In this document: positions 1 through 64,000 of the stretch, piece after piece
How positions within the stretch are numbered: position 1 is the first letter of the stretch
Layout of the letters: each line of letters starts with the position of its first letter
IMG/VR virus record: IMGVR_UViG_3300017754_001396
Coordinates: 282-64,281 of that record
Source of the DNA: a virus
Taxonomy: Duplodnaviria; Caudoviricetes
DNA: 64,000 nt
Reading direction: 5' to 3' (one strand)
Made by a program: the position numbers and the translations under genes
The notes under the pieces: model-generated
Seen by the model: the letters and a program-made list of their open reading frames with translations, nothing else
The model's database searches: none
What the model was told of the DNA's origin: nothing

Positions 1-190
1 CGATTAGTAATCCGCTTGTTAATACGTAGCCCATGCCTAACATGAATAGGTTTGTGCTCGGCTCATCTAGTAAGCCTAAGGTCAATAAGAATAGGCATAC
101 AAGCATTAAAATTTGAATCAGTTTTTTCATAACTCAATACAATAAGGGCACACCATTTCCAGTGCGCCCGATTAAACAATATCTTTATTC

Positions 191-592
191 TTATCCGATT
201 AGTTTTACTTCTTTAACCTCTTCTAATTCATACACCATCTGCGATGCATTTGTCATCTGTTCGAAAACAAGGTCATGAATAATGTCTGCAAACTTTTTAA
301 AGCTGCTTTCGGTAGTTTGTAAAGTAATCTTGAAGTCACCTAAGCCCGCAAACAATTCGTTTATGTTTGTTCCCTCTTGTCCATTGATAGACAAAATAAT
401 ATCAAACTTTCGGTTAAATGAAAAGCCCTTTATAGCAAAGCCATAACGTTTCATATTTGCGCGTGCCGTCAATACTTTACGCGCTAATGTACCGCTAACT
501 TCGCTTATCTTTGTCGTTTCAACAACAAGGTTTGAAATATTCAATTCGCTTGTACCTTGTACAAATTTTACATTTAAGTTTACTGAATTCAT
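191..592 (-). CDS. hypothetical protein (early arm)
   Basis: 133-aa ORF with A-rich leader; no recognisable motif. Confidence 0.6.
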   Translation of the reverse strand: MNSVNLNVKFVQGTSELNISNLVVETTKISEVSGTLARKVLTARANMKRYGFAIKGFSFNRKFDIILSINGQEGTNINELFAGLGDFKITLQTTESSFKKFADIIHDLVFEQMTNASQMVYELEEVKEVKLIG

Positions 593-745
593 GATAAAAG
601 TTTTAAAATAGTTTGAGCACTTCGAGAGCCTAAACCTATCCGTTTGGATAGACCTATCCTGTTAAGGATATGCACTATTTTGCTTTCCGTTCGTCCGTTT
701 ATAGTGTGGTCACCACTTGCGCCCTTGCGCCCAATAAAAACCTAA

Positions 746-988
746 CTACTTTCTTTTAGCCCGTCGCTCGTTTCGTTGACGTTCCGCGCGGTCGCTCTTA
801 TGCATCTGAAAACATACGTCGTTGAATACCCGCTCTTTTTTGTCTTCGAACCGAACCTTTCGACGTCCGTTTGTTGTTTCTTTTTGTTTGTGCTTAACTC
901 TTACGTCCTTACTAAATGTTATAACTAAATCGTTTTTAAAGGTTGTTGTTGTTGTTACTCGTGTGTGTGTGTTTGTTGTTGCTTTCAT
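746..988 (-). CDS. small basic hypothetical protein, possibly the first early gene
   Basis: 80-aa K/R-rich ORF starting about 25 nt downstream of a TACTTTTG box (1020-1013). Confidence 0.55.
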   Translation of the reverse strand: MKATTNTHTRVTTTTTFKNDLVITFSKDVRVKHKQKETTNGRRKVRFEDKKERVFNDVCFQMHKSDRAERQRNERRAKRK

Positions 989-1012
989 ATCGTTTCCGTT
1001 TGATTACATTGC

Positions 1013-1020
1013 CAAAAGTA
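1013..1020 (-). promoter_or_regulatory. Bacteroidota sigma-A -7 box (TACTTTTG)
   Basis: Matches TAnnTTTG just upstream of 746..988. Confidence 0.55.
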
Positions 1021-1452
1021 TGTATAAAGTTTTGTTTTAAAGCAAAAAAAGTAAAAAAAGATTTGAATTAATTTTTAGTGTGCTGAAAATCAATTAGTTA
1101 GAGATTGGTTGCAAAGGGAATAAATGTAGTTATATGTAGTGATATTGTGCATAAAGCTATGCATTAGTGGTAATTAGTGTGGGCATGAATAGCAGGTGAA
1201 ATAGAACGTATATGTTTATGGTAGTACGCCGTTATACGTCATATATAGTTTACCAAAGCTAAGGAAAGGTTGAGGTAAAGAGACGTAAAGAACTAGTAGT
1301 CAATGCGTTAGGGAAAAACTAGTATGCGGTACGTGGGAAGCATGGGCAGCGTAACGGGCTGGAATAAAGATAGTTATGGTATGTTATGTGAAGCGTTTGT
1401 TGAAGTGGTTTTCCCTGTGGAGAGGGGAGGGGTACTGATGTATAGTGTGGTA

Positions 1453-1495
1453 CCTCTAAATACACGTACCATTTTTAATCCTCTAAATACACGTA
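1453..1495. repeat. 16-bp direct repeat CCTCTAAATACACGTA x2 (1453-1468, 1480-1495)
   Basis: Exact repeat read from the sequence, 27-nt period. Confidence 0.9.
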
Positions 1496-1791
1496 TCGTT
1501 TTTTTCCGGGCTAGGGGTATTTGCATATAGGGTAGGGGATATTCCGATATATAAAGGTGGAGGGGTACGTAAAAGGGATAGGGTACATTTGGACAGAGTT
1601 AATTATAGGAGGGAGGCATACGGAGGTATTGTTGATACACCATTGCATTCTTCATCATATCGTCACTCCGTTGCCGACTGATGATAATTACATGGCATCC
1701 ATGATATTCTGTTCTAACTGGTAGGGAATAAACCATATAAGGGAACTTTTCTTGTAAGCCCAGTAAACACTGATGATTCGCGTTTACAAAA

Positions 1792-1827
1792 GTGGTAACA
1801 GACTGTACATAACGACTTGTGGTAACA
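1792..1827. repeat. 9-bp direct repeat GTGGTAACA x2 (1792-1800, 1819-1827)
   Basis: Exact repeat, 27-nt period, directly upstream of the first late promoter. Confidence 0.75.
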
Positions 1828-1844
1828 CTTTAATAAAATTTGTT

Positions 1845-1852
1845 TAAATTTG
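1845..1852 (+). promoter_or_regulatory. -7 box (TAAATTTG) at the start of the + arm
   Basis: TAnnTTTG 13 nt before the ATG at 1866. Confidence 0.65.
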
Positions 1853-1865
1853 CGGAAAAAGGATT

Positions 1866-2159
1866 ATGATTAGTAAAGAGGGCGTAGACCTTAGTGTTTG
1901 TATGTATTGCAAGTGTCCTTTGGATGAGTATTCTAGGACTGTGGACCATTTGTTTCCTAAGAGTAGGGGAGGTAAGTTGAGTAACAAGAATAAGGTTCCT
2001 TGCTGTGGGGACTGTAATAAGTTAAAGGGGAATATGAGTGTTGTGGAGTTTAGTAGGGCGTTGAATTCTTTTATCTTCTACCAGCATAAGGTTGTTTCTC
2101 ATTTGAAGAAGGTTAAGAACAACGTAGATAATTTAATAAGAAGTATAGATGGAAAATAA
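1866..2159 (+). CDS. HNH endonuclease (McrA/HK97 gp74-like), possible terminase cofactor
   Basis: CxxC...TVDHLFPKSRGG...N...CCGDCNKLKG HNH motif. Confidence 0.85.
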   Translation: MISKEGVDLSVCMYCKCPLDEYSRTVDHLFPKSRGGKLSNKNKVPCCGDCNKLKGNMSVVEFSRALNSFIFYQHKVVSHLKKVKNNVDNLIRSIDGK

Positions 2160-2691
2160 CATTGTGTATGATTTGCTTTTACTTGAGGCAGATAGGATAG
2201 AGAGGCTAAAGCTGAAAAAGCCTAAGCTGTATTATGAGGATGTGACGGGGAATGTTGTTCCGTTGGCTGAACCTTGGGACGCTTCCGTTGAAAATTTGAT
2301 ACAGAGTATATTTAAGAAAAAGAAGACCCGTTATCTGATAACCTTTGTTGAGTCATTGGAAGTTCAGGACGGGCTATTGCCTTGCTCACATAAGATGCTT
2401 AGGTTTATGACTAAGGAGATGAACTATGGTAACGTGATGCGTAACTATGGGTTGAGGGACATTAGGAATGCGACCGGAATGAACATGAGATATGTGATTA
2501 AAGCTATTGGTCAATTATGTGAGAAAGACTTGATTCGGTTTGACGTGGAGAAGGGTCGAAGAACGTACATGGTAAATCCTGTGTATTTTTACAAAGGTTC
2601 TATGAAGAGCATCTTCTCCGCTGTAAGGAACTATGATAAGATGATTCATAGGACGAACGAATTACAAGAACAATATGAGTCAGAAGAGTAA
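2149..2691 (+). CDS. RepL-like winged-HTH protein
   Basis: HTH (LRDIRNATGMNMRYVIKAIGQL) followed by YMVNPVYFYKG, typical of RepL-family C-termini. Confidence 0.65.
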   Translation: MENNIVYDLLLLEADRIERLKLKKPKLYYEDVTGNVVPLAEPWDASVENLIQSIFKKKKTRYLITFVESLEVQDGLLPCSHKMLRFMTKEMNYGNVMRNYGLRDIRNATGMNMRYVIKAIGQLCEKDLIRFDVEKGRRTYMVNPVYFYKGSMKSIFSAVRNYDKMIHRTNELQEQYESEE

Positions 2692-3682
2692 AGAACTAGA
2701 CAAGGTAATTTATGAATACCTAGAAAATTTTCCTGAGCATCCTACGCTCACAATAGCTAAGATGATTCGCGAAGACTATCCTAGTATGTTTAACACACTG
2801 GAAGATGCTCGTCAATCGGTAAGATACCGAAGGAACGAAAGAATTGAACGTAAAACCGAAAAGAAAGAGAAATTTGAAAGGACACCTGAGCAAAGGAAAG
2901 CAGCTCTAGGTACTTTTAAACTTCCGGAAAGTGATTACCAAAAGAAGGGTGATTACATTATGCCGGTAGCTAGTAACCGGGGGTTGATTATGAATGACAT
3001 CCATATCCCTTATCATGATATGGAAGCCCTTGAGGCAGCGATAACTCACGGGATTAAGTTCAAGCCTAACTTCATCTATCTAAATGGAGATACGGTTGAT
3101 ATGTATCAGGCATCTAGGTTTATTAAGGATAGGCTTCTTAGAGACCTAGCAGGAGAGATTGAGCTTACGCGTGAGTTCCTTCGTATGCTTAAAGACACAT
3201 TTAATTGCCCTATATACTTTAAGATTGGTAATCACGAGGACAGATGGGAACATTACATGATGACTAAGGCTCCTGAATTGTTAGGTATAAAGGACTTTAA
3301 ATTGTCAGAGGTACTTCGATTCGGTGAGCTTGGAGTTCAGCAGGTAGACAGCAAGCAATTGTGCCGTATGGGTAATATGATTGTAATGCATGGTCATGAG
3401 TTTGGTCAGAGTGTGTTTAGTCCTGTGAATAGTGCGAGAGGTCTATACATGAAGGCTAAGGCTAATTGTGCTGTAGGACATCATCATCAGACTAGTGAGC
3501 ACACTGAGAAGGATGTGAATGGTAATGTGGTTACTACGTTTTCTATTGGGTCCTTGTGTGGATTGTCCCCGGACTACTTCCCTTACAACAAGTGGAATCA
3601 CGGATTTGCGACCATTGAGACTGAGGAGAATGGTGACTATGAGTTTAGAAACTATAGAATAGTGAACGGAAAAGTTCAATAA
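2675..3682 (+). CDS. calcineurin-like metallophosphoesterase with N-terminal helical domain
   Basis: DIH, GDxxD, GNHE, HGH and GHHH motifs in order. Confidence 0.85.
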   Translation: MSQKSKELDKVIYEYLENFPEHPTLTIAKMIREDYPSMFNTLEDARQSVRYRRNERIERKTEKKEKFERTPEQRKAALGTFKLPESDYQKKGDYIMPVASNRGLIMNDIHIPYHDMEALEAAITHGIKFKPNFIYLNGDTVDMYQASRFIKDRLLRDLAGEIELTREFLRMLKDTFNCPIYFKIGNHEDRWEHYMMTKAPELLGIKDFKLSEVLRFGELGVQQVDSKQLCRMGNMIVMHGHEFGQSVFSPVNSARGLYMKAKANCAVGHHHQTSEHTEKDVNGNVVTTFSIGSLCGLSPDYFPYNKWNHGFATIETEENGDYEFRNYRIVNGKVQ

Positions 3683-3694
3683 AATAAATATTCA

Positions 3695-3702
3695 TATATT
3701 TG
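3695..3702 (+). promoter_or_regulatory. -7 box (TATATTTG)
   Basis: TAnnTTTG 20 nt before the ATG at 3723. Confidence 0.65.
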
Positions 3703-3722
3703 TCTAATTAAAATTAATAGCT

Positions 3723-3902
3723 ATGGACTTCTACGCACCAAAGAAAAAGCCTGAGGTTACTCATTACGAGAACAAGGAGCGCCTTCCCGGTAAGTGGCAT
3801 AAAGAAGATAAAAAGAAGATAGGTAAGCGTAAAGGCGAAGCTAGAGATTTAGTTCCTATTCAGAAGAAGCTTGATGCTATTCTTAAAAAACTTAGTAAGT
3901 AA
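3723..3902 (+). CDS. small basic protein (59 aa, MDFYAPKKKPEV...; not in the ORF track)
   Basis: Translated by hand; follows a promoter box; stop overlaps the next ATG. Confidence 0.7.
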   Translation: MDFYAPKKKPEVTHYENKERLPGKWHKEDKKKIGKRKGEARDLVPIQKKLDAILKKLSK

Positions 3903-4051
3903 TGCTTGGAAAGATGTCGGGCATAGACCCTAAGTTATTAAGGAAGGCTTATGCCTCTGCTAAGAAACGGGAAGCCAATAAGGGAAAATCCTTAAAGTTA
4001 AACCTAAAGAAAAGTTTAGGAAAATTAAAAGTAAAAACTAAAAACAAATAA
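3902..4051 (+). CDS. small Lys-rich protein (49 aa, MLGKMSGIDPKLLRKAYASAKKR...; not in the ORF track)
   Basis: Translated by hand; TAATG coupling with the upstream ORF. Confidence 0.6.
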   Translation: MLGKMSGIDPKLLRKAYASAKKREANKGKSLKLNLKKSLGKLKVKTKNK

Positions 4052-4053
4052 TC

Positions 4054-4455
4054 ATGTTAACACCTAAAAAAAACATCAAACAAACATTATCTGCTGCTAT
4101 GGACAAGCTAAAGCAGAGCAAAGGCATCAGTCAAAATGCTGCTAACCGTAAGGTTTCAAAAGACAAAGGATACATTGTCGGAGAATCTTATGTTCCTTTT
4201 AGCCGAAACCAGAAAAAATCTACTTCCTCTCCGGGGAATGTTCAAGATGCAATGTCACAATCTAAATCTCCTAGAACAATCAAGCAAAAATCTATTAGTC
4301 AAAATGCTGCTAATAGAAAAGTATCTAAGGATAAAGGATACATTGTTGGGGATTCTTATGTTGGGTTCAGCCGAAGCCAAAAGAAATCAACATCTTCTCC
4401 CGGTACTCTTAACGAGACAATGAAGAGCTCTAAGACTCCTAAAAGAATTAGATAA
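4054..4455 (+). CDS. basic K/S-rich protein with an internal 36-aa duplication
   Basis: SQNAANRKVSKDKGYIVGxSYVxFSRxQKKSTSSPG occurs twice (nt 4129-4236, 4297-4404). Confidence 0.75.
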   Translation: MLTPKKNIKQTLSAAMDKLKQSKGISQNAANRKVSKDKGYIVGESYVPFSRNQKKSTSSPGNVQDAMSQSKSPRTIKQKSISQNAANRKVSKDKGYIVGDSYVGFSRSQKKSTSSPGTLNETMKSSKTPKRIR

Positions 4456-4457
4456 TC

Positions 4458-4634
4458 ATGAAATCAAAGAACGCACTTAAAAAAGCTTTGTTTGAATACA
4501 AAGGGACTAAGGGCGAAGAGTCATACTCTTCTAAGAAAGATATGATGAAGCACGAGAAGTCAGAGTCTAAGAAAGAAGAGAAACGAGAAAAAAAGATGTC
4601 CAAAAGCAAATTTGGAAAAATGAAAGACTACTAG
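4458..4634 (+). CDS. small K/E-rich protein (58 aa, ...MMKHEKSESKKEEKREKK...; not in the ORF track)
   Basis: Translated by hand; fills the gap up to terL with 1-nt spacing. Confidence 0.7.
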   Translation: MKSKNALKKALFEYKGTKGEESYSSKKDMMKHEKSESKKEEKREKKMSKSKFGKMKDY

Positions 4635-4635
4635 A

Positions 4636-6699
4636 ATGGGTTTTGATTTAATTCAAGACGATACCATTTCAAACGGAGTAAGAACAAAACAATGGAAGCC
4701 TAATCACCCAGAGTTTGAATATCCAGAAGATTTTGTCAAGTGGATAAACAGCATAAACTCGGGATGGCAGAATAAAATAAAGTACACTCCGTTTGACTTG
4801 TATCGCAAACAAGCACAGGTATGGCTGGAGGATGATTCCACCATACTTGATTTTTATACCGAAGAAGAGCAACTAGATTGGCTCAAAGTAGAGATACAAA
4901 GGTGTAAAGACAATACCCTTTACTTCTGTAACAAATACGGTAAGATAAAAGAAGACCGTGTAGATGGTGGTGCGCTCCAATATAAGGCATGGGATGCACA
5001 GGAAGTTCTTCTATTCCTATTTGATTGTGGGTATTCATTTATGATTGGTAAGGCACGACAGATAGGATTTACCACTACGATGTGTCTTGCGGGAATGAAA
5101 CGAACCAACCTAAACAAATCATACTTTGTCAAGTTTGTTACGCACTCTAAGGACAAGGGTATAGAGATATTTAGGGATAAGGTTAAATGGGCATACACTA
5201 AAGTACCCGGGTTTATTGCACAGGAAGTAAAGAACTGGACAGACCAGATTATGAGCTTCGATAAGAAGGGCGATAGAAAGGGACGTGAAGAAGGTGGTGC
5301 ATCTCGTTTTCAGGTAGATAGCCCACAGATAGATGCTATCAATGGTGGTTCTCCTTCGCTAGTAATGGTGGATGAGATTGGTTTATTCGACATATTTGGT
5401 GAGATGATGCGTGAGGGTCGTCCTGCTTTGTTCAAGTTTAATCCTGACACAGGAAAGATGACCATGCAACAGCAGTTCATCGCTTGGGGTACAGGAGGTG
5501 AAATGGACAAAGGAGGCTCTGTATTCGAATCAGAATTCAAAATGTGCCTTAGGCAATGGGAGGAAGAGAACTATCAGTACGGAGTTATTCCATTATTCTT
5601 TAATGCCTATGCAAGAAGAGGTGTTACAGATGAGCACATAGAGAAAGAGAAGAAGGCATATATGGCTATAGGTGAAAGTAAGAAAGGTGAATTGGCTAGG
5701 GTTCAGTTTCACCAGCATTACCCAATCACTGTAGACGATATGTTCATTAGGAAGTCAAGAACACTTGTCCCTATACACTACTCAAACAAGAGATTGCACG
5801 ATATATATAGCATGGAAGTGCCTATTCAGTACGGATTCTTTGACCCTATATTCGATATGAGTCAACCTACGCCTGATTTGCATACGGAATATAAGATTAT
5901 CGGTGCAAGATGGGTAGAAACAGGAGACAGGGAGCACATTTCTACTACTGCAATAGTTGTTCATCACCCGCCAAAAGATGAAGTGTGGAAGAATAGGTAC
6001 TATCAAGGTACTGACCCCATAAATTCCGAGACAGGACACTCTAAAATGTCCAGTGCTATATGGGATTCACTCACCAATTCGGTTGCTTCTGTCGTTTTTC
6101 ACAAGGATAAACGGTTTAAAAACGATTATCTACAGGTATTGTTACAATCATTGTACTATGACCAGCAAAGAAAGCAGGGAGTAAAGGAATTAGTGGAGAA
6201 TAACATTGGGGATATGCACGTAGACTTCCAAGAGATGCATGGTTTTAGGCATAAATTCACTGCAAACTCACAATTGCCTGAATATTTTCAGACACATGGG
6301 GGTAAATGGTTTGGAATATCGAATAAAGTAAATACCGCTCCGCGTATCATCGCTAAAACTGAGGAAATGTTGGATGCTTATGGAGATAACATTCACGTTC
6401 CTTGGGTTTGGGAGCAATTAAAGACGTTTGTGGAGAAGGATTTAAAGAGTCAGAACACAAATAGGCAAACAAGATACCAAGCTTCCGATTTAAGATACGA
6501 CTATGATGACGTTATCTTCTCTATAACGTATGCATACATCAATGCGTTGGCTCATGTTAAGTATGAACCGGAAAATATTGCGGGAGAAGCTATATCAAAG
6601 CAAGTAACTGTAAGGTATGTACAAAGCAAAGAAACAAACTACAGGATGAGGCTTGCAAGGGTAGATAAGAACGGAAAGATTCTGAAGATAATAAAGTAA
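4636..6699 (+). CDS. terL: terminase large subunit
   Basis: Walker A-like GKARQIGFTT, Walker B VMVDEIG, coupling motif WGT, C-terminal RNase H-like GTDP...YDDVIFS. Confidence 0.9.
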   Translation: MGFDLIQDDTISNGVRTKQWKPNHPEFEYPEDFVKWINSINSGWQNKIKYTPFDLYRKQAQVWLEDDSTILDFYTEEEQLDWLKVEIQRCKDNTLYFCNKYGKIKEDRVDGGALQYKAWDAQEVLLFLFDCGYSFMIGKARQIGFTTTMCLAGMKRTNLNKSYFVKFVTHSKDKGIEIFRDKVKWAYTKVPGFIAQEVKNWTDQIMSFDKKGDRKGREEGGASRFQVDSPQIDAINGGSPSLVMVDEIGLFDIFGEMMREGRPALFKFNPDTGKMTMQQQFIAWGTGGEMDKGGSVFESEFKMCLRQWEEENYQYGVIPLFFNAYARRGVTDEHIEKEKKAYMAIGESKKGELARVQFHQHYPITVDDMFIRKSRTLVPIHYSNKRLHDIYSMEVPIQYGFFDPIFDMSQPTPDLHTEYKIIGARWVETGDREHISTTAIVVHHPPKDEVWKNRYYQGTDPINSETGHSKMSSAIWDSLTNSVASVVFHKDKRFKNDYLQVLLQSLYYDQQRKQGVKELVENNIGDMHVDFQEMHGFRHKFTANSQLPEYFQTHGGKWFGISNKVNTAPRIIAKTEEMLDAYGDNIHVPWVWEQLKTFVEKDLKSQNTNRQTRYQASDLRYDYDDVIFSITYAYINALAHVKYEPENIAGEAISKQVTVRYVQSKETNYRMRLARVDKNGKILKIIK

Positions 6700-6723
6700 A
6701 AAATGCTAGTCACAATTTTCAGT

Positions 6724-6731
6724 TATATTTG
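6724..6731 (+). promoter_or_regulatory. -7 box (TATATTTG) inside the inverted repeat GTCACAA-N13-TTGTGAC (6709-6735)
   Basis: TAnnTTTG before 6749; IR read directly. Confidence 0.65.
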
Positions 6732-6748
6732 TGACAAAATAATTTACT

Positions 6749-7021
6749 ATGATTCAACGCTCGCAAAATAAAAACAACTCGGGAAGCAATAGGAACGAGA
6801 ATTATATAGTTGAAGACATCCGAGAGATTGTCTCTATACTAAATACATCAGGTGGTGATACTACAAGTAGCATTTTGCTTAATGGATTTAGAAATGTTGG
6901 ATGTCTTAGTGGAAATATAACCCTTCCTGACAATTCTACGCTAGAGTACGATAGTCCTCTTGAAATATGTACTGGCTCAAGTATAACAATACCAGCCAAC
7001 ACAACGCTAAGTATCGTATAA
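6749..7021 (+). CDS. hypothetical protein (possible small fibre/virion accessory protein)
   Basis: 90-aa beta-rich ORF between a promoter and the fibre gene. Confidence 0.6.
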   Translation: MIQRSQNKNNSGSNRNENYIVEDIREIVSILNTSGGDTTSSILLNGFRNVGCLSGNITLPDNSTLEYDSPLEICTGSSITIPANTTLSIV

Positions 7022-7040
7022 CAATTAAATATAAACAAAG

Positions 7041-7769
7041 ATGAGTACAATTAATGTTGATGTTATTAACCCATACTTTATTGCTGGGAATGTAACTCTA
7101 AACGGAACACCTGTAAGAAATAATCCTTCAGCTAATATTATTGGTATTGGTTCAAACGCTGCATTAAATGCAACCGGGGTTGGTAGTAATACCGTAGCTA
7201 TTGGTAAAGATGCATTGCAAACTGTAACTTCTGGTGACGCTAACACTGCTGTTGGTAATGCTGCATTGTCACTTTGTACTGGTAGCAACAATACGGCTAT
7301 CGGTAGAAATGCAGGTAATTCAGCTACTACTGGAGGTAATAATATTTTTATTGGACACGCTGTTTCTGGTTCTACAGTAACTGCATCAAATGAGATTACT
7401 CTTGGTAATTCTTCTAACTCAGTTCTTCGATGTGCGGTGACTACCATCACTTCATTGTCTGATGCTCGTGACAAGAAAAGTGTAAAAACTCTTCCTGTTG
7501 GTCTTGACTTTGTTAATGCACTTAAGCCTGTTAAGTTCGTATGGAATGAGCGTGCTGAAGGAGGTCGTAAGAACATTAAAGATTTCGGATTTATTGCTCA
7601 AGACTTGAAGCAAACTCAAGAAGAATCTGGAGAAGCTGAATCTCTTAAATTAGTTTATGAAGAGAATCCTGAAAGACTTGAAGCATCTTACGGAAAATTA
7701 ATTCCTATTCTTGTTAAAGCTGTTCAAGAATTATCTGCTAAGGTTGCTGCTTTAGAAAGCGCTAAGTAA
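7041..7769 (+). CDS. short trimeric fibre: YadA/Hep_Hag-like beta-roll repeats plus C-terminal intramolecular chaperone (peptidase S74)
   Basis: Repeats NTxIGxxAL/G; SD-x-R-x-K cleavage motif (SLSDARDKK); GFIAQD; YGKLIPILVKAVQEL coiled coil. Confidence 0.85.
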   Translation: MSTINVDVINPYFIAGNVTLNGTPVRNNPSANIIGIGSNAALNATGVGSNTVAIGKDALQTVTSGDANTAVGNAALSLCTGSNNTAIGRNAGNSATTGGNNIFIGHAVSGSTVTASNEITLGNSSNSVLRCAVTTITSLSDARDKKSVKTLPVGLDFVNALKPVKFVWNERAEGGRKNIKDFGFIAQDLKQTQEESGEAESLKLVYEENPERLEASYGKLIPILVKAVQELSAKVAALESAK

Positions 7770-7792
7770 TAATTACTACATAAAAGATTTAA

Positions 7793-7816
7793 GCCCCGCA
7801 ACTAGCGGGGTTTTTT
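7793..7816 (+). terminator. intrinsic terminator
   Basis: CCCCGC-aacta-GCGGGG followed by T6, between convergent genes. Confidence 0.85.
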
Positions 7817-8163
7817 CATAATAGACTAAGCTGATAGGTTTTGACTAAATCTTTGTTGAAGCCTATTTCTTTATGCTCCCATACGCATCCATCCTTTCTG
7901 TCAACAGTTTTTACGTATTGGTCAATGATTGAATCAAATAACTTTAATTCTTTTTTATTCATCTTCTTGAACGACATATTGTGGTACTTACCAAGCTCCA
8001 AGTCAAATGAGCTATTTCTGTTGTACCAATAAAGATGCATTTCTTCTTTTCTTCTATCGTATTCAAACGCAGCCGTCATATACGACCTAATCACAAAGTG
8101 CTGAGTCTTGTCCTTTAAGATGTCTTTTAGCTTATTACTCGAATATACTGAAGAGGTGCTCAT
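7816..8163 (-). CDS. hypothetical protein
   Basis: 115-aa ORF overlapping the end of the nuclease gene. Confidence 0.65.
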   Translation of the reverse strand: MSTSSVYSSNKLKDILKDKTQHFVIRSYMTAAFEYDRRKEEMHLYWYNRNSSFDLELGKYHNMSFKKMNKKELKLFDSIIDQYVKTVDRKDGCVWEHKEIGFNKDLVKTYQLSLL

Positions 8164-8905
8164 TTAGATGCTTTTGGCGACCAAGCATATAATCTACCTC
8201 ATCCTGAAGCTCAGCCATTTTGAATACTTTGTATGTGTCGTTCTTTTCGTTCACCCAACAAATATATGAACTTCCAAGTTTAAGTTTAGTATTTCTGTGT
8301 ACAATTTTTTTATAAACACCTGTTTGTAGAGAAAATTTGTTGTAGTCTGTTTGGTAAAGATGTTCTAATCCATTAATCATTGTTGTCTTAAATGGATTGT
8401 ATGTGGATATCTGTTTACTTGTTTTGTAATCCCATACTTGAAGCTCTTCTTCTCTTAGGTTGTAAAATAACTTATCCATACACCCGCAAACACCAAGCTC
8501 GTAGTCGCCTACTATCCATTCCATTTTTACGGGTATAAGCCATCCCTTTGAATCCTCAAAGAACATATCAATTATCTCTGCTGTCTTCTTTGGAAGATAC
8601 TCTTCATCAAAATTGTAGTGCTTAGAAGAGAATTTTAGCTCTGCATACTTGTGAAGTTCTGTCCCTTTGTTTGCTGCTATTATTTTCTTTTGTTCCCACT
8701 CAAGAAGGACTAGTGCTTTGTTTAAGCCATGCTTTGTAGCATACTTTTCAGCCTGTGCATTTGAATCAAACGGAGTCTCGTACTTTTTGATTAGCGTAGT
8801 TACGGATGTGCATACCTTGTCTCTGTACTTGTAGGAATGGTCGTCTTCGTTGAAGCTTATATCCCTAAAGGCATCTAGGTCAGATATGAAATCAAGCATA
8901 TTCAT
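8135..8905 (-). CDS. PD-(D/E)XK exonuclease (lambda-exo/Cas4-like)
   Basis: GTxLH, E-W-I-V, CGCMDKL, WDYKT, YxxQxxxY motifs. Confidence 0.8.
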   Translation of the reverse strand: MNMLDFISDLDAFRDISFNEDDHSYKYRDKVCTSVTTLIKKYETPFDSNAQAEKYATKHGLNKALVLLEWEQKKIIAANKGTELHKYAELKFSSKHYNFDEEYLPKKTAEIIDMFFEDSKGWLIPVKMEWIVGDYELGVCGCMDKLFYNLREEELQVWDYKTSKQISTYNPFKTTMINGLEHLYQTDYNKFSLQTGVYKKIVHRNTKLKLGSSYICWVNEKNDTYKVFKMAELQDEVDYMLGRQKHLNEHLFSIFE

Positions 8906-9173
8906 TCTCTACCTCCTCTAAAAGTTCCTCAACAGCTTTTTGCATTGCAAGGTCTTCATCGTTGTATGGTCTGAATCTATTTGACACAAAGAACTGAAAC
9001 TTGCTATTTTCGTCAATAGGAGCTTCTTCAAGCCTATATCCCAATACCATTCGCTGCCTAGCAAGATGCTTACAGTCAATCACGGTGTACACCTCACCTT
9101 TCTTAATCCACGTTCCAATAAACCCATCAGGTTTACCTTTATCGTTCAAACATATTACCTTAAAATCGTTCAT
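8892..9173 (-). CDS. hypothetical protein (likely start MNDFKVICLND at 9173)
   Basis: Start re-assigned to the first ATG after the leader terminator; the upstream in-frame extension runs through the hairpin. Confidence 0.65.
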   Translation of the reverse strand: MNDFKVICLNDKGKPDGFIGTWIKKGEVYTVIDCKHLARQRMVLGYRLEEAPIDENSKFQFFVSNRFRPYNDEDLAMQKAVEELLEEVENEYA

Positions 9174-9183
9174 ATCAAAAAAT

Positions 9184-9278
9184 AAAAAACCCGCCAGTGG
9201 ATGCAGCACTCAGCGGGATTCTATAACTAAACCAAATCAAATGAAATTGCGAATCTGTGATGTTAGTCTGCATCTCTA
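9184..9278 (-). ncRNA. candidate structured leader/attenuator RNA, copy 1 (5' GAUGCAG pairs with terminator loop CUGCAUC)
   Basis: TAACTTTG box 9292-9285; GATGCAG 9274-9268; hairpin CCCGCTGAGTG-CTGCATC-CACTGGCGGG plus T6 (9217-9184). Confidence 0.6.
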
Positions 9279-9284
9279 ACAGGA

Positions 9285-9292
9285 CAAAGTTA
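9285..9292 (-). promoter_or_regulatory. -7 box (TAACTTTG)
   Basis: TAnnTTTG, divergent from the 9489 promoter. Confidence 0.65.
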
Positions 9293-9310
9293 AGGATGTT
9301 TTTTTAATCT

Positions 9311-9474
9311 CCAAATTTTTAATAAAGAAAAAAGAAAAAATAAAGAAAGAAAGAAAAGAAAAGAACCAAAAGAAAAGAAAGAAAGAAAAAGATTATATTA
9401 TCGTATATACTACGTATATACTCTATATAATCAAAAAAGAAAAAAGAAACAACCCCAAACCCCAAAAATTTTGG
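9311..9474. repeat. purine-rich low-complexity tract with a central palindromic core
   Basis: AAAGAAAAAAGAAA at 9324 and 9436; GTATATAC x2 (9403, 9414) between GATTATA/TATAATC; near-inverted CCAAATTTTT/AAAAATTTTGG ends. Confidence 0.75.
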
Positions 9475-9488
9475 TAAAAAAATATGCA

Positions 9489-9496
9489 TATATTTG
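9489..9496 (+). promoter_or_regulatory. -7 box (TATATTTG)
   Basis: TAnnTTTG upstream of 9562. Confidence 0.65.
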
Positions 9497-9561
9497 CACT
9501 CAACAGTGTTTAATTTATTAACCAACACAGGTAGAAATATCAGTGTAAAAAACAAAACAAA

Positions 9562-10359
9562 ATGATTACTTACAAATTACCTAAGGTACCGAATGTAGAT
9601 ATCGCATTCAACCTTGACACTTATGCTGCTGGAGACATCGTTCTAGCTGATGGTGTATTGACTGTTAAAGACGAGTCTGGAGACGATGCTTTGAAAGTAC
9701 GTGCTTGCGACCTTCTTTACTTTGACTACAACGCTTATGCTGCTGGTACAGCTAACGTAGTAGACGTTGACGTTACTGGAGCTACTTTGCTTGGTAACAC
9801 TATTTACTCTATGACTATCTACGCTCCAAACGTAGTTAACTTCTTCCAAGGAGGTCAAGAGACTGGTGCTACTTATCAAGCTCGTACCTACACAGTTTCT
9901 ACTGACGTTACTCCTACTGCTGCTGAATTGCAAGCTTTGTTTGTTGCTCGAATCAACGCTGACGTAAACGCTTATTTCGTTGCTTCTGCTGTTGCTGGTG
10001 ACATCATCCGAATCACTGCTAACGATGCTGGATTTGGTCCGTTGAGTGTTACTCACACCATCCCGGGTACTGTAACTGTTGTTGATTCTACTGCATGGGT
10101 TGCTCCTGTTGGAACTATCGAAGATGCTTCTAACTACATCAAAGCGACTTCATTGACTGCTGCTTCTTATAACCGATACATCATCTCTTATAACAAGTAC
10201 ATCCGTCACAATGCTGTTCAAGGATTACAAGTTGTTAAGCCAGTTAATGCTATCATCTTTATCGATGCTGCTGATGCTCCTCCTGTAACATTGTTGACTT
10301 CAATCCTAAACGGTACTTACGCTACTGTAGCTGACTACTTGGGTTGTCCAGCAGTGTAA
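9562..10359 (+). CDS. abundant virion structural protein (auxiliary capsid/decoration-like)
   Basis: A/T/V-rich; same high-expression codon bias as the MCP (GCT, ACT, AAC, ATC, TTC); own promoter and terminator; position before the portal as in crAss-like phages. Confidence 0.6.
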   Translation: MITYKLPKVPNVDIAFNLDTYAAGDIVLADGVLTVKDESGDDALKVRACDLLYFDYNAYAAGTANVVDVDVTGATLLGNTIYSMTIYAPNVVNFFQGGQETGATYQARTYTVSTDVTPTAAELQALFVARINADVNAYFVASAVAGDIIRITANDAGFGPLSVTHTIPGTVTVVDSTAWVAPVGTIEDASNYIKATSLTAASYNRYIISYNKYIRHNAVQGLQVVKPVNAIIFIDAADAPPVTLLTSILNGTYATVADYLGCPAV

Positions 10360-10380
10360 TCTAAATTTGATTATCTTTGT

Positions 10381-10414
10381 GGGGTAGGTGATTAAGTTCT
10401 CCTACCCCTTATTT
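10381..10414 (+). terminator. intrinsic terminator-like hairpin
   Basis: GGGGTAGG-N12-CCTACCCC then TTATTT; preceded by TAAATTTG (10362) and TATCTTTG (10372) boxes. Confidence 0.65.
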
Positions 10415-10421
10415 AATAAAT

Positions 10422-10988
10422 ATGTCAGAAAAAGTTGAGGTTAATGTTGTTCTTTTTGGGTTAGAGTCCTCTTCTGATTTAAGGATGGAATACCCTGAAC
10501 TAGCTGACATACTTGAATTTAAAAACCTAAAATCCAAAGAAGTTCGACTCTGCTGGCTTCTAGGAAACAGAACATCTCCAATATACAAATTGGATAAAAA
10601 GCAGAGACTACACAAAGCCCTTGAGATAATCTATGGCTCAAGGTACAAAGAGAATGAAGACCTTACCCCAATGCTAGAAGGCAATATGTCTGAAGAATTG
10701 AGGGAAGGCATAAGAAGGATGGAGCAATTCAATCCTGAATATCGCCTCAGAGCAAAACTTTTAAGCCAGTATATGTTCGAAACTCTAAACAGCATGATAG
10801 TAGTTGATGAAGCTACTTTGGCTGCTATGGATGTTGATGAGAAAAAGAAATATACTGACTTGATTGTTAAGATTCACTCTGAGCTTCCAGATATGGTTAA
10901 CCGCTTAGAGCAGTCTTATGGCGTAAGAACTGTTGAGCGTAAGACTAACAAAAAGGTTATGGTTAATATTAACGATGTATTGAAGTAG
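10422..10988 (+). CDS. hypothetical helical protein upstream of the portal (TerS or assembly-factor candidate)
   Basis: 188-aa ORF, 1 nt from the portal start. Confidence 0.55.
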   Translation: MSEKVEVNVVLFGLESSSDLRMEYPELADILEFKNLKSKEVRLCWLLGNRTSPIYKLDKKQRLHKALEIIYGSRYKENEDLTPMLEGNMSEELREGIRRMEQFNPEYRLRAKLLSQYMFETLNSMIVVDEATLAAMDVDEKKKYTDLIVKIHSELPDMVNRLEQSYGVRTVERKTNKKVMVNINDVLK

Positions 10989-10989
10989 T

Positions 10990-13200
10990 ATGAGTTACAT
11001 TTTCAGTGATAGCAGGATACGGCCTAATAAGCTTGAAGGCAAAAAAGACAAGAAGTATCACCGAGAGTACGGGAAGTTTTGTCTTTCTACAATGGGTAAC
11101 TACTTGTACAGAAGGTATATCAATAAGTGCTTGATTAACTGGTCGTTTTTCAAGGGGCAGGATGGCCAATGGATTTTTGATGAAGACATTGAAGCTTTCT
11201 TCCTTGATGAATCTGGAGATATCCGTAACAGACTAAAATGGACTAAGAACGTAATCAAGCCGATGGTTCAGCAGTACGTTGGTAACGCTATCCGTTTGGC
11301 TTATGATGCTAGAGCTAATTGTATCTCTGACTTTGTAATCAACAAGAGAGATAAAGAAATGGCTAAGATGCGTGAGCTACACAAGTTTGTGGATGCTTAC
11401 CCGTTCTTTAGAGACATCGTTAAATCAAGAGTTCCCCTTCAAGAAACTGAAGAAGAAACTGAAGAGATTTTTACCAACTTGTTTGTTGAAGAATACGAGA
11501 AGGACATAAACAACCTCATCGAATTCATTGCTACTGAAGTAAACATTGATGAGATTAAAGTTCAGATTTCTAGACACTTAGCAATATGTGGTCTTGGTAT
11601 ATACAAAGGTTTTGAGCAAGGTGGTAATTACATGGCTGAGGCTATTAACCCATTGTTCTTTATCTGGGATATGTCTGCAAGGAAACCGGATTTATCTGAT
11701 GCTGAGTATATGGGCGAGTGGTACTATATGGACTCCGCTAGTATCTTTGAAAGATTCCAAGACTTGAATAGTGAAGAGCGTATGCTCATTGAGAACTTTG
11801 GAAACAATAACAACAACAATGGTATCCATAAAATCATCAATGGTATCTATACCCTTGCGGGAAATAAGATTCCTGTGCATGAGATGTATTGGAAGGACAT
11901 TGAGGTTAGAGAATATGGTTGGGTGAATGATGAGTTTGGTTATCCATACTACACTATGATTAACCATGAAGATTCTATATACACTGATAAGGATTTGATT
12001 GAGCCTCTTACTGAGAAGCATAAAGAGGACATGGGTGATAAGAAGAAACACAAGATATATGTTGATGTTATTCGATATTGTATTCTTATCCCTCAGGAAG
12101 ATATAGGTCACGCTGACGGGGACATTATTCTTGAGTATGGTATCTTACCTTATCAAGAGAAGAATTTGTACGACCCTGCAAATGTTAGATTCCCTTACAA
12201 GTGTTATACTTGGGTTTACGACAGAGGTGAGATATTAACTCCTCTTGATGATGTTATTGACCCACAGAGATTCTTAAATAGAACCATATCTGTTGCTGAA
12301 TCTCACTTGGCTAATATGCGTGGAACGGGTACGGTTATTTCTAAATCAGCAGTAGATGACAGAGATGGTGAAGCAGATATCAATAGAAACATTAACGCAT
12401 CTAAGCCAATATTTGTTGATACAGACAGAGTTGGTTCTGTGCAGAATGCCATTGGTACTTATGGAACAAATATTAGTGGTGGCACTTTGCAGTTGTTCGA
12501 TGTAATCAATACTATACAGACTAGTATTCAAGATGTTACAGGTGTGAACGAGGCGATGACCGGTACACAGGGAGCTTCTGATGCGCTTGTTGGAGTTGTT
12601 CAAGCTCAGATACAAAGAGGTTCATTAGTTCAAGAACCTTTCTATTGGGGATTGACTTCTATCCTTAGAGCTGCATACGAGCACATGGCTACAGTTGGTA
12701 AAGCTATATACCATGACAATCCTCGTAAACTAGCTATCATGGTTGGCGATAAAGGGTTGCAGAATATTACGATTACTAAAGACCATTTGCTACAAGACTA
12801 TAGAATATTCATCAATAGAAGCGAGCCAAGAGAGCAAGGTATTGCTAATGGTAATCAGTTGTTATTCACTCTACTACAAAGTGGAATGATTGACCAGCAG
12901 ATGTTTGCCAATCTATTCAATAGGGCTAATCCTGAACTTATCGCGAATTCTATACGTGAGCATTACAGAGCTGTTAAACAAGCTGAGTCTATGGCTAACA
13001 AAGCTAAGATGGAAGGTCAACAGGCAGGTCTTGAAGATATGCAAGCACAGGCTCAGATGATGCAAGAGCAACAAGCTCAAGCTCAGCAAGGTGAAATGGA
13101 AATGGAGCAAATGAAACATCAACAAGAGATGGAGAAAGTAGCTCTTAAAGAAGGAGCAAAAACAGAAAGAGACTTGCTTAAAAATCAAAGTATACAATAA
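10990..13200 (+). CDS. portal protein
   Basis: 736 aa; position before scaffold and MCP; DPQRFLN...NMRG and Q-rich C-terminal barrel typical of P22/crAss-like portals. Confidence 0.8.
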   Translation: MSYIFSDSRIRPNKLEGKKDKKYHREYGKFCLSTMGNYLYRRYINKCLINWSFFKGQDGQWIFDEDIEAFFLDESGDIRNRLKWTKNVIKPMVQQYVGNAIRLAYDARANCISDFVINKRDKEMAKMRELHKFVDAYPFFRDIVKSRVPLQETEEETEEIFTNLFVEEYEKDINNLIEFIATEVNIDEIKVQISRHLAICGLGIYKGFEQGGNYMAEAINPLFFIWDMSARKPDLSDAEYMGEWYYMDSASIFERFQDLNSEERMLIENFGNNNNNNGIHKIINGIYTLAGNKIPVHEMYWKDIEVREYGWVNDEFGYPYYTMINHEDSIYTDKDLIEPLTEKHKEDMGDKKKHKIYVDVIRYCILIPQEDIGHADGDIILEYGILPYQEKNLYDPANVRFPYKCYTWVYDRGEILTPLDDVIDPQRFLNRTISVAESHLANMRGTGTVISKSAVDDRDGEADINRNINASKPIFVDTDRVGSVQNAIGTYGTNISGGTLQLFDVINTIQTSIQDVTGVNEAMTGTQGASDALVGVVQAQIQRGSLVQEPFYWGLTSILRAAYEHMATVGKAIYHDNPRKLAIMVGDKGLQNITITKDHLLQDYRIFINRSEPREQGIANGNQLLFTLLQSGMIDQQMFANLFNRANPELIANSIREHYRAVKQAESMANKAKMEGQQAGLEDMQAQAQMMQEQQAQAQQGEMEMEQMKHQQEMEKVALKEGAKTERDLLKNQSIQ

Positions 13201-13232
13201 TTAATTATTTTTGAACCCAAATATATATATGT

Positions 13233-14408
13233 ATGGACAGTAATTTCGAACAAGAATTTGAAGCTGCCGCATCACAACTTGAGGGCCAAGAGGAATATGG
13301 CGATTTGAATCTTACTCCAGAGATGGAGGAGCAGATTCGCCAAATTGAATCATTGGCTAAGTTTGATGAGGAGTTTGCTAATTCTAAAGAGTATCAAGAC
13401 TTGATGGCTAGTTTGCGTAGCGGTCAAGCAGCCTCTGATGAAGAAGAAGAGGAATATGAGGAAGAAGAGGATGAGGATGAGGAAGAAGTTGATAGTGAAG
13501 ACGTCTTTGGAATCACCAAGCAATCCAAGCCAGCAAAAGAGGTTAAGATTAATTTCCAGCCTCCAGCAGAGATGATAAATATGTTATCATCAAAGTATGG
13601 TATTAAGGATGCTAACAAATTCTTTACCTCTGTAGATACTTGGAGAAATCAGGCACAGGAAGGGTCTGATATCAGAAAAGAGTATGAAGCATTGACTAGC
13701 GATTTACAGGCTTTACCACCAGAGGTAAGGATGAGTATTGAGCTTTGGGCAAATGGCGATGATTACACTCGCGCTTTCTCAATGCAACAAAGACTGGATT
13801 TTGAATCTAGCTTCGGAGACCAAGAAGTAGAAGGTTTAGTTCAGCACTATCTTCCTGAACAATATTCTGATTTGAACGATGCCTTGGAAAGAGGTAAGAT
13901 TGATGATGATGAGTTTGAAGAGAGGTTAACTATGCTTGCAGCGTCCACAAAGCGTTTGTTCAATGAAGACAAGAAAGCATTAGAAGAACAACGTGAGCAG
14001 TATGTCAATCAACAGAAAAATCAATTTCAAAATCTGAAGAAGACTGCTTCGCTTTCCGTAGAAAATCTAAGTAAGACTTACCCCAACTTCAGCAAGTCCG
14101 AAATCGCTAAGATTAGGAATGTCTTGGTTGACGGGAAAATTGACCAAATGTTCTACAAGTCAGACGGAACATATAACGACAATGCAGCAGAGCTTGTCGC
14201 ATATGCGATGTATGGTAAGAAGATGATGGAATCTGTCATGAAAGTTGCTGAACGAAAAGGAGAAAGTAGGGCGAATCAAAAAATCGTCGATTCAAGTCCA
14301 AAGACAATTCGTAGACAAAAGTCCTCTAACGAGAGCCGAGGTTTAGGAATGGATGCCGTAGGACATTTGAATGGTGTATTTAGAGGGGACCCTTACGCTA
14401 GTAAATAA
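13233..14408 (+). CDS. capsid scaffold/assembly protein
   Basis: Acidic, poly-E tract, coiled-coil-like, lies between portal and MCP. Confidence 0.6.
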   Translation: MDSNFEQEFEAAASQLEGQEEYGDLNLTPEMEEQIRQIESLAKFDEEFANSKEYQDLMASLRSGQAASDEEEEEYEEEEDEDEEEVDSEDVFGITKQSKPAKEVKINFQPPAEMINMLSSKYGIKDANKFFTSVDTWRNQAQEGSDIRKEYEALTSDLQALPPEVRMSIELWANGDDYTRAFSMQQRLDFESSFGDQEVEGLVQHYLPEQYSDLNDALERGKIDDDEFEERLTMLAASTKRLFNEDKKALEEQREQYVNQQKNQFQNLKKTASLSVENLSKTYPNFSKSEIAKIRNVLVDGKIDQMFYKSDGTYNDNAAELVAYAMYGKKMMESVMKVAERKGESRANQKIVDSSPKTIRRQKSSNESRGLGMDAVGHLNGVFRGDPYASK

Positions 14409-14425
14409 TGTAAATTTTTTGTCAA

Positions 14426-15661
14426 ATGGCGTTATATAATGACACAACCGTAAAGTTCACGAACCAAAACCTTAACTCGGTAGGTTCTGAATATGCTAAC
14501 CTATATGGACACGACTTGTCTTTATTGGTTCAGAAGTTAACTAACCGTGCAATCTTTGATGCTGCTCCACAGCAGTTCATGGATTTGAAACTATTAAACA
14601 TGGTTTCTCCTGAGCAAGTTAACTCTGATGAATTTTTCTTCCAAGAGATGGCTTATCAGCGTGAGCCTCTAGTAGCTACAGCTGTTGCTGGTGGTGTAGG
14701 ATATCCTGCATCTCAAGTTATTTCCGTTCAGTCGGTAGATAACATCGCTACTAACACAATCATTTCTTATCCTAACGGACAGAAAGGTAGTGTAACAAAT
14801 GTTGACACTGCGTTGTTGACAGTTACTGTTACTCCTTACAACGGAGATACTCTTCCTGCTGTTGCTATTGATGATGTGTTGGCTAACGTATCTTCTGTAG
14901 ACCACGATGGTTCTGAGGGATTTGCTCAGTACTTCCGTGCTTCTACAATTGAGCGTTCTAACTACGTTCAGTTGTTTAACAAAGCTATCCGTTACTCTGA
15001 AGTTGAACTTCACAAGTTGAAAAACCAAGGAACTACTTCTAACTTCCTTGAAATGGAGAAAGCTGCAATGTTTAACCAACACCGAATTGACATCTCCAAT
15101 GCATTCTGGACTGGTCAAAAAGGTGAGGTTATCACTCAGAACGGAACTCCTGCTAAAACAACTGGTGGTGTTTACACTTCTATGCTTGAGGCTGGTGCTC
15201 CTAACGCTCTTGCTACTACTTCTACTTTAGTAGATGCATTCGAAGATGTTATCCTTAGCTCTGAATATGGTGACTACGGAACAACTCGTATGGCGTTCAT
15301 GACTCCTCGAATTCACCGTGCCCTTACTTTGGCTTACAAAGATGAGCATACTCGTTACCAACCTAACGACGAAATCGCTTTGTTGAACCTACGTGAGGTT
15401 AACCTTGGTTCTTCTCGAATCGTTCTTGTTCCTTTCAAGCGTTTCGAAGACCGAGCTTCATTCCCGGGTTCTTTCGAAAACAAAATTGTTGTTCTTGATA
15501 TGAAAAACATCAAGCGTACACAACTTTGGGGCGAGCGTTCTGGAGATACCTTGAAGCTTGAGGACGGAGTTCCTAAGCGTTATGGTGATGTATGGGTAGA
15601 TTGCAACATGGGTGTGAAAATGCACAACCCACTTGCTTGTGCTTGGGTAGACATCGCATAA
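14426..15661 (+). CDS. major capsid protein (HK97 fold, SU10/DUF5309-like)
   Basis: 411 aa; strong codon bias; NYVQLF...HRIDISNAFWTG...TTGG pattern; terminator immediately after. Confidence 0.85.
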   Translation: MALYNDTTVKFTNQNLNSVGSEYANLYGHDLSLLVQKLTNRAIFDAAPQQFMDLKLLNMVSPEQVNSDEFFFQEMAYQREPLVATAVAGGVGYPASQVISVQSVDNIATNTIISYPNGQKGSVTNVDTALLTVTVTPYNGDTLPAVAIDDVLANVSSVDHDGSEGFAQYFRASTIERSNYVQLFNKAIRYSEVELHKLKNQGTTSNFLEMEKAAMFNQHRIDISNAFWTGQKGEVITQNGTPAKTTGGVYTSMLEAGAPNALATTSTLVDAFEDVILSSEYGDYGTTRMAFMTPRIHRALTLAYKDEHTRYQPNDEIALLNLREVNLGSSRIVLVPFKRFEDRASFPGSFENKIVVLDMKNIKRTQLWGERSGDTLKLEDGVPKRYGDVWVDCNMGVKMHNPLACAWVDIA

Positions 15662-15680
15662 GAAATAAATGCAAACAAAA

Positions 15681-15710
15681 AAGGGGAGGGGTTAACTCTC
15701 CCCTTCTTTA
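15681..15710 (+). terminator. intrinsic terminator after the MCP gene
   Basis: AAGGGGAG-N9-CTCCCCTT then CTTTA. Confidence 0.75.
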
Positions 15711-15722
15711 AATTAAATAATC

Positions 15723-16505
15723 ATGGCAATACAAAAAAAAACAAAAAAAGATGTAAGTTTTGAACCTGAACAAACAGTGATTGAGAACTTGCACACAGAA
15801 GAAGTAACAGAAGTAGTAGCTAAAGAAGAGAAGGAAGAATCAATTCCTATGTCTTTAGTTCAAAAGATGCTTAATGAATTAGAGCAAAAGTTCACCTCAA
15901 AAATCAATAAGCTAAAAGTTCAATCTTCTCGTAGTGAGATGGATGATGACTTGCAGTATGTTCGTGACTTGGAAGAGGATTATATGGAGATTCCGTCCAT
16001 CTTCTTTTCATTCTCTATTAACTATTCCATTCATGGGGATAACAAGAGGGGAATGGATTCTGAGCCACCACAGGGGCCTATTAAGTTCAAGCCTTTGATT
16101 CGAACTAAGAAGAGAGGACAGCGTGGAACACAGGTTGTTTCTGTATCTTCTGTTAAGGTTCATTCTAAGGAGGTTGCTGATTATCTTCGTAACCATAGCC
16201 ACTTTGGAATTGCATTCTATGAGAACGTAGATTCTGCTATGAATGTTGATTCTACTTGGGCTCAGAAGATGATTGAGGCTCAACAATCAATTAGCCGCTT
16301 ATCTGATATGCAGGTTATCGCTCGTTCTAAGCAAGAAGGAATTGCTGTTACTCAGAGTCCTGAAGCAATGCGTAAAATGCTTGTTGACCGAGATGCCAAA
16401 AGGCGTATTGCTCAGCAAGAGTCTGTACTTTATGGTAGCTTAAAAAATGCTAACTTAGACCATCAGAACAGAGCAATAACAGAGAAAACAATATCTAGCT
16501 ATTAA
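15723..16505 (+). CDS. hypothetical head-associated protein
   Basis: 260-aa ORF following the MCP in the virion module. Confidence 0.55.
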   Translation: MAIQKKTKKDVSFEPEQTVIENLHTEEVTEVVAKEEKEESIPMSLVQKMLNELEQKFTSKINKLKVQSSRSEMDDDLQYVRDLEEDYMEIPSIFFSFSINYSIHGDNKRGMDSEPPQGPIKFKPLIRTKKRGQRGTQVVSVSSVKVHSKEVADYLRNHSHFGIAFYENVDSAMNVDSTWAQKMIEAQQSISRLSDMQVIARSKQEGIAVTQSPEAMRKMLVDRDAKRRIAQQESVLYGSLKNANLDHQNRAITEKTISSY

Positions 16506-16507
16506 TT

Positions 16508-17284
16508 ATGTTTACGGCACAAGAACTTAGAAACCAGTTAGCATTCGCCTTAGATGCGGAAGGCTCTGACCATTATCGTGATGACTTGGATTACATCCCA
16601 GCTATCAATGCTGCGATGAAGTGGTTGGTTTCTATAGTTAATATTGCCTATGGACAAGGAAAGATTGGCGAAGAATTTTTCAGAGAACTATCATACTCGG
16701 GAGTGTTTCTAACAAGTAATCTCTCCCGGGTATCTTTTAATGTGTTTCCTTCTGAGGTATGGACGCTTCTTGCGGTATATCCTGAGCCTAGCTTAGAGGT
16801 TAACACGAGTATGCCAGTTCCATTAACTCCTGATACTACTAGGAGTTATTACTTGGATAACTTAATCCATGTTCGTTCTGACAATAGTTGCAAGAGACTT
16901 AGTATAGAAGAATGGTCTATCAATAGAGACAATCCATTTGAAGCTGGATATGAACCTCAGTATCTTACTAATCCAAGACCTTCATGTCCTGATTTTATAA
17001 GGTATGCTTATTTAGCTCCTATAAATTACAATGGTGATGCTACTGGTGCTTTTGCTCAAGACTTAGAGATTAGACCTAGATTAATAAACAAGAAGGTAAC
17101 TATATTTTGGGTGAAGAAGCCAGATGTAATTACCAACTTGAATCAGAATATAGAGTTTCCTAATAGCGTGTTTCAGCTATTGTTTAATAAGGCTTTGTTC
17201 TACATAAGCTTTAAACAAGGAGACAATACTACCGTTAACTCTATATCTAATGGAGATATTCAACAACTGTTAGACGTATTGTGA
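16508..17284 (+). CDS. tail ring/adaptor protein 1
   Basis: N-terminal helices ending IN.A, beta middle, C-terminal FP...LFNKAL helix; synteny with crAss-like ring proteins. Confidence 0.6.
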   Translation: MFTAQELRNQLAFALDAEGSDHYRDDLDYIPAINAAMKWLVSIVNIAYGQGKIGEEFFRELSYSGVFLTSNLSRVSFNVFPSEVWTLLAVYPEPSLEVNTSMPVPLTPDTTRSYYLDNLIHVRSDNSCKRLSIEEWSINRDNPFEAGYEPQYLTNPRPSCPDFIRYAYLAPINYNGDATGAFAQDLEIRPRLINKKVTIFWVKKPDVITNLNQNIEFPNSVFQLLFNKALFYISFKQGDNTTVNSISNGDIQQLLDVL

Positions 17285-17285
17285 T

Positions 17286-18023
17286 ATGGCAACTTATAGA
17301 TATGTAGTATATGATTTACAAAAGAATTTAAGCTCAACATTTGATGATGCTGACTTTACTTTTAATCAAATACTTTATTGGGTTACTATGGTGGCCAACA
17401 GGCTTAGAGCTGAACAACAAATGGTTGAGGGCTCTGACCTATTTACATCTACATTTAATTCTGTTCCCATTCAAGTTGATGAGAAGGGAAGGAAATATAT
17501 AGATTTACCTGTGCAAATAATGGACTTACCTAATAATGCGGGTATAGTCTACATAACATATAACTCCGATACTTGTAAATGTGATGGGCCGATGTTTGCT
17601 CAAGTATTCTTTGAGAGCACTAGCGTGGCTGGAGTACAACATTTATATTTAGATGAGTACACTACTCCTACTTCTAAGCGTCCGTACTTCTATAGGATAG
17701 GGCATAAGATTGACGGAGTAAACGTAAATAGAATTTATTTACTTGGTTTAGAGTGTATTGATGTACTTGACCTTGAGATTGCTATTAAGGCAAGTATTGA
17801 CCCAGAAAATATCTGTAGCCTTGATGAGATTATTCCATTGCCAGATGAGAGGATTCAGGAGCTTACTAATGAAGTATTAAAGCTTGGTAAGTTTATTATG
17901 ATGATGCCTAATGAGATGGTGAATGACGGAGAGGATTCAAGTAAGATAACCAATCAGTATTCTGCTCGTGGTGCTACATTGAGTGACTTGGGTCAGGATG
18001 CTCCGCAACAAACTGTAGAATAA
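17286..18023 (+). CDS. tail ring protein 2
   Basis: YVVYDL...DD...QILYW N-terminus and PLPDE-helix C-terminus typical of crAss-like ring paralogues. Confidence 0.6.
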   Translation: MATYRYVVYDLQKNLSSTFDDADFTFNQILYWVTMVANRLRAEQQMVEGSDLFTSTFNSVPIQVDEKGRKYIDLPVQIMDLPNNAGIVYITYNSDTCKCDGPMFAQVFFESTSVAGVQHLYLDEYTTPTSKRPYFYRIGHKIDGVNVNRIYLLGLECIDVLDLEIAIKASIDPENICSLDEIIPLPDERIQELTNEVLKLGKFIMMMPNEMVNDGEDSSKITNQYSARGATLSDLGQDAPQQTVE

Positions 18024-18029
18024 TAAGAT

Positions 18030-18803
18030 ATGAAGGCTAATGATTTTGTAAGCATAGAACATATACTGGCTGAGGTTACTGCTACCTTAGACGATATGGA
18101 GTTTAAGAAAGGTTTCTCTAAGGGATGGTACACCTCTAGGATACAGGATGCTATGCAAGAGCTTTCTTTTGATACATTCTGGTTGACAGTTCAGCATGAT
18201 TATGAGATGCCTAAGAACTGTCAGATTGAGATGCCTACCAATGTATTCAACATTCGTGAGATATATTTATACACTGGTTCTTTATGTAACCCTAACAAGA
18301 CTCAAGTTGTTTATTGGAAGCGTCACTTTAATAACACTAGCAGAGGTGGGGAAGGATACACTTCAAGGGTAAAGGATGATGGTAGTAATGGTGGAGATAT
18401 ATTCCAGCCTAACCAGCGTATCTACTCTCGAAACATGGAAGGGTTCTACGGGCCTAAGTTTTATTACAATGTGAATAATGGTTTGATGATGTTTAGTAAG
18501 GAGTGCTCTTCATTCCCTTATATCAGAATCATATTTAACGGGATGGGTGTAGAGAATGGCGAGTTACCTATTATACCTCGTTTCTTTGAGCGGGCTGTTG
18601 TTGAATACGTTGAGGAGCGATTCTACAATGCTATGAAAGCAAGAGACCCAAGAGTTTATCGTGCCCTTTGGAGTGATGCTTATTCCCGTCTTAACGACCC
18701 TGTGAATGGTGGATGGAATAAAGCACGTAAGCGAATCAAGTCTATGGATTCTCAAGAGAAAGAATCTATGGAAGAATACATCAGCTCAATGTATCATAAA
18801 TAA
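18030..18803 (+). CDS. tail ring protein 3
   Basis: FVSIEHILAEV N-terminus; P-I-IP..F..AV..YV C-terminal motif. Confidence 0.6.
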   Translation: MKANDFVSIEHILAEVTATLDDMEFKKGFSKGWYTSRIQDAMQELSFDTFWLTVQHDYEMPKNCQIEMPTNVFNIREIYLYTGSLCNPNKTQVVYWKRHFNNTSRGGEGYTSRVKDDGSNGGDIFQPNQRIYSRNMEGFYGPKFYYNVNNGLMMFSKECSSFPYIRIIFNGMGVENGELPIIPRFFERAVVEYVEERFYNAMKARDPRVYRALWSDAYSRLNDPVNGGWNKARKRIKSMDSQEKESMEEYISSMYHK

Positions 18804-18809
18804 ATAGTC

Positions 18810-19181
18810 ATGAATTACGATAGAGAAAAAAGAAATCAAAAGAAGATTGACAAGGTAAATTCTATTGATGACAATAAAAGATTAAATCGAATTGTAGATA
18901 GAAGGTATGCTCGTATGGATAAAAAATACGACAAGGCTGCTGGGAATGAAAAGAAGACTGCAAAGATTGAAAAGAAATACGGATATAATTATGAAGAGGC
19001 TAAAAAAGCTGGTATAACACCTGATGCTTCTGGGCATATGGGTTCTATTGGCAATGAAGGTCTTATACTTAAAGGTAAAAAGCATCCTTCAATGATTAAA
19101 ACTAGGAAGGTTGAAAGGCTTCTTGGTAATAAAATAGTGAGAAGAGGTGGTAACCTATACTCAGTTATTAAGAAACAATAA
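18810..19181 (+). CDS. basic hypothetical protein
   Basis: 123 aa, K/R-rich; GHMGS...LKGKKHPS motif. Confidence 0.65.
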   Translation: MNYDREKRNQKKIDKVNSIDDNKRLNRIVDRRYARMDKKYDKAAGNEKKTAKIEKKYGYNYEEAKKAGITPDASGHMGSIGNEGLILKGKKHPSMIKTRKVERLLGNKIVRRGGNLYSVIKKQ

Positions 19182-19570
19182 TGAGCTCTGCTAAGAAATC
19201 TAATCCCGGACTTTGGAAGAGAATTGTATCTGCTGTAAAGTCAGGAACTAAAGGTGGTAATGCTGGTAAATGGTCAGCAAGAAAGGCTCAGCTTGCGGTT
19301 GCTAGATATAAGAAAGCAGGAGGCGGATATAAGGGTGAAAAATCTTCTGACAATAGTTTATCTAAGTGGACTAGAGAAAAATGGGGAACCAAGAGTGGTA
19401 AACCAAGTTCTGAAACAGGAGAAAGATATTTACCTAAAGCAGCTAGAGAAGCATTAACTCCTAAGGAGTACGCTGCTACTACAAGGGCTAAAAGAATAGG
19501 AAAGGCTATGGGAAAACAATTTGTCCCTCAACCTAAGAAGATAAAAGAAAAAACTGCTAAATTTAGGTAA
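19181..19570 (+). CDS. basic conserved phage protein (DUF5872-like)
   Basis: GKWSARKAQLAVARYKKAGGGYKG...SLSKWTREKW...ERYLPK pattern common in aquatic phages. Confidence 0.65.
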   Translation: MSSAKKSNPGLWKRIVSAVKSGTKGGNAGKWSARKAQLAVARYKKAGGGYKGEKSSDNSLSKWTREKWGTKSGKPSSETGERYLPKAAREALTPKEYAATTRAKRIGKAMGKQFVPQPKKIKEKTAKFR

Positions 19571-19572
19571 TA

Positions 19573-20205
19573 ATGTCCTACTTAAACGCAAACATACCAA
19601 CGATAAACTGCCTGATAAGAAATGAGTTTATGTTCAATCATGAGAAGGGTCATGGTGAATTCACTAAAGCTGATGTTCACTCTGTAGCTTCTATACAGGG
19701 CAAGACTCCTTTATTTGAGGCTTTTCTTGAAAATGGTGTTAATTGGACTAGGAGACCTATTCATGCTTTCTGCTGGAAAGAAGATGCCGAGATTCTTCCG
19801 CTTACTGAACATATATATTGGGATTGTTTTAGTCCTTATATAGCTGTTAACTCAAGAGAAAGACTTTCAGGTCTTAGAGCTGATTTGATTTCTATTACTG
19901 GTGTAATGCGTCAAGGGATATATTTGTTTACTCTTGATTGGTCTCATGAGAATAGAAATAACACTGATTTAGGTTTTTCTGAAACTCCTGAGCACAAGTG
20001 TGGTCATGTGTTTAAGATGGATAATGGTAATTACTTTGTATATCCAAATAACAGAATCGTTTGGATGGATAGGGCGTTTACAGAGGATAGAATAAAAAAT
20101 AATCCCGGATATAAAATAGACTTGAATACTTACTCAGTTGAGAGCTCTGGATTTTATGAAAGTGATTATTCATATATAACTGAGTTTAAAGAAAATACAA
20201 ATTAA
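19573..20205 (+). CDS. conserved phage protein of unknown function
   Basis: YLNANIP...WDCFS...YLFTLDW...EHKCGH...GNYFVYPNNR family recalled from aquatic phages. Confidence 0.65.
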   Translation: MSYLNANIPTINCLIRNEFMFNHEKGHGEFTKADVHSVASIQGKTPLFEAFLENGVNWTRRPIHAFCWKEDAEILPLTEHIYWDCFSPYIAVNSRERLSGLRADLISITGVMRQGIYLFTLDWSHENRNNTDLGFSETPEHKCGHVFKMDNGNYFVYPNNRIVWMDRAFTEDRIKNNPGYKIDLNTYSVESSGFYESDYSYITEFKENTN

Positions 20206-20206
20206 G

Positions 20207-20500
20207 ATGGCTCTAGATAAGAAATCAATGGCGTGTAATAAGCCTAGGAAATCACCTAACCCTAAAAAAAAGAAGGTGGTTAAGGCTTGTGAGAATGGTC
20301 AGGAGAAGATAATTCATTTTGGTGCAAGTGGATATGGTCACAATTATTCATCTGCCGCTAGGAAGTCATTTAAAGCAAGGCATAGTTGTGGTACAGCCAC
20401 AAGTAAATTGACAGCAAGGTATTGGGCCTGTAAGAATTTATGGGCGGGTAAAGGAGGTGATACCCAAAGCTCACCTAGTACTCGAAGAGGTAAATACTAA
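20207..20500 (+). CDS. basic conserved phage protein (DUF6321-like)
   Basis: KKKVVKAC...IIHFG...ARKSFKARHSC...ARYWAC pattern. Confidence 0.65.
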   Translation: MALDKKSMACNKPRKSPNPKKKKVVKACENGQEKIIHFGASGYGHNYSSAARKSFKARHSCGTATSKLTARYWACKNLWAGKGGDTQSSPSTRRGKY

Positions 20501-20503
20501 ATA

Positions 20504-20677
20504 ATGAATAAATCTAAAAGACACAGGGGTTTAGGTGATACTATTGCCGCTGTAACAAAAACAACAGGTATAGATAAAGTTGCTAAATTTGTGGCTAATG
20601 CTGCGGGAAAATCTGACTGTGGATGTAGTAAGCGTCAAGAGTCATTGAACAAGAGGTTTCCGTATAGAAACAAATAA
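20504..20677 (+). CDS. small protein (57 aa, GLGDTIAAVTKTTGI...DCGCSKRQESLN; not in the ORF track)
   Basis: Translated by hand; the GLGD...CGC..R...LN motif is a recurrent Bacteroidota-phage family. Confidence 0.7.
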   Translation: MNKSKRHRGLGDTIAAVTKTTGIDKVAKFVANAAGKSDCGCSKRQESLNKRFPYRNK

Positions 20678-20686
20678 ACATGAAGC

Positions 20687-21139
20687 TTAATGCTCTATGG
20701 ATTTTAAATAATTGTTGTATGCATTATATGCTTCTTCTCTTGTTTTAAATCTTCCTATCCTTCTGTTCTTACCGTTGATGTGAATCCATTTTTCGTATCT
20801 AATGCAATTTTTTAGTGTTATTTCCTTTATGGGTTTATCAGATAAATAGTGTATTGAATTTTCTCTACTTGTGACCCATTCTAAGTTTTCTATTCTGTTA
20901 TCTGTTTTTATGCCATTTATATGATTTACTACTTTTTTATTATATTTATTTTCTAAAAAATGTAGGCATACTATTCTATGTATAGACACTTGTTTTTTGT
21001 CTATGGTGACTCTTTCATATCCTCTATTATTTACATTTTTTTTTAATTTCCTTTTGTTTAATACAGAATATACATTTCCAAAATTAGAAACTCTATACTT
21101 TCCATTTGTTCCGCTAATATCTACCCAGATTTCTTCCAT
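20687..21139 (-). CDS. NUMOD4-HNH homing endonuclease (likely start MEEIW at 21139)
   Basis: EIW..I...Y.VSNFG (NUMOD4); HR.V..HF...VNHINGIKTDNRIENLEWVT (HNH); AP2-like C-terminus; antisense to the late arm. Confidence 0.85.
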   Translation of the reverse strand: MEEIWVDISGTNGKYRVSNFGNVYSVLNKRKLKKNVNNRGYERVTIDKKQVSIHRIVCLHFLENKYNKKVVNHINGIKTDNRIENLEWVTSRENSIHYLSDKPIKEITLKNCIRYEKWIHINGKNRRIGRFKTREEAYNAYNNYLKSIEH

Positions 21140-21144
21140 AAAAT

Positions 21145-21223
21145 AAAAAACCCCATGAATCCGAGGTGGTAGACTCTTCTCCATAGGGATTTACTAAAAT
21201 CTTAAACAGTTGCTACCACACAA
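21145..21223 (-). ncRNA. candidate structured leader/attenuator RNA, copy 2 (5' GUGGUAG pairs with terminator loop CUACCAC)
   Basis: TATATTTG box 21236-21229; GTGGTAG 21219-21213; hairpin CCCTATGGA..GAG-tCTACCAC-CTC..TTCATGGGG plus T6. Confidence 0.6.
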
Positions 21224-21228
21224 CGAAA

Positions 21229-21258
21229 CAAATATAGTCATATTTTTTGATATATTTG
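21229..21258. promoter_or_regulatory. back-to-back -7 boxes (TATATTTG on - at 21236-21229; TATATTTG on + at 21251-21258)
   Basis: Both match TAnnTTTG; they would drive the HNH and muzzle genes divergently. Confidence 0.65.
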
Positions 21259-21277
21259 TCAAAGATATTTATTATAT

Positions 21278-24200
21278 ATGCGACAGCAACACCATAACAT
21301 AGACCTACGTACATACGAGAAGGGTATAACTTCTGATAGTAACAAAGAGATACTTGGTGGCTCAAAAAGTGGGGAGCACGTTGATTCCCTTAATATGCGT
21401 AGCATCTCTATGGATGGTGATAATTTTGCCAAGAAGAAAGTTAAGGGAGAAGACCTGTTGTATGATGCGGTCGACAATAGGTGCTTCCTTCCCTCTGTTG
21501 GCACTTTAAGTTCTACGTACAGGTGTATGCTCAGTTTAGAGATAAACGAGCACATAATTGAAGTATGGGCCTCTACTAATCAATCATTTGCTCCTTTTAT
21601 GAGGGTAAACGGTAAGATTGTATTGATGAGCTTTGACTTCCCTGTAGATGTGGCTCATCCACTTCAGTATGATAAGAATGAAAGTTGTATAGGTGGTGAG
21701 TTCTACATTACGAATAATCTAACTACACCTATGGTGTTCTCATTGAAGGACTTAATGATGAATGCAGGGATGACGGATGAATATCCTAATGCTCTTTGTA
21801 CTCAAAAGTACTTTGATGACTTTAATATACAGGAGTACGTGGTAGATGTAATATCTCCATTGTACAAGCCAATGTTTATTAGCCAAGACGTGAGTACTAC
21901 GGCTTATACATATAATGCTGTTCTTGGTTCATTGGGTCTTCCTGTCGGTTCTTACTCATACTCATATAGATACGCTACTCAAGCTGGAGATAGAGGGAAG
22001 TGGTCTCCTGTTACTGAGCTTATTCCTGTCACTAGTAGCGTTGGTGTTTTAGATAATTACTTCCCAGCTAGGAGGACTTACTCTACTGCGCCTGACGTTT
22101 CCACTCCTAGTGGATATGGTAATCACATACGTATCAGAGTAGAGAACTACAATAACTTTGATTTCATTGAATTAAGAAGGGATTGTTGGTATGTTGGAGA
22201 CCCAATTGGAACTCCTTCTATTTCTGAGCTTGTTGGATTCGTGGATATAACATCTGGCGTTTATCCTATTGATGTATTGGATAGATGTTCTTCTACTGAA
22301 GTGGAAGAGATTCTTACATTAGAAGAGTCCTCAAATACAATGTCTGCTCTTGAGAGGGCTAAGTCTGTTAGATACTTCAATGAGCGATTGTATCTAATGA
22401 ATGTGGCTTATGCTTCTAAAGACATAGATAACAATGTAGAGTTTGTAGATAACCAAGACTTAGTGTTCCCTGTAGTTCAGAAGATAGGTAAGCTTGGACA
22501 TAAGTCACCATATAATGCTGCTCACTACAAATCAAACATGAGGGGTGAGAAGTATGGATTTGGTGTTATATTATTTGATAAGGAGGGAAATACTTCATAC
22601 GTAAAGAAGATTGACGGAGCAGAGAATTTGCTTTTACCTAACAGAAGGGCCCCTATATCTTCTCTTACAACTGGAATGTCCTACAATGGAACTGTTAGGG
22701 CAGCGTTGAACGAACCTATAAATGGAGTTGTTAAGGTATCCAATACATACGAGATATTTGACCACGAAGATACAGTAAGCCGGTCTGGGGATTTAACTGC
22801 CAATGTATTTGAGAATAATATTGACCCGGAACCATACGAGCCGTTTCGTCCTGTTAGTCAAGGAGATAACGCAAGTTCCTATGGCTCAAGGGTAAACGTA
22901 GAGATAAAGAATGGTGGGGCTACGGGTGACTGGGAAGATTATAATCCTAAAGCATTTGGATTGAACTACTACTCAATGGGTGTAGGATTCAAGGGTATTG
23001 AGGTTGCTAGTTTGCCTAACTGGGCTGCTGCTTTTTCTGTTGTTCAGACTGCTCCTGCCAATAGGGTATTAGCTCAAGGGTTTGGTTGGTACTCAATGGT
23101 TGAAGCTGAGACTGGAGTATTTGGTAATCATGCGGGTAAAGATGTAAATAAGCTTTGGGTTTATTTTCCTGATGGTGATGCTGAAACAGGTATTCGTCCT
23201 CAGCTAACTGATGATATACTTGCTAACTATCAGAATGGTTCTTATAAGATACAGGCTGTTTCCCCATTAGGATATTTTACTGAGGTCTATTCATTTAACA
23301 ATAATGTTGTTAAGGATGTTCAAGCTGACATCATTACATACGCAAGGATACTTCATGACGAGGGTCAGATTAACCCTACCACTGAGTTGGGTTATTATTC
23401 TGGTCAGCCAATGGGTATATTGTCTGCGTCTCGTCAATACGTAGGATATGCTGCTTTTAAATTCAATTTGGAGGCATTTTGTAGCCCTACAGGTTGTCCT
23501 TATATTGATAATGGGAATGGAGACCATTTATTTAATATAACAAACGTACAATCATATACATCTCCTAGTACTAGGATGACTTATCTGATACTTACATTGG
23601 ATAGGCCAATATATATATTAGACCATACATTCTCTAATATTGATGAAAAGGATTTAGCTGTTAGGCAGTTTCAAGAGCCTATGTACGTGGTGAACCTTAT
23701 CAGAGAAGAGGCTCAGATAATTGAGTCGAATATAACCGCTTACAACTACACAGGTCATCATCAAAGAATAAAATCTACAATAGGTGAAGGTACTGGATTC
23801 CCTGCTACGTTTAAGTTGGTATCTGAAAGATGGGAGGATTGTATTCAAACTGTTGCTGGTCAAACGAATAATGCTTATGCTAACCTAGAAAGATTTATAT
23901 GGGTTGAGGATAGCCTTGGTGTTGCAAAGAGATGGGTGAATGTAACAAACAAAACATCATTGTCAATCAACTCAATAAAGAACTCATTAAACGCTCTTGG
24001 GTACGCTTTTGTCAATGATTCCTCTGGCACTTATACTGTATATGGAATGTACACTTCTAATGAGGAGTACATTAATCAGCACGTTGGTTTTGAGATAATA
24101 TTCCAGCCTTATGGTAACTTACAGTATGAGTATTGTATTCCGGGAGCTGAGAAGAAAGTGTACGTTTACTATGACAATAGGATTCCTGTTCGAGTGTTTG

Positions 24201-25816
24201 GTGGGGATACTTGGATTAATGAAAGTATATGGGCTCCTCTTGATTTTGAGAATAATGCAAATGGAGACCCTGTAAACTCGCTTAGTGAATTTAAGTGGGA
24301 CATCCCTATGCCTTACAATAAGTACAAATTATCCAATGGTATAAGAATAATTAAAAATAGCGGGGGTGTAGCAGAGCACATACAAGACTTTGATACGTTT
24401 AACTTTAGGATTGGATTCCCTGCCCAAATACGTCAGTGGGTTTGTATGTGGACAGCAGAGAGTAGAACTAATTTAAGTTTTGCTTTCAACAATGAAGACC
24501 CTAAAGAAAGTCAAGACCAATTCTTCCCATTGAAGAACTATGTAATGCGTGCAAACAAATGGTCTACGTCTAATGATGGAAGCCCTGCTGGTTTTTACGC
24601 TGACAATAAAATATATCCTCAGTACTACGATGACTACGGTGAAGAGTTTAAGTTCTGGGGATTAGGAGGATTTAGATTCAGGCCACAAAACAATATAGAC
24701 TATTGTAAGACACAGACTAACTTGCTGCTTACTTCTGTTCCTATATTTGGATTTGAAGAACAGACTGAGTATTGTACAAGAATCATTTGGTCTGAGCGTA
24801 GACCTATAAATATTCAGAATACACCTAGTGTGCGTACATTCCCTTCAAACAATTATTATGATATGTCTGATGATACAGGATGTATTAAGTTTGCTTGGAG
24901 TGCTATCTCTGGAGACAAAGGAAATAACCTGTATGCTATTACCGATGGAGGTGTTTGTTTATTACTAGTAGATAAGAGAATTATCCATGAGATAAATGCT
25001 AATGAACTTGCTACAATAGGTTCTGACATAGGTGGTATATTGAATGAGCTTTGGATTGACAGAAATATTGGAATGACAGATGAGACATGGAGAACATGGG
25101 CTGAATATTCTAATATGCTTATGTTCGGAAATTATACATCAATGTATGCTTTATCTGACAATCAAATAGTGAATCTTGGTGATACCGGATTCAATGAATT
25201 GTACAGGAGGAAGTTTGTTCCTCGTCTTAGTCGTGGGTATATTTCAACTGTTTCCGGTGGGTACAATGTACTTACAAAAGAGTACATCATAAACGCGTCA
25301 AGAGCTAAGTTCCCTAACTCTAACTTCAGCACATTAATCTACGGACTTCAGCAACAGGCTCTACAATGTCAGAGTACCTATAACTATGATAAGTATTTGT
25401 ATATAGGTAACAAGACCTATGGGATGAAAGATGGGAAAACATTTGAGCTTGGTATTGGTAATCAGATTGATGGCGAGAATATGGAAGCTTACGTTACTGG
25501 ACTTTCTGATGCTCAGATATATTCTGATAAGGAGTTTATACGCATTAGAGTTAACTCCAATAGTAAGCCAGATAAGATATTCTTCTATGACTCTTATCAA
25601 GATTACATCAATGATAACTATAGCTCTGTTGTAGACGCTACATCCAATGCTATAGCGATAAAAGATTACTACGGATATGAGTGTTATATTCCAAGAAGAA
25701 TAGTATCTCCTCACTATAGACAACAGGGAAGGGTAGTGCTATTTAAAATAGTGAGCACTGAGGATGAGGACTTCTTAGTAACGTCTACCGGTGTTCAATA
25801 TAAACAATTGAAATAA
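21278..25816 (+). CDS. tail stabilisation/muzzle protein (crAss-like, beta-propeller)
   Basis: 1512 aa, beta-rich; KxGEKYGFGVILFDKEG and RIIWSE motifs recalled from crAss-like stabilisation proteins; follows the ring genes. Confidence 0.7.
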   Translation: MRQQHHNIDLRTYEKGITSDSNKEILGGSKSGEHVDSLNMRSISMDGDNFAKKKVKGEDLLYDAVDNRCFLPSVGTLSSTYRCMLSLEINEHIIEVWASTNQSFAPFMRVNGKIVLMSFDFPVDVAHPLQYDKNESCIGGEFYITNNLTTPMVFSLKDLMMNAGMTDEYPNALCTQKYFDDFNIQEYVVDVISPLYKPMFISQDVSTTAYTYNAVLGSLGLPVGSYSYSYRYATQAGDRGKWSPVTELIPVTSSVGVLDNYFPARRTYSTAPDVSTPSGYGNHIRIRVENYNNFDFIELRRDCWYVGDPIGTPSISELVGFVDITSGVYPIDVLDRCSSTEVEEILTLEESSNTMSALERAKSVRYFNERLYLMNVAYASKDIDNNVEFVDNQDLVFPVVQKIGKLGHKSPYNAAHYKSNMRGEKYGFGVILFDKEGNTSYVKKIDGAENLLLPNRRAPISSLTTGMSYNGTVRAALNEPINGVVKVSNTYEIFDHEDTVSRSGDLTANVFENNIDPEPYEPFRPVSQGDNASSYGSRVNVEIKNGGATGDWEDYNPKAFGLNYYSMGVGFKGIEVASLPNWAAAFSVVQTAPANRVLAQGFGWYSMVEAETGVFGNHAGKDVNKLWVYFPDGDAETGIRPQLTDDILANYQNGSYKIQAVSPLGYFTEVYSFNNNVVKDVQADIITYARILHDEGQINPTTELGYYSGQPMGILSASRQYVGYAAFKFNLEAFCSPTGCPYIDNGNGDHLFNITNVQSYTSPSTRMTYLILTLDRPIYILDHTFSNIDEKDLAVRQFQEPMYVVNLIREEAQIIESNITAYNYTGHHQRIKSTIGEGTGFPATFKLVSERWEDCIQTVAGQTNNAYANLERFIWVEDSLGVAKRWVNVTNKTSLSINSIKNSLNALGYAFVNDSSGTYTVYGMYTSNEEYINQHVGFEIIFQPYGNLQYEYCIPGAEKKVYVYYDNRIPVRVFGGDTWINESIWAPLDFENNANGDPVNSLSEFKWDIPMPYNKYKLSNGIRIIKNSGGVAEHIQDFDTFNFRIGFPAQIRQWVCMWTAESRTNLSFAFNNEDPKESQDQFFPLKNYVMRANKWSTSNDGSPAGFYADNKIYPQYYDDYGEEFKFWGLGGFRFRPQNNIDYCKTQTNLLLTSVPIFGFEEQTEYCTRIIWSERRPINIQNTPSVRTFPSNNYYDMSDDTGCIKFAWSAISGDKGNNLYAITDGGVCLLLVDKRIIHEINANELATIGSDIGGILNELWIDRNIGMTDETWRTWAEYSNMLMFGNYTSMYALSDNQIVNLGDTGFNELYRRKFVPRLSRGYISTVSGGYNVLTKEYIINASRAKFPNSNFSTLIYGLQQQALQCQSTYNYDKYLYIGNKTYGMKDGKTFELGIGNQIDGENMEAYVTGLSDAQIYSDKEFIRIRVNSNSKPDKIFFYDSYQDYINDNYSSVVDATSNAIAIKDYYGYECYIPRRIVSPHYRQQGRVVLFKIVSTEDEDFLVTSTGVQYKQLK

Positions 25817-25820
25817 TCAC

Positions 25821-25828
25821 TAAATTTG
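25821..25828 (+). promoter_or_regulatory. -7 box (TAAATTTG)
   Basis: TAnnTTTG 16 nt before the ATG at 25845. Confidence 0.6.
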
Positions 25829-25844
25829 ATAAAATTATTCTGAT

Positions 25845-26405
25845 ATGTTAGGAAAGGCAAAAGCAATAGCAAATGTAGCTGGTGCTGCACTTGGTGCTGG
25901 ACAAATGATAGCAGGGGCTATTAAGTCAAAGAAAGCAGATAAGATGTTGCCTAGTGGTCCTAGTGCTGCTGAACAACGATTAATAGAACAAACAAAAGCA
26001 ATGAGAAGAGCATTGCTTACTAATCAATCTTTTGCTCAAGGAGCTCAAGCTTCTAGAACGGGTAAGATGTTGGCTAATAAAATGTTTGCTGCGGGAGGTA
26101 GAAACCTTGGTGGAATATCTGCTCAGATGGCTGATAGTCAAGCTAACATTTCTGCTCAAAATCAAGCTCAAGCTGCTAACTTATTGGGTCAAGAAGTAGA
26201 GAGTCAGCGATATGCTAGTTCTATTGGAAGAGATACAGCTATGCTTAGAAGTGCTAGAAAGTCTGCACAAGGAGAACAGTTAAAGCAATCTGGAGGCATG
26301 AACTTAGGGGCTTCACTTGGATTGGAGAATAACATAGAACAGGACGGTCAACCAAAAAGTACATTCTTTAGTCGGCTATTTAAGAAGAAAAAGAAAATGA
26401 TTTAA
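25845..26405 (+). CDS. internal virion/ejection protein (small)
   Basis: G/A-rich N-terminal hydrophobic helix (AGAALGAGQMIAGAI), Q/A-rich; typical first ejection protein. Confidence 0.6.
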   Translation: MLGKAKAIANVAGAALGAGQMIAGAIKSKKADKMLPSGPSAAEQRLIEQTKAMRRALLTNQSFAQGAQASRTGKMLANKMFAAGGRNLGGISAQMADSQANISAQNQAQAANLLGQEVESQRYASSIGRDTAMLRSARKSAQGEQLKQSGGMNLGASLGLENNIEQDGQPKSTFFSRLFKKKKKMI

Positions 26406-26408
26406 GAA

Positions 26409-28907
26409 ATGGCTAGAAAGAAAATCAAAGATATATTCGCTGCTGATAATACTCAGAGTGCTGATGCTACTCAAGCTTCTACTCCGCCTGTAGAGAAAGA
26501 ATCTCGTAGGCAGAAAAAGAAGCGTCAAGCTAATATGACTCAAGAGCAAATACTTGCTGAGAGTGATAGAGAATTATTTGGAGATAAACTTGAGCCTAAT
26601 CTTTCTAGAAATAGTGTTCCTGATGTTATTCCCGAGGGAGAACCTAAAAGCGATAGGTATAAGACTGTAATAAGTAAAGGGCCAGAAAAAGAAAGGGTAG
26701 TAACTAGGACTAAGGAAGAAGAGGGAACTGGTAATGCTCTTCTTGGTGTTGTAAATAATAATACATCTGTTACTACTGGGGGTGATTTAATGGATAAGGC
26801 TATTGCTGACAATCCAGACATGACTTTTTCTGAAACACAAGAGCTTGCTGGTAAACTATCAGAAGTTGATAAGGTTAAGCCTGAAGTAGATGACGATGTT
26901 AATCAAGCAATAGGAGCAAAAGTAAATGAAGCTGTTTCAACTGCTATTAATAAAGGTGTTGTTGCTGGTGCAGGTGAAGACCTAGTAGAAGAGGGTGGAG
27001 ATATGGAGCAAGGTGGCGCTAATGTGCCAAATGCTCAAAGTCAAGCTCTTATGGGTATAGGTGGAGGAGGCTCTCCAGAAGGCACTCCTGAATACGAAGC
27101 TGTTGCTGATAAAGATAAAGTTCAAAGAGATATTGCTCAAGCAAATCAAATGGCTGCGGGTAGGGACGAGTATGTTCCTCAGGCTGTTGTTCAGCAACTT
27201 GGAGTGCAGGATTACTTCCCTACTATGAGTCGAGATATAGCTAAGGGTACTTGGACTGGTTCTGTATTAGGTAGTCAGACGATATATGCTGGAGGAGGTG
27301 CAGTCCTTCCTATGGGTCTTTATGATGCACGTAAGAGAGCATTGAATGAAGCTGCTAAGGAAAAACAAGCGAAGATAGATAAGTTACTTGAGCTTCCTAA
27401 TACTGCTGACCAATTTAACACTAGGTATCAGGACTATGGATATGAATTCATTAATAGTGAATTAGAAAGATTTGGAAGTTATTCAGCTATGGCCGCTGAC
27501 CCGGAGTTTAGGCGTAAGATGGCTCAATTCAAGAACATAGGTAAAGACATTGCTTATGTTGACAGGTGGGCTGACGGAAAAATAGAAGACTTAAATAAGG
27601 GTAAATGGATACCTCTAGATGTTAAGGAAAAACTATATGATTTCAAGTCTGGTATACTAGAGAATTTTGATGGCATAATGAGTGGAGATAAGCGAGCATC
27701 TGAGCTTGTTGGTTATCTCCGTTCCTATGAAAATGGTATATCTTGGATTGATGAAAATGCTGATACTTGGTTCTCTAAGGATATGATGGATGAGACTCCT
27801 ATTGGGGTTAATAAAAAAGCTATTGAGAAAGACCCTGAAGGATACAATCAATTTATTCAAGCTGTAGAAGATGGGTCTATTGACAACGATAGTTATGTTA
27901 CTGGAGCTAGAACATTCTTGGACTTATCAAAGATAGAGCCTAGAATAGACAATTGGATAAGAGGAAACAATGCGGACCCTGAAACAAAGGAGACGTTGGT
28001 ACAATACTTAACCAGTCTAATACCTAAAAAGGATGTTCTTGAATTTCATAGTATGGGTAATGATGCTACCGAAAGACGAGGTCAGGACTTGGCTCAAAAG
28101 CGATGGGCTGCTGAGTTTGAGCAAAGGAAGAAAGAGAATGAGACCTATTACCAATACATGAATCGTCAGATGAGTAGCGCTGATATGAATAACGATATCA
28201 TGGCTATAAAGAACAACAAGAGCTTATCTCCTAAACAAAAAATATTCGAGTTAAAGAAGATAGGTGATAAGTACGGAATTGGAACGCCTAATATTGATAA
28301 ATATTCGGGTGCAATTGTCTTTACTAGAAGACCTAGTGATAAGATGACGAGTGAGCCTAGGTCTACAAAAGATGGTAATAAGATTCAGCTTCAAGAATAT
28401 AACCCAGCGACAGGGAAATGGGATAAAAAAGTAGAGATGACTTTTGCTGAATATAAAGGCTTAAATGAAAAAAGGATTAAATACGGTGGAAAAAATAGGT
28501 ATTTACACCCTAATGGAGCTCCAGTTACTGTTAAGGAAGTTAAAGAGATTAGAAGTGCAGCAAGTACACAACTTGGTGTAACATCTTTAAATGCTACAAA
28601 AGGAATTTGGAATGATAGGACTAAGAGCTGGGAAACAATGACGGAAAAAAACTTCAATAATTATGACCCTAATAACTCAATAAACATTGAAAGGTTAGAA
28701 GGGAAAGTTCAGATTCCTATCAGAGATACAAAGACTGGACAAATAACATATAAAACCACAAATCTTCATATGGTTGACAGCAATAACATGAATACTCAAG
28801 GAGGCTCTACATCTTTGGATAGTTATTATGGTGCTACTGGTTCAAATCTAAAAGGTAATGTTCCTCAGAATAGCAGTACATCTTCTTCCACTACTACTTA
28901 TTGGTAA
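26409..28907 (+). CDS. internal virion/ejection protein
   Basis: 832 aa, disordered N-terminus, no Cys, in the cargo cluster. Confidence 0.55.
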   Translation: MARKKIKDIFAADNTQSADATQASTPPVEKESRRQKKKRQANMTQEQILAESDRELFGDKLEPNLSRNSVPDVIPEGEPKSDRYKTVISKGPEKERVVTRTKEEEGTGNALLGVVNNNTSVTTGGDLMDKAIADNPDMTFSETQELAGKLSEVDKVKPEVDDDVNQAIGAKVNEAVSTAINKGVVAGAGEDLVEEGGDMEQGGANVPNAQSQALMGIGGGGSPEGTPEYEAVADKDKVQRDIAQANQMAAGRDEYVPQAVVQQLGVQDYFPTMSRDIAKGTWTGSVLGSQTIYAGGGAVLPMGLYDARKRALNEAAKEKQAKIDKLLELPNTADQFNTRYQDYGYEFINSELERFGSYSAMAADPEFRRKMAQFKNIGKDIAYVDRWADGKIEDLNKGKWIPLDVKEKLYDFKSGILENFDGIMSGDKRASELVGYLRSYENGISWIDENADTWFSKDMMDETPIGVNKKAIEKDPEGYNQFIQAVEDGSIDNDSYVTGARTFLDLSKIEPRIDNWIRGNNADPETKETLVQYLTSLIPKKDVLEFHSMGNDATERRGQDLAQKRWAAEFEQRKKENETYYQYMNRQMSSADMNNDIMAIKNNKSLSPKQKIFELKKIGDKYGIGTPNIDKYSGAIVFTRRPSDKMTSEPRSTKDGNKIQLQEYNPATGKWDKKVEMTFAEYKGLNEKRIKYGGKNRYLHPNGAPVTVKEVKEIRSAASTQLGVTSLNATKGIWNDRTKSWETMTEKNFNNYDPNNSINIERLEGKVQIPIRDTKTGQITYKTTNLHMVDSNNMNTQGGSTSLDSYYGATGSNLKGNVPQNSSTSSSTTTYW

Positions 28908-28940
28908 AACAGGCTAATATACTTGTGTTGATTCTATTCT

Positions 28941-28948
28941 TATATTTG
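28941..28948 (+). promoter_or_regulatory. -7 box (TATATTTG)
   Basis: TAnnTTTG 18 nt before the ATG at 28967. Confidence 0.6.
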
Positions 28949-28966
28949 TAAGAAATACAATCTTAC

Positions 28967-31900
28967 ATGGCTGAGAATTTAATGGAGACACAGACTGGAG
29001 GAGCTGGTGATACTACACAGCTTGCTCCTGAAACACCTGTTACGCCCGAACAGTTTGACGTTCAATTACCTAATGTTGGTCAGCAACAAGAAACTGCTGC
29101 GCCTACACCTGCTGATAGTGAACCTCCTGCTACGCCTCCTGCTGCTCCACCTACTGAACCACCATCTCCTGTTGTACAACAATCTTTGCTTGATGTTGAG
29201 AATCAAGCTGAGGATGAACAAGCTGGAGCTGAATTGGAACAAGAGCAAGGACCATTAGTTTCTCAGTTACCATTTAGCGCTGCTAAACAACCTGTTGGCG
29301 CTGATGTTGGTTTTGTGGATTGGTTTTCTGGGGATGCTACTAAATCAATTGAGGACGAGGAGAATAAGGCTATAGAGATGCTCATGAATGAGGAGATGCC
29401 TCAGCCTAACATAATCACTCAGAATGAGATAGAGACTATTAACTCTCAAAAGGAAAGAAGTCCATTTGTATTAGATGGAATTGTTGTAGATGAAGGTGTA
29501 CAGCTTGGTGAGGATGAAGAAGGCGTTATGCCTTCCTTTGCTGTTGAGGACTCTGAAGAGGATGAGCGTTTTCAGGATTTTGTTCTTGATGGTATTGGGC
29601 CATCTGATGAAATGAGAGCTGCTGGATTAGACCCTAAAGAAAGAATACCTAAGGATTATACTCCTGCTCAATGGGCGGAGAAAAAGAAAGAGATTCAGAC
29701 TCAATACCCGGGATGGGATGTTGTCGTTAGTGACGATGGAAGTGGAGTGAAGGTTGTAAAGGAAGAAGTTAAGAAGCAACAACCAAAACCAGTAAGTAAG
29801 GGTGGTACTGTAAAGCAAGCTCCCAAGCAAAATGTAGTAAATCAGATACTTACATATCCTAAGAACCCGGGTTCTGATTATATGACTGATGGTACTCATT
29901 GGTACAAAAAGAAAAGCGGTACTAAAAATTGGCTTACTATTACCAATGATGGTTCTGTTACTACTCTGAATAATCATTTCAAGACCAATGTTCCTAAAGT
30001 AACAAAATACACATACCCTAATAAGCCGTATGAGTATGCTGTAGTTAAGGGGCATTGGAACATTAGAAAGAAAGGAGATACCAACTGGAAGATGATATAC
30101 GAGCCTGAGAGGATTAAAGTCCTTAATGGTAGTTTTAATAAAAAGCTTGGCGTTCCTGTTCAACTTAGCGAATCGCAAAAACAACTAAATAGAGCGGTTG
30201 CTGTTGCTAAGCAAGCCGGTATGAGCTTGAGTAGCCCTAAGATAGGCGCTGTTAGTACAGATAGCGAAGGGAATCCTATCACAGCTACATTTGGTCTTAC
30301 TTCTACAGGGGGCACTAATCTAGCTTCTGCTCCTGACTATGGAGGGTTATTCACTCCACAGCAAAGACCATCAATGCCTATTGTGCCTGCATCGACTCAA
30401 GAGAGATGGTCTAAAGAAAATATAGCTGGTCTTGAGAATCAAAGGAAGATTGAGCTTGATGCTATTAACAGGGGTGCTGGTACTCCACAAATGAAGCAGA
30501 AAGAGATTGCTTCAATTAATAAGAGATTTGATGCCCTAGTAAATAAAGAGAAATCTAATATACAGGGAGCTAAAGAATACGAGAAAGAGGCTACAAAGCA
30601 AGTATTTACTGCTCCACTTCCTGAAAAAGTAAAGAAAGAGATAGACCTTTCTGACCAAATAAATAAGCAGTTTGGAATCAACATCGCTAAGGATAATATT
30701 CCTTTACTTGATTTAAATTTAGGATTGGTTAACAAGATTACTGACCAACAAAAAGAAGAGACGCTTGATAGGGCTCAGAATTTTGCGGATAAAGATTTAG
30801 ATGCTTGGAGAAAAAGTCCTGAGGGTAAGATACTATCTGAAAGTCAATTTAATGAGCTTAAAGCAGCTCAAACAAATGTAAAGATGTCTCTTGGTCTTGG
30901 AGGGGATAAAGGAGATGTTTCTTTTGTTCAAGTAGGGAATCTAATGAAGCAGCTTCCAGCGATAGAGCAAAGCTATGCTATGGCTGTAAAAACAAACAAT
31001 GAAATAAATCAAGTCGCACTTGAAGGGAAGACAATTGATGAGTACTCACTAGATTATAAAAAGAAGTTTGTTAAGGAGATAGACTTAAATAATGAGGCAT
31101 TAGTTCATGCTAAAGATTTATTTAATGCTACTGCTGCCATACATGATTTTGTTTCTCCTTATATAAAGTCAGGAAAGGTAACAATTGACAAGAATGGGAT
31201 GTACCGAAAGGGCCCTAACATGAATGCTAATGAGAAAAAGTATTTTGATGAGAAGCTCGGTGGGTTATTACAAGCATACGATAAGGAAAAGAATACTTCA
31301 TACAATACGTATCAAGATGACATAAGGAATCTTAATGCCAAGAAGAAAGTGCTAAACGATATGCTTCAGAAGCAGCAAGGCGTTTTATTCTGGATGAAGA
31401 CAGACCCTGCGAGGAAAAATGAATATCAACTTGCTTTAAAAAGAGTAGAGGCTTTAAAGAAAAGAATATCGGATGTAGATAGTAAGATAGATGACTTTAG
31501 CAATAGCTCTAGGGCTTTCTTTTCTACTGATGCTAAATCTATTCTGTCTAGCACTTCTAGCTTTATGAAGAATAGTGATTTTAAGGCTATATATATGTCT
31601 GCAAACTCTAAGCTTACCCCTAAGCAGAAGTTTGATATATCCTATAAAACATTAGTAGAAGAGAATAAAAAATTAGCACTTCAGAATAATATAAACACTA
31701 GTTATCTTGATGCTGTTGGAGCTAGAGTCAGGTCTCTTCTTGATTGGAACACCCTTGGTATAGAGTTAACTGAGCCAGAGAAAAAATGGTTTGCTAACCA
31801 AAAAATCATTAATCAATTACGTCCTTTATTTCTTAATAACGAGAATGGCATTGTTGAGGAATCGGCTAGCTTTATGGAGTCATTCCAAGCTGGAATAAGA

Positions 31901-34690
31901 AATATTACTGTTGGCGAGGACATAGCTGGAGCTGAAGGTTATTATACAGGAACTTCTCAGGCTAGAACTATATCTGAACAAATAATAAATCTCGGATTTA
32001 ATAAAGAGGATTTAGCTAATCCTTTAGCTTTAAAAGACATTGAGCAAAGGAAGAATGTTAGCTGGATAAGTGCTGAGGGCGCTGGAGAAATAACAGCTCC
32101 TACAGCAATGCTTATAGCTGAGATAATGGTAACTAGACAGGTTGGTGCAAGTCTTATGGCATTAGGTAAAACTGTTGCTAATATGGCTAAGGTAGTTGAC
32201 GCTACTGGTGATGCTATAGGTTACGGAGATAAGATGTCTAAGCTATATAAGTCTTATGCTACTGTAATGCAGAATAGTAGATTAGGTAGATATACTTTTG
32301 ATGCTGTTGAGCAGGGAGTTTTATTTGAGGCTACAGGAGAGTTTTTTGGTAGGTCTGAGGATAACATGACTTTCTTACAAGGATTTGCTGGTTCTTTTGC
32401 TGGTTCAGCTATGGGTGACTTAATGAGTAAGATACCTGTAGGTAAAGCAATGCCTATAGTTCAGTCTATATTTGGAGATAAAACAGAACAGGCAATAAAT
32501 GTATTCAAGAAAGCCGGTCAGATAAATGCTAATGCTTTAGGTGAGACTTTTCAAGAGACTGCGGAAGAGCTTGCGGGTATCTATCAAAATAGATTAGAGG
32601 GAGAAGGATTCTTTGAAGCCGTATCTAATCAATTTGGTTCATTTGATGAGGTAATGAAATTTGTTGTCTCATCATATGTGATGGGTGCTGGGTTTGGTCT
32701 AGCAGTACCTAAGAAAGCTCAAGAGGCATATAACTCTATGAGTGAAGAAAAGAAGAAACAAATAGATGATACTGTTACCGCTGTACGTAAAGACTATGAG
32801 GACGCTAGCGCTGCTTATGATAACGCGGCACAAGTTCTAAAAGATGAAGTAGAAGTTGAGATAAATCTTAACGCTGAGCCAGAATCACAGGCTGACATAG
32901 ACTCTAAGCAAGAGAATGCTGGAATTCTATTAGGTGGCGAACCTACTCCTGAAGCAGAAGGTAAGATACAGGAAGGAGAAGTAACTGAAGCTGAAGTTGA
33001 ACAAAAGAAACAAGATGATACAGAAGACAAAACAGGGCTACCAAGTGAAGTCCGAGAAGGGGAAAAACCTGTCGAAGCCGAACCTTTCCCTGAAGCAAGC
33101 CAAGAAGAAGTTAGCCCTAGTGGAGTGGTTCAAGAAAAACAAGAAGTAGCACCTACAGAAGGAGGCTTACAATTTGAACTTCCTACAGCAGGTACTGAAG
33201 CTGAATTGACCCCTACGGAAGTAACAGAATCAACCCTTACTAGAGAGTTTGACCTTTCAGAGGAACAAGTCGTAGAAGAGGCAACAGAAGAGGTAGCCGA
33301 CATCATGGCTGACGAGAAGCTATCTGAGGAGCAAAAAGAAGAGAAGATAGATGAGGTAGTAGTAAAGACTAAGAAGAGAAAAACTGCTGCTAAGATGAGG
33401 GGTGGAGACATGAGTATATCCACAGAATCATCCAAAGAATTAAAGCAAGAAATCAAGGCTAAGGCTGAGCCTAAAGTAGAAGATAAAAAGGTAGAGAAGG
33501 AAGAGGCTAAAGGAGAAGTTAGAATGCCTAGCAAACCTAAACTATTTATTAGTGGTATCGCTAGAGGATTTGAGGATTTCTCAGGTGGTGAAGGTCCGGG
33601 AGATAGAAGAGACTTGTCTTCTGAGCTTGACTATCCTACTACTCCTAATACTCCAGCAAGAAGCAGAGGTGTCTTTGTAAGAGATATAAACGGTAAGAAA
33701 TATGTAATTGCCGTATCAAACACAGATGCTAACGGAAATAGAATTAGAGAGGTAGCTGGCAATAGACCGGGACATTTACAAGTAGCTGTTGAGGTTGATA
33801 AAAACGCTTCTAAAGAGGAGATAAATGATGCTGTTAACTACGTTGGTAAAGCAATGGGTATGATGCTTCCTAATGTACGTAACGGACAAATAAACTCTGG
33901 TCTAGTAAAAGAATCTGCAAAAGGTATAGAGGGGAGGGTTGCTTCATCAATTCTTGAGTCTAAGGTTAAAGAAAGAAAGGCTAAGAAAGAGGAAGCTCCT
34001 GCTAAGACTGAAGAAAAAACAGATATAGAAAAAGGAGCTGATTTGCTTTCATCTATGACTGAAGAGGAAAGAGATAATTTCATAGATGATTGGTATAATG
34101 ATAGAATACCTAGAGAATCATTACCGGGGGGAAATGATGCTGTGTTGTTAAATGAAGCTAGAAAAATTGCTTCTAAACCTATGTCAAAGCCTAAAAGAGT
34201 TAATATTGACAATGCATTTCAACTAAGCAATGAATATGGTTTTGTAATGAATATAGATGGTGAGGTTTATGGGCTTTACAAAATTGAAGACCCTGATGCC
34301 ACATCAGATGCTGAAGATAGATATGGAGACCCAAAAGAATATGTTTGGGCTTATAAAAACCTAAGAGACGGAACTGGAAATGAAACATATTTATCTGATA
34401 TAAACGACCTAATTGATGATATAAGGTCAAATAAAAAAGCTAAGGCTGAAGCACCCACTGAGACTAAAACTGAAACTCCTGTTGAAGCTGAAGCTAAAGC
34501 AAATCCATTCGAAGACCTACCTAGCATCAAGGGTCTACCATCTCGTTCACCTAAGAGAAAACAGGCAATAGCAGACTTTGATTCTAAACATGGAGAAGGT
34601 GCTTATGAGCGAGTTTCAAAAATAGATGCTAAATTTGGGGAAATAACTAAAAAGTTGGAAGAGAACAAAGTAATCAAAAAAGATTGTTAA
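28967..34690 (+). CDS. giant internal virion/ejection protein
   Basis: 1907 aa; P/E-rich disordered segments; glycine-zipper hydrophobic region (QGFAGSFAGSAMG; VMGAGFGLAV); single Cys as the last residue. Confidence 0.6.
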   Translation: MAENLMETQTGGAGDTTQLAPETPVTPEQFDVQLPNVGQQQETAAPTPADSEPPATPPAAPPTEPPSPVVQQSLLDVENQAEDEQAGAELEQEQGPLVSQLPFSAAKQPVGADVGFVDWFSGDATKSIEDEENKAIEMLMNEEMPQPNIITQNEIETINSQKERSPFVLDGIVVDEGVQLGEDEEGVMPSFAVEDSEEDERFQDFVLDGIGPSDEMRAAGLDPKERIPKDYTPAQWAEKKKEIQTQYPGWDVVVSDDGSGVKVVKEEVKKQQPKPVSKGGTVKQAPKQNVVNQILTYPKNPGSDYMTDGTHWYKKKSGTKNWLTITNDGSVTTLNNHFKTNVPKVTKYTYPNKPYEYAVVKGHWNIRKKGDTNWKMIYEPERIKVLNGSFNKKLGVPVQLSESQKQLNRAVAVAKQAGMSLSSPKIGAVSTDSEGNPITATFGLTSTGGTNLASAPDYGGLFTPQQRPSMPIVPASTQERWSKENIAGLENQRKIELDAINRGAGTPQMKQKEIASINKRFDALVNKEKSNIQGAKEYEKEATKQVFTAPLPEKVKKEIDLSDQINKQFGINIAKDNIPLLDLNLGLVNKITDQQKEETLDRAQNFADKDLDAWRKSPEGKILSESQFNELKAAQTNVKMSLGLGGDKGDVSFVQVGNLMKQLPAIEQSYAMAVKTNNEINQVALEGKTIDEYSLDYKKKFVKEIDLNNEALVHAKDLFNATAAIHDFVSPYIKSGKVTIDKNGMYRKGPNMNANEKKYFDEKLGGLLQAYDKEKNTSYNTYQDDIRNLNAKKKVLNDMLQKQQGVLFWMKTDPARKNEYQLALKRVEALKKRISDVDSKIDDFSNSSRAFFSTDAKSILSSTSSFMKNSDFKAIYMSANSKLTPKQKFDISYKTLVEENKKLALQNNINTSYLDAVGARVRSLLDWNTLGIELTEPEKKWFANQKIINQLRPLFLNNENGIVEESASFMESFQAGIRNITVGEDIAGAEGYYTGTSQARTISEQIINLGFNKEDLANPLALKDIEQRKNVSWISAEGAGEITAPTAMLIAEIMVTRQVGASLMALGKTVANMAKVVDATGDAIGYGDKMSKLYKSYATVMQNSRLGRYTFDAVEQGVLFEATGEFFGRSEDNMTFLQGFAGSFAGSAMGDLMSKIPVGKAMPIVQSIFGDKTEQAINVFKKAGQINANALGETFQETAEELAGIYQNRLEGEGFFEAVSNQFGSFDEVMKFVVSSYVMGAGFGLAVPKKAQEAYNSMSEEKKKQIDDTVTAVRKDYEDASAAYDNAAQVLKDEVEVEINLNAEPESQADIDSKQENAGILLGGEPTPEAEGKIQEGEVTEAEVEQKKQDDTEDKTGLPSEVREGEKPVEAEPFPEASQEEVSPSGVVQEKQEVAPTEGGLQFELPTAGTEAELTPTEVTESTLTREFDLSEEQVVEEATEEVADIMADEKLSEEQKEEKIDEVVVKTKKRKTAAKMRGGDMSISTESSKELKQEIKAKAEPKVEDKKVEKEEAKGEVRMPSKPKLFISGIARGFEDFSGGEGPGDRRDLSSELDYPTTPNTPARSRGVFVRDINGKKYVIAVSNTDANGNRIREVAGNRPGHLQVAVEVDKNASKEEINDAVNYVGKAMGMMLPNVRNGQINSGLVKESAKGIEGRVASSILESKVKERKAKKEEAPAKTEEKTDIEKGADLLSSMTEEERDNFIDDWYNDRIPRESLPGGNDAVLLNEARKIASKPMSKPKRVNIDNAFQLSNEYGFVMNIDGEVYGLYKIEDPDATSDAEDRYGDPKEYVWAYKNLRDGTGNETYLSDINDLIDDIRSNKKAKAEAPTETKTETPVEAEAKANPFEDLPSIKGLPSRSPKRKQAIADFDSKHGEGAYERVSKIDAKFGEITKKLEENKVIKKDC

Positions 34691-34691
34691 T

Positions 34692-35159
34692 ATGAAACAG
34701 ATTTTAAAGTCAGAAGAAATCAACATGATAAATGAACTTGGTAATGCGGAACTTACTGCTAGCCAAGCTTATTTACACTTATCCATTATGATGAAGAACC
34801 TAGGGTTCTTTGGAGCTGAGAAATACTTCTTAGAGGAATCAAACTCTGAGAGAGAGCATTACGGAAAGCTAAATGACTTCATGAATGACATGGGTGAGGC
34901 TATAGCTGTAATGGGATTAGAAGCACAAACAGTTGACGTGAGCAACCTAATGGAGGCTCTTGAGTTTGCTTATGATATGGAGCTAGACTTACTAACTAAG
35001 TACGAAGAGGCGTATGATAAGTCAAGTCCTAAAATGAAAGTGTTATTTCATGAGTTTATAGGTATTCAGACAAATAGCGTTGGTGAATACGGAGATTTAA
35101 TTGCTAGGTTAGAGTTAACTCAGGAACCTATTTTGATTGACCAAGAACTAGGAAAGTAA
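34692..35159 (+). CDS. ftn: ferritin (non-haem, FtnA-like)
   Basis: E20, Y27, E53, H56, E97, Q126 align with FtnA ferroxidase ligands E17, Y24, E50, H53, E94, Q127. Confidence 0.85.
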   Translation: MKQILKSEEINMINELGNAELTASQAYLHLSIMMKNLGFFGAEKYFLEESNSEREHYGKLNDFMNDMGEAIAVMGLEAQTVDVSNLMEALEFAYDMELDLLTKYEEAYDKSSPKMKVLFHEFIGIQTNSVGEYGDLIARLELTQEPILIDQELGK

Positions 35160-35160
35160 T

Positions 35161-38100
35161 ATGGCTAAACCTTGTAACTACCAATTAGCTGGGGAAGACA
35201 CATGGATGTCGGAATCAGATTTTAAGCAAAGACTTAATGAAGGCTTATTGGATAAGCTTCTTATTGATAATAACATTAAGATACCGGGAATAAAACCTGT
35301 TAAAGAATCTGCTCCCCGTGCAGTTGAGCAGACTGCGCCTAGCTCTTCGGTGGCGGCTCAAGAGAGAGAAGCCGCTGCTGTTGATGCTAGAAAATCAATA
35401 CCTAAGCAATTCAACGAAGGTTATGTAGAGGTAGAGGGCAAGGAAAAAGGTAAAGCATACAAGGGTTACTCTATTAAAGTAAACGAAGGCAACAAAACTG
35501 CTGACATAAAACTTCCTAATGGTAAGGAAATGAAGAATCAGCCTATCCTTCAGTTTGAGGGGTTGATGGCTGACGAAAGTCCATTGTATGTTAGAGCTGA
35601 TGGTGGTACGTCAATACGCATTCCTAGTCAAGCCGAACTTGATGCTAAGGCTGAGAAGCAAGCAATGGTAGAAGAGGAGAAGAAAGCCACTAAAGAGAAC
35701 AGGGACTTACGCAGGAAAAACATTGATGGTTTTGAAGAATTAGAAAGCAAAGCCGCCCTTGATATGGCTAAGAAACTTAGATTCAGTCCTAATGAATTCA
35801 CTGGAGATGAGATTATTGGTGAAGTAGAAGGACTTACTGAGTTTGATGAGAAGGTAACAGTTAACGGAAAAACTTACGGAACTGATAAGAATAAGTCAGT
35901 TACTAGGGTAATAGAGAAGTTAGAAGACTCAAAACAAATATCTGCTAAAGAAGCGGAGATATTACAGAAAGCATTTGATGCTAAAAAAGATGCGTACTGG
36001 AGGGCTAAAAACAACAAAACCAAGGAAGACATCAAGGATAAGATTGATAAGATGGCTGAGGAGCTTAAAAAGCCCAAAGGAACTAAGTCTACAATTAATC
36101 CATTTGACTTCTTACCTCAGAGTATTAAGAATAAAGCAATTGACTTATTTAGGGATTTATTGAAAAAAGGCGTTGATGCTTCTTTTGCTTTTAGAGAAGC
36201 TGTATATAATGCTATGATTCCAGAGATACAAGCTGGAAGAATGACTATTGAGGAAGGTAATGAGCTTGAGACAAAAATGCTTGAAAACCTTAAAGACGCT
36301 AGGGAACTAGATGAATATACTGAAATAGAGATGCAAAGGCCTGATTTAAGGACTCAGGTTAAATATAGGACTGAAGCTCAAAAGAAAATGACAAGAGAGC
36401 TTACCAAGAAGAGGCCAAAAAATAATGAAGAGCTTACCTTATTAGCTAGACAATTCATGAATGATGGATTGATAGAGCCTAAGAGAGATATAATAGACCC
36501 TGTTATAAGTGGAGAAAGAGACTTGTATATGAGTCCACTTAACGAGATAGAACAGGCTATACTAAGATTATATGGTAGAGACCTAGAGGATAGCATGACT
36601 GAAGTAAATAGGAAGTCAATAAAGGCGGTTCAGGAGGGGAAGCCTACTAGAATATATGATGATGAGAGGGCAAAAATAGAATCTGATATAACATCCTATG
36701 TTGATGTAATGCTTGATGACTCTTTAATTACTGGTAGGTTGTTTAGCTTTAGAAGAGAACTTGAAACATCAAGAATGACGTTTGAAGAAATGATGATTAA
36801 AGCTCAGTCTAAAGCAACAAATTCTAATGGAATTCTAAGTGAGGAAACAAAGCAAAAGTTTAAAGACATAGCTGATAAGTTTGCTGAGGTAGAAAGGCAA
36901 CTCAAAATAAAAGAAGCAGAAGTTATGAATGCAGCCGAGAATGAGGCTGTTCAAAATATAGTTGATGATGTCAACGAAAATGGAGCTGATGTAGAACCGG
37001 AAACAAAAAACATAAAAGAAAAAGCAAAGAAGATAGCTGAAAATCTACGTAGAAATAAAATACACAGACCGGGAATGTTCCTTATGGCAACACCCGGGTC
37101 ATTAGCTTTTGACGCTGCCGTTGAGGCTGCTGCTACTGCGATAGAAGCCTCTGGAAGTGTTATTAATGCGGTAAATAAAGCCTTACAGTCTTTGAAGAAT
37201 GGTGATTGGTATAAATCACTTTCTGATGAAAAGAAGGAGGAGGCTGAGAAACAATTATCAAATTATATAAAAGGTTACTCAGGTGAAATGATTTCTTCTT
37301 CTGATGGAAGTCTTAAAATACCAATGTCTTTAGTAAGGAATCTTGTTGCTAGTGGTGTTGATACTATTGAGGGATTGGTTGATAAAGTAAGAGAGGAATT
37401 AGAATTCACAAATCCAGAGCTGTCGTTTACTGATAGGCAAATAAGAGATGCTATAACTGGATACGGCAATTTCATTAAACCTCCTAAGAGTGAACTAGTT
37501 AAAAAGATAGCTGACTTGAAAAGTGTCGGGAGGATGATTTCCACACTTGAAGATTTAAGAAATGGAATTAGAAAATCTAAGAAGCCAGCTGAGGTAAAAG
37601 AACTTAAAGAGCAAGAAAGATATTTAAAAGGCCAGATAAGAGCTATTCTTAATACAATTCCTGTAAGTGCTGAAGATGAGATAATTATAAGAAACTCAAG
37701 GTTAAATGCTCTCAAAAATGAACGTAGGAATAGAATAGATGAGCTTGAGAGAGCTAAGGCAGAAGGAAGAAGACCTGAAAGAAGAAGAAGGGCTCAGCCT
37801 GTATCTGATGCTACCACAGAAAGATTACAAAACAGAATAGACGAGCTTGAAGATGAGATAAACCAATTCCCTTATACTGAGGAAGAGCTTGAAGAGATAG
37901 AAGCTCAAAGATTAAAACAATACAAAAACACCCAAAGGAGAGCAATAAAAGAGCTTGAAAGAAAACTCAAAGAGGGCGATTTTTCAAAAAAGACACCGAA
38001 GTCTCTTGAGCTGGATGAAGAAGCTACTGAATTAAGGAATAGAAGGCAAAGACTTAGAGATGAGTTTGAAGCCGAAGTAGAGGCAATAGAATTAAAAAAT

Positions 38101-39621
38101 AGAGGTTTAGGTATAAAAATCATTGACACCATTGTTGGTTCTGTAAATGACCTTAAATCTTTAAGTTTGTCTGGTGATATAGGTGCATTTAGGCAGGGTG
38201 GATTTATCATGGCTGACCTAATATTATCAGACCCTAAAACGGTTGGTTTATTTATAAAAAGAATTTTCACATTAGCTGGTATAGTTCCTAAGACAAATCC
38301 AGTGACTAATCCTAAAAAGTTTGCTAAAGAGTTAGTTAATTCACTAGTAGATGAGGATAATGGGAAAAAGCTTTATGATGCATTAGAGTTAGATAGGAAA
38401 CAATCTGGCGATTATGAATTGATGAAAAAGTCAGGTTTATTCTTACAAGAAGAAACTCAAAAGTTATCACAAAAAGCAGAGGGAGTGGCTGTAGGTATAG
38501 TTAAAAAAATACCTTTATGGGGTGAGCCATTAAAAATAAAAGGAAAAACATGGGTTCCCGGACTTGATATAATGGGTAGAGGTGAGCGTTCATTCTCCGC
38601 TATAAATGAGTTAAGGACGACTACGTTCATGCAAGGAGTAAGAAGGCTTAGGGAGGCTGGGTTTAGCTTTGAAAAAAATCCAGATGCATATAAAGCTTGG
38701 GCACGTCACGTAAATACTATGTCAGGTAGAGGAGTTGGTGGAAATCATAAATTAGGTAGAGCCTTTGAAGCTCTAGCTCCTATATTAAATACATTTTTTG
38801 TTTCTGCTAGGTTCTTAAAATCAAGATTTGATTTATCTCTACTTAATCCTTACGGTATATATAAGATAGCTATGCTTCCTAGGCCACTTAAATTATTAGC
38901 ATTTAGACAGGTTGCTGCTGCTAACGCATACATGGCAGGAACTACATATATAGCGTATCTTGTTTTAGGAGCTACACTTGCGGCACTTGGAAAAGATGAT
39001 GAAGATGAAGAGGGATACGAAGTATTTACGGGTGAAAGTACGGAAGAAGAAGATAAAAATGCATGGGAGCTTTCAATGGATATATTCTCTTCAGACTTCG
39101 CCAAGTTGACTAAGGGTGATGTATCTGTTGATTTCCTTGCAGGTCTTAGCCAAACAAATGTTTTTATAGCTAGAGAGGCTCCTTATGTTGGTGGTAAGAA
39201 AACAATGAAAGATGGAGAAGTAGTTAAGCTAAACTCTAAATTCAATGGGCCTACTTATGGAAATGTAGCGGGCAACTTCTTGATGAGCAAGATGGTCCCT
39301 TGGGCTCAGGCTGGTGTTAGGTATCTTATAGACACAAGAAAAGAAGAAGAGGAAGGAGTTCCTTCAGAACCATCAACAGATGAAGCATCTAAAAAGAAAA
39401 TAGAGGATTACTTCTTGCCTTTGTCTGTAATATTAGCTAGAGACTTAGCTAAGCAGAAAAACTTATCTGTTTCAGAGAAGATAGCATTGAATGCTTTATC
39501 ATTCCTTGGTATAGGCAACGCTAACGTTAGCTCATTTGGTAAGAAGGAAGAGAAAGGAGGCTATGAAGTATTCACGGGTGAAGGTGGTTCATCTGGATAT
39601 GAAGTCTTCACAGGTAACTAA
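35161..39621 (+). CDS. giant internal virion/ejection protein (large polyvalent-like, coiled coil, C-terminal TM segment)
   Basis: 1486 aa; long coiled coils; hydrophobic YMAGTTYIAYLVLGATLAALG; three GYEVFTG motifs; single Cys at residue 5. Confidence 0.6.
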   Translation: MAKPCNYQLAGEDTWMSESDFKQRLNEGLLDKLLIDNNIKIPGIKPVKESAPRAVEQTAPSSSVAAQEREAAAVDARKSIPKQFNEGYVEVEGKEKGKAYKGYSIKVNEGNKTADIKLPNGKEMKNQPILQFEGLMADESPLYVRADGGTSIRIPSQAELDAKAEKQAMVEEEKKATKENRDLRRKNIDGFEELESKAALDMAKKLRFSPNEFTGDEIIGEVEGLTEFDEKVTVNGKTYGTDKNKSVTRVIEKLEDSKQISAKEAEILQKAFDAKKDAYWRAKNNKTKEDIKDKIDKMAEELKKPKGTKSTINPFDFLPQSIKNKAIDLFRDLLKKGVDASFAFREAVYNAMIPEIQAGRMTIEEGNELETKMLENLKDARELDEYTEIEMQRPDLRTQVKYRTEAQKKMTRELTKKRPKNNEELTLLARQFMNDGLIEPKRDIIDPVISGERDLYMSPLNEIEQAILRLYGRDLEDSMTEVNRKSIKAVQEGKPTRIYDDERAKIESDITSYVDVMLDDSLITGRLFSFRRELETSRMTFEEMMIKAQSKATNSNGILSEETKQKFKDIADKFAEVERQLKIKEAEVMNAAENEAVQNIVDDVNENGADVEPETKNIKEKAKKIAENLRRNKIHRPGMFLMATPGSLAFDAAVEAAATAIEASGSVINAVNKALQSLKNGDWYKSLSDEKKEEAEKQLSNYIKGYSGEMISSSDGSLKIPMSLVRNLVASGVDTIEGLVDKVREELEFTNPELSFTDRQIRDAITGYGNFIKPPKSELVKKIADLKSVGRMISTLEDLRNGIRKSKKPAEVKELKEQERYLKGQIRAILNTIPVSAEDEIIIRNSRLNALKNERRNRIDELERAKAEGRRPERRRRAQPVSDATTERLQNRIDELEDEINQFPYTEEELEEIEAQRLKQYKNTQRRAIKELERKLKEGDFSKKTPKSLELDEEATELRNRRQRLRDEFEAEVEAIELKNRGLGIKIIDTIVGSVNDLKSLSLSGDIGAFRQGGFIMADLILSDPKTVGLFIKRIFTLAGIVPKTNPVTNPKKFAKELVNSLVDEDNGKKLYDALELDRKQSGDYELMKKSGLFLQEETQKLSQKAEGVAVGIVKKIPLWGEPLKIKGKTWVPGLDIMGRGERSFSAINELRTTTFMQGVRRLREAGFSFEKNPDAYKAWARHVNTMSGRGVGGNHKLGRAFEALAPILNTFFVSARFLKSRFDLSLLNPYGIYKIAMLPRPLKLLAFRQVAAANAYMAGTTYIAYLVLGATLAALGKDDEDEEGYEVFTGESTEEEDKNAWELSMDIFSSDFAKLTKGDVSVDFLAGLSQTNVFIAREAPYVGGKKTMKDGEVVKLNSKFNGPTYGNVAGNFLMSKMVPWAQAGVRYLIDTRKEEEEGVPSEPSTDEASKKKIEDYFLPLSVILARDLAKQKNLSVSEKIALNALSFLGIGNANVSSFGKKEEKGGYEVFTGEGGSSGYEVFTGN

Positions 39622-39645
39622 AAACAGTGGTATAGAATAAAAACA

Positions 39646-39653
39646 TAAATTTG
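39646..39653 (+). promoter_or_regulatory. -7 box (TAAATTTG)
   Basis: TAnnTTTG 16 nt before the ATG at 39670. Confidence 0.6.
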
Positions 39654-39669
39654 TAACAATAATAAAGGG

Positions 39670-41232
39670 ATGGCTACAGTTAAGACTCACGATTTAGTTC
39701 ATTGTAATGGTTTACAACCAATTATACCAAGTGTAAATGAATCTGGAATATACCCATACAATGGGCTTATTGTGCGATTTGATGAAGATGATTCTCGGTC
39801 ATACAATGTAAAGAAGAATGTTCAAGGTAGATTCTTACATCCACCAACTGCTGAATTCCCAAACTTTTCTAAGCCTCAAGGAACTAGTGTTCATTATTCT
39901 GTTACCTCAATAACTTATAATGGAACTGAGTTTGTTTTTGGTCCTCTTGAGCTTAGTTACAATTATACCGAGGGTATATTAACTGCGTTTCCTTTATATA
40001 CTACTGGTAATGAGTTGTTATATACTAACAATGTAGCTAATGGTGCTTTTGTTGGTACGACTCCAATTGACTTAGGATATAACTGGAATAATTTATATGA
40101 CTTCTTACATCAGTTTTTTGTTGATGCAAATGTTCCTGTAAGAATTACTAGAAGTGCTCCTTTATGGTGGTCAGATGAGTTATTTCCTAGGCTTGACAAC
40201 CTTACATTTGAGAAGCATTATGATGCTAATTTTAGTATTGAGTTTTCTACTACAATAACTAATAACGACACTGGAGGACAAGTAGTTACTAATGATGAAT
40301 ACATCTTTAATGGAGAGACTGTTTTACATTTAAGGAATGGTGTAGATATTTCTATAGCAAATCCCGGTGAAGGTCCTCAGTTTGATGACTCTTATTCTAT
40401 ACTATCTTATGATTATGATTATGATACTATAGATGAGCTTGATGATTGCCCATTCCCTATTCCGTTCAATGCTTCTTTAAGCACGACTACTACAGATGGA
40501 ACTACTACAGATGGGACTAGTTGTCCTAGTATGGTATTAGATTGTGATTGCGAGAAGATTACATTCTCTGATACTTCTAATTACAACTATTGGCTTCCGG
40601 GTCACAACCCAGAATTTTTCACTAGCAGAACTATAACCATTACTAGACCTGATGGTTCTCAGTACGTATATGCTACTCAAGATATGGTTGATTTGATTGA
40701 TGTGGATGTGGTAATACCTCCTCATTACAATTCAACAAATACGTTTACATATAATATTACGGCTGCTGATGTAGATGGTATCTACGGCTTTAAGTTGTGT
40801 ACGTATCCAGATTGGCAATCGGATGTGTTTTATGAGTCTTTTATAGGAACAATAGTAAGGAGAAATGGAGTTTTATATAAGATTATTAATTCAAATACTA
40901 ATGTCGACCCTGAACTTCCTACTAGTGGTAACTATTGGGCCGTTTATACTTGTGACGACGATTGTGCGACAACTAGATATTGTGCTGAGGAGAATATGGT
41001 TGTTCTTTGCATCTCGCTTCTTAGGTGTTATAAGAAGTTGGTTAAAGATGCTTTCTGCGCGATGAAGAGTAATCCTTGTTTGAAGTCTTACTGCGATAAT
41101 GAGGAGTTTATGAATGCTATGAAGTTTAAGATTGTCTTAGACTCTTTAGAATATAGTGCTTGTGCTGAGGATTGGGCCACAGTAGAAGACCATGTAGAAC
41201 TATTGAAAACAATTTGCTGCTGTGCTTCCTGA
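39670..41232 (+). CDS. tail-associated protein (hub/baseplate-like) with Cys-rich C-terminus
   Basis: 520 aa; Ig-like CEKITFSDTS segment; DGIYGF; ends ICCCAS, similar to crAss-like tail hub proteins. Confidence 0.5.
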   Translation: MATVKTHDLVHCNGLQPIIPSVNESGIYPYNGLIVRFDEDDSRSYNVKKNVQGRFLHPPTAEFPNFSKPQGTSVHYSVTSITYNGTEFVFGPLELSYNYTEGILTAFPLYTTGNELLYTNNVANGAFVGTTPIDLGYNWNNLYDFLHQFFVDANVPVRITRSAPLWWSDELFPRLDNLTFEKHYDANFSIEFSTTITNNDTGGQVVTNDEYIFNGETVLHLRNGVDISIANPGEGPQFDDSYSILSYDYDYDTIDELDDCPFPIPFNASLSTTTTDGTTTDGTSCPSMVLDCDCEKITFSDTSNYNYWLPGHNPEFFTSRTITITRPDGSQYVYATQDMVDLIDVDVVIPPHYNSTNTFTYNITAADVDGIYGFKLCTYPDWQSDVFYESFIGTIVRRNGVLYKIINSNTNVDPELPTSGNYWAVYTCDDDCATTRYCAEENMVVLCISLLRCYKKLVKDAFCAMKSNPCLKSYCDNEEFMNAMKFKIVLDSLEYSACAEDWATVEDHVELLKTICCCAS

Positions 41233-42415
41233 GTGTTGTTTAAAAATTGACCTAATATTTTTAGGTGAGGAGTATTCCTTAGACTTGACTCCTGTCTATA
41301 GCGAGATTGGGGAGTTATTGTATTACACTTTTGAGATAGAAGGTGAGTATCCTTTGATTTTTAATCTTGTATGGGTTGATGGAGTTTGGCAAATAATTGG
41401 TGGAGATGTAGAGACGTTATATTATTCTTACGAGAGTAATATATGTCCCGTAAGTACCGATGCAGTTTGGACTAATGAGTATGAAGAACTTCTATTTGAG
41501 AGGTTTGAAATATCTTGGGATGGATGTCCTAATGCTTTGCCAGCTTGCTGTATGTTCATCAACTTGCAGTTTAGCAATGTATGGTATCATCTTACTTTAT
41601 CTCCTGTATATAATGAGGCTGATGAGCTTTTGTATTATACATTCGTTGTTCCTGTTGATGAGATTACAAGCATAAATATGATTCTTGGATATGCCAATGG
41701 TATTTGGTATATGATAAACGATGATACAGATGAAGTATATGCTACTCTAGAAACTAATGATTGCCCTGCTAGTACTATGGCTGATTGGGTTCAGTTGTTT
41801 GAGGAGCCAATGTTCATGAACTACGAGATAGTCAATGTCAATTGTAGCCAGACACTTCCTGTATGCTGCTTGAGTATATCAGCCATATTTGAAGGGGAGG
41901 TTTATACTGAAGATGTTATTCCTGTATATGATGAGAGTGACGTACTCATGTATTATCAGTTTACTGGAACATTCAGATTGTACTACTATGATGGTGTATG
42001 GTACATGGTAGAAAATAATATACTTCATTATTCTATTAACCTAACGGGATGCCCGGGAAGCTCAAGCCTTGATTGGACTGCTTATAGTGAATTCTTTGAA
42101 GCATTTGTGATATTCTCATTGGATTGTCAGAATGAGCCTGATGATGATGATTACATTGATATACCTGAGAAGCCAGACCTATACTATTGCAAGCATAAGA
42201 ACTTAATGCGTAAGGTTCGTGCTGGATTGGCTGATAGGGTTGCCGACATGAAGGATGTTGAGAGATTTGGATTAGAGAAGTGTATGGATAAATGGGAGCA
42301 TATAATTAAAGATTACCTTATTATTAGCGCTATTCAGTGTGCCCCATACAATGAGTACACTAACTTGGATGAGAAATGTTTAATAGGTAAGTTAACCGAT
42401 AAATTTAATTGTTAA
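41222..42415 (+). CDS. tail-associated protein with three ~105-aa Cys-stapled acidic repeats
   Basis: LPxCC...PVY...YY.F...W...CP...W...C occurs three times. Confidence 0.65.
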   Translation: MLPECCLKIDLIFLGEEYSLDLTPVYSEIGELLYYTFEIEGEYPLIFNLVWVDGVWQIIGGDVETLYYSYESNICPVSTDAVWTNEYEELLFERFEISWDGCPNALPACCMFINLQFSNVWYHLTLSPVYNEADELLYYTFVVPVDEITSINMILGYANGIWYMINDDTDEVYATLETNDCPASTMADWVQLFEEPMFMNYEIVNVNCSQTLPVCCLSISAIFEGEVYTEDVIPVYDESDVLMYYQFTGTFRLYYYDGVWYMVENNILHYSINLTGCPGSSSLDWTAYSEFFEAFVIFSLDCQNEPDDDDYIDIPEKPDLYYCKHKNLMRKVRAGLADRVADMKDVERFGLEKCMDKWEHIIKDYLIISAIQCAPYNEYTNLDEKCLIGKLTDKFNC

Positions 42416-42418
42416 GAT

Positions 42419-43825
42419 ATGAGCTGTTCATCTTGCGGAAGTAATTCTATAACTAGCTGTGGTTGCGTTGACAACTGCCCTAACAAGACTTCTGACATTA
42501 CGTTGTTTGATGGTAATTTGAATTATATTCAAGTACCCGCGAATGCCACATTGAATCAAGTTCTTCAGTTGATGGAGAACTATATTATTACTAGTATAAA
42601 TGACCTTAACCTTCAATATACTTTACTAGCTGAGAATTGCCTTGGTCTTCCCGCTGGTAGCTATGGTTATAATCAAATCCTTTCTGCTATTATAACTCAA
42701 TTGTGTGCGTTAGTAGCTGCCTCAGAAATTCCTACTACTACTGATGATGTTGAGTTAGAAAATATCGTTTATCCAGCTTGTATTGAGGCATTTGAAGGTG
42801 TTACATCAACTGAGTTGTTCAATCTTATCTTAGAAATGCTTTGTGTGGAAGAGGGGCAAAAAATTGCTACATCTGCTGACTACAATTCTGATGATAGTGA
42901 CAGACCTGCTCCTATCTTCCTTTTGAGGGATATCATTAGTGGAATGGTTGACAACGACACATATGTTTATGAGCATACGACAGTTGTAACTAGCCCATCT
43001 CTTTTGAACGTAACCGTAAGCCCAATGAAAGCTGTGGTGAACTCTTACCCTGTTAAGAGGACTACTAGTCAGGTTTTCGCGCTTACTCCTACTAGAGACA
43101 TATATTTTTTACTTGCAGATGATGGCGTGATAACTAAGATAGAACAAGTTATTGGTAGCCCTGCTCCTTCGACTACTGGCTATGCTTATTTATATAAGAT
43201 GGTTACTGATGCATCTGGGGTTATTTCTTACTCTGAGCAATTTGTAACTAGTGCTTTCAACGCTCCTGCTCTTAGTATTCCTAACGACTTCATTGTTACA
43301 GCAATGATTGATGATGACCAAGTAACTTCTGCTAAGCTTGCTGATGTTACTACGGCTGCTACTAAGGGAGATGCTTCTGTTGTATCTATTACCTACAATG
43401 ATAAGGGTCAGATTACTAGTGCTTCATCTTTATTGAATATTAGTGCTCCTGTAGATGGTCAGATATTAAAATATGACGCTGGTTCTGGAGGGTTTACGAA
43501 TGACACAAACTTATCAGTAGGAACTAACGGATACTTGCCATTGGCTTCAGGAGGAGACTTTGTTGCATCTTCTATTGAAGAGACAGGTACTTACATGAAT
43601 GTGATTAAAAGTGTAGAGATAAACAATTCAGGTTCATGGGAAGGATATGGAGAAGCCGCGTTGAATGTTGCTAATGGTACGTTTATAGCTCCTCGTTTTG
43701 CTGCTGGTGCTGCTAGCTTGTTTGCATTAATTGATGGTACTATAATCTATGTAACGACAACAAATGTTACCTTTACATCCGTAGGATTCTGGGGTGTAGA
43801 GAATGGAGCTTGGGTTAAACTATAA
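42419..43825 (+). CDS. tail fibre/spike-like protein
   Basis: Cys-rich N-terminus (MSCSSCG...CGC..NCP); VTSAKLAD and ITYNDKGQITSA fibre motifs. Confidence 0.6.
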   Translation: MSCSSCGSNSITSCGCVDNCPNKTSDITLFDGNLNYIQVPANATLNQVLQLMENYIITSINDLNLQYTLLAENCLGLPAGSYGYNQILSAIITQLCALVAASEIPTTTDDVELENIVYPACIEAFEGVTSTELFNLILEMLCVEEGQKIATSADYNSDDSDRPAPIFLLRDIISGMVDNDTYVYEHTTVVTSPSLLNVTVSPMKAVVNSYPVKRTTSQVFALTPTRDIYFLLADDGVITKIEQVIGSPAPSTTGYAYLYKMVTDASGVISYSEQFVTSAFNAPALSIPNDFIVTAMIDDDQVTSAKLADVTTAATKGDASVVSITYNDKGQITSASSLLNISAPVDGQILKYDAGSGGFTNDTNLSVGTNGYLPLASGGDFVASSIEETGTYMNVIKSVEINNSGSWEGYGEAALNVANGTFIAPRFAAGAASLFALIDGTIIYVTTTNVTFTSVGFWGVENGAWVKL

Positions 43826-43837
43826 TAACAAAATAAC

Positions 43838-44404
43838 ATGATACAAATAAGCGATACTGGAGGATGCGAAATGAGATTGATAAGAAGTGGAGTAGCTGAA
43901 TACTACTCTTATTCTGATATTAAATCTGTATCTCCATACAAGAATGCAAATGGTGAGTTCATCATTATATTTAACTTCATCAATGAGAGTCGGGATTCTA
44001 CATTAAGAGTTCCTTTAGCGTTAATAGATAACCAACCTACTTGGACGGATATAAATCTAGCTCTAACTGATATCAAAGATTGGATGGGGGCTTGTAGTTC
44101 TACTGTAGGATTGGCTACTGAGGCTACTCTTCAGAATGTCTTAACTGATACAACAGCTATAGCATCAAATACTTCTGCCGCTAACAGGACTGCAAATATC
44201 AGAAGATATGTTGGTGCAGGTTCTATTACTAGACCATACAGTTTTTCTATAGCTAATGTTGGTGCTGCAAACGGAACCGTATTGACGCATACTCTCAAGC
44301 CAAATGAGATAATAAATTATGACGCTGGGGCATTAAATAATGAATTTCAGGTAATTACATTTGATGCTACAGGAACAGAGTTTTTAGTTACTTGGGTTGA
44401 CTAA
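43838..44404 (+). CDS. tail-associated hypothetical protein
   Basis: 188 aa; LATEATL motif; located in the fibre cluster. Confidence 0.5.
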   Translation: MIQISDTGGCEMRLIRSGVAEYYSYSDIKSVSPYKNANGEFIIIFNFINESRDSTLRVPLALIDNQPTWTDINLALTDIKDWMGACSSTVGLATEATLQNVLTDTTAIASNTSAANRTANIRRYVGAGSITRPYSFSIANVGAANGTVLTHTLKPNEIINYDAGALNNEFQVITFDATGTEFLVTWVD

Positions 44405-45693
44405 TGGGAACGGCAATAACTACATCTGGGTTATACAATAGCAATATACTCACTAATCTTCCTATGCTTGCTGATGCATTTGGAAGGTTAAGAGTATCTA
44501 GTCCATTAACATTATTTGATTCATCTCATAGATATAGAGACAATGGATTGTGGAATTCATCTATAACAGGCGGAGGTTCAGTTTCTTTTAATGCCAATCA
44601 AGGGTTAGTTGATTTGGTTGTTGATATAGCTAGCGGCTCTCAAGTATTAAGAGAAACAACAAAGGTTTTTTCTTATCAACCGGGTAAGTCATTACTTGTG
44701 TTAAATACTTTTGTTTTGTCTCAAGCTCAAAATAATCTTAGACAAAGGGTTGGTTATTTTGGGACTGACAATGGAGTTTATCTTCAGTTAGAGAATATAG
44801 CCTCAACTCCTGTACTGAGCTTTGTAGAAAGGAGTTTGGTTACTGGCTCTCCTACAGAAACAAAAATAAGCCGTCAAGGTGGATTTTATGGAGCAGGAGA
44901 TACTGGATGGAATGTAGATAAGCTTGATGGTACAGGGCCTTCAGGACTCACAATAGACCCTACTAAAGCTCAAATAATGTTTACGGACATTGAGTGGCTT
45001 GGAGTAGGAACTGTTAGATTGGGATTTGTTATTAATGGTAATTTTGTTTTATGCCATAAGTTTAACCACGCTAATTTAATTCCGTCAACATATATAACTA
45101 CTGCTTCATTACCCTTAAGGATTGAAATTACAAATACGGGTTCAACTGCTGTAACAAGTATGTTTAAGCAGATATGTTCCACTGTTATATCAGAGGGTGG
45201 GTATGAATTAAGAGGTGCTCAACAGGCTATTGGTACACCTATTACTACTCCAATCACGTTTGCTGTTGCTGGGACTTATTATCCTGTTGTTGGATTAAAG
45301 CTTACCTCTACAAAATTAGACGCTATAGTTATTCTTACTGCGGTGTCTCTATTAGGATTAGGTAATGGTAAGAATTATGCTTGGAGAGTTGTCCAATCAG
45401 TAACTATAACAGGTGGCTCTTGGGTTCCTGTAGGCGTTAATTCTGCTGTTGAATATAATCTTACTGGTACATCTGTTAGCGGAGGAAGGATATTGGCGCA
45501 GGGATACGTGAATTCTTCTAATCAGGGCTCTCCTAGTATCAATATATTAAAAGAGGCTCTGTTCTCCACACAGCTTGAAAGAAATAGTTTTACTGGTGTA
45601 GCTTCAGAATTAGTTGTTGAAATGGCTATTGATGCTACAGGAGGAACTTTAGGAGCTTATGCTTCAGTAGACTGGGAAGAAATCAGTAGATAA
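44404..45693 (+). CDS. tail fibre/receptor-binding protein (beta-sandwich)
   Basis: DAFGRLRVSSP.TLFDS...YQPGK...RQRVGYF...DIEWLGVG.VR.G...SLPLR.EI family recalled from aquatic phages. Confidence 0.6.
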   Translation: MGTAITTSGLYNSNILTNLPMLADAFGRLRVSSPLTLFDSSHRYRDNGLWNSSITGGGSVSFNANQGLVDLVVDIASGSQVLRETTKVFSYQPGKSLLVLNTFVLSQAQNNLRQRVGYFGTDNGVYLQLENIASTPVLSFVERSLVTGSPTETKISRQGGFYGAGDTGWNVDKLDGTGPSGLTIDPTKAQIMFTDIEWLGVGTVRLGFVINGNFVLCHKFNHANLIPSTYITTASLPLRIEITNTGSTAVTSMFKQICSTVISEGGYELRGAQQAIGTPITTPITFAVAGTYYPVVGLKLTSTKLDAIVILTAVSLLGLGNGKNYAWRVVQSVTITGGSWVPVGVNSAVEYNLTGTSVSGGRILAQGYVNSSNQGSPSINILKEALFSTQLERNSFTGVASELVVEMAIDATGGTLGAYASVDWEEISR

Positions 45694-45704
45694 AAGACAT
45701 AAAT

Positions 45705-46295
45705 ATGAGTACAAAAATTGAAATAAAATCTACTACTGCTGCTTCAAGAAGTACGGCTAATTTAATGAGGACTGGTCAGATTACATCATATCGTACAGGA
45801 GACGATGGAGATATTGAACCGGGTAGAAACATAACATTTACAGTACTTGCGGAGAATAATCCTTTTGGTAATGACAAAAGATTCACAGATACTCTTGGTA
45901 CTCAAATATATGCAGACAATATAATAATTGATTGGAGTACTTATGATGGCACTAAAGTATTAGGTTATTATAGAGTTATATCAGCAGTTGATGTCACTTG
46001 GAATGTAGCTATTGATTCAGCATTGGCGCTATCTGTTGGTTCTTTCACTTCTGGATGGAGGCTTGTCAACAGAAAAGAAATAGACAACATATATAACTAT
46101 GAGTTGTCTCAATGTATGAACTACGCTCCGTTTAATATAATAAACACTATATGGTGTTCAACTACATATACAGCGTCTACAACACTAGCATATACAGCAA
46201 CAGTTAGTTGGATTAATTTAAGTGCTAAATCTGGAGCTGGCGCAAGGTGGATGGCAGTTAGAGATTTTACAGTAACAGGAACAACCTTAACATAA
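45705..46295 (+). CDS. DUF1566/C-type-lectin-like virion protein
   Basis: GWRL...EI...F...WCSTT...AVR pattern. Confidence 0.5.
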   Translation: MSTKIEIKSTTAASRSTANLMRTGQITSYRTGDDGDIEPGRNITFTVLAENNPFGNDKRFTDTLGTQIYADNIIIDWSTYDGTKVLGYYRVISAVDVTWNVAIDSALALSVGSFTSGWRLVNRKEIDNIYNYELSQCMNYAPFNIINTIWCSTTYTASTTLAYTATVSWINLSAKSGAGARWMAVRDFTVTGTTLT

Positions 46296-46300
46296 AAAAA

Positions 46301-46537
46301 ATGGCAACTTATAAATTCCCTCAATTTAACGTAGAAATATCAGACCCTGTTGTTTCTATTGACCTGAATACTATAGGAGATAAAGCTTTAGACAAGCTAT
46401 TATCTGTAGATATTTTTTTAATTGTACCCGGTGCTAGGTTTGGTGTACGTATGGAAAATATGCCATATTTAAATACGTGGGATGACGATGATGTTTTTTC
46501 TATGGTTGACATCGCTCTTGAAGCATTTGAAGTCTGA
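46301..46537 (+). CDS. hypothetical protein
   Basis: 78-aa acidic ORF at the end of the tail cluster. Confidence 0.6.
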   Translation: MATYKFPQFNVEISDPVVSIDLNTIGDKALDKLLSVDIFLIVPGARFGVRMENMPYLNTWDDDDVFSMVDIALEAFEV

Positions 46538-46599
46538 TAATCTTGCTGTTGAAAATCTCTTGATTGGTTTTTTAAGTACTTTTACGTAAAACAAAAAAC

Positions 46600-46887
46600 A
46601 TGAGCACAGGAACAATTCCAGTTATACTTTTCATCATAGGTATAGTAGTGACAATCATTGGTTATTTCTTGCGTATAGCACACGCTGACTTAAAGAAAGT
46701 CGTAGATGCACAAAGCAAGGTTATAGAAGACCAAGGAAAGCTTAAAGGCAAGATAGATATGGTGGAGCAAGAATCACGCCTAAAGTATCAAGCCTTGATG
46801 GAGCAGACACAATTAGAGATAAAGAACTTAGCTAAGAATGTAAGTGAGTTATCTATAGCCGTAAAGGAACTAATTATAAATAGATGA
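46600..46887 (+). CDS. membrane protein, holin/XhlA-like
   Basis: N-terminal TM helix plus coiled coil, upstream of the endolysin. Confidence 0.55.
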   Translation: MSTGTIPVILFIIGIVVTIIGYFLRIAHADLKKVVDAQSKVIEDQGKLKGKIDMVEQESRLKYQALMEQTQLEIKNLAKNVSELSIAVKELIINR

Positions 46888-47063
46888 AAAAGTATTACGC
46901 TCCTACTTCTAAGAGGTGGAGAAAAATTGGAGACTCCCTCCTTGCCGCTAGTGCAACAATTACATCATTTGCTATATATGAAAAGGTAGATTGGCTTGCT
47001 TACGTTGCCTTATTTACTGGTGTAATTGGAAAATTTTTATCAAATTTGTTCTCAGAAGAATAA
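46884..47063 (+). CDS. putative two-TM holin (59 aa, MKKYYAPTSKRWRKIGDSLL...; not in the ORF track)
   Basis: Translated by hand; basic N-terminus, two hydrophobic helices; ATGA overlap. Confidence 0.65.
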   Translation: MKKYYAPTSKRWRKIGDSLLAASATITSFAIYEKVDWLAYVALFTGVIGKFLSNLFSEE

Positions 47064-47078
47064 ACTAATAAACAATTT

Positions 47079-47342
47079 ATGGAAGAAAAAGGAAAAGACT
47101 TCGAGGTTAAGGCTAAGAAGAATGGAAAAAACTTAGATGTTTCTGTTGATACTCCTAAGGTTGATGTAAGTCTACACAAGGATGAAAACAAGAAGCACTT
47201 TAAGTACGATGGAGAGAAGCTTGATGTTGAAGTGTCTAAGGATGCTGAAGGAACTAAGGTTGATGTTAATGCCGAGACTGGATTCTTAAAGAAGATTGGT
47301 GGCATTATCGCTAAGTTAGTAACCCGTAAATTCAGAAAGTGA
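47079..47342 (+). CDS. lysis-cassette protein with beta repeats and a cationic amphipathic C-terminal helix
   Basis: xDVxV repeats; C-terminus GFLKKIGGIIAKLVTRKFRK. Confidence 0.6.
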   Translation: MEEKGKDFEVKAKKNGKNLDVSVDTPKVDVSLHKDENKKHFKYDGEKLDVEVSKDAEGTKVDVNAETGFLKKIGGIIAKLVTRKFRK

Positions 47343-48031
47343 TGTCGTTACTAGATTTGTCTAAGATTAAGCAAGTACCTTTGTCTCAAACTCAGTATGT
47401 AAAAACTGAAACAAAGAAGTCACAAATTGTTTTACATCATACTGCTGGAAACTCTTCTGGACCGGGCACTATTAATATGTGGAATAATGACGACAGGGGG
47501 CGTATAGCCACTTGTATAACTATATCAGGTAAAGGATTGAGTAGAGATACATTTGATGGAGAGATTTGCCAAGCATTCTCTTCTAAGTATTGGGCTTATC
47601 ACTTAGGTATTAAACCTGATGTATTCCGAGCTATGGGCGTTCCTTATCAAAGGTTAGACCCATTCGCTATTGGCATTGAGATATGCAATTGGGGCCCACT
47701 TAAATTAAAGGCTGATGGAAAGTATTACAACTATGTAAATAGAGTAGTTCCTGCTGACCAAGTTTGTGAGTTACCTACTCCATACAAGGGACATAAATAT
47801 TACCACGCATATACGGATGCACAGATTGAATCTGTACGTCAGTTGTTAGTGTATTGGAATAAGGTTCATAAAATTCCGCTTACATACAATGAGGATAATA
47901 TGTGGAAGGTGTCTGAGGCTGCTTTATCGGGATTACCGGGGGTATATACTCATAACTCATACCGAAGAGATAAAACAGATATATCACCTCAGCCTAAGAT
48001 GATTGAGATGTTAAAGTCATTAGCTAAGTGA
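47339..48031 (+). CDS. endolysin, N-acetylmuramoyl-L-alanine amidase (Amidase_2)
   Basis: IVLHHTAG, GIEICNWG, YTDAQI, THNSYRRDKTD zinc-amidase motifs. Confidence 0.88.
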   Translation: MMSLLDLSKIKQVPLSQTQYVKTETKKSQIVLHHTAGNSSGPGTINMWNNDDRGRIATCITISGKGLSRDTFDGEICQAFSSKYWAYHLGIKPDVFRAMGVPYQRLDPFAIGIEICNWGPLKLKADGKYYNYVNRVVPADQVCELPTPYKGHKYYHAYTDAQIESVRQLLVYWNKVHKIPLTYNEDNMWKVSEAALSGLPGVYTHNSYRRDKTDISPQPKMIEMLKSLAK

Positions 48032-48032
48032 G

Positions 48033-48173
48033 ATGGCAAAGATTAAATCAGAATCGTTATTATTTCTAAAGCGCTCTAAGGTTTCTCGTCCGGGCGTTCA
48101 TGCTAAGACTAAGACTTCTAAGACTAAGACTAGCAAGAACTATAAGAAGTCTTACAGGGGGCAGGGTAAATAA
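48033..48173 (+). CDS. small very basic protein (46 aa, ...RPGVHAKTKTSKTKTSKNYKKSYRGQGK; not in the ORF track)
   Basis: Translated by hand; recurrent aquatic-phage motif HAK.K.S..K.SKNY.K.YRGQG. Confidence 0.7.
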   Translation: MAKIKSESLLFLKRSKVSRPGVHAKTKTSKTKTSKNYKKSYRGQGK

Positions 48174-48189
48174 TTATTATCTTTATCCT

Positions 48190-48474
48190 ATGGCAAGGAA
48201 TAAATTAGCTGGCACTAAGAAGGGTAAGAGTAGAACTGCTAGGTTCTATCAAGAGAATCCTGAGGCTGCTAAGAAGCGCGATAAGTACAATAAGGAATAC
48301 CATTCTACTGAGGAACGGAAGAAGTATCGTGCTGTCCTACAGGCTATAAACAGGAAGAAGGGAACTCACGGTAATGGTGACGGAATAGATGAGGCTCATG
48401 TCTCAAAGAACAAGACGGTAAAGCAAGCTCAGTCTAAAAATAGAGGAGATAAAAAGAGGAGGTTCTTTGGTTAA
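48190..48474 (+). CDS. basic protein, degenerate HNH-like (start MARNKLAG at 48190)
   Basis: GDGIDEAH...SKNR resembles truncated HNH cores; the upstream in-frame extension overlaps another ORF. Confidence 0.55.
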   Translation: MARNKLAGTKKGKSRTARFYQENPEAAKKRDKYNKEYHSTEERKKYRAVLQAINRKKGTHGNGDGIDEAHVSKNKTVKQAQSKNRGDKKRRFFG

Positions 48475-48611
48475 TCGCCCTCCTCGTTATTGATGTACTT
48501 CTTCTCTTTGGAATGCTTATTTAGTTTGCCATTCACGTTCCTATAGGCTAGCTGACGCTTACGCCTAAGCCAATCAAGATAAACTTTTTTTACAGATTTT
48601 TCTAAGCTCAT
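48471..48611 (-). CDS. small basic hypothetical protein (46 aa; not in the ORF track)
   Basis: Translated by hand; ATG overlaps the stop of 48608..48841. Confidence 0.5.
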   Translation of the reverse strand: MSLEKSVKKVYLDWLRRKRQLAYRNVNGKLNKHSKEKKYINNEEGD

Positions 48612-48841
48612 TTTAACTCTACGTTGAATTTGATATTTACGTTAGGGAAAGCCTCGTTTATCTTCTTCAAGACTAACATACCATGAGCACTCAATCCATC
48701 TTCAACGCTAAGTAGTGTCTTTTCTGACACGCCAATCTTATTAGCAAATGGTTCTGAGTGCATCTTGATATGTGATATCCTTATCATCTCAACTATTTCA
48801 CCTATGTCCTTAGAATTTATGTCAACTAAATATTCTTCCAT
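48608..48841 (-). CDS. XRE-family HTH protein
   Basis: FANKIGVSEKTLLSVEDG HTH. Confidence 0.7.
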   Translation of the reverse strand: MEEYLVDINSKDIGEIVEMIRISHIKMHSEPFANKIGVSEKTLLSVEDGLSAHGMLVLKKINEAFPNVNIKFNVELK

Positions 48842-48856
48842 TCTCTTATTTATTAA

Positions 48857-49255
48857 TTAAAACGGAATGTCGTCATTGCTGCTTGATTTCTTAGGAGCTG
48901 GACTTGACTTAGTCTGTTCTCCTTTAGATGCAGCCTTAGAGAATGTCTTAAACATTGTACAAGATATTTCTCTAGTTTCTTTCTTCTCTCCGTCTTTGGT
49001 TGTCCAAGATTGTGTATTGATACTTCCTTCAAGGTATATCTTATCGCCTTTTTCAATTGATGCGGCTCTCTCAGCTAATTGCGGAATAGCAAATATACAT
49101 CTGTGCCACTCTGTCTTGTCTACCCATTCTCCATTCTTCTTGTAACCATCGCTAGTTGCTAATGAAATCTGGACTAGTTTCTTGCCTGTCTCAAAATCTT
49201 TTACTTCTACTGTTCCTACGTTACCAAGCAATACTACTTTGTTGATTGTACTCAT
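48857..49255 (-). CDS. ssb: single-stranded DNA-binding protein
   Basis: NKVVLLGNVG...TEWHRC...KGDKIYLEG; C-terminal DDIPF. Confidence 0.93.
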   Translation of the reverse strand: MSTINKVVLLGNVGTVEVKDFETGKKLVQISLATSDGYKKNGEWVDKTEWHRCIFAIPQLAERAASIEKGDKIYLEGSINTQSWTTKDGEKKETREISCTMFKTFSKAASKGEQTKSSPAPKKSSSNDDIPF

Positions 49256-49640
49256 CTTCTTCTTCTTTTAAACTACTAATAAAACTATTTACTTCTTTCT
49301 TATTCTTGAGCCACACAACATCCGTGTTCTCCTGTTCCCTTAGGTGATATCGGAGCATCTTATATTTAATCTTGGATACCTCTGTTGGCATCCCCTTCGT
49401 ATCAACGTATATTCTCTTTCCACCGAATAGAACAACAAAGTCAACTAACATTGTTATAGCTCTTATGTTTTGAGTATTATACCGGAACTTGGGTATCAAC
49501 TCAATCTTTTCTTGGAAGATAAATTCTATCCCTACTCTCTTCAGTTCTGCATGGCAGTACATCTCTAGTCGGGAGTCAAACTTAACCCCATCTACAATTT
49601 CTTTTTTGTTTCCGTATTTTCCTTTCTTATTTAACAACAT
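49221..49640 (-). CDS. DUF1064-family PD-(D/E)XK endonuclease
   Basis: KYGNKK..VDG.KFDS.LE...DF...VDTKG. Confidence 0.8.
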   Translation of the reverse strand: MLLNKKGKYGNKKEIVDGVKFDSRLEMYCHAELKRVGIEFIFQEKIELIPKFRYNTQNIRAITMLVDFVVLFGGKRIYVDTKGMPTEVSKIKYKMLRYHLREQENTDVVWLKNKKEVNSFISSLKEEEDEYNQQSSIAW

Positions 49641-50241
49641 AATCCTTACCGTAGACGGTCACAATAATGTTTCCTATGCTACTTGTTGGATACTTAACTA
49701 TAACGCGCTTACGTAGGCTCTTTTCGAATGATTCGGATATCCATAGAAGCATTCTATCAAACCAATTAAGGGTTGACTTTATCTTATCTTCTATAATCTT
49801 CCTTGTCTCTTCCTCGTGCTTCTTATATATCTCCTCTAGTACTTCATTCTTCTTGTACATAGAGAAATCTCTTTCAAGGATAAGCTTTAAGTTTGGCGGG
49901 CTGAATGTATCAGGCTTCATAATCTTTCCATCTTCTCTGAATACAGGCTTGCTGTCAATGCCAAGCTTTGACATATTAGACCTGTGCACTTCATCAAATA
50001 ACATAACTGCCCTGTCGGCTAACCCATATTCGTGGATACTTCCGTAGGTGATGTATAGGATATCCATAAGGGCATCTGCTACATCATTCATGTCTTTGGC
50101 ATCCCTAAGCTCAGCGACTTCTTCTTCTAGTAGCGCTTGCCTTAGTGAGGCTCTTTCATCATTAAGCACGGAAGGAACTTCTGGCATATTTATACCGAAA
50201 GCTTTTTGAAAATCCATGACTTGTAGTAATTGTCTTTCCAT
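49627..50241 (-). CDS. MazG-like/PRA-PH NTP pyrophosphohydrolase
   Basis: LLEEEVAEL...VADALMDILY...EVHRSNMSK...REDGKIMKP. Confidence 0.85.
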   Translation of the reverse strand: MERQLLQVMDFQKAFGINMPEVPSVLNDERASLRQALLEEEVAELRDAKDMNDVADALMDILYITYGSIHEYGLADRAVMLFDEVHRSNMSKLGIDSKPVFREDGKIMKPDTFSPPNLKLILERDFSMYKKNEVLEEIYKKHEEETRKIIEDKIKSTLNWFDRMLLWISESFEKSLRKRVIVKYPTSSIGNIIVTVYGKDYVVK

Positions 50242-50290
50242 CTTGTTTTAATCGTTTAAACCTTGTAAAAATAATAAAAAAATGTTTACA

Positions 50291-50605
50291 CTAATGAATT
50301 GAATAATCAAACTTGTAAGCTAGATTAGAGGAGAACTTGATGTTGGATATACTCTCAAGTTTAAATATCATGTTTGAAATATCTCCTGACTTTATATGTT
50401 TCTCATAGATATGTGAGTTCAACCTATCTGCTATTCTCTTAGTTGGTATCTTACCATCCAATAAAGTTATTGGGTACTTCTCAAGCATAAAGTTTCTCGT
50501 GAAGTATTCCTTGTTCTTTTTTGACCTCGTTGGAATCTTAACTGATATATGTATATCTGCTATGTATAGCTTAGGATAGTCATCCTCGTCAAATATATCA
50601 AACAT
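50291..50605 (-). CDS. hypothetical protein
   Basis: 104-aa ORF in the tightly packed - arm. Confidence 0.6.
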   Translation of the reverse strand: MFDIFDEDDYPKLYIADIHISVKIPTRSKKNKEYFTRNFMLEKYPITLLDGKIPTKRIADRLNSHIYEKHIKSGDISNMIFKLESISNIKFSSNLAYKFDYSIH

Positions 50606-50810
50606 CCTTACTCAGTTTACATTCTTCCGTATGCTCTCCTTTCTTACCGCATGAATCACAAATGAAAGGCCAGTAGAAGTCACATTTACCTGTCTTGTCT
50701 GGTCCAAAAGAACCGTAGGACTGCCAATATTCATCTGCCTTTGACATATATCTAAAGCAGGTTTGTTTTTTTTGGCACATCTTGTTTTCACATTTTGCTA
50801 TATCTGTCAT
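50598..50810 (-). CDS. small Cys-rich (Zn-binding) protein
   Basis: DIAKC....C..K..C.RY...C...CxxC...H...C. Confidence 0.6.
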   Translation of the reverse strand: MTDIAKCENKMCQKKQTCFRYMSKADEYWQSYGSFGPDKTGKCDFYWPFICDSCGKKGEHTEECKLSKDV

Positions 50811-50868
50811 TCTATTCTGTTTTAATTACCGTACTATTGTTACGCATAGCCATTAGTTAGCCACCATA

Positions 50869-51252
50869 TTAAAGAGGCTGCGCAATCTGCTCACGACATA
50901 TCATATAAAATACATTTCGAGCCAATGCCCCCAAATCATAAAAATCCTTTGAAGGAATTTGATTTAGTTCTAATAATTCTGGAATAGCAATAAACACATC
51001 TTCTGAAATTAAAACATTCAATTGCTCATAAGTAAATTCTTTTACTGTATCGTGTGTTTTGAAATATTTTTGTTGTAAATATTCCGAAAATGCTTTTAAT
51101 GACTTATCAATATCAACCTTTGCTCTATGTTGGTTTCCTGCAAGCCAATAAGCCATTGCCCCTGTAAAATCACTTAGCATCAAGTGAAATGTTTCATTTC
51201 TAAAACTCTCACTAATTTCTCTGTTTGTTAAACTAAATTTTGTCTTTTCCAT
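50869..51252 (-). CDS. hypothetical protein carried on an integron-type cassette
   Basis: 127-aa ORF bracketed by GTTAGCCACC (51297-51288) and GGTGGCTAAC (50865-50856). Confidence 0.7.
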   Translation of the reverse strand: MEKTKFSLTNREISESFRNETFHLMLSDFTGAMAYWLAGNQHRAKVDIDKSLKAFSEYLQQKYFKTHDTVKEFTYEQLNVLISEDVFIAIPELLELNQIPSKDFYDLGALARNVFYMICREQIAQPL

Positions 51253-51290
51253 TTTTATTTGTTTTTAAAATTAAATTACTAAAATACGGT

Positions 51291-51385
51291 GGCTAACAAA
51301 GGTTATAAGTAATGCAGCCACCAAGTGTAGTGCTAATTTGATACGGTATACAAGGCTACACTACTCATAACCTCAACCGTTATAC
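51291..51385 (-). mobile_element. attC-like recombination site (95 bp)
   Basis: R''-like GTATAAC containing the upstream stop codon, 20-bp inner inverted repeat (17/20 match), R'-like GTTAGCC. Confidence 0.65.
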
Positions 51386-51580
51386 GCCATCCTGAACGAT
51401 ATACGACCTACTTTTTTTGTCATAAGTAACATTTTCTTTTGGTATTATTTTTACCTCACTGATTAATATCTTACAAGGCTCATCTAAAAACCAAATATAT
51501 TCAGGGTCGCTTTCTTGTATTATACCAGCTTCGCAGTATTTCGGTCTTATTCCTTTTGGTTGAAAATAAATCACATCCAT
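51380..51580 (-). CDS. hypothetical protein (likely start MDVIYFQPK at 51580)
   Basis: ATG adjacent to the upstream stop; its own stop lies in the attC R'' box. Confidence 0.55.
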   Translation of the reverse strand: MDVIYFQPKGIRPKYCEAGIIQESDPEYIWFLDEPCKILISEVKIIPKENVTYDKKSRSYIVQDGV

Positions 51581-51581
51581 T

Positions 51582-51893
51582 CTATTCTTTTTTAAAGTGT
51601 TCAACATCAATAGTACCATCCCTGTATTCGGTTACTATTGTCTCTGATTTAAAGGTTTCGTTGTAGTATTGTTCAGCGTATTGAATATATTCTTGACTTG
51701 TTTTTGAACCTTGTTTTACACCTTCAATATGGCAATGCCATGCGGTTCTCATTATCTGCTCTTTCTCCATTTCTTTGGCTTGTTTAAAATATTCATTATA
51801 AAGGTCTAAATGTAAACTTAAAGACCTTTCATTTCTTGTAGCTTCAAGTTCTCTTATTTCAATCTCTAACCACTCTACTGCTGTCTGTTTCAT
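51582..51893 (-). CDS. hypothetical protein
   Basis: MKQTAVEWL...QAKEMEKEQI family common in Flavobacteriia phages. Confidence 0.6.
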   Translation of the reverse strand: MKQTAVEWLEIEIRELEATRNERSLSLHLDLYNEYFKQAKEMEKEQIMRTAWHCHIEGVKQGSKTSQEYIQYAEQYYNETFKSETIVTEYRDGTIDVEHFKKE

Positions 51894-52144
51894 AATTTCT
51901 CTATTTCTTTTTTAACTTCTTGCCAGTATTCCACATTATGTATATAAGTAAATTCTCCATTTGATAAGTCTACTAATACTTCTATTATCTCATCAACTGC
52001 AATTAATGCGCATTGTTTGGCATGATTCCACGCTTGTTTTGGAATATAATTTTCTTCATCTTCATATCTTCTTGAAAAATACATTCTATCAACTAACTCT
52101 TCCGCTTTTTCTTTTGGTGTCATGTCACTTAGATTTAATTTCAC
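51890..52144 (-). CDS. hypothetical protein
   Basis: MTPKEKAEELV...AKQCALIAVDEII...YWQEVKKEIEKL family. Confidence 0.6.
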   Translation of the reverse strand: MKLNLSDMTPKEKAEELVDRMYFSRRYEDEENYIPKQAWNHAKQCALIAVDEIIEVLVDLSNGEFTYIHNVEYWQEVKKEIEKL

Positions 52145-52343
52145 TCTTCAATTTTTCTAGGTATAGTACGGCATCCATAAGCTCCTCTTGTAAGTGCTGC
52201 ATCCAGTCTGATATGGATAAGTCGTTGCGTTCTAAGGTTGTATTGTACTTTTTGATGCCTACTCTTGAGCGGTATTTGTACTTTGCTATAACGGATTCAA
52301 CGTGCCTATCGGGTGATGAATCAAAGTCGTGTGTAATGTTCAT
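52125..52343 (-). CDS. small all-alpha NTP-pyrophosphatase-like protein
   Basis: G..KY.TTL.R.D...W..H..EELMDAVLY. Confidence 0.5.
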   Translation of the reverse strand: MNITHDFDSSPDRHVESVIAKYKYRSRVGIKKYNTTLERNDLSISDWMQHLQEELMDAVLYLEKLKSEIKSK

Positions 52344-52690
52344 TTTAATAAATCAATTAATGGTAATAATATTCCTTTACTTAAGTTGTTGTCTCCTCCA
52401 ACAGTATCTCTACTTGTCTTTAGATACACTCTGCATTTTTCTTTTAGCTCTAATGTGTCCACAAATATAAACCTTGTATCCGATATGAAGAAACAATAGT
52501 AGTCAGATTCGGTAGTTGATATACCTGAAGGCTTGCCTCTGCATTCATACTCAACAAATGTGTTTCCTGTTACGAGTGCTTTAAAGTCTCTCTTGACTTC
52601 AACCTTTTTGTTTGTGAGAACATCTGCTAGCATCATCTCTGTCAGCTCGCCTATACTTAGGTCAAATTTAAAGTTAGAGTTTCTTTTCAT
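52340..52690 (-). CDS. restriction-endonuclease-like PD-(D/E)XK protein
   Basis: VEVKRD...TGN.FVEY...KPSGI.TT.SDY. Confidence 0.6.
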   Translation of the reverse strand: MKRNSNFKFDLSIGELTEMMLADVLTNKKVEVKRDFKALVTGNTFVEYECRGKPSGISTTESDYYCFFISDTRFIFVDTLELKEKCRVYLKTSRDTVGGDNNLSKGILLPLIDLLK

Positions 52691-54069
52691 TAGAAGTCTA
52701 TGTTTGGTTGTATCTGAGTCTGATGATAAGTATCAAAGTAATTATCGGGCTCATTAGGATTTTTCCATGCGGGGATGTTTGAATCAAATCTAAGGTAGAT
52801 GTCTTCAAGCTCTCCGTCTCTGTGCTTAGCAATGATTGCATAGCCATCATCTTTTAGCGGGTTAGATTCTCTCTCTTCGGGGCTCATGTAGTAACCATTT
52901 CGGTATAGGAATAGAACGATGTCTGCATCTTGTTCTATGTCACCTGACTCTCTAAGGTCGCTAAGCATTGGCTTCTTGTCTGTCCTGTGCTCTACTGCTC
53001 TTGATAACTGAGCGAGTGCTACGACAGGAATCTTTAATTCATTAGCCATATCTTTTAGCTTCCTTGATACATCACCTACCTCATTGGTTCTATTCTGTGC
53101 GCCCGGAGATGTTATCTTCTGTATGTAGTCTATCACAACATAATCTAATCCCTCTGAATACTTCATCTTGTAGACAAGAGATAACACATCAGATATGGTG
53201 AATGACCCTGCAACAATCTTGATGTTTGAGTCAGCTATTCTATTCTTAGATGCTTCGAATCGTCCTATCTCGTTTCTCCCTAGCTCTCCTCGTTTAAGTG
53301 AGTAGCCGGGGATGCCGCTGTCTACGGATACAATTCTTTTCATTAGCTGTACCTCATCCATCTCACAAGAAATAAACAAGCCCTTGTGATTGTTCCTGAT
53401 GCTTGCGCTTCTCATTATTCCGAGAGCGAATTGTGTCTTACCCATAGCTGGTCTAGCTGCTACAATAATTAGGTTTGTCGGCTGCATACCTGAAGTTACA
53501 ATGTCGTATCTATCATAACCTGTCTTTATTCCGCTTACACCTCTCTGCTCAGAGGCTTCTCTCATCTTTATCTCAAGTTCATTAAGGAGCTCTTTGTTGT
53601 TCCTGTCTTTCTTATTTATTAGCGCCTTGTACTTGTTATCTAAGATGTGGTTCTGCATCATATCTATAACCTTCTTAGGGTCATAGTCATCAGCGTAAGC
53701 TATCTGTTCAATCTTTTTGGCAAAGTCAATGTGCTCATTCCGTACACTCTCAGCAAGTAGGAAGATGATTGCATTACTTAGTTCTAGTTTCTCTTGCGAG
53801 TTGAACATAGTGTGAATGGTCAGTAATTCCTGAAGAGCTAGTTGTTTGTGTAATGATTTCTTTTTGTTTAGTGTGCTGTAAACTGATATAAGATTGATTG
53901 GATTCTGTGACAGGTATATTTCAAGGATACACTCAAATATCAACATATGTATTTGGTTGTGGAATGAATCCTTAGATACCTTGGACATGACCTCATGTAT
54001 GCAACTTGGTTCAGTCAGTATGGCGTTAAGCACTAACTGTTCTGAGCGGGTTTGCATTGATGTCGTCAT
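52690..54069 (-). CDS. dnaB: replicative DNA helicase
   Basis: AARPAMGKT Walker A; VIDYIQ; LAQLSR; DLRESGDIEQDAD; IAKHRDG. Confidence 0.95.
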   Translation of the reverse strand: MTTSMQTRSEQLVLNAILTEPSCIHEVMSKVSKDSFHNQIHMLIFECILEIYLSQNPINLISVYSTLNKKKSLHKQLALQELLTIHTMFNSQEKLELSNAIIFLLAESVRNEHIDFAKKIEQIAYADDYDPKKVIDMMQNHILDNKYKALINKKDRNNKELLNELEIKMREASEQRGVSGIKTGYDRYDIVTSGMQPTNLIIVAARPAMGKTQFALGIMRSASIRNNHKGLFISCEMDEVQLMKRIVSVDSGIPGYSLKRGELGRNEIGRFEASKNRIADSNIKIVAGSFTISDVLSLVYKMKYSEGLDYVVIDYIQKITSPGAQNRTNEVGDVSRKLKDMANELKIPVVALAQLSRAVEHRTDKKPMLSDLRESGDIEQDADIVLFLYRNGYYMSPEERESNPLKDDGYAIIAKHRDGELEDIYLRFDSNIPAWKNPNEPDNYFDTYHQTQIQPNIDF

Positions 54070-54491
54070 TATCCTTTTACATTAAATTTCGGGGCAACAA
54101 AGGTATTCTTTTCTTCGACTTGTTGAATATTAATCCACTTATCAATCTGCTCTATGCGTGAGAAATATTCTAGCGTACAATACTTGTAGCCATTCTCGCG
54201 ATGAAAGTCATCGTCCTTAGCACTTGACATAGCTTGTTTAACATCATCCAAAGAATAATACCTGAGTATCTCCCTGTACTTGTTAGCAACCTTCTTACTT
54301 ATTATCCTAGACCTTTTGTTGAAGATGACATTAAAGGTCTCAATTAGGACAGAAACATCTCCTTCAGAGTCAGCCTTTACAAGCTTTCTGAAATCCTTTT
54401 CTGCCGCATTTAAAATCTTGACCTTCTCATCATCCGAAAAGATTCCGAATATCTCATCCAAAACCTTTTCAAGATTAAGAAATTTACTCAT
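54069..54491 (-). CDS. putative replication initiator/helicase-loader partner
   Basis: Directly upstream of dnaB; C-terminal domain FH....Y..T.EY..R...DKW typical of phage replication proteins. Confidence 0.5.
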   Translation of the reverse strand: MSKFLNLEKVLDEIFGIFSDDEKVKILNAAEKDFRKLVKADSEGDVSVLIETFNVIFNKRSRIISKKVANKYREILRYYSLDDVKQAMSSAKDDDFHRENGYKYCTLEYFSRIEQIDKWINIQQVEEKNTFVAPKFNVKG

Positions 54492-54492
54492 A

Positions 54493-54843
54493 TCAAGATT
54501 CTAAATAGTCTTTAATACATGATGTGTTCTTGTTGTAGTCTCTACTGATTTTCCTCTTATGTATGTGATGAAGAACTGTGGTGTGGTCACAATCTAGAAG
54601 CTTACCTATTGATGTAGTTGTCTTGTACTTAAGCATCTTGTTTTTGTTTTCTTGCCACCATTTCAAGAAGTAAGTAACCCTATCCTTCAAATCCATGTGT
54701 CTTCGTTTCTCATTTAGTGCGTAAGAACTTATAACCATCTCACATAAAAGGTCATATCTAGTACCATATTCTTCATCTCCCTTGATGAATAGACCATTGT
54801 TGTATATCCAGTTCTCCCAAAGGTCAAGATTGTTTTTCTCCAT
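54493..54843 (-). CDS. DnaA domain IV-like HTH protein
   Basis: SIGKLLDCDHTTVLHH matches the DnaA IG..F..RDHTTVLH motif. Confidence 0.7.
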   Translation of the reverse strand: MEKNNLDLWENWIYNNGLFIKGDEEYGTRYDLLCEMVISSYALNEKRRHMDLKDRVTYFLKWWQENKNKMLKYKTTTSIGKLLDCDHTTVLHHIHKRKISRDYNKNTSCIKDYLES

Positions 54844-55354
54844 AATACATTATTTTTTTACCTAGGTTATCTAAATAGTTAACTATGTAATCAATTCCGT
54901 GACCATTAGCGTCCTTTATGTCAATGATTCCCTTATATTGTTTATCTACTTGGGTAATCACATCTGATGTGTACTTATGGATGAACATAGGGTAGAAAGT
55001 AAATCTGTTTTCTTCCATCTCTTCCACGTCATTCATTGCACTCTTGAGCTTAGCATAGAAGATTACTAGGTCTGTCCTTTCTTTTGTGCCAGCGCTTACA
55101 TCCTTAATGGACTCCTCGAATTGTGAGTAGACATCAACAAACGTCTTGTCATCTTCTTCTACCAATGACTTCATAAGAGCATCGGTGTGAATCTGTATGA
55201 GCTTAGCCCAGTTTGAACTTATTCGTTTGAAGTTAAACTTGAAGTACTTGGACTCATACATTATGGAATCGAATTCATTAAGGGCGGAAGATAACTTCAC
55301 TACCGCCCTGAGAAGCCTAATGGTATCGGCATTCACTTTATTTTCTTCACTCAT
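54824..55354 (-). CDS. hypothetical helical protein
   Basis: 176-aa ORF in an overlapping operon. Confidence 0.6.
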   Translation of the reverse strand: MSEENKVNADTIRLLRAVVKLSSALNEFDSIMYESKYFKFNFKRISSNWAKLIQIHTDALMKSLVEEDDKTFVDVYSQFEESIKDVSAGTKERTDLVIFYAKLKSAMNDVEEMEENRFTFYPMFIHKYTSDVITQVDKQYKGIIDIKDANGHGIDYIVNYLDNLGKKIMYYGEKQS

Positions 55355-55830
55355 TCCTTTGGCATATTTACAGCGATAGTAGTACCGCCCGGTTTCTTAA
55401 TCTTGGCTGGTTCAATAATAACTCCATCCATGTCTACCATTTGCTCATGATTCAAAGCTTCAACCATTTGTGATTCAATGTATTTCATCTTCTTCTTGGT
55501 TGCTTCTAGGTGAGCGTTAAGCATAGCCCATTCTGTATTGTGAGAGAAGTCATAGGTGGTAGCCGTTGACTTGACCTGAACAGTACATCCTAGTACCTTG
55601 TCTTCTGTTGTGTAATTAGCAGCATCTCTGATAGCCATATCCTTGAGCCCGTCAACAATAGAGTTTGCTATTTCAGCTAGACCCTTAGCCTTTACGTATT
55701 GCTCAAGAGCATACTCATTACCTTGTAGTACATTCTCAACAATAGATTGAGCCATTACAGCTACAGTTTCTTTAGAGAGTCTCCCTAAGTTAATAGAGAG
55801 ACCCGTTTCTTTAGTTTCAAAAATATCCAT
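55351..55830 (-). CDS. conserved phage protein adjacent to the recombinase
   Basis: 159 aa; YDFSH..EW coiled-coil motif. Confidence 0.55.
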   Translation of the reverse strand: MDIFETKETGLSINLGRLSKETVAVMAQSIVENVLQGNEYALEQYVKAKGLAEIANSIVDGLKDMAIRDAANYTTEDKVLGCTVQVKSTATTYDFSHNTEWAMLNAHLEATKKKMKYIESQMVEALNHEQMVDMDGVIIEPAKIKKPGGTTIAVNMPKE

Positions 55831-56795
55831 TACTTAACAATTTTAGCGTAGTGCTCGTTACACATTTTCTTGAATGCTGCGATTGATTCCGCAGATGAAT
55901 CGTTGGCGTGCTTAGTTACTATGTCCTTAGCCCACTCAACAAATTCTGTAGCATTGGTATAAGACTCAATCGTATCTACGTGCTCCATGATTGGTTGTAT
56001 CCCCTCAGGCGTTTCCTCAACCTCCTGTGCCTCTTCATCGTCTTGAGTTGCTAAGCGGTCAAGCTCAGCGTCAATCTCTTGCTTGATGCGTTCTGTTGAC
56101 ATCCTACCGTGAGGTGCTTTACCGAATAGATTCTTGTATTCAAGGCTAAGTACTTCCTTAACGCTGTCTACTTTAGTCTCCTTCAAGACTTCTTCTGTCA
56201 AAGTTTCAAGTACTTCTGGCTCGGGAGTAGGCTCTTCCTTAGGTGCTTCGACTCTTGGCTTCATCGTTCCCCATTTGAATCGTAGGTTTCCGTTCTCATC
56301 CTTAGCTGCTAAGAAAGATATATATCCATCATCAGTAAACTCTGAGTACCACGTCCATTCTTTTATCTTGAGATTGTATGTTTGTCTAGGTCTACCACCA
56401 TCCTTAGTCCACTCATTGTCATTAAGCTTGACAGAGATAAGAGGGTAGTCATATAACTCGCGACCAATACCTAGATTAAAACAAGCACGCTTGAATGCGT
56501 CAGACGCTTGTCCCTTCTCAGCTTCGGTATTTGATTCAGTACCTACGTCCCATTTCCATATCCATTCGTGGATGTCATCGTTATAGATTCCGATACCACA
56601 GAATAGTTTGCCGTCAATAAGCTTGTAGTCACGTTGCCAGCCCATAGGAGTTAGCACTTCGTCAAGCCTGTTCATGTCCACCCTAGCGTCTTTGTACGCA
56701 AGGATTGTAGCATAGCCGCCATTATTAATTGACTGAACGCGAAAGTCAACGTCAGTGATTTGTAATGGTCTTGATAATTCTTTGATGTTTTTCAT
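55830..56795 (-). CDS. sak: Rad52/Sak-like single-strand annealing protein
   Basis: AYKDARVDMNRLDEV...W...KWDVG...EKG.ASDAFKRAC.N.GIGRELY. Confidence 0.85.
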   Translation of the reverse strand: MKNIKELSRPLQITDVDFRVQSINNGGYATILAYKDARVDMNRLDEVLTPMGWQRDYKLIDGKLFCGIGIYNDDIHEWIWKWDVGTESNTEAEKGQASDAFKRACFNLGIGRELYDYPLISVKLNDNEWTKDGGRPRQTYNLKIKEWTWYSEFTDDGYISFLAAKDENGNLRFKWGTMKPRVEAPKEEPTPEPEVLETLTEEVLKETKVDSVKEVLSLEYKNLFGKAPHGRMSTERIKQEIDAELDRLATQDDEEAQEVEETPEGIQPIMEHVDTIESYTNATEFVEWAKDIVTKHANDSSAESIAAFKKMCNEHYAKIVK

Positions 56796-56796
56796 A

Positions 56797-56813
56797 GTTG
56801 TTGATATTGAACG
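56797..56813 (-). repeat. 17-nt leader motif CGTTCAATATCAACAAC, copy 1
   Basis: Identical to 60867-60883; 1 nt before the sak ATG. Confidence 0.85.
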
Positions 56814-56896
56814 ATTATTGTTTCTTTGATACTGTCATTACCCATACGAAATAGGCAACATATACGCACACCTGAAAGAAGATGCAAATTATATCA

Positions 56897-57133
56897 TCAA
56901 TTAGTATCTGCCTCGGTGTCTTCTGCTTCATTGCTTACATTGTCTTTAATTAGATTCATAATATCCTCATCCATATTGTCGGTGAAGTCTAATGATTTCT
57001 TTATCACATCTTTTATCTCGGGATTAACAGTGAATGCTAATACGAATCCCGACATCAAGTCAGCGATGTCTCCGTTAATTTCAAGGCGAGCGCCATCACC
57101 ATCGGTGTAAAAACCGAAAATTAATTTTTCCAT
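56897..57133 (-). CDS. acidic hypothetical protein
   Basis: 78-aa ORF with A-rich leader. Confidence 0.55.
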   Translation of the reverse strand: MEKLIFGFYTDGDGARLEINGDIADLMSGFVLAFTVNPEIKDVIKKSLDFTDNMDEDIMNLIKDNVSNEAEDTEADTN

Positions 57134-57145
57134 AATTGTTTGTTT

Positions 57146-57409
57146 TTAAAATAAGTCGTGTTCCCTAACTAATACTTGTGTCTTTCTTGTGTACCTAGAA
57201 AGAATCTTTTTGACATCTACCTGTAGGAATTCAGATAAGAAGATGTAGACGTAAGCGTCTCGTGGGATAGTATTCCCGTTAACTAAGTTGTAAACATTTT
57301 GTGAAGATAACCAGTTGCCCGGAATCCTCTCGTGAACTAATGCCTCTTGAATACTTTTCACTGATGAACCGTGTGCATCCAAAAGGTCTTTGATACCTTT
57401 CCTGTCCAT
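57146..57409 (-). CDS. HTH-like DNA-binding protein
   Basis: 87 aa; SQNVYNLVNG helix pattern; TAATTTTG boxes upstream at 57436-57429 and 57462-57455. Confidence 0.5.
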   Translation of the reverse strand: MDRKGIKDLLDAHGSSVKSIQEALVHERIPGNWLSSQNVYNLVNGNTIPRDAYVYIFLSEFLQVDVKKILSRYTRKTQVLVREHDLF

Positions 57410-57502
57410 AAAAATTAGATTTGAAATACAAAATTAATAATTTAAAATTAATAACAAAATTATTCCCGATAAAAAATTGATACAATAATTAGGAATATGA
57501 AA

Positions 57503-58006
57503 TTACTTATTCTTCTGAAGAGTTTCATCGTTCATACGTTTAAGTGTGTAAGAGTACCTACCTGTAGCTCCATACTTTTTATCAAGCAATCTATAGTATT
57601 GCTCCTCTGTCTTTGCTGAGCTTAGGTAAGAGTCTTGGTACAGCTTATAGTCATCTACTGAATGCTTCCAACATGAGAACTTAGCGTATCCCTTGTACTT
57701 TCCAATGGCTGTTGTCTTCCTGATGTTAGGCATACGCATACCGAATAGGTTATTGGCATTCTTAAATAGGTCTGACTTAAATCTTCCAGACTCAAGTAGT
57801 GCTTGCCTATAAACAATTCTTGGGTATTTCATTCCTATCCGATGTAGATAGGAGTATAAGCTATCGGGAGAAAAGGTCATTGTGTCTATGGGAACGGGCA
57901 AACGATGTTCACCCATTACCAACCTATCTATCTTTTTTCTTTCTATTGTTTGGAATGAAAGGAATAGTGTTCCAACTATCATTGATGTAAATAGTATATA
58001 CCTCAT
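57503..58006 (-). CDS. GH73 glucosaminidase/muramidase with N-terminal membrane anchor
   Basis: QALLESG, NNLFGM, Y..F..W..SV.DY, YGAT..Y motifs; hydrophobic N-terminus. Confidence 0.8.
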   Translation of the reverse strand: MRYILFTSMIVGTLFLSFQTIERKKIDRLVMGEHRLPVPIDTMTFSPDSLYSYLHRIGMKYPRIVYRQALLESGRFKSDLFKNANNLFGMRMPNIRKTTAIGKYKGYAKFSCWKHSVDDYKLYQDSYLSSAKTEEQYYRLLDKKYGATGRYSYTLKRMNDETLQKNK

Positions 58007-58404
58007 CCCTTAACTATTTTAATTAGCCCCCATAGGATAGATATCTCTGTCTCTGTCCTTGTCTGTACCTTAGGCTTCCTTGCCTTCCTTACTTTTACGT
58101 TTTGTATGTAAGCTTCCGGTTTCTTTTCTGCCATACCTATTGTTGGGTCTTGTGGGCTCTTTACTAAGTCACGCGACAATACCTTGTATCTACCTGTCTG
58201 TATGTACTTGTGATACGCGCTTATTATAGAGCTCTTACTTCTTCCCATTTGTTTGGCTATGTCATCAAGACCTTCGTTAGAAGTTCCATAGCTTTTCTTG
58301 TCAAGACCATTAAGTTCAATCAACTTAGATAAGTCTTTGATGGTCCATCGAACATAGCTTTTTTGTTCTTCACCTCTCCTTCTTTTTCTTTCTTGTGTTT
58401 CCAT
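58003..58404 (-). CDS. Myb/HTH-like DNA-binding protein
   Basis: RWT..DL..L...IAKQMGRSKSSI; C-terminal EISILWGLIKI tail. Confidence 0.55.
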   Translation of the reverse strand: METQERKRRRGEEQKSYVRWTIKDLSKLIELNGLDKKSYGTSNEGLDDIAKQMGRSKSSIISAYHKYIQTGRYKVLSRDLVKSPQDPTIGMAEKKPEAYIQNVKVRKARKPKVQTRTETEISILWGLIKIVKG

Positions 58405-58483
58405 GTTTATTTGTTTTTAGTTAATACTTAATTGAATCCAACATATTGCTTTTGTTAGATTATAAATTGAGCAAAGGTGATAG

Positions 58484-58522
58484 AAAATAAGTCTACCCCC
58501 TACCCCCAAGGAGAGAGTAGAC
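58484..58522 (-). terminator. intrinsic terminator-like hairpin
   Basis: GTCTACTCTCTCC...GGTAGGGGGTAGAC then TTATTTT. Confidence 0.55.
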
Positions 58523-58618
58523 CTATTAACCACCATATTGCTTCCGTTGAGTTACTCATATCGCTTTTGGCTGATAGCGGGTAATAAGTCTTTGAACACC
58601 CATTTCTATCATTTAAGA

Positions 58619-58711
58619 TTAATTATAGACATCACAGTAAAACAGGATGTCTTTTCCTTCCTTATGAGTTGGAGAAGTACCTTTGCTTATGTACGCTGCC
58701 CTATCTAACAT
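58619..58711 (-). CDS. possible 30-aa micro-ORF (MLDRAAYISKGTSPTHKEGKDILFYCDVYN)
   Basis: First ATG after leader element 3; the ATG lies inside a CCCTAT/ATAGGG hairpin. Confidence 0.3.
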   Translation of the reverse strand: MLDRAAYISKGTSPTHKEGKDILFYCDVYN

Positions 58712-58720
58712 AGGGGAATT

Positions 58721-58812
58721 AAAAAACCCCCATCTAGTCGCAATCAATGGGGGCTATTGTTTAAGGTACAGAAACCTTTTTTATTACAGCACAAACATCA
58801 TTTGCGACAATG
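58721..58812 (-). ncRNA. candidate structured leader/attenuator RNA, copy 3 (5' GUCGCAA pairs with terminator loop UUGCGAC)
   Basis: TAACTTTG box 58826-58819; GTCGCAA 58808-58802; hairpin CCCCCAT-tgaTTGCGACtag-ATGGGGG plus T6. Confidence 0.6.
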
Positions 58813-58841
58813 ATAGAACAAAGTTATACAAAAATTCCATA

Positions 58842-59225
58842 CTAATTTAAAAATGATAAATATTTTTCTAGTGCCCTTGGGTTTGCTTGCTTTACTAGCT
58901 TCTTGTCTATATCGAATTCTATGTCAAGACCTGAACCACCCATGTTTAGCAATTGTATTTTATCATTAGCAATAATGTATGTATTAGGCGCGTAGTCTAT
59001 AACTACCGGGAAGTCTGGTAAGTCAGAGCCTAGTAGCATAGCCTCTAGTACTGATTCCCAAAACTCATAGCCTTCTCTTGAATCCTCCCAATCAAATAGT
59101 GTAAGGAAGTCAACCTCTAAACTCATTGACTCCATGAATATTTCATTGGGCTCAATCATGTTGTTCTGTATTGCCTTGATGTATTTCATAGGCAGGTGTC
59201 TTCTAAGTACATCTATTATCTTCAT
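58842..59225 (-). CDS. hypothetical protein
   Basis: FDWEDSREGYEFW motif common in phage early proteins. Confidence 0.6.
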   Translation of the reverse strand: MKIIDVLRRHLPMKYIKAIQNNMIEPNEIFMESMSLEVDFLTLFDWEDSREGYEFWESVLEAMLLGSDLPDFPVVIDYAPNTYIIANDKIQLLNMGGSGLDIEFDIDKKLVKQANPRALEKYLSFLN

Positions 59226-59250
59226 AGCATAACTAATTTAGTTAAAAAAT

Positions 59251-59372
59251 CTATGCAAGAATTGAGATGTAGACTATGTGTTTCTTTCCTTTATTCTTCT
59301 CGAATGTCTTTAGCGCATCCATGTAGCTTGGGGCTTGTACGTTTATCCCCGAGCATAATTCCTCCTTCAGTA
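59251..59372 (-). other. probable small ORF inside the track ORF 59251..59442 (MNKYHICYLLKEELCSGINV...)
   Basis: Plausible internal start overlapping the end of 59291..59641; exact boundaries not verified. Confidence 0.3.
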
Positions 59373-59641
59373 GGTAGCAAATGTGGTACTTGTTCATCTT
59401 GTTTAGTTTTAAAATGTTCATAAATCTGTTGTTCGTTTGCAAATATTAACTTGTCAAACTTACCTGTCTTGTAGTTGAATTCTAGGCAGCTCATACTTTC
59501 CTTTGCTCTTTCTATATTACAAGCAATACATACCTTGTTTCTGCCCATATCTGACCTCAGACAGCTCTTCCTGTTGTTCTTAGAGAATGCTTCCATCGGA
59601 AGATTTTCTCTGCATCTAAAGCATTTTTTAGTCATCGTCAT
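59291..59641 (-). CDS. Zn-finger protein
   Basis: KKCFRC...F.KN...CIAC. Confidence 0.55.
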   Translation of the reverse strand: MTMTKKCFRCRENLPMEAFSKNNRKSCLRSDMGRNKVCIACNIERAKESMSCLEFNYKTGKFDKLIFANEQQIYEHFKTKQDEQVPHLLPTEGGIMLGDKRTSPKLHGCAKDIREE

Positions 59642-59712
59642 GCCATGTATAATATCCGAATATCATTCCTATACATATACCTACTAACAGGTATCCTATC
59701 TGCATGAATAAC

Positions 59713-59934
59713 TCAGAAGTCACCATTGATTCCATTGTCTTCTAGTATTGAATGAAACTTATCGCTGACCTTCTCATATATCTCATATTCTTTTTCAGAT
59801 AGCTCAGCGTACTTTAATTGCTTTCTAAGCTCTTGTTTGATACCCCACAATGCGAGGTAGTATTTAGATGCATTTACCGTCATCTCGTAATCTTCCTTGT
59901 CGTCCGGAAGATTAAACTCTAGTATTGCTTTCAT
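59713..59934 (-). CDS. hypothetical protein
   Basis: MKAILEFNLPDD..DY..A family of phage early proteins. Confidence 0.65.
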   Translation of the reverse strand: MKAILEFNLPDDKEDYEMTVNASKYYLALWGIKQELRKQLKYAELSEKEYEIYEKVSDKFHSILEDNGINGDF

Positions 59935-60355
59935 CTTGTAATTCTTTAAGTTTTTGGTCTAATTCCATGATTCTATGCACTATACCCATTGCATCTTGAC
60001 TAGCTAATTGCAAACCTTCTATTTTAGCTTCTATAATTTGTATTTTTACCCACTTTGAGTATGCTCCTGCTATGAATGCTCTTTCCTCAAGAAACATTTT
60101 GGTCATTGAGTTTTTTCTGTATTCTTGTGCTTCTTCTTCTATACTTTTCATCTTACTTTCATTTAGTATTAACAATTCATCTGCTATATTCTCATTTATC
60201 ATGCTGTATATATTTTCTCTATGTATAGCACTGTGTAGTACTTTTAACTTGTTTTCCTTTGTTAGTCTATCGTCATCAACATCGTGAATACACCATAGAT
60301 TTTCCACATAATACCCAGCATCTTTTAATACTTGCATTGCTTCTTCTACTTTCAT
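59912..60355 (-). CDS. hypothetical protein
   Basis: 147-aa ORF in an overlapping operon. Confidence 0.55.
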   Translation of the reverse strand: MKVEEAMQVLKDAGYYVENLWCIHDVDDDRLTKENKLKVLHSAIHRENIYSMINENIADELLILNESKMKSIEEEAQEYRKNSMTKMFLEERAFIAGAYSKWVKIQIIEAKIEGLQLASQDAMGIVHRIMELDQKLKELQDESNTRV

Positions 60356-60366
60356 AGCTTAAATCT

Positions 60367-60570
60367 TTAATCCTCCATACTAAATAACTCATCGTAGTAG
60401 AACTTACCATCTGCCCATTGAAAATCATACTGACCTGTAGACCTACCATCTTCAAAGGCTTTCTCTATTTCCTTACGATGTCTCTCCCTTGCGGTATTTA
60501 TGTACCATTCTCTTTCTTCTTTGCTGAGCTTGTCTGACAATTGCTCAATTAAATACTCAATTGAAATCAT
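60367..60570 (-). CDS. hypothetical protein
   Basis: 67 aa; EIEKAFEDG...YY.E motif. Confidence 0.55.
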   Translation of the reverse strand: MISIEYLIEQLSDKLSKEEREWYINTARERHRKEIEKAFEDGRSTGQYDFQWADGKFYYDELFSMED

Positions 60571-60866
60571 GATTGAAAAAATTTATTGATTTTGTTTACT
60601 GTATTCACGCACGCCTTGTACGTCCCTTCTAAATCCTGTCTTACTAGATGGTTGTTAATCTCATCTATGTCCTGTGAATGGTAATCATGAGACTTTATCT
60701 CTCTGACTACACGCATGAGCCAGTCCCATGATTCATGGAATAGTAATTCATCTGGAGAGTGCCAATCCCCGCTGTTGTAAACGGGGAAGTAGTACTCATT
60801 CATCTCGGGGTCAAACCTAAGATACATAAACTTTGCTAATAACTCATTGGTTTCTATTGTGTCCAT
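60567..60866 (-). CDS. hypothetical protein (likely start MDTIETNELL at 60866)
   Basis: N.L.A.FM...FH.SWDWLM.VV..I family; ATG directly follows the 17-nt leader repeat. Confidence 0.65.
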   Translation of the reverse strand: MDTIETNELLAKFMYLRFDPEMNEYYFPVYNSGDWHSPDELLFHESWDWLMRVVREIKSHDYHSQDIDEINNHLVRQDLEGTYKACVNTVNKINKFFQS

Positions 60867-60883
60867 GTTGTTGATATTGAACG
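60867..60883 (-). repeat. 17-nt leader motif CGTTCAATATCAACAAC, copy 2
   Basis: Identical to 56797-56813. Confidence 0.85.
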
Positions 60884-60889
60884 TTATTA

Positions 60890-61843
60890 CTATGCTCCTA
60901 AGAAATCTGTGCATTCTTGACACATAAAGGCATTGTATGCTGCATTATACTCTACCTCCTTAACTGTTGTACAACAATCGCACGTATCAGATACCTTGTA
61001 CATTGATTGCTTAGGTGTAGCAGCTTGAAGCTTGAGTGCCTCTTCTTGACAATAGTGACAAGTACCTGCTTCAATCTCATTCATACCCATGAGAGTTATA
61101 CCACAATCGCTGCATACCTCGGGAATATCTTCGAAGTCAGACCATACTGTTTGTTGCTTGGCTGTAGTCTCCTTAAACTTACTATGGTAGCTATTACCAT
61201 AACCTAGTGAGTTATCCCAACTATTATAGCCACCCCAATTATTGTAGCCTAATGAAGACTTAGACTTGCGTACACCACCATAGTCAACGTAGCTGTTAAC
61301 TTTCTTGTATGAGCTGTTAGAGAACCAACATCCCATGTTCCAATGACCTGCCTTCTCATTAACGATAGCATAGTGATTGTCTTTGTTAAGGAAGATAAGC
61401 TTACTACCAGCACCTATGAATGTATCTAACATATCAAGTACAGTATCGTTATACTCAAAGCCTTCCTTGAGATTTTTGAGTATAGTCTCATTGAACATAT
61501 ACGTATCTGAATACTCTGTGCTGTTAGGTACATCGTATATCATACCATTGTGAACGAATCCGATATTGTCATCTACTAGGAATGGGTGACAGTTAGTCTC
61601 GTTTACCTTGCCATGAGTACTGATGCGGAAGTGAAGCACCATGTTACGCCTACCATACTTTTTCTTGAGGTCTATATAATTCTCGTAAAAGTTATCGAAG
61701 CTATTCATTTCCTTGAATACACTCATCTTTTTGTTAGCACCAATGTACAGGATACCTGCACCATCCCCATTATTTTCCCAACAGTTACGTAGGGTTTCCT
61801 TTCCAAGTGTTGCTTGTTTAGTATTTAAAATTGCGATACACAT
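60890..61843 (-). CDS. class II (Ntn) glutamine amidotransferase with C-terminal Zn ribbons
   Basis: Cys2 nucleophile (MCIAI), N.DGAG, HFRISTHG, NCHPF, HNGMI, SDT; four CxxC at the C-terminus. Confidence 0.88.
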   Translation of the reverse strand: MCIAILNTKQATLGKETLRNCWENNGDGAGILYIGANKKMSVFKEMNSFDNFYENYIDLKKKYGRRNMVLHFRISTHGKVNETNCHPFLVDDNIGFVHNGMIYDVPNSTEYSDTYMFNETILKNLKEGFEYNDTVLDMLDTFIGAGSKLIFLNKDNHYAIVNEKAGHWNMGCWFSNSSYKKVNSYVDYGGVRKSKSSLGYNNWGGYNSWDNSLGYGNSYHSKFKETTAKQQTVWSDFEDIPEVCSDCGITLMGMNEIEAGTCHYCQEEALKLQAATPKQSMYKVSDTCDCCTTVKEVEYNAAYNAFMCQECTDFLGA

Positions 61844-61878
61844 AATATTTATTTTTATTTAGTTAGTTAATTAATTAA

Positions 61879-63369
61879 TTAAGCGCCCAATGAATCTGTT
61901 ACATCACCAAGGTCATCGGATAAAAACTTGGTCACACGAGGTACGTGCTTGTCATTGTATGACTTGCTGTACTCAACAAACTTTTGAACCTTTTTAGTAA
62001 GCTCATCTGTAGTGTACACCTTGCGAAGATGCTTGTACAATGCAGACTTCTCGTTGGTCATAGATATGAGAACCTCCACCTCAGAAGGTCCAGCATAGTA
62101 AGACTCTAAACCTTTCTTATTGATAAGCTTGATAGACTTGCATATGATACGGATGAGGTCGCGTCTCCATAGTAAGTTAGTCACTGACTTGACGGCTGGC
62201 GGGATACGAATCTCTAGCACATTACTCTTGATGTAGAAACTAGAGTACTTGCCTCGGTCATCTATGTAGTTACCCTTTCTCTTTGCTCGTGAGTACCGCT
62301 CACTCATGCGATTCTCATAGATGGCATAGAAGAGCGGGAAGTATCCCGATATATGCTCGAACAATTGTTCTGGGTTGAATAATGTAGATGACAGGTTGAT
62401 ATGCCCGCCACAATTATCAGAGTAGCTAGCATTTATCAAGTCCTTTAGGTCTTGACTATCTGCTATATCCTTGTCCATAGTGTTATGGAATAGGTCATAG
62501 CATGGACTTACTAGCTCATATCCTATGTGACTACACAAGCTGCCGTCATCTTCTTTACACCATCCGGTACGGTTGTATAGTTCTTCATAACCTATCTCGC
62601 ATTCCGTTTTATCTTCCTTCTCTATCTCGAATCCGATGCGAAACTTCGCATCCCTATGTACATCCTTGAACCTGCGCTCAAGGGATTGGTAAGACGAGTT
62701 ATCTTTACACACGCTGCTGGCATCGAACCACTCACCGTTTGACTGAACGAAGCCGTTATCATTCGCAACCTCTCCGTTACGATACCAGTCACCATTTATT
62801 AGTACAGCCTCACCATGTCTATCTAGGAAATAATCCTCACTTCCTCCGCGATATCCAGTGTATCCATAGATTAGGTCATCATCCTCCTCATGGAAATACT
62901 CACTATGATATTCGGAGTAAACGATTCCGTAGTCGGAATCCCGGTCTCTCGGAAATGTTTCACCATGATATGTGCTACGCGACTCTGAATGCAGTATGTA
63001 TCCACCGCTACCATAGTCGGGGATAAGACATCTATCTAATGGTGCGTACTCACCTTCGTACTCAGAGTCACCACCTAGTAAGACACATAGGTCTTTCATG
63101 TATTCGTGCCCGTCATAACACTGAATCATCTCTACATTGTTAATCTCAAACCATTGCTCAAGAGTGATTACTTGATACAAAGGTGGCTCATATGATGTAG
63201 AGTAACCACCACCGCTTGGTGTCATGCCGTAATAGCTTCCCCATGACGTACCTCGGAAGTAGCTACCGTTGTTGTTAGTGGAGTTAATCTTCGTTATGAA
63301 GAAGTTCCACTTGTTAGACGCATCTTCTGCCTTGATGCAGAAGCCTTTACTTAAATCAATTGTTTTCAT
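61879..63369 (-). CDS. putative amidoligase (COOH-NH2 ligase, Amidoligase_2 family)
   Basis: IGFEIE, W...DGSL, GYELVSP, CGGHIN, KY, LEIR motifs. Confidence 0.85.
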   Translation of the reverse strand: MKTIDLSKGFCIKAEDASNKWNFFITKINSTNNNGSYFRGTSWGSYYGMTPSGGGYSTSYEPPLYQVITLEQWFEINNVEMIQCYDGHEYMKDLCVLLGGDSEYEGEYAPLDRCLIPDYGSGGYILHSESRSTYHGETFPRDRDSDYGIVYSEYHSEYFHEEDDDLIYGYTGYRGGSEDYFLDRHGEAVLINGDWYRNGEVANDNGFVQSNGEWFDASSVCKDNSSYQSLERRFKDVHRDAKFRIGFEIEKEDKTECEIGYEELYNRTGWCKEDDGSLCSHIGYELVSPCYDLFHNTMDKDIADSQDLKDLINASYSDNCGGHINLSSTLFNPEQLFEHISGYFPLFYAIYENRMSERYSRAKRKGNYIDDRGKYSSFYIKSNVLEIRIPPAVKSVTNLLWRRDLIRIICKSIKLINKKGLESYYAGPSEVEVLISMTNEKSALYKHLRKVYTTDELTKKVQKFVEYSKSYNDKHVPRVTKFLSDDLGDVTDSLGA

Positions 63370-64000
63370 TGTGCTGTATTTATTTAATTAAACTTTTTGT
63401 GCTTTATACTTACTCCTTTCGGGTTGAAACTTATTCATTCCCTCTTTGTACAATGCTAACTCAATAGCATGGTACGTACTTTCTGCCTTGATATAGACAA
63501 CGAGCTCACCTAGTGAGCATTCTATTTCCACTCTATACATATCTCCCGTATTAGTTCATTCTACATTTAGGATAACCTTTTACCCAATGTCTATGCTGGC
63601 GATAGTTAAACCCTCTTGACTTTTTCTTTCCTCCCGGATAGTTTACTTCCGTTTGTCCGTTACTTTCTTTCGCGGATACTCCTGCACCCAATACGAGTGC
63701 TGCAATTAAGATTGCTGTTTTCATCTTTATTTGATTTATTTGGTTTTACTTACTACATATGCAATAGCGCAATTACTACGCTTGCTATTAAAATTGTGTA
63801 TAGGTAGAACATACCTACTGATTCATTTCTTTTCATCTTACTTAATATATAGTCCTACTACTACAGGAAGCGTATAGGCAAAGTCAATTGCCAGCGCTCC
63901 CACGAATGCCGTCACTGACTCAAAACGATTTAGCTTTGAGCCAATTAATAATACAATTACCGTCATCTTACGAGATATTATCAAAACTCAATAGAAATTC

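What the first reader, a model, noticed from the sequence alone, without database searches (positions are those of the whole stretch)
9184..9292. Recurrent leader-RNA architecture: 5' heptamer complementary to the loop of a downstream terminator (three unrelated copies)
Seen directly: three - strand loci (9292-9184, 21236-21145, 58826-58721) share one layout although their sequences differ. Each has a TAnnTTTG promoter box, then 9-10 nt, then a 7-nt segment (GATGCAG, GTGGTAG, GTCGCAA), a U/A-rich linker, a GC-rich hairpin plus T6, and an ATG 5-10 nt later. In all three, the hairpin loop contains the exact reverse complement of that copy's own heptamer (CTGCATC, CTACCAC, TTGCGAC). In this copy the 7-nt loop is precisely the complement. 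Three different heptamers each paired with its own loop is covariation, which points to selection on structure. Inference: an ~80-95-nt pseudoknotted (5'-end/terminator-loop) RNA acting either as a transcription attenuator for the downstream genes or as a released small RNA. This copy precedes the PD-(D/E)XK exonuclease operon. I cannot assign it to a named RNA family.
Basis: partly seen in the sequence, partly recalled or inferred. Interest (0 to 1): 0.85.

Follow-up and report, generated by a model that had tools for sequence, protein, structure and literature searches.

The report
Phage leader RNA clamps its terminator
Three transcription units of this uncultured Bacteroidota-type phage begin with a short RNA whose first bases pair with the loop of a transcription stop signal placed just before the gene; dozens of related phages keep that pairing with different letters, so it is a real RNA control element absent from the RNA catalogue I searched, but its job has not been tested.

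Summary
Each has a TAnnTTTG box, an inferred start at the fifth base after the box, a 7-nt word, an A/U-rich linker, a GC-rich hairpin with T6, and an ATG 5-10 nt later. Each hairpin loop holds the reverse complement of its own word.

One refinement: in these three copies the word lies in the loop of a hairpin that starts at +1. The contact is therefore a kissing loop, not a free 5' end.

Relatives settle that the pairing is selected. In 37 non-identical leaders from related phage contigs I found 31 different words, each matching its own terminator loop. Own-versus-foreign loop tests, decoys and a G.U intermediate all point to an RNA-level interaction.

Two forms exist: kissing (18) and a free 5' end paired from +1 (13). 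In a subset the same loop is also complementary to the start-codon region.

Rfam has no match, and I found no description in the papers searched. A similar leader sits beside the CI-type repressor of cultured Bacteroides phage BS-TP2 and related prophages.

Function is inferred, not shown: most likely a default-off gate before nuclease genes. This scan has noted the same architecture before on other phage DNA.

The parts
9285..9292 (-). Locus 1 promoter box TAACTTTG (Bacteroidota sigma-A type)
   Evidence: The box lies at -12..-5 according to PMC9723704, so the inferred +1 is G9280.
9261..9281 (-). Locus 1 5'-terminal hairpin: stem GTTAG/CTAAC, loop holding GATGCAG (9274-9268)
9218..9260 (-). 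Locus 1 A/U-rich linker. Its 3' part is conserved only in the closest relatives.
9184..9217 (-). Locus 1 intrinsic terminator: 11-bp bulged stem, 7-nt loop CTGCATC (9206-9200), T6 (9189-9184)
8892..9173 (-). First gene behind locus 1 (93 aa, no Pfam family). It is followed by the PD-(D/E)XK nuclease gene at 8135-8905.
21229..21236 (-). Locus 2 promoter box TATATTTG; inferred +1 is G21224
21209..21224 (-). Locus 2 5'-terminal hairpin: stem GTTG/CAAC, loop holding GTGGTAG (21219-21213)
21145..21188 (-). Locus 2 terminator: 9-bp lower stem, apical GAG/CTC stem presenting CTACCAC (21172-21166), T6 (21150-21145)
20687..21139 (-). HNH/NUMOD4 homing endonuclease gene gated by locus 2, lying antisense within the late-gene block
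58819..58826 (-). Locus 3 promoter box TAACTTTG; inferred +1 is A58814
58797..58814 (-). Locus 3 5'-terminal hairpin: stem ATCATT/AATGAT, loop GTCGCA (word 58808-58802)
58721..58753 (-). Locus 3 terminator: 8-bp stem, 11-nt loop holding TTGCGAC (58743-58737), T6 (58726-58721)
58405..58720 (-). Stretch behind locus 3 with no long ORF (30-codon frame only). It contains a second hairpin with a T-tract at 58524-58491.

Best explanation
These are copies of a family of self-clamped, terminator-bearing leader RNAs of Bacteroidota phages. The family is absent from Rfam.

Shown by sequence and comparison:
- A host-type sigma-A promoter starts an RNA of about 75-97 nt.
- Its first nucleotides are base-paired from +1.
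- A 6-10-nt word in its first ~15 nt pairs with the loop of an intrinsic terminator. The word is either presented in the loop of a 5'-terminal hairpin or is the free 5' end itself.
- That terminator ends 5-20 nt before the start codon.
- At loci 1 and 2 no other promoter box lies between terminator and gene.

Inferred:
- The terminator makes the unit default-off, so the downstream genes are made only from read-through transcripts. These genes are often nucleases: the HNH homing endonuclease and the PD-(D/E)XK operon.
- The 5'/loop helix closes the RNA into a kissing complex or pseudoknot. This shields the 5' end and occupies the terminator loop.
- In the relatives where that loop is also an anti-start-codon sequence, the 5' word acts as a decoy that keeps the start codon free.

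Whether the helix raises or lowers termination is not known.
For: - Architecture is exact at three loci.
- Orthologous leaders upstream of the 93-aa gene, the HNH gene and the locus-3 neighbour carry different word/loop pairs.
- 37 unique paired leaders carry 31 distinct words, and the inferred +1 is a purine in 37/37.
- Own 5' segment versus own loop shows at least 6 nt of Watson-Crick complement in 21/24 representatives. The maximum was 9/24 in 20,000 random reassignments.
- Mean duplex energy is -12.0 kcal/mol for own pairs and -6.1 for foreign pairs.
- Decoys (identity and reverse) never reach 6 nt.
- On a structure-blind MAFFT alignment, 89.6% of cells pair versus 19-46% when the partner is slid, and 3 of 7 pairs change on both sides.
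- Compensatory steps are seen, for example AGACTAGCA to AGATTAGCA with the loop following, and a U.G intermediate.
- Promoter-to-terminator units without the pairing mostly have tight 4-7-nt loops.
- The loop is also complementary to the start-codon region in several groups.
- Orthologous positions lacking the leader have the promoter about 20 nt from the ATG. The leader is therefore an added gate.
Against: - No transcript ends, termination efficiency or half-life could be measured. The read-laying run failed.
- The pairing uses the loop, so it is not mutually exclusive with the terminator stem. No alternative antiterminator fold is conserved, so a switch is not demonstrated.
- Locus 3 of the window has no real gene directly behind it.
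- Some orthologous leaders keep the terminator but lack the pairing: L150/G001, L007 and the L221/L223 group.
- The start-codon complement is absent from the three window copies.
Confidence: 0.5

Rival explanations
1. The terminated RNA itself is the product. It is a very stable small RNA sealed at both ends (5' end on the terminator loop, 3' end in the terminator), and it acts in trans through its single-stranded A/U-rich linker.
For: Locus 3 is followed by only a 30-codon frame and about 300 nt without an ORF. The 5' nucleotides are always paired. The linker is predicted to be largely open.
Against: In nearly all other copies a conserved gene starts 5-20 nt after the T-tract with no further promoter. 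The linker sequence is conserved only among the closest relatives. The leader can be absent at the same genomic position. No target was found.
Confidence: 0.2
2. The kissing or pseudoknot fold is a platform for regulated antitermination. A phage or host factor, or RNA polymerase itself, recognises the shape rather than the sequence and lets polymerase read through. This would resemble lambdoid PR'-tR' with Q, or HK022 put.
For: The layout is promoter, short RNA, terminator, then operon. It occurs at the lytic-promoter position next to the CI-type repressor of Bacteroides phage BS-TP2 and related prophages. Word sequences vary freely while the shape is kept.
Against: No antiterminator-like protein was recognised among 29 proteins scanned against Pfam. 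No conserved sequence is available for a binding site. No expression data exist.
Confidence: 0.15
3. The primary role is translational. The terminator loop is an anti-start-codon sequence in read-through mRNA, and the 5' word is a competing decoy. Translation of the first gene then depends on an intact 5' end.
For: The loop is complementary to 7-10 nt at or next to the ATG in the L108/L109, L123/L129/L186/L238, L202 and L213/L217 groups, and in the G001 orthologue of locus 3. There the same 8-mer occurs at +5 and at -8..-1. Matches of 8 nt or more occur in 5/25 own pairs versus 12/600 foreign pairs.
Against: It is absent in most leaders, including all three in the window.
Confidence: 0.1
4. 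It is chance, or a DNA-level inverted repeat: a protein site, the ends of a mobile element, or a replication hairpin.
For: Single 7-nt matches have modest p values.
Against: 31 different words each match their own loop. A G.U pair is tolerated on the transcribed strand only. Position is fixed relative to the promoter and terminator. One repeat arm lies inside a hairpin whose other arm lies outside the repeat, which does not fit an inserted element.
Confidence: 0.02

Closest known systems
Guanidine-IV (mepA) riboswitch
   Same: An upstream hairpin loop forms a kissing loop with the loop of the hairpin that becomes the intrinsic terminator, in a leader directly before the gene (PMC11611296).
   Different: In guanidine-IV the loops are conserved ligand-binding sequences, and the kissing loop hinders completion of the terminator stem. 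Here the loops are freely variable, perfect 6-10-bp complements and do not overlap the stem. No ligand site is evident, and there is no Rfam match.
Lambdoid late unit PR' - 6S RNA - tR' (Q antitermination); from my own knowledge
   Same: A promoter makes a short terminated RNA immediately upstream of an operon that can only be expressed by read-through.
   Different: No Q-like protein or binding element was found. The lambdoid unit has no 5'/terminator-loop pairing.
Antisense-RNA transcription attenuators of pT181/pIP501 type (PMC3753616 found, listing only; mechanism from my own knowledge)
   Same: Loop-loop kissing with a leader hairpin is coupled to an intrinsic terminator before the gene. 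Orthogonal word pairs are possible.
   Different: There the partner is a separate antisense transcript, and pairing selects between two exclusive folds. Here both partners lie in one RNA and no exclusive fold is seen.
Bacillus subtilis pyrG attenuation (5'-end poly-G pairs with the terminator); from my own knowledge
   Same: The very 5' end of the nascent transcript pairs with part of a downstream leader terminator.
   Different: pyrG pairs with the 5' arm of the stem (exclusive, antiterminating) and depends on reiterative transcription. Here the partner is the loop and the 5' word is templated.
P4 CI RNA and P1/P7 c4 RNA; hok mRNA fold-back (5'-3' pairing); from my own knowledge
   Same: These are phage or plasmid leaders in which segments of the same transcript pair over a distance to control termination or translation of a harmful gene.
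   Different: They have different architectures, they use processed RNAs acting in trans, and their Rfam families did not match.

Membership tests
Intrinsic-terminator leader (transcription attenuator, generic) | Own promoter upstream, and no further promoter between the terminator and the gene | tested here: met
   There is a box 4 nt before the inferred +1, and the ATG lies 5-10 nt after T6. No TAnnTTTG lies between them at loci 1 and 2.
Intrinsic-terminator leader (transcription attenuator, generic) | GC-rich hairpin directly followed by a U-tract | tested here: met
   Stems of 7-11 bp plus T6 at all three loci.
Intrinsic-terminator leader (transcription attenuator, generic) | A conserved alternative (antiterminator) fold that excludes the terminator | tested here: not met
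   The conserved pairing uses the loop only. The extended 5'/3'-arm pairing seen at locus 1 is not kept in other copies.
Intrinsic-terminator leader (transcription attenuator, generic) | Measured premature termination and conditional read-through | not testable with these tools
   One metatranscriptome run held 5% of the words.
Guanidine-IV riboswitch (mepA motif) | Match to the family model and its conserved loop nucleotides | tested here: not met
   There were no Rfam hits at gathering score in the window or in 19 leader-bearing loci. Only sub-threshold unrelated hits appeared at E up to 10.
Guanidine-IV riboswitch (mepA motif) | Kissing loop between an upstream hairpin and the terminator hairpin tip | tested here: met
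   18 of 37 leaders are of the kissing type, including all three in the window.
Antisense-RNA attenuator (pT181/pIP501 type) | A separate antisense RNA gene overlapping the leader | tested here: inconclusive
   No opposite-strand box lies inside leaders 1 and 2. One plus-strand box at 58678 points into leader 3, but such boxes occur about once per 1.4 kb by pattern alone.
Lambdoid Q-type late unit | A Q-like antiterminator gene | tested here: not met
   A Pfam scan of 29 proteins of the window gave none. Most small proteins have no family, so absence is weak evidence.
Leader-peptide attenuator (pyrBI/trp type) | A short ORF starting in the leader and reaching the terminator | tested here: not met
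   Only 5 of 37 leaders have an ATG frame running through the terminator, and 19 have no ATG before it.

The most novel reading that the evidence does not exclude
This is a general, ligand-free and protein-free attenuation principle of Bacteroidota phages. The transcript's own 5' end (free or hairpin-presented) reads the loop of a promoter-proximal terminator. It thereby sets termination, RNA lifetime and, in some lineages, start-codon access. Each unit in a genome uses an orthogonal word pair, which makes a naturally programmable family of RNA gates for toxic and early genes.
Probability: 0.3. Interest if true: 0.85.

Novelty: new variant of a known kind. Interest (0 to 1): 0.7.

Why it matters
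Gene control in Bacteroidota and their phages is poorly known. They lack Shine-Dalgarno-led initiation and the classical sigma-70 promoter.

This element has very strong comparative support. It has no catalogue entry, and I found no description in the papers searched. It sits in front of nucleases, replication genes and the lytic promoter of a temperate gut phage.

It offers a testable case of a terminator whose loop is engaged by the 5' end of the same RNA. It could explain how these phages keep homing endonucleases and early operons tightly limited. Its word/loop pairs form a ready-made set of orthogonal RNA parts.

Cultured phage BS-TP2 and a prophage in a complete Bacteroides genome (Bacteroides sp. 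KFT8) make direct experiments possible.

Tried and rejected
- **Rfam.** The gathering search of the window and of 19 related loci gave nothing. The permissive search gave only sub-threshold hits. The trpB motif scored 19-22 bits against a cut-off of 59 and aligned only to the terminator and U-rich parts.
- **GenBank phages.** There are no relatives of the window DNA, the 93-aa protein or the 391-aa protein.
- **Bacterial genomes.** There is no relative of the 93-aa protein.
- **Locus 3 neighbours.** Its neighbouring proteins gave no viral-contig relatives by the direct search. The orthologue was found instead in G001.
- **RNA evidence.** One freshwater metatranscriptome run held 5% of the words.
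- **Antiterminator by strand invasion.** This is plausible at locus 1, but it depends on bases upstream of +1 elsewhere and is not conserved.
- **Leader peptide.** Rejected.
- **Universal linker motif.** Rejected.
- **Downstream complements of the loops in the window's own loci.** None beyond chance.
- **Other genomes.** crAss001 (the first 100 kb of its 102.7-kb record), about 40 kb of Bacteroides phage C3_41T2LP, about 21 kb of a spring-water podovirus, and 320 kb of a Bacteroides chromosome hold no paired unit.
- **Possible fourth copy.** The candidate at 51380-51280 has no promoter box and p = 0.23. I do not count it.

Full report
**What the window is.** The window is almost all of a 64,281-bp IMG/VR virus record, estimated 95% complete. 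GC content is 37.7%. Bacteroidota-type TAnnTTTG boxes sit in front of most gene blocks. It has no relatives among GenBank phages. Related contigs come from IMG/VR and metagenome records. The one RNA run with shared words is labelled freshwater.

**Checking the observation.** My own scan required a box, a 5' hairpin, a terminator, and at least 6 nt of complement between the hairpin loop and the terminator loop. It finds exactly these three places on the minus strand and none on the plus strand. Only five strong minus-strand terminators exist in the window, and three are these.

**The start site.** A Flavobacterium transcriptome paper places the sigma-A box at -12 to -5 (PMC9723704). The start is therefore the fifth base after the box's G. 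That base is a purine in all 37 non-identical leaders collected later.

**A refinement of the description.** In the three window copies the 7-nt word lies in the loop of a hairpin whose stem begins at that +1. The stems are GTTAG/CTAAC, GTTG/CAAC and ATCATT/AATGAT. The contact is a kissing loop between a 5'-terminal hairpin and the tip of the terminator.

**Relatives.**
- Anchoring on the 93-aa gene behind locus 1 gave 11 viral loci and 74 metagenome loci.
- Anchoring on the portal gene gave 77 more loci, 1.1 Mb in total.
- Upstream of the orthologous genes the same layout recurs with many word/loop pairs. Examples are AATGCAG, AGTGCAG, GTGCGG, ATGCGG, AGCAATTAG, GTGTTGGC, GCGATAAAG, AGAAATTGG, GTTAGGA, AGACTAGCA, AGATTAGCA, GTGAGTT and ATACGG.
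- HNH orthologues carry the leader with GTAGCAGT, GTCGTCG or CTGCAAC.
- The orthologue of locus 3 in the 65.7-kb relative G001 uses CATCTCAC.

**Statistics.**
- 21 of 24 representatives pair with their own loop over at least 6 nt. No more than 9 did so in any of 20,000 random reassignments.
- Duplex energy averages -12.0 kcal/mol for own pairs against -6.1 for foreign pairs.
- Identity and reverse decoys never reach 6 nt.
- A structure-blind alignment of one clade gives 89.6% paired cells against 19-46% for slid partners.
- A U.G pair in one lineage becomes U-A or C-G in sisters. This fits RNA on this strand.

**Two forms.** Of the 37 leaders, 18 are of the kissing type and 13 pair as a free 5' end from +1 or +2. 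Promoter-to-terminator units that lack the pairing mostly have tight 4-7-nt loops, that is, ordinary terminators. A few orthologous leaders have lost the pairing. Some orthologous positions have no leader at all, with the box about 20 nt from the ATG.

**A third element.** In several groups the same terminator loop is also complementary to 7-10 nt at the start codon or just before it. The 5' word then resembles that region. This is not so in the window's own copies.

**Distribution.**
- A kissing-type unit lies opposite the CI-type repressor gene of cultured Bacteroides phage BS-TP2.
- Leaders with the same hairpins and the same word/loop pair lie beside the homologous repressor gene in two genome assemblies (a Parabacteroides and a Bacteroides) and in a Bacteroidetes metagenome-assembled genome. 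There the word is conserved and the first stem covaries.
- None was found in crAss001, in two other phages, or in 320 kb of Bacteroides chromosome.

**Mechanism.** At loci 1 and 2 the only promoter box lies upstream of a strong terminator. Their genes can therefore be expressed only by read-through, which makes a default-off gate the most economical reading. This suits an HNH homing endonuclease lying antisense in the late region and a nuclease operon.

The 5'/loop helix does not compete with the terminator stem, so it is not a classical antiterminator. It pairs the 5' terminal bases and occupies the loop. I infer end protection and loop masking.

The guanidine-IV precedent shows that a kissing loop at a terminator tip can also oppose termination (PMC11611296). 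The direction of the effect is therefore open.

A leader-peptide model fails. No antiterminator protein was recognised.

**Novelty.** Rfam has no such family. Full-text searches found no description. Earlier notes of this same scan report the same architecture in other phage genomes. They are unverified leads, not independent evidence.

Noticed in passing
window 9300-9400: A polypyrimidine (T/C) low-complexity tract of about 100 nt lies just upstream of the locus-1 promoter, in the divergent intergenic region. Relatives keep it, and some (L004, L006, L096:17380-17560) have an adjacent TA-rich repeat. It may be an origin or another DNA-level element.
   Followed up: no
window 51280-51385 and 50869-51252: A terminator-like hairpin has a loop holding ATAACCT, complementary to AGGTTAT 50 nt upstream, directly after a stop codon and without a promoter box (p = 0.23). 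The gene behind it gives a sub-threshold match to the Thoeris inhibitor family Tad5 (24.5 bits, cut-off 27).
   Followed up: partly
window 58405-58720: The stretch behind locus 3 has no long ORF. It holds a second strong hairpin with a T-tract (58524-58491), so a second small RNA is possible.
   Followed up: no
window 21184: An ATG inside the 5' arm of the locus-2 terminator is in frame with the HNH gene. It would add 15 codons, and translation from it would run through the terminator.
   Followed up: no
L005:1290-1460: The linker of this orthologous leader holds a tandem duplication of about 45 nt that includes a second copy of the terminator's 5' arm.
   Followed up: no
L261:11163-11300; L263, L264, L265 (about 850-1050, minus strand): Bacteroides phage BS-TP2 and related Bacteroides/Parabacteroides prophages carry a kissing-type leader (GTTGCGG/CCGCAAC) at the promoter divergent from the CI-type repressor. 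In the Parabacteroides copy the next ORF is a small hydrophobic protein.
   Followed up: partly
L234:2973, L235:2308, L185:2698, L184:2053 (plus strand): Relatives carry short units made of a box, about 50-70 nt, and a tight-loop terminator. In three of these four the unit is followed at once by another box. These may be stand-alone small RNAs without the 5'/loop pairing.
   Followed up: no
window 8892-9173: The 93-aa protein behind locus 1 belongs to a widespread phage family. It has an invariant core (W22, K24, G26, E27, Y29 and others) and no Pfam family.
   Followed up: partly

What the first reader, a model, noticed from the sequence alone, without database searches (positions are those of the whole stretch)
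50856..51385. Integron-type gene cassette and attC site in a phage with no visible integrase
Seen (coding orientation): the upstream gene's stop lies in GTATAAC. A 20-bp imperfect inverted repeat follows (AGGTTATGAGTAGTGTAGCC / GGCTGCATTACTTATAACCT, 17/20), then GTTAGCCACC, a promoter-less 127-aa ORF, and 3 nt after its stop the perfect complement GGTGGCTAAC. Established: attC sites are 57-141-bp imperfect palindromes bounded by RYYYAAC and GTTRRRY, and a cassette's own R' and R'' boxes are complementary. Here the boxes deviate from consensus at one position each, and the 95-bp site is a hybrid of two different cores, as expected after cassette insertion. The downstream attC appears truncated. 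Inference: the phage captured a cassette through a host IntI-like recombinase, a route for acquiring accessory or anti-defence genes.
Basis: partly seen in the sequence, partly recalled or inferred. Interest (0 to 1): 0.7.

Follow-up and report, generated by a model that had tools for sequence, protein, structure and literature searches.

The report
Mobile hairpin-bounded anti-defence gene cassette
This uncultured Bacteroidota-type phage carries one small mobile gene cassette, a likely inhibitor of the bacterial Thoeris defence system attached to a folded DNA site, from an integron-like gene-swapping system of such phages and their hosts that I did not find described in the papers I could search.

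Summary

Window 50857-51379 (minus strand) is a 523-nt mobile cassette. It consists of a 101-nt imperfect palindrome (TAAC ... GTTA core), a 35-nt leader, a 127-aa Tad5-family ORF (probable Thoeris inhibitor) and a 10-nt end that is the exact complement of the palindrome's 3' flank.

Copies 95-97% identical lie between unrelated flanks in other contigs. The same palindrome also precedes eight unrelated ORFs.

A covariance model built from 50 sites in other phages scores the window site at 70.7 bits (E 3.5e-11). It is the only such site in the window.

Those sites form one-gene arrays with integron-style chained complementarity. The arrays end next to a 265-aa XerA-like tyrosine recombinase that lacks the IntI insertion.

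This is not a classical integron:
- The hairpin travels with the ORF downstream of it, so the gene lies on the folding strand.
- The stems carry G.T mismatches instead of bulged bases.
- The one family member tested in the literature was not recombined by IntI1.

Nothing is truncated downstream. The phage record (95% complete) encodes no recombinase, so this is an orphan cassette moved in trans.

This scan has found the same system before on other DNA (eight earlier notes).

The parts
51380..51619 (-). Upstream 79-aa phage gene. Its stop codon TAA (51382-51380) plus C 51379 form the left TAAC core.
   Evidence: Forty-two relatives in viral contigs. In many of them the gene also ends in ..TTATAAC or CCCTAAC followed by other hairpin sites.
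50857..51379 (-). The whole cassette, 523 nt: C + spacer + hairpin + GTTAGCCACC + leader + ORF + GGTGGCTAA. The crossover is placed within the shared TAAC and cannot be resolved further.
   Evidence: Homology to copies in other contigs starts right after the left TAAC and ends at the right TAAC. Identity is 95-97% to L056, L071 and L074, whose flanks are unrelated.
51288..51388 (-). Folded recombination-type site. Left flank R'' GGCGTATAAC (51388-51379); 5' spacer GGTTG (51378-51374); 5' arm (51373-51354); 34-nt loop (51353-51320); 3' arm (51319-51300); spacer TT (51299-51298); R' GTTAGCCACC (51297-51288).
   Evidence: Model R1 gives 70.7 bits, E 3.5e-11 on the minus strand, versus 17.5 bits on the plus strand. 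Arms reported. Folds.
51253..51287 (-). AT-rich 35-nt leader between the site and the start codon. It holds no recognisable promoter.
50869..51252 (-). 127-aa cargo ORF, Tad5 family (probable ThsB-binding inhibitor of type I Thoeris).
   Evidence: PF25190 at E 3.1e-5, 24.5 bits, below the cut-off of 27. Seventeen of 21 homologues match PF25190, best E 2.9e-19. Seventy-six homologues found. Tad5 function taken from PMC13728456 and PMC13402655.
50856..50865 (-). Cassette right end GGTGGCTAAC (R''), the exact reverse complement of 51288-51297. It ends in the right-hand TAAC core.
   Evidence: Joining it to 51379 rebuilds a fully paired site: -21.8 versus -14.4 kcal/mol as DNA.
50811..50855 (-). 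45-nt remainder between the cassette and the next phage gene. It holds a 13-codon mini-ORF starting at the ATG of TAATGG. No partner arm was found, so it is not a second site.
50598..50810 (-). Downstream 70-aa Cys-rich phage gene. In distant sister phages it follows the 79-aa gene directly.
   Evidence: L046, L047 and L050.

Best explanation
Window 50857-51379 is an orphan single-gene cassette of an integron-like system shared by Bacteroidota phages and Bacteroidota chromosomes.

Structure. Each cassette is one small ORF preceded by its own imperfect palindrome: ..TAA|C, a 5-nt spacer, a 16-20-bp stem, a loop, the stem, a 1-2-nt spacer, then GTTA plus 6 nt. The cassette ends in the complement of those 6 nt plus TAAC.

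Inferred mechanism. A free circular cassette would carry a fully paired site. A small XerA-like tyrosine recombinase would recombine the folded gene-sense strand at the TAAC core, either with a resident site or with a TAAC-ending secondary site. Here that target is the stop codon of the 79-aa gene, so neither neighbouring gene is damaged. This phage encodes no recombinase, so the enzyme must have been supplied in trans, by the host or by a co-infecting phage.

Cargo and expression. The cargo is a Tad5-family protein and probably blocks type I Thoeris by binding ThsB. It has no promoter of its own and is probably expressed by read-through of the early operon.

Shown: the cassette anatomy, its mobility, membership of the site family, the array structure and the linkage to the recombinase. 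Inferred: catalysis by that recombinase, the single-stranded substrate, the exact crossover point and the Tad5 activity.
For: Mobility:
- The hairpin plus the Tad5-like ORF plus GGTGGCTAAC recurs with eight different left flanks, all ending in TAAC, and with different right flanks.
- Copies are 95-97% identical while their flanks are at background identity.
- The same hairpin precedes eight unrelated ORFs of 80-154 aa.

Site family:
- Alignment A1 of 50 sites gives 24 pairs, 17 with compensatory changes, and near-invariant G.T pairs.
- Model R1 scores the window site at 70.7 bits, E 3.5e-11.

Arrays:
- In 296 sites from 60 phage loci, the 6 nt after GTTA match the complement of the 6 nt before the next TAAC at 4.9 of 6 positions on average. 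At least 5 of 6 match in 75% of 227 pairs, against 5% for same-site or random pairings.
- In 222 of 227 intervals the longest ORF lies on the site's sense strand; median length 85 aa.

Recombinase link:
- In 80 loci with the 265-aa recombinase, 324 sites lie on its strand and 2 on the other; shuffled sequence gave 0.
- In 34 loci with 7 kb on both sides, 186 sites lie upstream and 2 downstream; the median gap to the gene is 455 nt.
- Relatives of the recombinase sit beside chained sites in Flavobacterium, Pseudopedobacter and other Bacteroidota chromosomes.

Polarity:
- Among 47 homologous ORF pairs, 4 keep the upstream hairpin but not the downstream one, and 0 show the reverse.
- Stems hold 513 G.T against 24 A.C cells.
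- The sense strand folds better, and the rebuilt circle junction folds best.

Cargo.
Against: - No recombinase is present in the record, so the act of insertion is inferred. About 5% of the genome may be missing.
- No empty allele of this exact locus was found. Only distant relatives have the two flanking genes adjacent.
- The window has no resident hairpin at the target, so the insertion would have been into a secondary site or a decayed one.
- No array of tandem cassettes sharing this particular hairpin was found that could be its source.
- G.T pairs on the sense strand fit an RNA role as well as a single-stranded DNA role.
- The orientation of the array relative to the recombinase differs between phages (array upstream, co-directional) and bacteria (convergent).
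- The ORF's own Pfam score is below the gathering cut-off.
Confidence: 0.7

Rival explanations
1. A classical integron cassette: the palindrome is a true attC site, and a host integron integrase (IntI) inserted the cassette into the phage.
For: - R''-L''-loop-L'-R' layout with AAC/GTT conserved, and a length of 95-101 nt.
- R'/R'' complementarity and a hybrid site.
- Phage attC clusters lacking an integron-integrase (CALINs) are published, and IntI1 recombined five of six phage attC sites tested (PMC9892861).
Against: - The stems lack bulged extrahelical bases, and the spacers are 5 versus 1-2 nt.
- The hairpin moves with the ORF downstream of it, so the ORF lies on the folding strand, the reverse of canonical cassettes.
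- The recombinase beside such arrays aligns full-length to XerA (4A8E). It aligns to VchIntIA (2A3V) only up to residue 178, and it scores 153 bits against a 265-bit cut-off on TIGR02249.
- The one published site that R1 recognises as a family member, P12002L_attC1, was predicted by HattCI only. It was the single site that IntI1 did not recombine.
Confidence: 0.08
2. The palindromes are RNA elements of the early operon (terminator, processing or translational-control hairpins). Genes are shuffled by homologous or microhomology recombination at these conserved linkers, with no dedicated site-specific enzyme.
For: - Mismatches are G.U-compatible on the transcribed strand only.
- The sites lie in transcribed intergenic regions.
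- In some relatives the start codon sits in the loop and the 3' arm is coding.
- A T-rich run follows the site.
- Linker-mediated shuffling is known in T4-type phages (promoter/stem-loop cassettes; stated from my own knowledge).
Against: - Chained complementarity across each ORF is what a single fixed crossover point produces. Homologous exchange does not explain it.
- Arrays end at a tyrosine recombinase gene, with a 186:2 positional bias.
- Boundaries fall exactly at TAAC in eight contexts.
- No terminator-like site is called and no Rfam family matches.
- The two roles are not mutually exclusive.
Confidence: 0.15
3. A non-autonomous single-strand transposon of the IS200/IS605 type (a palindrome-associated element), moved by a Y1 HUH transposase that inserts 3' of a tetranucleotide.
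For: - The element abuts TAAC on the left and ends in TAAC, without target duplication.
- It has a subterminal hairpin and a strand-specific fold.
Against: - There is only one hairpin per unit, and the right end is 10 nt with no hairpin.
- No Y1 transposase is present in the record.
- Arrays are linked to a tyrosine recombinase instead.
Confidence: 0.04

Closest known systems
Integrons (IntI, attI, attC cassette arrays), especially sedentary chromosomal integrons and attC clusters lacking an integron-integrase (CALINs)
   Same: - One-gene, mostly promoter-less cassettes.
- An imperfect-palindrome site with inner and outer boxes and a conserved AAC/GTT core.
- A site that becomes a hybrid after insertion.
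- Chained complementarity between the start of a cassette and its own inverse core.
- One strand folds better than the other.
- A tyrosine recombinase of the Xer/IntI branch at the end of the array.
- Orphan arrays without the enzyme.
   Different: - The recombinase is XerA-like, 265 aa, and has no IntI-specific insertion.
- The cassette ORF lies on the folding strand and the site lies 5' of its ORF.
- R-box complementarity extends to 10 nt.
- Spacers are asymmetric (5 versus 1-2 nt).
- Stems are ungapped with fixed G.T mismatches instead of bulged bases.
- The system lives in lytic-type phage genomes as well as in Bacteroidota chromosomes.
Phage CALINs of Qi et al. 2023 (PMC9892861), in particular Polaribacter phage P12002L
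   Same: Model R1 finds four sites in P12002L next to DNA methyltransferase and Mom-like genes. One of them is the published P12002L_attC1. So the family has been glimpsed and filed under attC.
   Different: The paper treats the sites as integron attC sites. P12002L_attC1 was the only tested site that IntI1 did not recombine. No dedicated recombinase, reversed polarity or array-wide family was described.
Xer-dependent modules (pdif modules of Acinetobacter plasmids; integrative elements that exploit Xer, such as CTX phage, which folds single-stranded DNA into a dif-like site)
   Same: A Xer-family enzyme, small gene modules bounded by inverted short sites and, for CTX, a folded single-strand substrate (stated from my own knowledge).
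   Different: There are no 28-bp dif-like sites here. The sites are 50-140-nt hairpins with a TAAC/GTTA core, arranged in arrays next to a dedicated recombinase gene.
Tad5 (PF25190), type I Thoeris inhibitor
   Same: The cargo ORF and 17 of 21 of its homologues match the Tad5 profile. It is a small phage protein of similar length.
   Different: It is a remote member: its own score is 24.5 bits against a cut-off of 27. It has no solved relative by sequence, and its activity is untested.

Membership tests
Classical integron attC site / cassette | Imperfect palindrome of 57-141 nt, R''(RYYYAAC)-L''-loop-L'-R'(GTTRRRY) | tested here: met
   95-101 nt. GTATAAC and GTTAGCC each deviate from the consensus at one position.
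Classical integron attC site / cassette | Bulged extrahelical bases and an unpaired central spacer of about 5 and 5-6 nt | tested here: not met
   The 20-bp stem is ungapped and its only mismatches are G.T. The spacers are 5 versus 2 nt in the window, and 4-6 versus 1-2 nt across 296 family sites. The attC features themselves are stated from my own knowledge of the literature.
Classical integron attC site / cassette | attC lies 3' of its ORF, and the ORF is on the strand complementary to the recombined (bottom) strand | tested here: not met
   The hairpin travels with the ORF downstream of it. The ORF is on the better-folding strand.
Classical integron attC site / cassette | Hit by the IntegronFinder attC covariance model | not testable with these tools
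   That model is not available here. As a proxy, family member P12002L_attC1 was predicted by HattCI only, not by HattCI plus INFERNAL.
Classical integron attC site / cassette | Recombined by an IntI integrase that carries the IntI-specific insertion | tested here: not met
   No recombinase is present in the record. The array-linked enzyme in relatives aligns to VchIntIA only up to residue 178, is 265 aa long and scores below the TIGR02249 cut-off. IntI1 did not recombine P12002L_attC1.
TAAC/GTTA hairpin-cassette arrays linked to a small XerA-like recombinase (Bacteroidota phages and bacteria) | Match to the covariance model built from recombinase-linked sites | tested here: met
   70.7 bits, E 3.5e-11. 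The window site and its near copies were not in the training set.
TAAC/GTTA hairpin-cassette arrays linked to a small XerA-like recombinase (Bacteroidota phages and bacteria) | The 10 nt from GTTA are the reverse complement of the 10 nt ending in TAAC after the ORF, and a single ORF lies on the sense strand between them | tested here: met
   10 of 10 complementary around one 127-aa sense ORF. Family statistics.
TAAC/GTTA hairpin-cassette arrays linked to a small XerA-like recombinase (Bacteroidota phages and bacteria) | An array of several sites next to the recombinase gene | tested here: not met
   The window holds one site only and no recombinase. It is therefore an orphan cassette, not a complete system.
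Tad5 (PF25190) | Score above the Pfam gathering cut-off | tested here: inconclusive
   Its own score is 24.5 bits against a cut-off of 27, but 17 of 21 homologues match, with a best E-value of 2.9e-19.
IS200/IS605-type single-strand transposon or palindrome-associated element | Hairpins at both ends and a Y1 transposase, in cis or in relatives | tested here: not met
   One hairpin per unit. PF01797 is absent from the record.

The most novel reading that the evidence does not exclude
Bacteroidota phages and their hosts share an integron analogue run by a small XerA-like recombinase that acts on folded gene-sense-strand hairpins. It circulates single-gene cassettes, including counter-defence genes such as this Tad5-like one, between lytic phages and chromosomes. 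The window captures one recently moved cassette that still circulates at 95-97% identity in several other genomes.
Probability: 0.55. Interest if true: 0.85.

Novelty: new variant of a known kind. Interest (0 to 1): 0.7.

Why it matters
Integrons are considered a bacterial device defined by IntI and attC.

Here the same logic appears with a different, smaller recombinase, a mirrored cassette polarity and a different site geometry. It operates inside virulent-type phage genomes. The logic is one-gene cassettes, a folded site, and a single crossover that leaves chained complementarity.

This would explain how such phages exchange small early genes, among them anti-defence genes, with base-pair precision and without damaging neighbouring genes. 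The insertion point here is a stop codon.

It also matters for annotation. Sites of this family have already been published as 'phage attC' (P12002L_attC1), and that site failed the IntI1 assay.

The window adds a concrete, recently mobile cassette with a recognisable cargo. That makes the system directly testable, both for recombinase-plus-site activity and for Thoeris rescue.

Tried and rejected
- **Similarity to deposited phages.** A blastn of 3.1 kb around the site found only one weak hit.
- **Generic AAC...GTT hairpin scan with a 12-nt stem.** It gave no more hits than shuffled sequence, so I dropped it for stricter criteria.
- **Exact-pattern scan of 185,579 species genomes for this hairpin's 3' arm.** No hit.
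- **Search for tandem cassettes sharing this hairpin** (right end joined to the hairpin start) in viral contigs. No hit, so no homogeneous source array was found.
- **Predicted empty junction.** The 18-mer GCGTATAACTAATGGCTA occurs in three viral contigs, but their flanks are unrelated to the window (56-64% global identity, which is background). By my own rough estimate of the collection's size, one or two such hits are expected by chance. They are not empty alleles.
I could not look for strains with identical flanking proteins but no cassette.
- **Rfam.** Only a sub-threshold RmaA hit (23 bits against a gathering score of 57), rejected as chance.
- **Other cargo ORFs behind the same hairpin.** No Pfam family.
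- **Profile of the ORF family against PDB sequences.** No meaningful hit.
- **The idea that the stop codon always lies in TAAC.** Rejected: this holds in only 50 of 227 intervals.

Full report
**Observation.** The genes here lie on the minus strand. The 79-aa gene 51380-51619 ends with TAA at 51382-51380, inside GTATAAC. A 5-nt spacer GGTTG follows. Then come a 20-nt arm (51373-51354), a 34-nt loop, the partner arm (51319-51300; 17 of 20 paired, and the three mismatches are all G.T on this strand), TT and GTTAGCCACC (51297-51288). After a 35-nt AT-rich leader comes a 127-aa ORF (51252-50869). Three nt after its stop lies GGTGGCTAAC (50865-50856). That 10-mer occurs only at these two places in the window, in inverted orientation. 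No TAnnTTTG box or sigma-70-type promoter lies on the minus strand inside the unit, and no terminator-like site is called. The window is an IMG/VR virus record of 64,281 nt, estimated 95% complete.

**The unit is mobile.** A protein search and three DNA pattern scans recovered the same roughly 95-nt hairpin in 3 viral and 23 metagenome stretches. With the window's own copy, the hairpin plus the Tad5-like ORF plus GGTGGCTAAC is seen with eight different left flanks. All eight end in TAAC, and the right flanks differ too. The 523-nt unit is 95-97% identical in L056, L071 and L074, whose 120-nt flanks are at background identity. In several of these the right flank is the start of another hairpin site, so the cassette sits inside a foreign array. 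The same hairpin, with the same GTTAGCCAC and GTGGCTAAC boxes, also precedes eight unrelated ORFs of 80-154 aa. None of them has a Pfam family. More distant homologues of the ORF (76% and 55% identity) sit in ordinary gene contexts without the boxes. Distant sister phages have the 79-aa and 70-aa genes directly adjacent.

**The site belongs to a large family arranged in arrays.** Relatives of the 79-aa gene in 42 viral contigs often end in ..TTATAAC or CCCTAAC, followed by other hairpins. A structural scan then showed arrays of such sites on the gene-sense strand, spaced a few hundred bases apart. In these arrays the 10 nt starting at GTTA of one site are the complement of the 10 nt ending in TAAC of the next. 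I quantified this on 296 sites from 60 phage loci. The 6 nt beyond the core match 4.9 of 6 on average. At least 5 of 6 match in 75% of 227 neighbouring pairs, against 5% for the two ends of the same site or for random pairs. The 5' spacer is 4-6 nt, mostly 5, and starts GGT or GTT. The 3' spacer is 1-2 nt. Stems hold 513 G.T cells against 24 A.C cells. In 222 of 227 intervals the longest ORF lies on the site's sense strand, with a median of 85 aa. One third of these ORFs start inside the loop.

**Formal membership test.** An alignment of 50 non-redundant sites gives a consensus of 24 pairs, 17 with compensatory changes, plus near-invariant G.T pairs. None of the 50 is a copy of the window's hairpin. 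The covariance model built from that alignment scores the window site 51288-51388(-) at 70.7 bits, E 3.5e-11. The next best hit in 64 kb is the site's own antisense strand at 17.5 bits. The window therefore holds exactly one member of this family.

**Link to a recombinase.** The window record has no tyrosine or serine recombinase and no Y1 transposase. Two sister records with arrays encode a small tyrosine recombinase: one of 265 aa, and one of 236 aa that lacks the C-terminal catalytic-Tyr region. At least 219 viral stretches encode relatives. In the best 80 loci my strict scan finds 324 sites on the recombinase strand, 2 on the other strand and none in shuffled sequence. In 34 non-redundant loci with 7 kb on both sides, 186 sites lie upstream of the gene and 2 downstream. 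The last site ends a median of 455 nt before the start codon. The positional bias does not.

The enzyme's best NCBIfam matches are archaeal XerA (185 bits, cut-off 220) and integron integrase TIGR02249 (153 bits, cut-off 265, with the match split in two). In the PDB it aligns full-length to Pyrococcus XerA (4A8E). It aligns to VchIntIA (2A3V) only over residues 5-178. From my own knowledge, that is just before the IntI-specific insertion.

Relatives at 40-53% identity occur in at least 528 stretches of mostly Bacteroidota genomes. In Flavobacterium limicola, F. palustre, Pseudopedobacter beijingensis and a Bacteroidia chromosome, chained sites of the same kind lie beside the gene. There they sit on the opposite strand, beyond its 3' end.

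**Polarity.** Three results agree.
- The Tad5 cassette keeps its upstream hairpin in all contexts while the downstream sequence varies.
- In an unbiased set of 47 homologous ORF pairs from recombinase-linked arrays, 42 keep both hairpins, 4 keep only the upstream one and none keeps only the downstream one.
- Joining the cassette's right end to its left end rebuilds a fully paired site: -21.8 versus -14.4 kcal/mol as DNA. The sense strand folds better than the antisense strand.

Read on the plus strand, the unit has the form of an integron cassette: G|TTAGCC .. GGCTAAC, hairpin, G|TTATAC. The ORF, however, is antisense to the canonical direction. So the hairpin is this cassette's own site, the site is a hybrid at its outer 5' box only, and no downstream site is missing.

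**Comparison with the literature.** Qi et al. 2023 reported attC clusters lacking an integron-integrase (CALINs) in 17 phages, using IntegronFinder and HattCI. They showed that IntI1 recombines five of six phage attC sites tested (PMC9892861). Model R1 finds four sites in their Polaribacter phage P12002L, next to methyltransferase and Mom-like genes. One of these is exactly the published P12002L_attC1. That site was predicted by HattCI only, and it was the one site not recombined by IntI1. Further full-text searches found no paper describing a XerA-like recombinase with such arrays in phages or Bacteroidota. That library is incomplete. Earlier agents of this scan reported the same system on other DNA. 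I reached the arrays independently. I then tested the recombinase link, the polarity and the Polaribacter connection myself.

**Cargo.** The ORF matches Pfam Tad5 at E 3.1e-5, 24.5 bits, just under the cut-off. Seventeen of 21 aligned homologues match, with a best E-value of 2.9e-19. Tad5 is reported to bind ThsB and block type I Thoeris signalling (PMC13728456, PMC13402655). Activity of this remote member is inferred.

**Verdict.** This is a genuine, recently mobile, orphan cassette of an integron-like but non-IntI system, and it carries a probable anti-Thoeris gene. The following remain unshown:
- the enzyme's action on these sites;
- whether the substrate is single-stranded DNA;
- the exact crossover point within TAAC;
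- the source of the enzyme (host or co-infecting phage);
- the origin of cassettes that share one hairpin;
- whether the hairpins also act in RNA.

Noticed in passing
window 50811-50855 and 51379-51388; L239:9779-9796, L240:2016-2033, L241:332-349: The joined flanks of the cassette (GCGTATAAC + TAATGGCTA) occur as one 18-mer in three unrelated viral contigs. In L239 the match runs to 22 nt. In L240 and L241 the ATG of TAATGG starts an ORF. In L239 and L241 the motif follows a 205-218-aa ORF. L061 has TAAC|TAATGGCTA after another cassette with the same hairpin. This could be chance or a recurrent docking motif.
   Followed up: partly
L010, L012, L013, L020 (about 3200-3330 in each): Where the next ORF starts inside the hairpin loop, the 3' arm plus GTTA are coding and give a shared peptide motif, L-x-K-x-x-V-[IS]. 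The site is then constrained at both the DNA and the protein level.
   Followed up: no
Alignment A1 columns about 46-66; window 51325-51345 (-): Loops of sites from many different phages share a motif close to TCAAATTAGCAC..A.ACTT, also present in the window's loop. Its role (accessory binding site or leader signal) is unknown.
   Followed up: no
L204, L192, L173, L181 (bacterial chromosomes): In Bacteroidota chromosomes the chained sites lie on the strand opposite the recombinase gene and beyond its 3' end. In phages the array lies upstream and is co-directional. The two layouts may be different subfamilies.
   Followed up: partly
L238 (Polaribacter phage P12002L) 30002-30062, 32217-32287, 38029-38096, 38873-38942, minus strand: Four family sites flank DNA methyltransferase and Mom-like genes of a cultured virulent phage. 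This would be a convenient experimental model.
   Followed up: partly
L005 7949-8380 / L053:1495-2205(-): This contig carries a hairpin-less Tad5 homologue, three family sites 1.5-3 kb downstream of it, and a recombinase ORF of 236 aa that lacks the C-terminal catalytic-Tyr region. The recombinase gene is probably decaying.
   Followed up: no
window 57126-57152 and 58398-58419: These are short AT-rich stretches 89-95% identical to the region spanning the cassette's leader and start codon (window 51245-51271). They overlap the leader elements noted by other readers of this genome. This is probably low-complexity similarity.
   Followed up: no
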